12,593 bases of DNA from Nitrososphaerota archaeon (GCA_003135575.1 PLCG01000104.1:3036-15628), one strand, 5' to 3'. Counted from the stretch's first letter, positions 1 to 12,593 are shown. Numbers and translations: made by a program. The notes: generated by a model not told the origin, from the letters alone.

Positions 1-91
1 GATAGAGATCACTCTGACGAGCTAAAGGCTTAGCGATGGGCACGAGACAGCCAGCAGCAGAGCCTTCAGATGGATTAATCTGCGGGATGTC

Positions 92-98
92 ATAAATA
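92..98 (+). promoter_or_regulatory. TATA-like box (ATAAATA) for the 118..513 gene
   Basis: The A/T heptamer is centred 23 nt upstream of the ATG at 118, which fits archaeal leaderless promoter geometry. Confidence 0.45.
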
Positions 99-117
99 CT
101 AGAACTTGGAATTACCG

Positions 118-513
118 ATGATAAAATTGGTATCCGAGAAGGTCATACGTTTTCAGAACAAGAACAAGGACCTCGATCAGTTGGCACAGCAAATTTCGAA
201 ACGGTTGCAGTCCGAGGGGTACAAGACCCAGTACGCAAACCATTTCCTAGGAAGGGTCGTGCAGGCCCAAAAGTCCGGGATACTGCGAGACATTATTACT
301 GCCGACAGAGCGTTCACGATTCTGATCACGGGAGATCCGAATGACTTTGGGGTTCACATAGGCATCGGCAAGTGGGTCCAAAACCTCGCCGTAGTCGCGG
401 TAGAGACTATCCTTCTCTCAGTCCTGTTTCTCGCGGTTGACGTGCCCGAGATGCTGTGGACACGCCACATCGAGGGCGAGATTGCAAAAGAAATCACCCA
501 AATCGTGGGTTAA
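118..513 (+). CDS. hypothetical protein with a C-terminal hydrophobic segment
   Basis: The ORF track opens at TTG 106. I prefer the first ATG at 118 because of the TATA box at 92-98. There is a hydrophobic stretch NLAVVAVETILLSVLFLAV. No family was recognised. Confidence 0.5.
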   Translation: MIKLVSEKVIRFQNKNKDLDQLAQQISKRLQSEGYKTQYANHFLGRVVQAQKSGILRDIITADRAFTILITGDPNDFGVHIGIGKWVQNLAVVAVETILLSVLFLAVDVPEMLWTRHIEGEIAKEITQIVG

Positions 514-645
514 TCACTTAGAATCGCACATGAGGACAGAGCAGTTGGCTATGCCTGTGCGCGCGGTGGTGCAGTTCAAACAGTCTTCAACAGCCGTGAA
601 TTCGAGATGAACCGGAACCTATGCTCTGGGCAGAACTTCTAATCA

Positions 646-673
646 GGTCCCGGGAGGGACTCGAACCCTTACC
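646..673 (-). other. tRNA 3'-end-like fragment (T-arm plus 3' acceptor strand), no matching 5' half
   Basis: The minus strand reads GGTAAGGGTTCGAGTCCCTCCCGGGACC. This gives a canonical TTCGAGT T-loop flanked by GGG/CCC, then CCGGGAC. I found no complementary 5' acceptor strand (GTCCCGG, or GU variants) within about 130 nt upstream. Confidence 0.35.
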
Positions 674-748
674 AACCGAAGGCAATTAGCCAAATAAGCA
701 CGAATGTAACCTATTTGGGGTAGAAAAGCTCAAAGTAAGCTCTAAAGT

Positions 749-833
749 TGTGGACCGGGGGGGGACTCGGCATAAATAATCAAGGGGCATATGTGTTGTA
801 TATCCAATAACAGGCGAAAGTTCGAAAGTGCCG
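749..833. repeat. intergenic motif module, copy A (paralogous to 5725-5926)
   Basis: Contains TGTGGACCGGGGGGG (749-763), GGGACTCG (762-769), GGCATAAATA (769-778), GTATATCCAAT (798-808) and GTTCGAAAGTGCCG (820-833). All recur in the 5725-5926 intergenic region, some in direct and some in inverted orientation. Confidence 0.6.
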
Positions 834-840
834 CGACTTG

Positions 841-848
841 TTAAAATA
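841..848 (+). promoter_or_regulatory. TATA-like box (TTAAAATA) for the isoprenoid operon
   Basis: Centred about 29 nt upstream of the TTG at 874, consistent with a leaderless or near-leaderless transcript. Confidence 0.45.
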
Positions 849-852
849 ACGC

Positions 853-869
853 TCGCGAACGGTTCGCGA
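853..869. promoter_or_regulatory. 17-bp perfect palindrome TCGCGAAC-G-GTTCGCGA between TATA box and start codon (candidate operator)
   Basis: Read directly: 8-nt arms with a 1-nt centre. It lies between the TATA box (841-848) and the start at 874, the classic position for an archaeal repressor. Confidence 0.4.
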
Positions 870-873
870 TTGT

Positions 874-1896
874 TTGACGGAAGACCTGCGTGCGCTTAGA
901 AGGAAAGTGGGCCAACGCATGCAGCACTACCTGCAAGAGAACTTCAGGTCAACCACTCTCGCATACAAGCTCCTCTCTGACTATCCAACGCGACCCGGAA
1001 AGGGAATAAGGCCAGCCTTCTGCCTCGCGGCTGCGGCCTCTGTGGGCGGAGACTACAATAACGCTGTGAATACGGGAGCGGCCATAGAGCTGCTGCACAA
1101 CGCGTTCCTCATCAAGGATGACGTCGTGGATCAGTCCCTCTATCGAAGGGGAGATCTTACCCTTAACAGGAAGTATGGCCTCGCCCTTGCAGCAAACGCC
1201 GGGGACGCGCTCAAGATACTCAGCATGACCCCCCTGATAGACAACCTCGGCGTGATAGGAGTTCGCAAATCCTTGCAGGTAATACTGGAGATACAGAAGA
1301 TGGCAAACAGGAGCGTCGCGGGGCAGATAGCCGAACTCACCTACGTGAAGAACAACAGGACAGACCTGAAACCGAAAGACTACTTCGAACTGTGCGAGAA
1401 CAAAACCTGCTGGTACACCACCATCGCCCCCTGCCGGACCGGAGTGATCATCGGGAGCGACAACGCAACAACCGAACAGCTGGAAACGATCACGAGATTC
1501 GCGCTTAGCATGGGGCTCGCGTTTCAGATAACTGATGACACGCTCAACCTGTCGGCCTCGGAGAAGCTCTATGGTAAGGAGATAAACGGAGACATCATGG
1601 AAGGGAAGAGGACGCTAATCCTCATCAGCCTACTCAACTCATGTTCGTCCGAGGAGCTGAAATTGATGAGACGCATCCTCAAGAGACCAAGGGACACGAA
1701 GAGCGACTCGGACGTCAAGTTCGTGAGAGCGCTGATGGAAAAGTACTCCTGCCTTGAGAATGCCAGGAAGGTAGCGAAGGAGTTCGCGGAGGAAGCGAGA
1801 GAGATACTCCTGAACGAATGCGACTGGATGACCGAGAAGCGCTGGAAAAAGTTCTTTCTTGATCAGACCAACTACCTCATCTATCGAAAGAAATAA
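874..1896 (+). CDS. trans-polyprenyl diphosphate synthase (GGPP/short-chain type), divergent
   Basis: First Asp-rich motif LIKDDVVDQSLYRRG (DDxxD-x4-RRG, nt 1117-1131). Second motif FQITDDTLN (nt 1534-1548) followed by YGKE...GDIMEGKRT. These are typical polyprenyl_synt family landmarks. The start is TTG in the track, so the true start is uncertain. Confidence 0.85.
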   Translation: MTEDLRALRRKVGQRMQHYLQENFRSTTLAYKLLSDYPTRPGKGIRPAFCLAAAASVGGDYNNAVNTGAAIELLHNAFLIKDDVVDQSLYRRGDLTLNRKYGLALAANAGDALKILSMTPLIDNLGVIGVRKSLQVILEIQKMANRSVAGQIAELTYVKNNRTDLKPKDYFELCENKTCWYTTIAPCRTGVIIGSDNATTEQLETITRFALSMGLAFQITDDTLNLSASEKLYGKEINGDIMEGKRTLILISLLNSCSSEELKLMRRILKRPRDTKSDSDVKFVRALMEKYSCLENARKVAKEFAEEAREILLNECDWMTEKRWKKFFLDQTNYLIYRKK

Positions 1897-1910
1897 GTGC
1901 TCCATGGCGG

Positions 1911-2315
1911 GTGCCTGATTATCGATTCCGCTTGAAAAAAGGTCGAAAGGCAGCCAATTCTAAGTCAAGCGCGAGCTCGGCGCCGCGCGCCAGCGTCATT
2001 GAAATAAATCCACGCGTAATTCAGCGCGCCCTAAATCAAGCCGTGAAGACTTTCACCAACCCGGAATATCAGGAGCAGCTGACGAAGCTCACCCAAGCCT
2101 CCATCACGAACTCCCTCCAGACTTTCCAGAGGCTGAGCACGCTCTCCACCCGGCTGTCCAAGATGGATAACGAGACAATGTCGAACATAGTGGAAGGTTC
2201 GATTGATGACCTGACCCGTGCGTTCCTGCAGTTCAACTCCGACCAGATGGTGCTCCTGCAAAGGCTCTCGGCCAAGACGCTGGAAATCCTAGATAGCCAA
2301 GCAAGTCAGAAGTGA
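1911..2315 (+). CDS. hypothetical Q/L/S/T-rich helical protein with a basic N-terminus
   Basis: GTG start 15 nt after the synthase stop, on the same strand. The low-complexity helical composition is reminiscent of phasin-like or lipid-associated proteins, but no family was recognised. Confidence 0.45.
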   Translation: MPDYRFRLKKGRKAANSKSSASSAPRASVIEINPRVIQRALNQAVKTFTNPEYQEQLTKLTQASITNSLQTFQRLSTLSTRLSKMDNETMSNIVEGSIDDLTRAFLQFNSDQMVLLQRLSAKTLEILDSQASQK

Positions 2316-2383
2316 GAAAAGGATCGCGGCTCTGACCTTTTGCACGAGGTAGGATAGAGGCTAGACCCGGAGGCACATGACTT

Positions 2384-3511
2384 TTGTTATCGTCACGACT
2401 TGAAGATGTTTCCTGGGTCGACGCCTTCAGTCTGCCGTCCATTTTCGATTCCCGCCTGTCCCTCTACAAAGAGTGGCACGACTTCGTCTTCTTCGACCGC
2501 AGCAGCCGGCTCTTCGGCCTGCTGAACTTCGCGGTTCACGGCAACCCCTACGACAGCAAGCGCGGATACGGGGTGGCCCTGGCTTTCCTCGTGGCACCGG
2601 GCGGCGGGATCCACACGGCCATGAAACTCATACCCCTGAGCAGGTTGACGGTATCGGCATACAGTCCGGATTTCGTGGGGGACGAAGTCGCCGTGTCTTA
2701 TCTCGGAAACAACTCGTTCAATATCAAGGGAATGATAGACGACATCTCGCTCGACCTGAGTATTCCTGTGATTCTCCCCCCGGTGACTATGAATCAGATC
2801 GGCTTTGATGTCCTAGGCAGGAACCAGATCAAGCCGGGGATGCTGGGGGCCGCCGCGGAGATGGCGAGGATTTGGGACAAGTGGGTGGAGCTCCCACGGC
2901 TCTCTGTCGTGGGAAGGATCGGAACGCGGGGGACGGACTACTTCGTCAACACCAACACCGGATATCAGGATCACGAAGGAGGAAGGTTCGACTGGGGAAG
3001 CGTTGCGGGCTGGGACACCGGCGTCCTCCTCTGCGACCCGACGAGCGCCGGGGAACCGGAGAAGGTGAGTTTCCTGTTCTACAGATATGGTCTGTCGGGC
3101 GAGAACTCCTACGGCGGAATCATCGCCAAGACGGCTGATGGCAATGAGCAGTTCTTCAGCACCGAGAAGATCACCATCACGAAATCGGGAGAATTCTCTG
3201 GCGAGCGGGCCTATCTGCCCGGGGTGACCAGATTGCTCTATCCGGACTACAAACCGAAGGTGCCCGCCACTATCGTGTTCTCCGCCTCCGATTCATCAGA
3301 CAGCGTCGAGATTACCTTCACCCCGCGGGCCGTCTGCACGATTGTCGTCGCCAGCACCTCCAACGAGGCAGAGACGACCTTCAACGAAATGTACTGCGAC
3401 GCTTCATTCAAGGCGAGCATAGGGGGTGAGACCTACGATAAGCTCATCCCATGCTGGTTCGAGTCCGTCGGGCCCCGCGGCAAATTGAACGACCATGCCT
3501 CTGAGACTTAG
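2384..3511 (+). CDS. beta-rich protein, possibly CrtC/AttH-like (lipocalin-like isoprenoid hydratase superfamily)
   Basis: GGAGG lies 10 nt upstream of the TTG at 2384. The N-terminal block EWHDFVFFDRSSRLFGLLNFAVHGNPY resembles, from memory, the WWY-x-DA-x-SDDG-x-GL-x-IAF-x-GSVFSPYY block of carotenoid 1,2-hydratases. GC3 is high, so shadow ORFs are open in other frames. The family call is tentative. Confidence 0.6.
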   Translation: MLSSRLEDVSWVDAFSLPSIFDSRLSLYKEWHDFVFFDRSSRLFGLLNFAVHGNPYDSKRGYGVALAFLVAPGGGIHTAMKLIPLSRLTVSAYSPDFVGDEVAVSYLGNNSFNIKGMIDDISLDLSIPVILPPVTMNQIGFDVLGRNQIKPGMLGAAAEMARIWDKWVELPRLSVVGRIGTRGTDYFVNTNTGYQDHEGGRFDWGSVAGWDTGVLLCDPTSAGEPEKVSFLFYRYGLSGENSYGGIIAKTADGNEQFFSTEKITITKSGEFSGERAYLPGVTRLLYPDYKPKVPATIVFSASDSSDSVEITFTPRAVCTIVVASTSNEAETTFNEMYCDASFKASIGGETYDKLIPCWFESVGPRGKLNDHASET

Positions 3512-3893
3512 GAAGTTCCTAGACCAGCTGCTTGACGTCCTGAAGGAAGACTATCCCAGGCAGCTGGGCCGCCTCATCCGGGATGCGAACGGTCTGACGT
3601 ATCTCCAGATGCTAGACAAGGAAAGGGCGGTGATCATTGTCCGAAACAGGACAATTACCATAACGAACAGGGCAAAGAAGAGTGAAATAAACGTCCGCGT
3701 CTACATCGGCAGAACCTGTCTCTTCGACGTTCTCGAGGGGCGGCTCACTCTGGCGGAGGCGCTCGAGGCGGGCGAGCTCAAGGTCTTCGGGGATCCTCTC
3801 ACATTGTTGCGCTGCTACGCCATATGGGAGAGGGTCATATCCTTGGCGCGGACCTCGCCCAGGTTCTACTTCTTGACCTACGAGTTGCGCTGA
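3495..3893 (+). CDS. SCP2 (sterol carrier protein 2-like) lipid-binding domain protein
   Basis: The C-terminal LFDVLEGRLTLAEALEAGELKVFGDPLTLLR matches the SCP2 pattern (G-x-L-x4-A-x3-G-x-L-x-hydrophobic-x-GD). It overlaps the upstream gene by 17 nt. Confidence 0.65.
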   Translation: MPLRLRKFLDQLLDVLKEDYPRQLGRLIRDANGLTYLQMLDKERAVIIVRNRTITITNRAKKSEINVRVYIGRTCLFDVLEGRLTLAEALEAGELKVFGDPLTLLRCYAIWERVISLARTSPRFYFLTYELR

Positions 3894-4038
3894 TGCGCCG
3901 ATTCATCCCAAGCCGAACCCCGGAAGAGGCAGCCGCAAGGTTCGAACGAGATGCCTGTTAGGTGACCTCGGTGGGCCAGGCGCCAACACAGCCAGGGCTA
4001 GCCGGAGGGAGATGGCTGCTTCTTTGAGAAACCTTGAT

Positions 4039-4338
4039 TCACTCGCACTCGCAGTCTTGTTCGGGGCATGCACCGGTGTGCGCTTGATGCCCGCAATCGT
4101 TGCAACAACGGTTGGTCGTTATCTGAATTTTGGGGAGCAGGTCCACCAGGGTCTGCAGAATGCCCGTGTTGAATGAGATGCATACCGTGGTGGTTTGAAC
4201 GCAGTGCTGGCAGCAGCCCGCCGGCTGCCCACACTCGCTGCAGTACTTGGCTGGTTGCAGGATGTTTATCGGGGATGCGACCGTCATAGGTGTCGTCCGA
4301 ACCTTCGCCGTTGCCTTTTGTGCCTTCGAGGCTGACAA
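4039..4338 (-). CDS. cysteine-rich small protein (12 Cys; CxxC, CCxxC, CCxxC, CxC motifs)
   Basis: YCSECGQPAGCCQHC...VC...RCCNDCGHQAHTGACPEQDCECE. The TTG at 4338 lies about 29 nt downstream of a TATA-like box (4364-4371). I prefer this frame over the overlapping 3998..4354 frame, whose GTG start would lie upstream of the predicted TSS and whose product is R/P/S-rich. An alternative start is the ATG at 4287. Confidence 0.45.
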   Translation of the reverse strand: MSASKAQKATAKVRTTPMTVASPINILQPAKYCSECGQPAGCCQHCVQTTTVCISFNTGILQTLVDLLPKIQITTNRCCNDCGHQAHTGACPEQDCECE

Positions 4339-4363
4339 ACAGGGATTTAACCACGGATGAAGC

Positions 4364-4371
4364 TAATAAAT
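4364..4371 (-). promoter_or_regulatory. TATA-like box (minus strand ATTTATTA) for the Cys-rich gene
   Basis: A/T octamer about 29 nt upstream of the TTG at 4338. Confidence 0.4.
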
Positions 4372-4421
4372 GTTCTTGAAAATTCTCGCATTCGTCCGTG
4401 AGATCTTCGAGGTCTGATGTC

Positions 4422-4652
4422 CTACTTGGACCCGGTCCGACCCTCTGATTTGTCCACGATCTCGATCATCTTGTCGGCGGTTTTGTCAAGCATCTTCTTG
4501 AGCTCCTTGAGATCCTCCTCGACCCGCCCGCGGTTCTTGATGTGGCGGCCAAGGAAGCCAAGGTAGACAAGGTCAAAGAAATGATGCTTGTCCGGATTCC
4601 TATCGTCTCTGGTCTGTTTTTCTTTCTCCCACAACCCGTCTATCCTGCCCAA
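4422..4652 (-). CDS. small highly charged helical protein, unknown function
   Basis: From the ORF track (TTG start). There is no TATA box in the 77-nt gap to the upstream gene, so it is probably co-transcribed with 4730..5659. The frame stays open, without a canonical start, upstream across the stop of the preceding gene, so the N-terminus is uncertain. Confidence 0.45.
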   Translation of the reverse strand: MGRIDGLWEKEKQTRDDRNPDKHHFFDLVYLGFLGRHIKNRGRVEEDLKELKKMLDKTADKMIEIVDKSEGRTGSK

Positions 4653-4729
4653 TTCCTCCTTCGTTAGGTACTTGGTTCGCTCTGACCTGGTCTCCTCCTC
4701 TTTCGCCCTTCTCGACTTCTGTTGAGAAC

Positions 4730-5659
4730 TCAGATTTCCACTTCCAACTCCGGGAGGCTCAACCCATTCAATTGCAGATCTAGGATCTTGAGTCCTTTGA
4801 AAGCAAGGTTGATGTCAAAGGGAGCCGAGCTTGCTGCCGAGCTGGCCGTGACGCTGCCCGCAACGCCCTTGAACTCGAGTCCGCCCTTGATTTTCAGCTT
4901 CACGCCGGTGACTTTGAGCGTCACCGTGCTCGTGATCTTCTGATTCGTGGCGTCTCCAGACGGATGGGCTCCGTTGTCATATAATGACTTACTCATTGCC
5001 ACCGACACCGGGGTGTTGGAGTCCACCTCCATCGGACCCGTGGTCATCGTTGGTATCTTTATGTTCTGGGCGACAATGTTGCGCATCGTCGCGGGAGGAA
5101 TGGTCACCTTGTCCGAGTCGAGCTCATCCATCAGGGTCTCCTTGACTTTCACGTCCATCGGACCCATCGGGTTCTGAACGGGGAAGGAACTTCCCAGGGT
5201 TATTCCTAAGGGATTCTGGAGAGGAATCTGCGTGCAATCCATGTCGATGTCCTCGACCCTCATCTCGGCGACGGTCGTGCTTCCGATGGGGTCCGGCTTC
5301 ATTGAGAATGGCCCGAAACCAATGTCCTTGGCTTTCATGGTGAAGCTTCCCCCGCTCATGTCTACGTCACCCAAGGAATTGACTTGGGTGAACGGGTCAA
5401 AATCGATCCCGCCGCTCACGTTCACGTTTGGGAGCGAATCAGGAGTGATCACCTCGCCGCTGAAGGTGCTGCTGATGGTGAAGGTCATCTCGATATCAAC
5501 ATTCTTCGCCTTTGCCGAGGCGTAGGTGAATGATCCGCTAAAGTCCTTGAGGCTGACGCTGGGAATCGATGCCGGGCTGACCTCTATCCGGTCGATCGTA
5601 ATCGGGCCACCAGAACTGGAACAGATTTCCGAATCCGGAATTACGACTTCTGGAGCCAA
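4730..5659 (-). CDS. 309-aa beta-rich orphan protein (G/S/T/V/P/M-rich, no signal peptide or TM segment)
   Basis: It is the longest ORF here and its plus-strand shadows are low-complexity. The TTG at 5659 is 28 nt downstream of TTAAAT. Recurring IP...GPM(D/E)V-type motifs are IPLQNPLG, NPMGPMDV and IPTMTTGPMEV. No family was recognised. Confidence 0.6.
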   Translation of the reverse strand: MAPEVVIPDSEICSSSGGPITIDRIEVSPASIPSVSLKDFSGSFTYASAKAKNVDIEMTFTISSTFSGEVITPDSLPNVNVSGGIDFDPFTQVNSLGDVDMSGGSFTMKAKDIGFGPFSMKPDPIGSTTVAEMRVEDIDMDCTQIPLQNPLGITLGSSFPVQNPMGPMDVKVKETLMDELDSDKVTIPPATMRNIVAQNIKIPTMTTGPMEVDSNTPVSVAMSKSLYDNGAHPSGDATNQKITSTVTLKVTGVKLKIKGGLEFKGVAGSVTASSAASSAPFDINLAFKGLKILDLQLNGLSLPELEVEI

Positions 5660-5684
5660 ACGATGGATTGCGGTCGCCTTACAG

Positions 5685-5690
5685 ATTTAA
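5685..5690 (-). promoter_or_regulatory. TATA-like box (minus strand TTAAAT) for the 309-aa gene
   Basis: Centred 28 nt upstream of the TTG at 5659, which is leaderless geometry. Confidence 0.4.
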
Positions 5691-5695
5691 GGGTT

Positions 5696-5712
5696 CCTGG
5701 AATAATTCCCGG
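5696..5712. promoter_or_regulatory. 17-bp imperfect palindrome CCTGGAAT-A-ATTCCCGG immediately upstream of the 309-aa gene TATA box
   Basis: Read directly: GGAAT/ATTCC core with CC..GG outer arms and 2 mismatched positions. It abuts the BRE side of the promoter. Confidence 0.35.
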
Positions 5713-5714
5713 CG

Positions 5715-5820
5715 TGAATGATTATGTGGACCGGGGGGGTTCCGCCCCTTGGAAGGGGCGAGTCCCTGGCCAACCTCTGAGTGGGTCCGGAACCCTTCAC
5801 GTTCCACACCCGTGTTCATT
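5715..5820 (-). ncRNA. candidate structured small RNA (unclassified)
   Basis: Minus-strand TATA-like CATAAATAT (rc of 5841-5849) lies about 26 nt upstream of about 5819. Foldable elements are a hairpin at 5783-5811 (4 bp, 2x2 internal loop, 5 bp, 7-nt loop) and GCCCC-TTGGAA-GGGGC (5744-5759), plus a C7 run that could alternatively pair with the GGGG tracts. There is no long ORF on this strand. I found no match to tRNA, SRP, RNase P or C/D-box patterns. Confidence 0.25.
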
Positions 5821-5926
5821 GGATATACTTGGACGCCTCGATATTTATGCCCCACTCTTTCAAATCAGACGATTGCAGAGTCGCCGTTTAGTAAAATTTG
5901 TCGCGTTTTTTCGTTCGAAAGTGCCG
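5725..5926. repeat. intergenic motif module, copy B (paralogous to 749-833)
   Basis: TGTGGACCGGGGGGG (5725-5739, direct). CGAGTCCC (5759-5766, inverted). ATTGGATATAC (5818-5828, inverted). TATTTATGCC (5842-5851, inverted). GTTCGAAAGTGCCG (5913-5926, direct), followed 6 nt later by TTTAAG, as copy A is followed 7 nt later by TTAAAATA. Confidence 0.6.
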
Positions 5927-5961
5927 AATGTGTTTAAGCGCCTTGCGCTCAGTCCCTCGAA

Positions 5962-6234
5962 TCAAAGGAATCTCTTTGTCCACTTCTCTCGTTTGTACGC
6001 CGCGTTCATGCATCGATCGTAGAGAGCCTTTGTTCTCAAGAAGCTATATTTGTCTCCAGCTAAGAGATTCTGGTATTCTTCATCGTCAACTACCTCGCCG
6101 ATAATGAATCGGACTTTCTTCGAAGCTAAATCTCTAAGATAGTCCTTGTAGTCCTTCTCCATGCTGAGCTCCTTTCCATATTGCTCGAGCAGTCGAGGAA
6201 GTTCGTCATCATTCAAAATTCCCTGAACTAGCAA
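5962..6234 (-). CDS. 90-aa charged hypothetical protein
   Basis: ORF track. The TTG at 6234 lies 23 nt downstream of the centre of the minus-strand ATTTATC (6254-6260). Composition is protein-like (DDELPRLLEQYGKEL...), and the plus-strand alternatives are R/S/C-rich shadows. Confidence 0.5.
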   Translation of the reverse strand: MLVQGILNDDELPRLLEQYGKELSMEKDYKDYLRDLASKKVRFIIGEVVDDEEYQNLLAGDKYSFLRTKALYDRCMNAAYKREKWTKRFL

Positions 6235-6253
6235 GGCCCAGACGAGTTCTCTT

Positions 6254-6260
6254 GATAAAT
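6254..6260 (-). promoter_or_regulatory. TATA-like box (minus strand ATTTATC) for 5962..6234
   Basis: The position relative to the TTG at 6234 fits leaderless geometry. Confidence 0.35.
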
Positions 6261-6284
6261 CGTATTCCCATTATGCTGTGGTAG

Positions 6285-6309
6285 GGCAACGCTCGACCTA
6301 TGCGTTGCC
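6285..6309. other. perfect 8-bp stem hairpin GGCAACGC-N9-GCGTTGCC
   Basis: Read directly. It lies between the 58-aa ORF and the promoter of the 90-aa gene. There is no adjacent T-run, so a terminator role is uncertain. Confidence 0.3.
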
Positions 6310-6372
6310 GGTTTCGTGTGACGACTCATGCTCATGGCTTGGAGTTCTGCGGTTGGTGTCTTGAGCCTTGTT

Positions 6373-6404
6373 GTGGTTATTCGTGGTTATTCGTGGTTAT
6401 GTGG
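6373..6404. repeat. tandem 10-bp repeat GTGGTTATTC, about 3.2 copies
   Basis: GTGGTTATTC GTGGTTATTC GTGGTTAT GTGG, read directly. It spans the stop codon of the 58-aa minus-strand ORF. Confidence 0.8.
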
Positions 6405-6563
6405 CTTCGCAAAGCTGTCTAGTGTGTTGCGCAGCATGGTTCCGACCAGGCGCTCCTCGTCGGTAGGTTCGAGGTATGGGGCGATTAGGCTCTTGATCAG
6501 TGTAGCTTCTCGCTTGTCGAGTTCGAGGATTGCCTTGTCGGCGTCGATTATGGTTAGCTGCAT
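6387..6563 (-). CDS. 58-aa small protein (below the ORF-track cutoff): MQLTIIDADKAILELDKREATLIKSLIAPYLEPTDEERLVGTMLRNTLDSFAKPHNHE
   Basis: Manual translation with ATG at 6563 and TAA at 6387-6389. The plus strand here is strongly G+T-skewed and its 79-aa ORF (6328..6567) is S/R/V-rich shadow-like. The composition looks helical and acidic. Confidence 0.4.
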   Translation of the reverse strand: MQLTIIDADKAILELDKREATLIKSLIAPYLEPTDEERLVGTMLRNTLDSFAKPHNHE

Positions 6564-6697
6564 TTGATGGTTACCTGGTGGTAGGCTGTCGCGGCGTGGT
6601 TGAGGGCTTCATCGAGGCGGTTTGTTGTGAATGTGCAATTTAGGCATTTTGCGGTTTTTCCTAGACGGAGATAGACGGAGTTAGGTCTTTGGGTCAT
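6554..6697 (-). CDS. 47-aa small protein, possibly ribbon-helix-helix-like: MTQRPNSVYLRLGKTAKCLNCTFTTNRLDEALNHAATAYHQVTIKCS
   Basis: Manual translation with ATG at 6697 immediately after an in-frame TAG and a stop at 6554-6556. It overlaps the next ORF by 10 nt. A short beta-like SVYLRL is followed by helical segments. A TATA-like ATAATAAA (rc of 6745-6752) lies about 50 nt upstream. Confidence 0.3.
   Translation of the reverse strand: MTQRPNSVYLRLGKTAKCLNCTFTTNRLDEALNHAATAYHQVTIKCS
6662..6680. repeat. tandem direct repeat TAGACGGAG-A-TAGACGGAG
   Basis: Read directly. It is followed at 6704-6722 by GGCGGTCCC..GGCGGCCC. Confidence 0.75.
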
Positions 6698-6911
6698 TCT
6701 CTAGGCGGTCCCTTGGCGGCCCTCCATTCTGTCTTTCCTGACGGTTTATTATGAGCAGGCCTAGCTAATCTGGGCAGACGGGAGTTGCTTCTCGGGCAGA
6801 TAAGGAAGCTGAATTGCGACGGTCGCAGCTCGGATAAGGAAGAGAATTGCAAGGGCATAAGCCAGCCAAGACGACATTATTTGGACCTGAGCGGAAGCAG
6901 GTGGCTCCAGC

Positions 6912-7253
6912 ATGACAGCGTTAGTTGACCCCGAGAGCCAGGGAAGGCGCCGCAGTCGTACGAAGCTGGGGTTCAGGCGCGTAGATCTGCTGATCTTCAC
7001 GAGAGGCGGGGCCACGGAGGCGATTGCGCACGAGCTCTTGAAGCGCGACGAGGTGGTATCCGTTGGCAGGTCCATCGGTGAGCACACGATAGATCTGAGA
7101 GCGGAGATACTCATCAAGGACAACTCAGAATTGCTCGGATTACTCGAGACGGTGAAAGGCATGAATAACGTGAACGATGTGGTTTGGAGTGAGATTGTCG
7201 AAGTCGTGGGTCAGAAGCGGTCCATACCGACGTCTATCATCGACAAGCTCTGA
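6912..7253 (+). CDS. stand-alone Lrp/AsnC-type RAM (ligand-binding) domain protein, no HTH
   Basis: VDLLIFTRGGATEAIAHELLKRDEVVSVGRSIGEHTIDLRAEILIKDNSELLGLLETVKGMNNVNDVVWSEIVEVV fits the beta-alpha-beta-beta-alpha-beta AsnC_trans_reg pattern. ATG at 6912 with ATTATTT (6876-6882) upstream. No HTH-coding sequence is found upstream in any frame. Confidence 0.55.
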   Translation: MTALVDPESQGRRRSRTKLGFRRVDLLIFTRGGATEAIAHELLKRDEVVSVGRSIGEHTIDLRAEILIKDNSELLGLLETVKGMNNVNDVVWSEIVEVVGQKRSIPTSIIDKL

Positions 7254-7419
7254 AGCCGTTGATTTGTCGCGACTCGCACCCCTAATCTCTAGCGAATTCT
7301 GAAATTATTACAAGAAATGCGTCTTGCTCAGCTGCAAGAGGAAACTGGGCAAATTGCTCACCCTTTAGTGCTCTTTGGAGCGCTTTCCCTGTCTTTCCCT
7401 CCGTTTTGACGGCTCTTCG

Positions 7420-7425
7420 TATATA
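7420..7425 (+). promoter_or_regulatory. TATA box (TATATA)
   Basis: Centred 26-27 nt upstream of the ATG at 7449, which is ideal leaderless spacing. Confidence 0.5.
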
Positions 7426-7448
7426 GGACCCCTCACCCTAAGACTACT

Positions 7449-7568
7449 ATGAACAGAGAAGAAGGCACGGTACACCAGAACAAGACAACCAACAATCCCA
7501 TCCATTTCGTTCGAGAGAACGCAGTCCTACAAGGGTCGAATTCAGACCTCTCGGGTGTCTATCAATGA
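7449..7568 (+). CDS. 39-aa upstream ORF translationally coupled to the wHTH gene: MNREEGTVHQNKTTNNPIHFVRENAVLQGSNSDLSGVYQ
   Basis: Manual translation. The ATG sits at the predicted TSS, and the TGA stop (7566-7568) overlaps the ATG at 7565 in an ATGA arrangement. It is below the ORF-track cutoff. Confidence 0.35.
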   Translation: MNREEGTVHQNKTTNNPIHFVRENAVLQGSNSDLSGVYQ

Positions 7569-7849
7569 TGAAGTATCGCAGCAGGTTCGCGATCGCTTCC
7601 AACATCCTGCATGTGGCCAGGGCTGGCAATGCGACAAAGACGAGGCTGATGTACGGCTCGTTCCTGTCCTTCGCCCAGATCAACGAGTACCTCGGCTTCC
7701 TGATGGCCAACGCGCTCATCATGAGAAGCGAGGAGACGCACATCTACGCGCTGACCGAGAAAGGCGTGAACTTCCTCCGCATCTACGAGGAGCTGAGCAA
7801 GCTCATCCCAATCGACGAAGCGGTCCCGGTTGAGCTAGCCGCAAAGTAA
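7565..7849 (+). CDS. small archaeal winged-helix DNA-binding protein (HTH_45-like)
   Basis: RSRFAIASNILHVARAGNATKTRLMYGSFLSFAQINEYLGFLMANALI...YALTEKGVNFLRIYEEL matches my recollection of the about 90-aa archaeal wHTH family (R-x-x-x-E-I-x-x-x-IL...K-T-x-I-M-Y-x-x-N-L-S-x-x-Q...L-T-x-K-G). Confidence 0.65.
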   Translation: MMKYRSRFAIASNILHVARAGNATKTRLMYGSFLSFAQINEYLGFLMANALIMRSEETHIYALTEKGVNFLRIYEELSKLIPIDEAVPVELAAK

Positions 7850-7886
7850 GATCAGGAAGAGCGCCCGTATTCTCGTGGACCAACTG

Positions 7887-8078
7887 CTAAACGTTGCCAT
7901 TTGGCCTAGATGAGGGGCTGGGCGACCAAATCGGGGTTGGAACCCTGGTTCGAAGAGTGTGGAGTTCTCCGTGTAACCGGTAGAAATGAAACTCCATGAC
8001 GTCTAGCCTCTCCTCGATGACGTTCTCATAGGAAAGAGACCGCCGAAAAACCAAGCCTTTCGGCGAGGAATGCCGCAT
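7887..8078 (-). CDS. 63-aa hypothetical ORF, possibly the 3' part of a frameshifted gene
   Basis: It is the only ORF in the 7850-8131 gap. The central part (SLSYENVIEERLDVMEFHFYRLHGELHTL) is protein-like and the P/S-rich tail is less so. No clear promoter was found. Confidence 0.25.
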   Translation of the reverse strand: MRHSSPKGLVFRRSLSYENVIEERLDVMEFHFYRLHGELHTLRTRVPTPIWSPSPSSRPNGNV

Positions 8079-8131
8079 ATGATTCGATTTCTTGGGTCGG
8101 CGCTGCTCGAAAGGCTTGTGAATATGGCATC

Positions 8132-8530
8132 ATGGCATCATACACTGTGGAGGCGGCCTCCATCATCAACGAATACTTGCCGACCCAGAACCACGAGCTG
8201 GAGAACCGGCTGTTCGACGCGCTGGCCGACGTCGCGGACCTCCTGAGGGAATACGGGGTAGAAGACATCAAGGCCCCGCGCTACCGCGGCCACAACAGCG
8301 CGGCACCCTACTTCGACGCGGTCAAGCTAGCGGTCATAGACTACGTGGGGCCCGAGATCTGGGACGAAGCGCAGGCGAAGTCGGGCGTGGGCGACCGCGG
8401 GCCTGACCAGGGCGCCTGCTGCAGGACCAGGATGGGAAGAGTCGACATCGCAATCTTATCGAATATTTCTATTCGGATCACACTATGTCTTCACCCCCCG
8501 CTCTTCGTCGGTAGGGGGGTCGGCGTATGA
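8132..8530 (+). CDS. hypothetical protein (acidic helical N-terminal ~85 aa; C-terminal ~45 aa of doubtful quality)
   Basis: ORF track with ATG start inside an ATGGCATC ATGGCATC duplication (8124-8139). The stop overlaps the next ATG (ATGA). Confidence 0.45.
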   Translation: MASYTVEAASIINEYLPTQNHELENRLFDALADVADLLREYGVEDIKAPRYRGHNSAAPYFDAVKLAVIDYVGPEIWDEAQAKSGVGDRGPDQGACCRTRMGRVDIAILSNISIRITLCLHPPLFVGRGVGV

Positions 8531-8814
8531 TGATGCTCAGCGGAGTCGTTATTAGTCGCTCTCGATTCGTCTTTGCTGCCTTGGATTTCATTCCGAAGGC
8601 TTGCGTCGTTATTGCTGCGGGGCTTTTCGTAGCGGGCGTTCTTTCGATGCCTTACTACGCTGTGGTGATACCACCTGTTCCCTATTTCGTGTTGAGCACG
8701 TACCTCAACGATGTGTTGCTGTTCGGCCTTGGGGCCTTTTTCGCTGTGTTTGCTGTTTTCGCTGAAGTTCTGAGTCGGAGAGCGGCGAAGTCTGAAGCTT
8801 CGCTTCCCAGCTGA
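8527..8814 (+). CDS. small integral membrane protein (2-3 TM segments)
   Basis: Hydrophobic stretches are ACVVIAAGLFVAGVL, YYAVVIPPVPYFVL and VLLFGLGAFFAVFAVFA. It is start/stop coupled to the upstream gene. Confidence 0.55.
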   Translation: MMMLSGVVISRSRFVFAALDFIPKACVVIAAGLFVAGVLSMPYYAVVIPPVPYFVLSTYLNDVLLFGLGAFFAVFAVFAEVLSRRAAKSEASLPS

Positions 8815-8864
8815 TTCGGAATGCGCTTGTCCCTGGCGGGATCCTCCTCGGAGGGGCCCTGGGC

Positions 8865-9038
8865 GTGGCGGGAGTCGTCAGAGGCCGTCTGATCCTCTTG
8901 GAGGTGGGCTGGGCAGCATTGTTCCTGGAGTCGATACCCCTGGTCTTTGGCGGGGCCTTCGTGTTGACACTGGTGCCAGCCACGTTCTTGGCTTGGCGCG
9001 CCCTAGTCGAGAGTCGTTTGAGTAGTTCTCTAACTTGA
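8865..9038 (+). CDS. 57-aa putative membrane peptide (below the ORF-track cutoff)
   Basis: Manual translation from GTG 8865: (M)AGVVRGRLILLEVGWAALFLESIPLVFGGAFVLTLVPATFLAWRALVESRLSSSLT. The frame is open from 8796 and might be a frameshifted continuation of 8527..8814. The opposing minus ORFs are P/R-rich shadows. Confidence 0.3.
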   Translation: MAGVVRGRLILLEVGWAALFLESIPLVFGGAFVLTLVPATFLAWRALVESRLSSSLT

Positions 9039-9121
9039 AATCATAGCGCCGATTCATTGCTGCTCGAGGGCAGACTCCCGCAGAGGTCACAGGTGTCAAG
9101 GTCGACCGTGAGAACACTCAT

Positions 9122-9147
9122 GTAAGGCGTCAGGCTGGCCCTTCGCC
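9122..9147. repeat. IS terminal inverted repeat (transposase-distal end)
   Basis: 15-nt and 8-nt perfect blocks match 10552-10582 in inverted orientation, with the spacer differing (3 vs 8 nt). Confidence 0.75.
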
Positions 9148-9381
9148 TACTGCCTGCCTGTTGTAGAAGATTGGCTCCCCTTTATCAGCCTAACGCTTGG
9201 ACTGGGGCTAGCTGGACAGACCTGCTCGACCTTTTCCGCATACACTCGATAAACGCTCCGACGCAGGTCGGGCGTATTCTGACGATTCAGCGGAGGCCGG
9301 GCACCACACTCAAATGGAAAAGCTCTATGGCTCAATTCTCACCGAATGGTTCGGTCTGCAACTCCATCCCCATCTATCCCG

Positions 9382-10542
9382 CTAGGCTGACTCACCTCCC
9401 TCTTCCCTATCCAGCCTGGAGAGCTTCTCCTCCGTCAGCTCTTCGTCCTCCCATCTCCAATTCTGTTCGGTGATGAGCATGTGGTGGATCATCCTGGCGA
9501 GCTTCTTCATGGTGAGCACACGGGCGTAGCTCCCCCTCCCCTTCCTCTTCTTGGCGCGGTCGTAGTACTCCTTGATCCCGGGGTTGCGCCTCATCACGGT
9601 GTCGACCATGACGCCGAGGGTCCACCTCGCTATCGAGGGACCGTCCTTCGACATCCTCCCCCTCCTCCGGACGTTGGAGCTGTCCTTGCTCACCGGGACG
9701 ATGCCGAGGTAGCTCGCCACGTGGTCGAACGTCGGGAAGCGGTGCGGGTCCCCGATGTAGGAGGCGTACAGGGAGGCGAGGTAGTAGTCGACGCCCGGTA
9801 TCGACATCATCAGCCTCGCGTGCTTGTTCTCCCTCGCGTTCCTCCTTATCCTCTCCTCCAGTGGCTCGCACTGACCCTCCATGAACTCGAGCCTGTCTGT
9901 CATGGTCTTGAGCACGACGTCCCTGTCGTCGTCGAACCTCAGCGACCGGATCGCGAGCCTCCTCGCGACGGAGAAGTTGTCGCTCGTCTCCGGGAGCGAC
10001 TGAACACCTTCCCTCGTGAGGTAGCTCAGGATGCTGCTCTTCATCCTGCCTATCTCCAACCCGAGCTTGACCCTCTGGATGAGCAGGTCCCTCTCGATCT
10101 GCTCCCCCTTCCCGAGGAGGTGGGACTCGGGCAACATGCCCGCGAGATGGAGCTTCGCTATCTTTAGGCTGTCGGCCCTGTCGTTCTTCTTCTTGGACCT
10201 GACGATCCAGGCGAGCTCCGTGGGGTGGGCGACCGTTATGTCGGTATACCCCAGCTCCTTCAGCATCCTCGAGAACGGGTAGGCCATCAGCGTCGCCTCG
10301 AACGCGACCCTGGCGTCCCTCGACACCCTGCTCGCGAAGAGGGCGTAACCTTCCTCGCTCATCGGGAAGGAGAACCTGTCCGAGACCTCTCCGCCCGGAG
10401 AGAGGACGGTTGCGAGGCTATCGCTGCCGCCCAGGTCGACACCCGCGATCGCGCTGTTGCTCATGCCCTGCTTGATTCTCTTCTTTCTCATTTCTCTTTC
10501 TCTCCTCTCCGCCAGAGCAGGTAGCGACTCCATGCCTGACAT
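9382..10542 (-). CDS. IS110-family transposase (DEDD RuvC-like N-domain plus Transposase_20-type C-domain)
   Basis: IAGVDLGGSDSLATV is the N-terminal catalytic D block. SIPGVDYYLASLYASYIGDPHRFPTFDHVASYLGIVPVSKDSSNVRRRGRMSKDGPSIARW matches the conserved IPG(I/V)G...IGD..RF......A.YAGL.P....SG.......ISK.G....R block. The more likely start is ATG 10464 (MSNSAIAGVDLG), because the 10542 ATG lies inside a terminal hairpin. Confidence 0.9.
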   Translation of the reverse strand: MSGMESLPALAERREREMRKKRIKQGMSNSAIAGVDLGGSDSLATVLSPGGEVSDRFSFPMSEEGYALFASRVSRDARVAFEATLMAYPFSRMLKELGYTDITVAHPTELAWIVRSKKKNDRADSLKIAKLHLAGMLPESHLLGKGEQIERDLLIQRVKLGLEIGRMKSSILSYLTREGVQSLPETSDNFSVARRLAIRSLRFDDDRDVVLKTMTDRLEFMEGQCEPLEERIRRNARENKHARLMMSIPGVDYYLASLYASYIGDPHRFPTFDHVASYLGIVPVSKDSSNVRRRGRMSKDGPSIARWTLGVMVDTVMRRNPGIKEYYDRAKKRKGRGSYARVLTMKKLARMIHHMLITEQNWRWEDEELTEEKLSRLDREEGGESA

Positions 10543-10550
10543 GGAGTCGC
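10524..10550. other. perfect 11-bp stem / 5-nt loop hairpin GCGACTCCATG-CCTGA-CATGGAGTCGC inside the IS 5' non-coding end
   Basis: Read directly. It abuts the inner edge of the inverted repeat at 10552. Confidence 0.8.
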
Positions 10551-10551
10551 G

Positions 10552-10582
10552 GGCGAAGGGCCAGCCGATCAGGACGCCTTAC
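10552..10582. repeat. IS terminal inverted repeat (transposase-proximal end)
   Basis: See 9122-9147. Confidence 0.75.
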
Positions 10583-10625
10583 GAATCAGTCAAATGGCTG
10601 ACGATGATTCAGAATGCGTGTCAGC

Positions 10626-10892
10626 TCAAAGAGACATAGTTTGGGATCTTCTTCTACGCACAGCCATGAATACAAGAATCAGTCCGAAGAGAAACAGTGC
10701 CCCTCCAATTGCCTGTAGGGCATAGCTGGCTGCGGGTGTCGGAACGAAATTGCAGAAAGCACTTGAGCAGATAGCCGTAGGAAAGAAGTATTTGGACAAG
10801 ACCATTATCAACGCTCCTGCTATCATCAAGATTCCCCCGGGGGTCGCACTTGTGCTTCCAGTGACGATAGGCAATGGGTTCGAAATTACCAA
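10626..10892 (-). CDS. small membrane protein (2 TM segments, C-terminal RRRR stop-transfer)
   Basis: GGILMIAGALIMVL and ALQAIGGALFLFGLILVFMAV-RRRR. The start is uncertain: TTG 10892, or TTG 10874, which fits a TATA-like CATTATC better. The overlapping plus ORF 10750..10992 cannot be excluded. Confidence 0.45.
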   Translation of the reverse strand: MVISNPLPIVTGSTSATPGGILMIAGALIMVLSKYFFPTAICSSAFCNFVPTPAASYALQAIGGALFLFGLILVFMAVRRRRSQTMSL

Positions 10893-11108
10893 AGGTCGAG
10901 ATAATGCTTCCGATGCTTTGTTCTGTCAAGTCTGTGGGCACGAACATAAGCCGTCTTGCAAACATCCCCCGGTTTTTGACAGAGCATCATAGCGCTGTCG
11001 TGTCTGTTGCTTCGTGGTAGACTGAGACGAAGGTGAGAGATTCAACCCTGACAGAAGCTTCTTCATCAGCCTCATATACCTGGAAGAGCCCAGAAAGAAA
11101 AGAGTCGT

Positions 11109-12590
11109 TTGAGGTCTTGGCTCACCCCTCAAGCCAGGGTGGTGACATACTTGCTCTTGGCGATATTCCTTACAGATGCATGTGCCGCTAGCGTGTCCGC
11201 TCCTCCCCCTGGCCTGCCCGAGTTCTCACTCACAGTTAACGCAAGTCTATCATCAGGATTCAGCGGCGTGAGCACTAGGGCGGACGGATCCGTCCAGTTT
11301 GCTCTTCCTACAGGAGGGGAGGGGAACGTCTCCGTAACCGTCACATCGCACGTGAACTATTCTCAGGGGATAAATCTGATTCTATCACTAGTAGGCAGGG
11401 TGCCTGCGCCCCCCTCATTGCCGCCAGGCATAACGGTTGACTACCAGCCTTCTCCCGTGAGCTTGCCTCCTCACGAAAACAGAACGGCTCGGCTTATCAT
11501 AAGCGTTGATGCTCGCGCTCCAGCACAAGCTTACCTTCTGTATCTCTCCGGGCAAAGTGACCGCGGGGTCGGAGTCGGAATCCAAGGTTTTTGGCTGGTG
11601 GTCGGACAGTATAGGCCTACGCAGAGTTTCTCGCTCATAGACACAAGCGACCACTTGGCAAAGAATGAGACTTGGACGAATCTCCAACTTCCTGAGAGCG
11701 ATTCAGACTTGCACTCACCCGGGTATCTTGGGGGATCTCCGGTCTACCTCACATTTCGTTCAGAGGGCCCAGCGTTGGACATTCAACTGAGCATCATCAA
11801 CATAGATGTGCCGAATCAAATCATGCTCTCTCTGCAACAAAGCGATTTCCACGTGGATGCAGGGGCCCAGGGAGCCGTCGCATTAGACATGATAGCGCCT
11901 TTCGGAACCAAGCTCGGCACGTATCAATTCCAAGTCTTGGCGATACAAGGGAACGAGCAGCATGTTGCCCACTTCAATCTCACCGTCGTGCCTCTCCCCC
12001 CTCACGCATCTGCCGTCCCTTCGGAGGTCCTGATCAACCGCACAGTCTCCGGCTACCAGTTCAACCTCTACATCGCATATAGGTGGGTATGGACTCAGGG
12101 CCACATGACGAACGGCACTGACGCGGGCCTGGTATACAGCATCATTCCCGTAGATGGCTCGCTGTCTTCATCGGACACGTACGCTTCGGCCAACCTAACC
12201 CTCATTGACGCTGCCAATTCGGGGAACTCATTGCAGGCGGCAAGGACCAATGTGCTCTCCTTCCAGATGATGCAGAGCGACGCCCCGAGGGAGTCCACTC
12301 TCACCTTCGCGAGGCCGGGAACCTACAACCTAACGGTGACTGGCTACGCAAGGCAGGCAAACGGCACCCTCCGTAAGATAGGATCGACATACGCATCCTT
12401 TGAGGTGGTCAACCCTGGACCTTCCACGCAAGCTGCCAGCAGCATGACTTCTCAAACGCCCAAGTCTACAACTGGCCTCTCAACTTTCCAAGTGACATCG
12501 GCGATCATTGTGGTGACGGCTCTAGCCATCGTTTCGTTGGTCTTCGCTTTTAGGAAGCGATTGGGTTTCGGACGTGTTCATGTCCCATAG
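11109..12590 (+). CDS. secreted cell-surface glycoprotein with N-terminal signal peptide and C-terminal TM anchor
   Basis: N-terminus RVVTYLLLAIFLTDACAAS. At least 12 N-x-S/T sequons (NAS, NVS, NYS, NRT, NET, NLT, NGT...). An S/T-rich linker (STQAASSMTSQTPKSTTG) is followed by the TM segment AIIVVTALAIVSLVFAF and the basic tail RKRLGFGR. ATATA (11074-11078) lies about 33 nt upstream. Confidence 0.7.
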   Translation: MRSWLTPQARVVTYLLLAIFLTDACAASVSAPPPGLPEFSLTVNASLSSGFSGVSTRADGSVQFALPTGGEGNVSVTVTSHVNYSQGINLILSLVGRVPAPPSLPPGITVDYQPSPVSLPPHENRTARLIISVDARAPAQAYLLYLSGQSDRGVGVGIQGFWLVVGQYRPTQSFSLIDTSDHLAKNETWTNLQLPESDSDLHSPGYLGGSPVYLTFRSEGPALDIQLSIINIDVPNQIMLSLQQSDFHVDAGAQGAVALDMIAPFGTKLGTYQFQVLAIQGNEQHVAHFNLTVVPLPPHASAVPSEVLINRTVSGYQFNLYIAYRWVWTQGHMTNGTDAGLVYSIIPVDGSLSSSDTYASANLTLIDAANSGNSLQAARTNVLSFQMMQSDAPRESTLTFARPGTYNLTVTGYARQANGTLRKIGSTYASFEVVNPGPSTQAASSMTSQTPKSTTGLSTFQVTSAIIVVTALAIVSLVFAFRKRLGFGRVHVP

Positions 12591-12593
12591 AGT

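What the first reader, a model, noticed from the sequence alone, without database searches (positions are those of the whole stretch)
749..5926. Two intergenic regions 5 kb apart share a multi-block motif module with an inverted TATA-containing core
Region A (749-833) and region B (5725-5926) share exact blocks. TGTGGACC+G7 (15 nt) and GTTCGAAAGTGCCG (14 nt) are in direct orientation, and each 14-mer is followed 6-7 nt later by a TATA-like element. Between these, GGCATAAATA (10 nt) and GTATATCCAAT (11 nt) occur in the same relative order but on the opposite strand in B, and GGGACTCG is also inverted. My rough estimate is that four or more exact 10-15-mers confined to two intergenic stretches of 100-200 nt is far beyond chance. 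The arrangement resembles a paralogous promoter or ncRNA cassette whose TATA-bearing core has been flipped between fixed outer sites, as in an invertible promoter. Alternatively the motifs could be recombination or att-like scars bracketing the 5-kb segment that carries the isoprenoid operon and the orphan minus-strand genes. I cannot assign it to any known element class.
Basis: seen in the sequence. Interest (0 to 1): 0.7.

Follow-up and report, generated by a model that had tools for sequence, protein, structure and literature searches.

The report
Scrambled repeat flanking archaeal isoprenoid genes
Two short non-coding stretches on either side of a conserved 4.9-kb archaeal gene block are diverged copies of one lineage-specific repeat, one with its middle flipped during evolution; this looks like a recombination scar, not a working genetic switch.

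Summary
66 of the 85 nt of region A are covered by words of 8 nt or more shared with region B, against a mean of 2.4 (maximum 25) for other windows of the same genome.

The blocks are not generic promoter words. They occur nowhere else in 28.7 kb of this genome or in about 650 kb from relatives.

Regions A and B lie exactly at the edges of a gene block (835-5702: GGPP-synthase operon plus two minus-strand genes) that is collinear in 27 relatives. The sister species (91-93% protein identity) also has two direct copies of the core GTGGACCGGGG flanking the same block. One of them, E, is collinear with A in direct orientation, so the inverted AT-rich core in B is the derived state.

B also holds a quasi-palindrome built from an inverted copy of E sequence.

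No inverted repeats flank the core at A, and no invertase lies nearby. All three assemblies show a single orientation. No Rfam or tRNA match was found.

Best reading: these are paralogous flanking repeats, possibly old att-like scars, later scrambled by template-switch inversion and short-patch conversion. An invertible promoter is not supported. Interest is modest.

The parts
749..763 (+). Copy A of the repeat core 'p' (TGTGGACCGGGGGGG). It contains the 11-mer GTGGACCGGGG that the sister species also carries.
   Evidence: Exact match to 5725-5739. The 11-mer is found only at the four block-flanking sites in 684 kb of archaeal loci.
764..821 (+). Interior of copy A (b1 + c): GACTCG, GGCATAAATA (769-778), GTATATCCAAT (798-808) and AGGCGAAAGT (812-821). 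It is in the ancestral, direct orientation.
   Evidence: Collinear with the right flank of sister element E; 0 of 1000 shuffles reach the score.
820..833 (+). 14-mer 's' (GTTCGAAAGTGCCG), copy A. It ends 1 nt before the left edge of the conserved block.
   Evidence: Exact match to 5913-5926. Homology to L031 starts at 835.
835..5702 (.). Conserved collinear gene block: GGPP/polyprenyl synthase operon (+), a small Cys-rich ORF, then the 76-aa and 309-aa genes (-). The native promoters are TTAAAATA at 841-848 (+) and CTTAAATC at 5684-5691 (-).
   Evidence: 91.7% nt identity to L031 from 835 and 86.5% to L168 up to 5702. The block is present in 27 relatives. The TATA boxes are conserved.
5697..5724 (+). 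Left flank of copy B, homologous to the left flank of sister element E. A GGR-like gene that lies between the 309-aa gene and E in relatives is missing here.
   Evidence: Alignment of the E and B left flanks; 25 of 1000 shuffles reach the score. L168 gene map. Weak GGR_cat Pfam hit.
5725..5739 (+). Copy B of the repeat core 'p'.
5740..5808 (+). GC-rich quasi-palindromic filler (y1). It comprises TTCCGCCCCTT-GG-AAGGGGCGAGT, with an inverted copy of E's GGACTCGCCC at 5756-5765, and an imperfect inverted copy of p at 5788-5808.
   Evidence: Inverted repeats I4-I6. 10-mer GGACTCGCCC of E found inverted in B. Plus-strand fold z = -2.4.
5818..5851 (-). Inverted copy of the AT-rich core (GGCATAAATA ... 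GTATATCCAAT). This is the derived orientation.
   Evidence: A right flank against the reverse complement of B right flank scores 41 versus 18.3 +/- 3.4; 0 of 1000 shuffles reach it.
5872..5889 (+). ATTGCAGAGTCGCCGTTT. It resembles segment 'd' of sister element E (ATTGC----TCGCCGTTT) in direct orientation.
   Evidence: Weak on its own: for the E right flank against the B right flank, 124 of 1000 shuffles reach the score.
5913..5926 (+). 14-mer 's', copy B.

Best explanation
A and B are two diverged paralogous copies of a lineage-specific intergenic repeat of about 100-200 bp with the core GTGGACCGGGG. The repeat brackets the conserved GGPP-synthase / 309-aa gene block as direct repeats.

The bracket already existed in the common ancestor of this species and its sister species. 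Its origin is unknown. It could be the attL/attR-like scar or the target duplication of an old relocation of the block.

In the window lineage three things followed:
1. The copy upstream of the synthase gene (A) came to resemble the E-type copy. This points to non-allelic conversion, or to re-insertion of the block together with E.
2. The GGR-like gene next to the 309-aa gene was lost.
3. Copy B was scrambled by short-range replication template switching. Its p-proximal sequence was duplicated in inverted form, making a quasi-palindrome, and its AT-rich interior was inverted.

Short patches of 10-15 nt stayed identical, or were re-homogenised, between the copies.

Shown: the repeats, their position at the synteny edges, their presence in the sister species, and the direction of the inversion. 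Inferred: template switching and conversion as the mechanism, and the absence of a present-day function. The TATA-like words may still act as incidental upstream promoters that face into the block from both ends.
For: - The blocks are highly non-random and unique to A and B.
- The conserved block is 835-5702; A and B abut its two edges, and the outer neighbours differ in the sister species.
- The sister species has the core twice, in direct orientation, flanking the same block, and nowhere else in 684 kb. An nhmmer profile of the four copies finds no more.
- E's right flank is collinear with A's right flank in direct orientation (0 of 1000 shuffles). A's right flank against the reverse complement of B's also gives 0 of 1000. 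E's left flank matches B's (25 of 1000). E's GGACTCGCCC is inverted in B.
- Adjacent shared segments in A overlap by 1-5 nt of microhomology: 762-763, 769, and GGGGC at 784-788.
- Quasi-palindromes lie around p in B.
- Template switching between short imperfect inverted repeats is a documented cause of spacer inversion and arm homogenisation (PMC8604942, PMC7954356, PMC7202029).
Against: - The order of inverted pieces in B is not what a single block inversion gives, so several events must be assumed.
- The duplicated 14-mer s has no counterpart in the sister species and is not explained by a specific step.
- Conservation of an 11-nt core in four copies, in otherwise fast-diverging intergenic DNA, hints at selection on it. 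That would mean a protein-binding or recombination site, which a pure scar model does not predict.
- Only one sister species and about 29 kb of this genome could be examined.
Confidence: 0.5

Rival explanations
1. The 15-bp direct repeats are functional or recently functional att sites. The gene block would then be a cryptic integrated or excisable cassette that recombines at the core GTGGACCGGGG through a site-specific recombinase encoded elsewhere.
For: - Direct 15-bp repeats bracket about 5 kb, and the same core brackets the block in the sister species although the outer neighbours differ.
- Thaumarchaeal att sites are short (median 17 bp, as short as 8 bp), and 15 of 68 lie in intergenic regions (PMC6563490).
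- The minus strand of p resembles the 3' end of a tRNA, and a tRNA-like T-arm fragment lies 80 nt away at 643-669.
- E looks like B's left flank plus p plus A's right flank.
Against: - There is no integrase in the block or in the 28.7 kb examined.
- The block is present, with the same gene order, in all 27 relatives, and most of them lack the repeat.
- No empty site or circular junction was found.
- A's distal left flank may also resemble E's, but only weakly (93 of 1000 shuffles). That would fit whole-element paralogs better than reciprocal att recombinants.
- No tRNA gene is present.
Confidence: 0.17
2. The shared blocks form a cis-regulatory module: binding sites and auxiliary TATA promoters that co-regulate the two convergent operons from both ends of the block.
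For: - The TATA-like core faces into the block at both ends.
- The 14-mer lies 7 nt upstream of the conserved synthase TATA.
- The 14-mer starts with GTTCG, a half-site of the conserved dyad in the synthase leader.
Against: - The blocks are absent from the same promoters in relatives, including the species at 93% identity.
- In the sister species element E lies downstream of a gene, not at a promoter.
- Its counterpart of the 'TATA' is CCCGATTAATC.
- Exact 10-15-mers in scrambled order and orientation are not what binding sites look like.
Confidence: 0.13
3. B, and perhaps A and E, encode a small structured non-coding RNA with its own promoter.
For: - On the minus strand of B, a TATA-like box and an AT-rich proximal element precede an 80-nt GC-rich stretch rich in hairpins.
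- The plus-strand fold has z = -2.4.
- About 270 nt here have no convincing gene.
Against: - No Rfam match, even at E up to 10.
- The minus-strand fold has z = -1.0.
- The GC-rich part has no homolog in the sister species.
- The structure is explained by inverted duplication of neighbouring DNA.
Confidence: 0.08
4. It is a programmed invertible promoter, or a programmed inversion of the whole 5-kb block between the inverted cores. The recombinase could be one of the nearby IS110 / Piv-type DEDD enzymes.
For: - The core is inverted between otherwise direct outer blocks.
- Two IS110-family RNA-guided transposase genes lie within 14 kb.
- From my own knowledge, the Piv invertase belongs to this enzyme family.
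Against: - No flanking inverted repeats at A, and only a 7-nt pair at chance level in B.
- The comparison is between paralogs, not between states of one locus.
- Three assemblies show a single arrangement.
- The cores share only two exact words of 10-11 nt, and their spacing differs.
- No matches above chance to the non-coding ends of the insertion sequences.
Confidence: 0.04

Closest known systems
attL/attR direct repeats of integrated mobile elements in Thaumarchaeota (Krupovic et al. 2019, PMC6563490)
   Same: A short direct repeat of 15 bp, within the reported range of 8-26 bp, brackets a multi-gene segment. It is intergenic, resembles a tRNA 3' end, and lies at synteny breakpoints.
   Different: There is no integrase or other mobile-element gene inside. 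The enclosed genes are a conserved cluster present in all relatives. No empty site is known. Homology between the copies extends beyond a simple core.
Short-range template-switch mutations at quasi-palindromes, giving inversion of the spacer between inverted repeats and homogenisation of their arms (PMC8604942, PMC7954356, PMC7202029)
   Same: Short segments appear in inverted orientation next to their source. An imperfect palindrome has formed around p in B. Adjacent copied segments are joined at microhomologies.
   Different: Some shared patches link sites 5 kb apart rather than a few tens of bases. Several events are needed. The mechanism is inferred, not observed.
Invertible promoter switches (fimS, hin, Bacteroides invertons)
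   Same: A promoter-like AT-rich segment is found in opposite orientation between fixed outer sequences.
   Different: The two orientations are at two different loci. There are no flanking inverted repeats, no adjacent invertase, and no evidence for both states at one locus.
MITE / REP-like dispersed intergenic repeats
   Same: A short non-coding repeat with hairpin potential, restricted to one lineage.
   Different: Only two copies were found per genome sampled. There are no terminal inverted repeats and no target-site duplications.

Membership tests
Invertible promoter (inverton) | Inverted repeats flank the invertible segment at the same locus | tested here: not met
   none at A. In B only GAGTGGG/CCCACTC (7 nt), which is at chance level.
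Invertible promoter (inverton) | Both orientations are present in the population | tested here: inconclusive
   Three assemblies (scaffold_151, k141_366419, Logan SRR7151668) are identical in orientation. Raw reads were not available.
Invertible promoter (inverton) | A site-specific invertase is encoded nearby | tested here: not met
   No tyrosine or serine recombinase in 28.7 kb. Only two IS110-family transposases, at least 3.5 kb away.
Integrated mobile element with att sites | Direct repeats flank the element | tested here: met
   15-bp repeat at 749-763 and 5725-5739. The core is also duplicated in the sister species.
Integrated mobile element with att sites | An integrase or other mobile-element genes lie inside the element | tested here: not met
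   Pfam, NCBIfam and PHROGs scans of the enclosed ORFs find a polyprenyl synthase, an SCP2-like domain and unknowns.
Integrated mobile element with att sites | The element is absent (empty site) in related genomes | tested here: not met
   The block is present and collinear in 27 relatives. No contig links L directly to R.
Integrated mobile element with att sites | The att site overlaps a tRNA gene (the common case) | tested here: not met
   ARAGORN and Rfam find no tRNA. There is only a T-arm-like fragment at 643-669. The ARAGORN hit with a 2846-nt intron is spurious.
MITE / dispersed repeat | Terminal inverted repeats, target-site duplications, and many copies | tested here: not met
   Only 28.7 kb of this genome was searchable.
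Known ncRNA family | Match to an Rfam covariance model | tested here: not met
Generic archaeal promoter words | The blocks recur at many promoters of the genome | tested here: not met
   No other copy in 28.7 kb of the same genome, allowing up to 2 mismatches, and none in relatives.
Xer/dif-type site | 11-bp inverted arms separated by a 6-bp spacer (PMC2958812) | tested here: not met
   no such dyad in A or B.

The most novel reading that the evidence does not exclude
The core GTGGACCGGGG is a live recombination site. The isoprenoid-lipid gene block would then be a mobilisable or invertible cassette. It would be moved or flipped by a recombinase encoded elsewhere, possibly one of the RNA-guided IS110 / Piv-type enzymes that are abundant on this contig. 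That would explain why the block keeps its flanking repeats while its neighbours change between sister species.
Probability: 0.07. Interest if true: 0.7.

Novelty: new member of a known kind. Interest (0 to 1): 0.3.

Why it matters
If the scar reading is right, the locus is a clean natural example, in an uncultured soil or peat Nitrososphaerota lineage, of how short flanking repeats and template switching remodel intergenic DNA at synteny breakpoints. It is also a caution: paralogous repeats with a flipped middle can mimic an invertible switch.

It would matter more if the conserved core proved to be a recombination site. A core lipid-biosynthesis cluster would then sit on an excisable cassette.

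Tried and rejected
- **tRNA or split tRNA.** ARAGORN and Rfam find none. With introns allowed, ARAGORN gives one hit with a 2846-nt 'intron' that runs through coding genes; I rejected it.
- **Rfam at relaxed thresholds** on A, B and the sister elements: only noise.
- **Collection scans.**
  - The core pattern GGCATAAATA-N(5-35)-GTATATCCAAT gave 7 viral hits (one phage lineage plus two singletons).
  - It also gave 91 metagenome hits, almost all copies of one unrelated AT-rich repeat whose sequences I inspected, plus scattered singletons. None came from this organism.
  - The 15-mer in viral contigs gave 24 hits, which I judged consistent with chance from the count alone; I did not inspect them.
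- **MITE and target-duplication models.** No terminal inverted repeats or target duplications at any plausible boundary (and inspection by eye).
- **One large inversion between the two cores.** On paper it would yield two elements with perfect terminal inverted repeats. No relative or assembly shows that arrangement, and sister element E contradicts it.
- **IS110 bridge-RNA guide matches to the blocks.** Only chance 8-mers, several of them outside the insertion sequence.
- **dif-like site or replication-origin ORB-like site.** No dyad was found. The ORB resemblance rests only on my memory of the consensus.
- **Homology of B's interior to the ancestral 309-aa / GGR intergenic region.** Not alignable.
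- **e2 against A or B flanks.** Not significant.
Full report
**Origin and context**

The window belongs to a metagenomic scaffold (WOOD18-1_SAMN07124964 scaffold_151, 166 kb) of an uncultured archaeon. Its closest public relatives are MAGs labelled Thaumarchaeota, Nitrososphaerota or Nitrososphaerales. Two other assemblies carry the same sequence: k141_366419 is 100% identical over 9.2 kb, and two Logan contigs from SRR7151668 are 100% and 99.9% identical. Together with the extension I could read 28.7 kb of this genome.

The genes between the two regions are:
- a polyprenyl / GGPP synthase (874-1896, Pfam PF00348) followed by three genes on the + strand;
- an uncalled Cys-rich ORF;
- a 76-aa and a 309-aa gene on the - strand.

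All blocks are exact and at the stated places, with two small corrections. The 11-mer is at 798-808 and 5818-5828. The 8-mer GGGACTCG is inverted in B but is not collinear with the other two inverted blocks. Two further inverted 8-mers also link A and B.

66 of the 85 nt of A are covered by words of 8 nt or more shared with B. Other 202-nt windows of the same genome give a mean of 2.4 and a maximum of 25. Markov shuffles of A give a mean of 4.8 and a maximum of 33.

The blocks are not generic promoter words:
- with up to 2 mismatches, nothing else in the 28.7 kb matches them;
- none occurs in any related locus.

**What surrounds the repeats**

The gene order synthase / three genes / 76-aa / 309-aa is kept in 27 related loci. 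In some of them the last pair is flipped.

Nucleotide homology to the sister species (91-93% protein identity; contigs L031/L032 and L168/L169 from one sample) starts sharply at 835 and stops sharply at 5702. So A (749-833) ends 1 nt outside the left edge and B (5725-5926) begins 22 nt outside the right edge.

The native promoters lie inside the block and are conserved in relatives: TTAAAATA at 841-848 and CTTAAATC at 5684-5691 on the minus strand. The genes outside the block differ between the window species, the sister species and the 89% relatives. A GGR-like gene that sits next to the 309-aa gene in all close relatives is missing at this position in the window.

**The key comparison**

The sister species also has the core GTGGACCGGGG twice, in direct orientation, on either side of the same block:
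- e2 lies about 130 nt upstream of the synthase TATA in L031;
- E lies downstream of the GGR-like gene in L168.

A profile of the four copies finds no more.

Flank comparisons with 1000 shuffles each gave:

| Comparison | Shuffles reaching the score (of 1000) | Meaning |
|---|---|---|
| E right flank vs A right flank, direct | 0 | p, GACTCG, TAATCA, GGGC and AGGCGAAAGT are collinear |
| A right flank vs B right flank, inverted | 0 | The core is inverted in B |
| E left flank vs B left flank | 25 | Homologous |
| E's GGACTCGCCC in B | 10-nt exact match | Present inverted at 5756-5765 |

Hence the direct orientation of the AT-rich interior, as in A and E, is ancestral, and B carries the derived inverted state.

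B also contains the quasi-palindrome TTCCGCCCCTT-GG-AAGGGGCGAGT and an imperfect inverted copy of p at 5788-5808. In A, neighbouring shared segments overlap by 1-5 nt.

**Tests of the switch, RNA and mobile-element ideas**

- No inverted repeats flank the core at A, and only a chance-level 7-nt pair does so in B.
- The only recombinases in reach are two IS110-family transposases. Their non-coding ends show no match to the blocks above chance.
- All assemblies show the same orientation.
- Rfam and ARAGORN find nothing. Fold z-scores are -1.0 to -2.4.
- There is no integrase, and the block is not accessory.
- Scans of the viral and metagenome collections with the core pattern returned only unrelated AT-rich sequences: one phage lineage and a multi-copy repeat unrelated to this archaeon.

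**Interpretation**

The simplest account is a lineage-specific flanking repeat that arose before the two species split. It may be the att-like or duplication scar of a relocation of the block. Thaumarchaeal att sites are typically this short (PMC6563490).

Short-range template switching and short-patch conversion then scrambled it. These are documented causes of spacer inversion and of homogenisation of inverted-repeat arms (PMC8604942, PMC7954356).

I cannot explain the duplicated 14-mer by a specific step. The survival of the 11-nt core in four copies leaves room for a functional recombination or binding site. I therefore put 0.5 on the scar model, 0.17 on live or recent att sites, 0.13 on a regulatory module, 0.08 on an ncRNA and 0.04 on a programmed inversion.

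**Verdict**

This is a real, non-random feature. It is a new example of a known kind of genome scar, not an invertible promoter. Interest is modest.

Noticed in passing
window 9133-10566; second copy at L029 about 16.7-18.3 kb: An IS110-family (IS1111-like) insertion sequence. The transposase gene is at 9382-10542 (-), with 15-bp subterminal inverted repeats GGCTGGCCCTTCGCC at 9133-9147 and 10552-10566. A related second copy lies about 8 kb further on. The 3' non-coding parts of the two copies are conserved and are candidates for bridge RNAs.
   Followed up: partly
window 643-669 (-): A tRNA-like fragment, AAGGGTTCGAGTCCCTCCCGGGACC, with a canonical T-loop and an acceptor 3' strand but no 5' half. 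It may be a remnant of an old integration at a tRNA gene.
   Followed up: partly
window 851-868: A perfect dyad, TCGCGAAC-G-GTTCGCGA, just downstream of the synthase TATA box. A CGAAC...GTTCG dyad is kept at the same place in relatives with sequence changes, which suggests an operator or a leader hairpin.
   Followed up: partly
window 5702/5703, compared with L168 2011-3039 and L160 11987-13039: A 342-350-aa gene with a weak geranylgeranyl-reductase catalytic-domain hit lies divergently next to the 309-aa gene in all close relatives. It is missing at this position in the window species.
   Followed up: partly
window 4039-4338 (-): A 99-aa Cys-rich ORF that the gene callers did not call. It is conserved at the nucleotide level (75-91% identity in the aligned segments) in relatives.
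   Followed up: no
window 4422-5659, compared with L006-L026: The 309-aa / 76-aa gene pair is on the opposite strand relative to the synthase operon in many relatives. This is an evolutionary inversion of the pair.
   Followed up: no
window 6373-6400: A tandem repeat, GTGGTTATTC x3, in a region that is poor in genes and low in GC (5800-6400, GC about 0.45).
   Followed up: no
window 24-511, compared with L155-L159: The 131-aa gene is 91.6% identical at the nucleotide level to a relative, but homology ends exactly at the gene borders on both sides. This shows very fine-scale shuffling of gene order in this lineage.
   Followed up: partly
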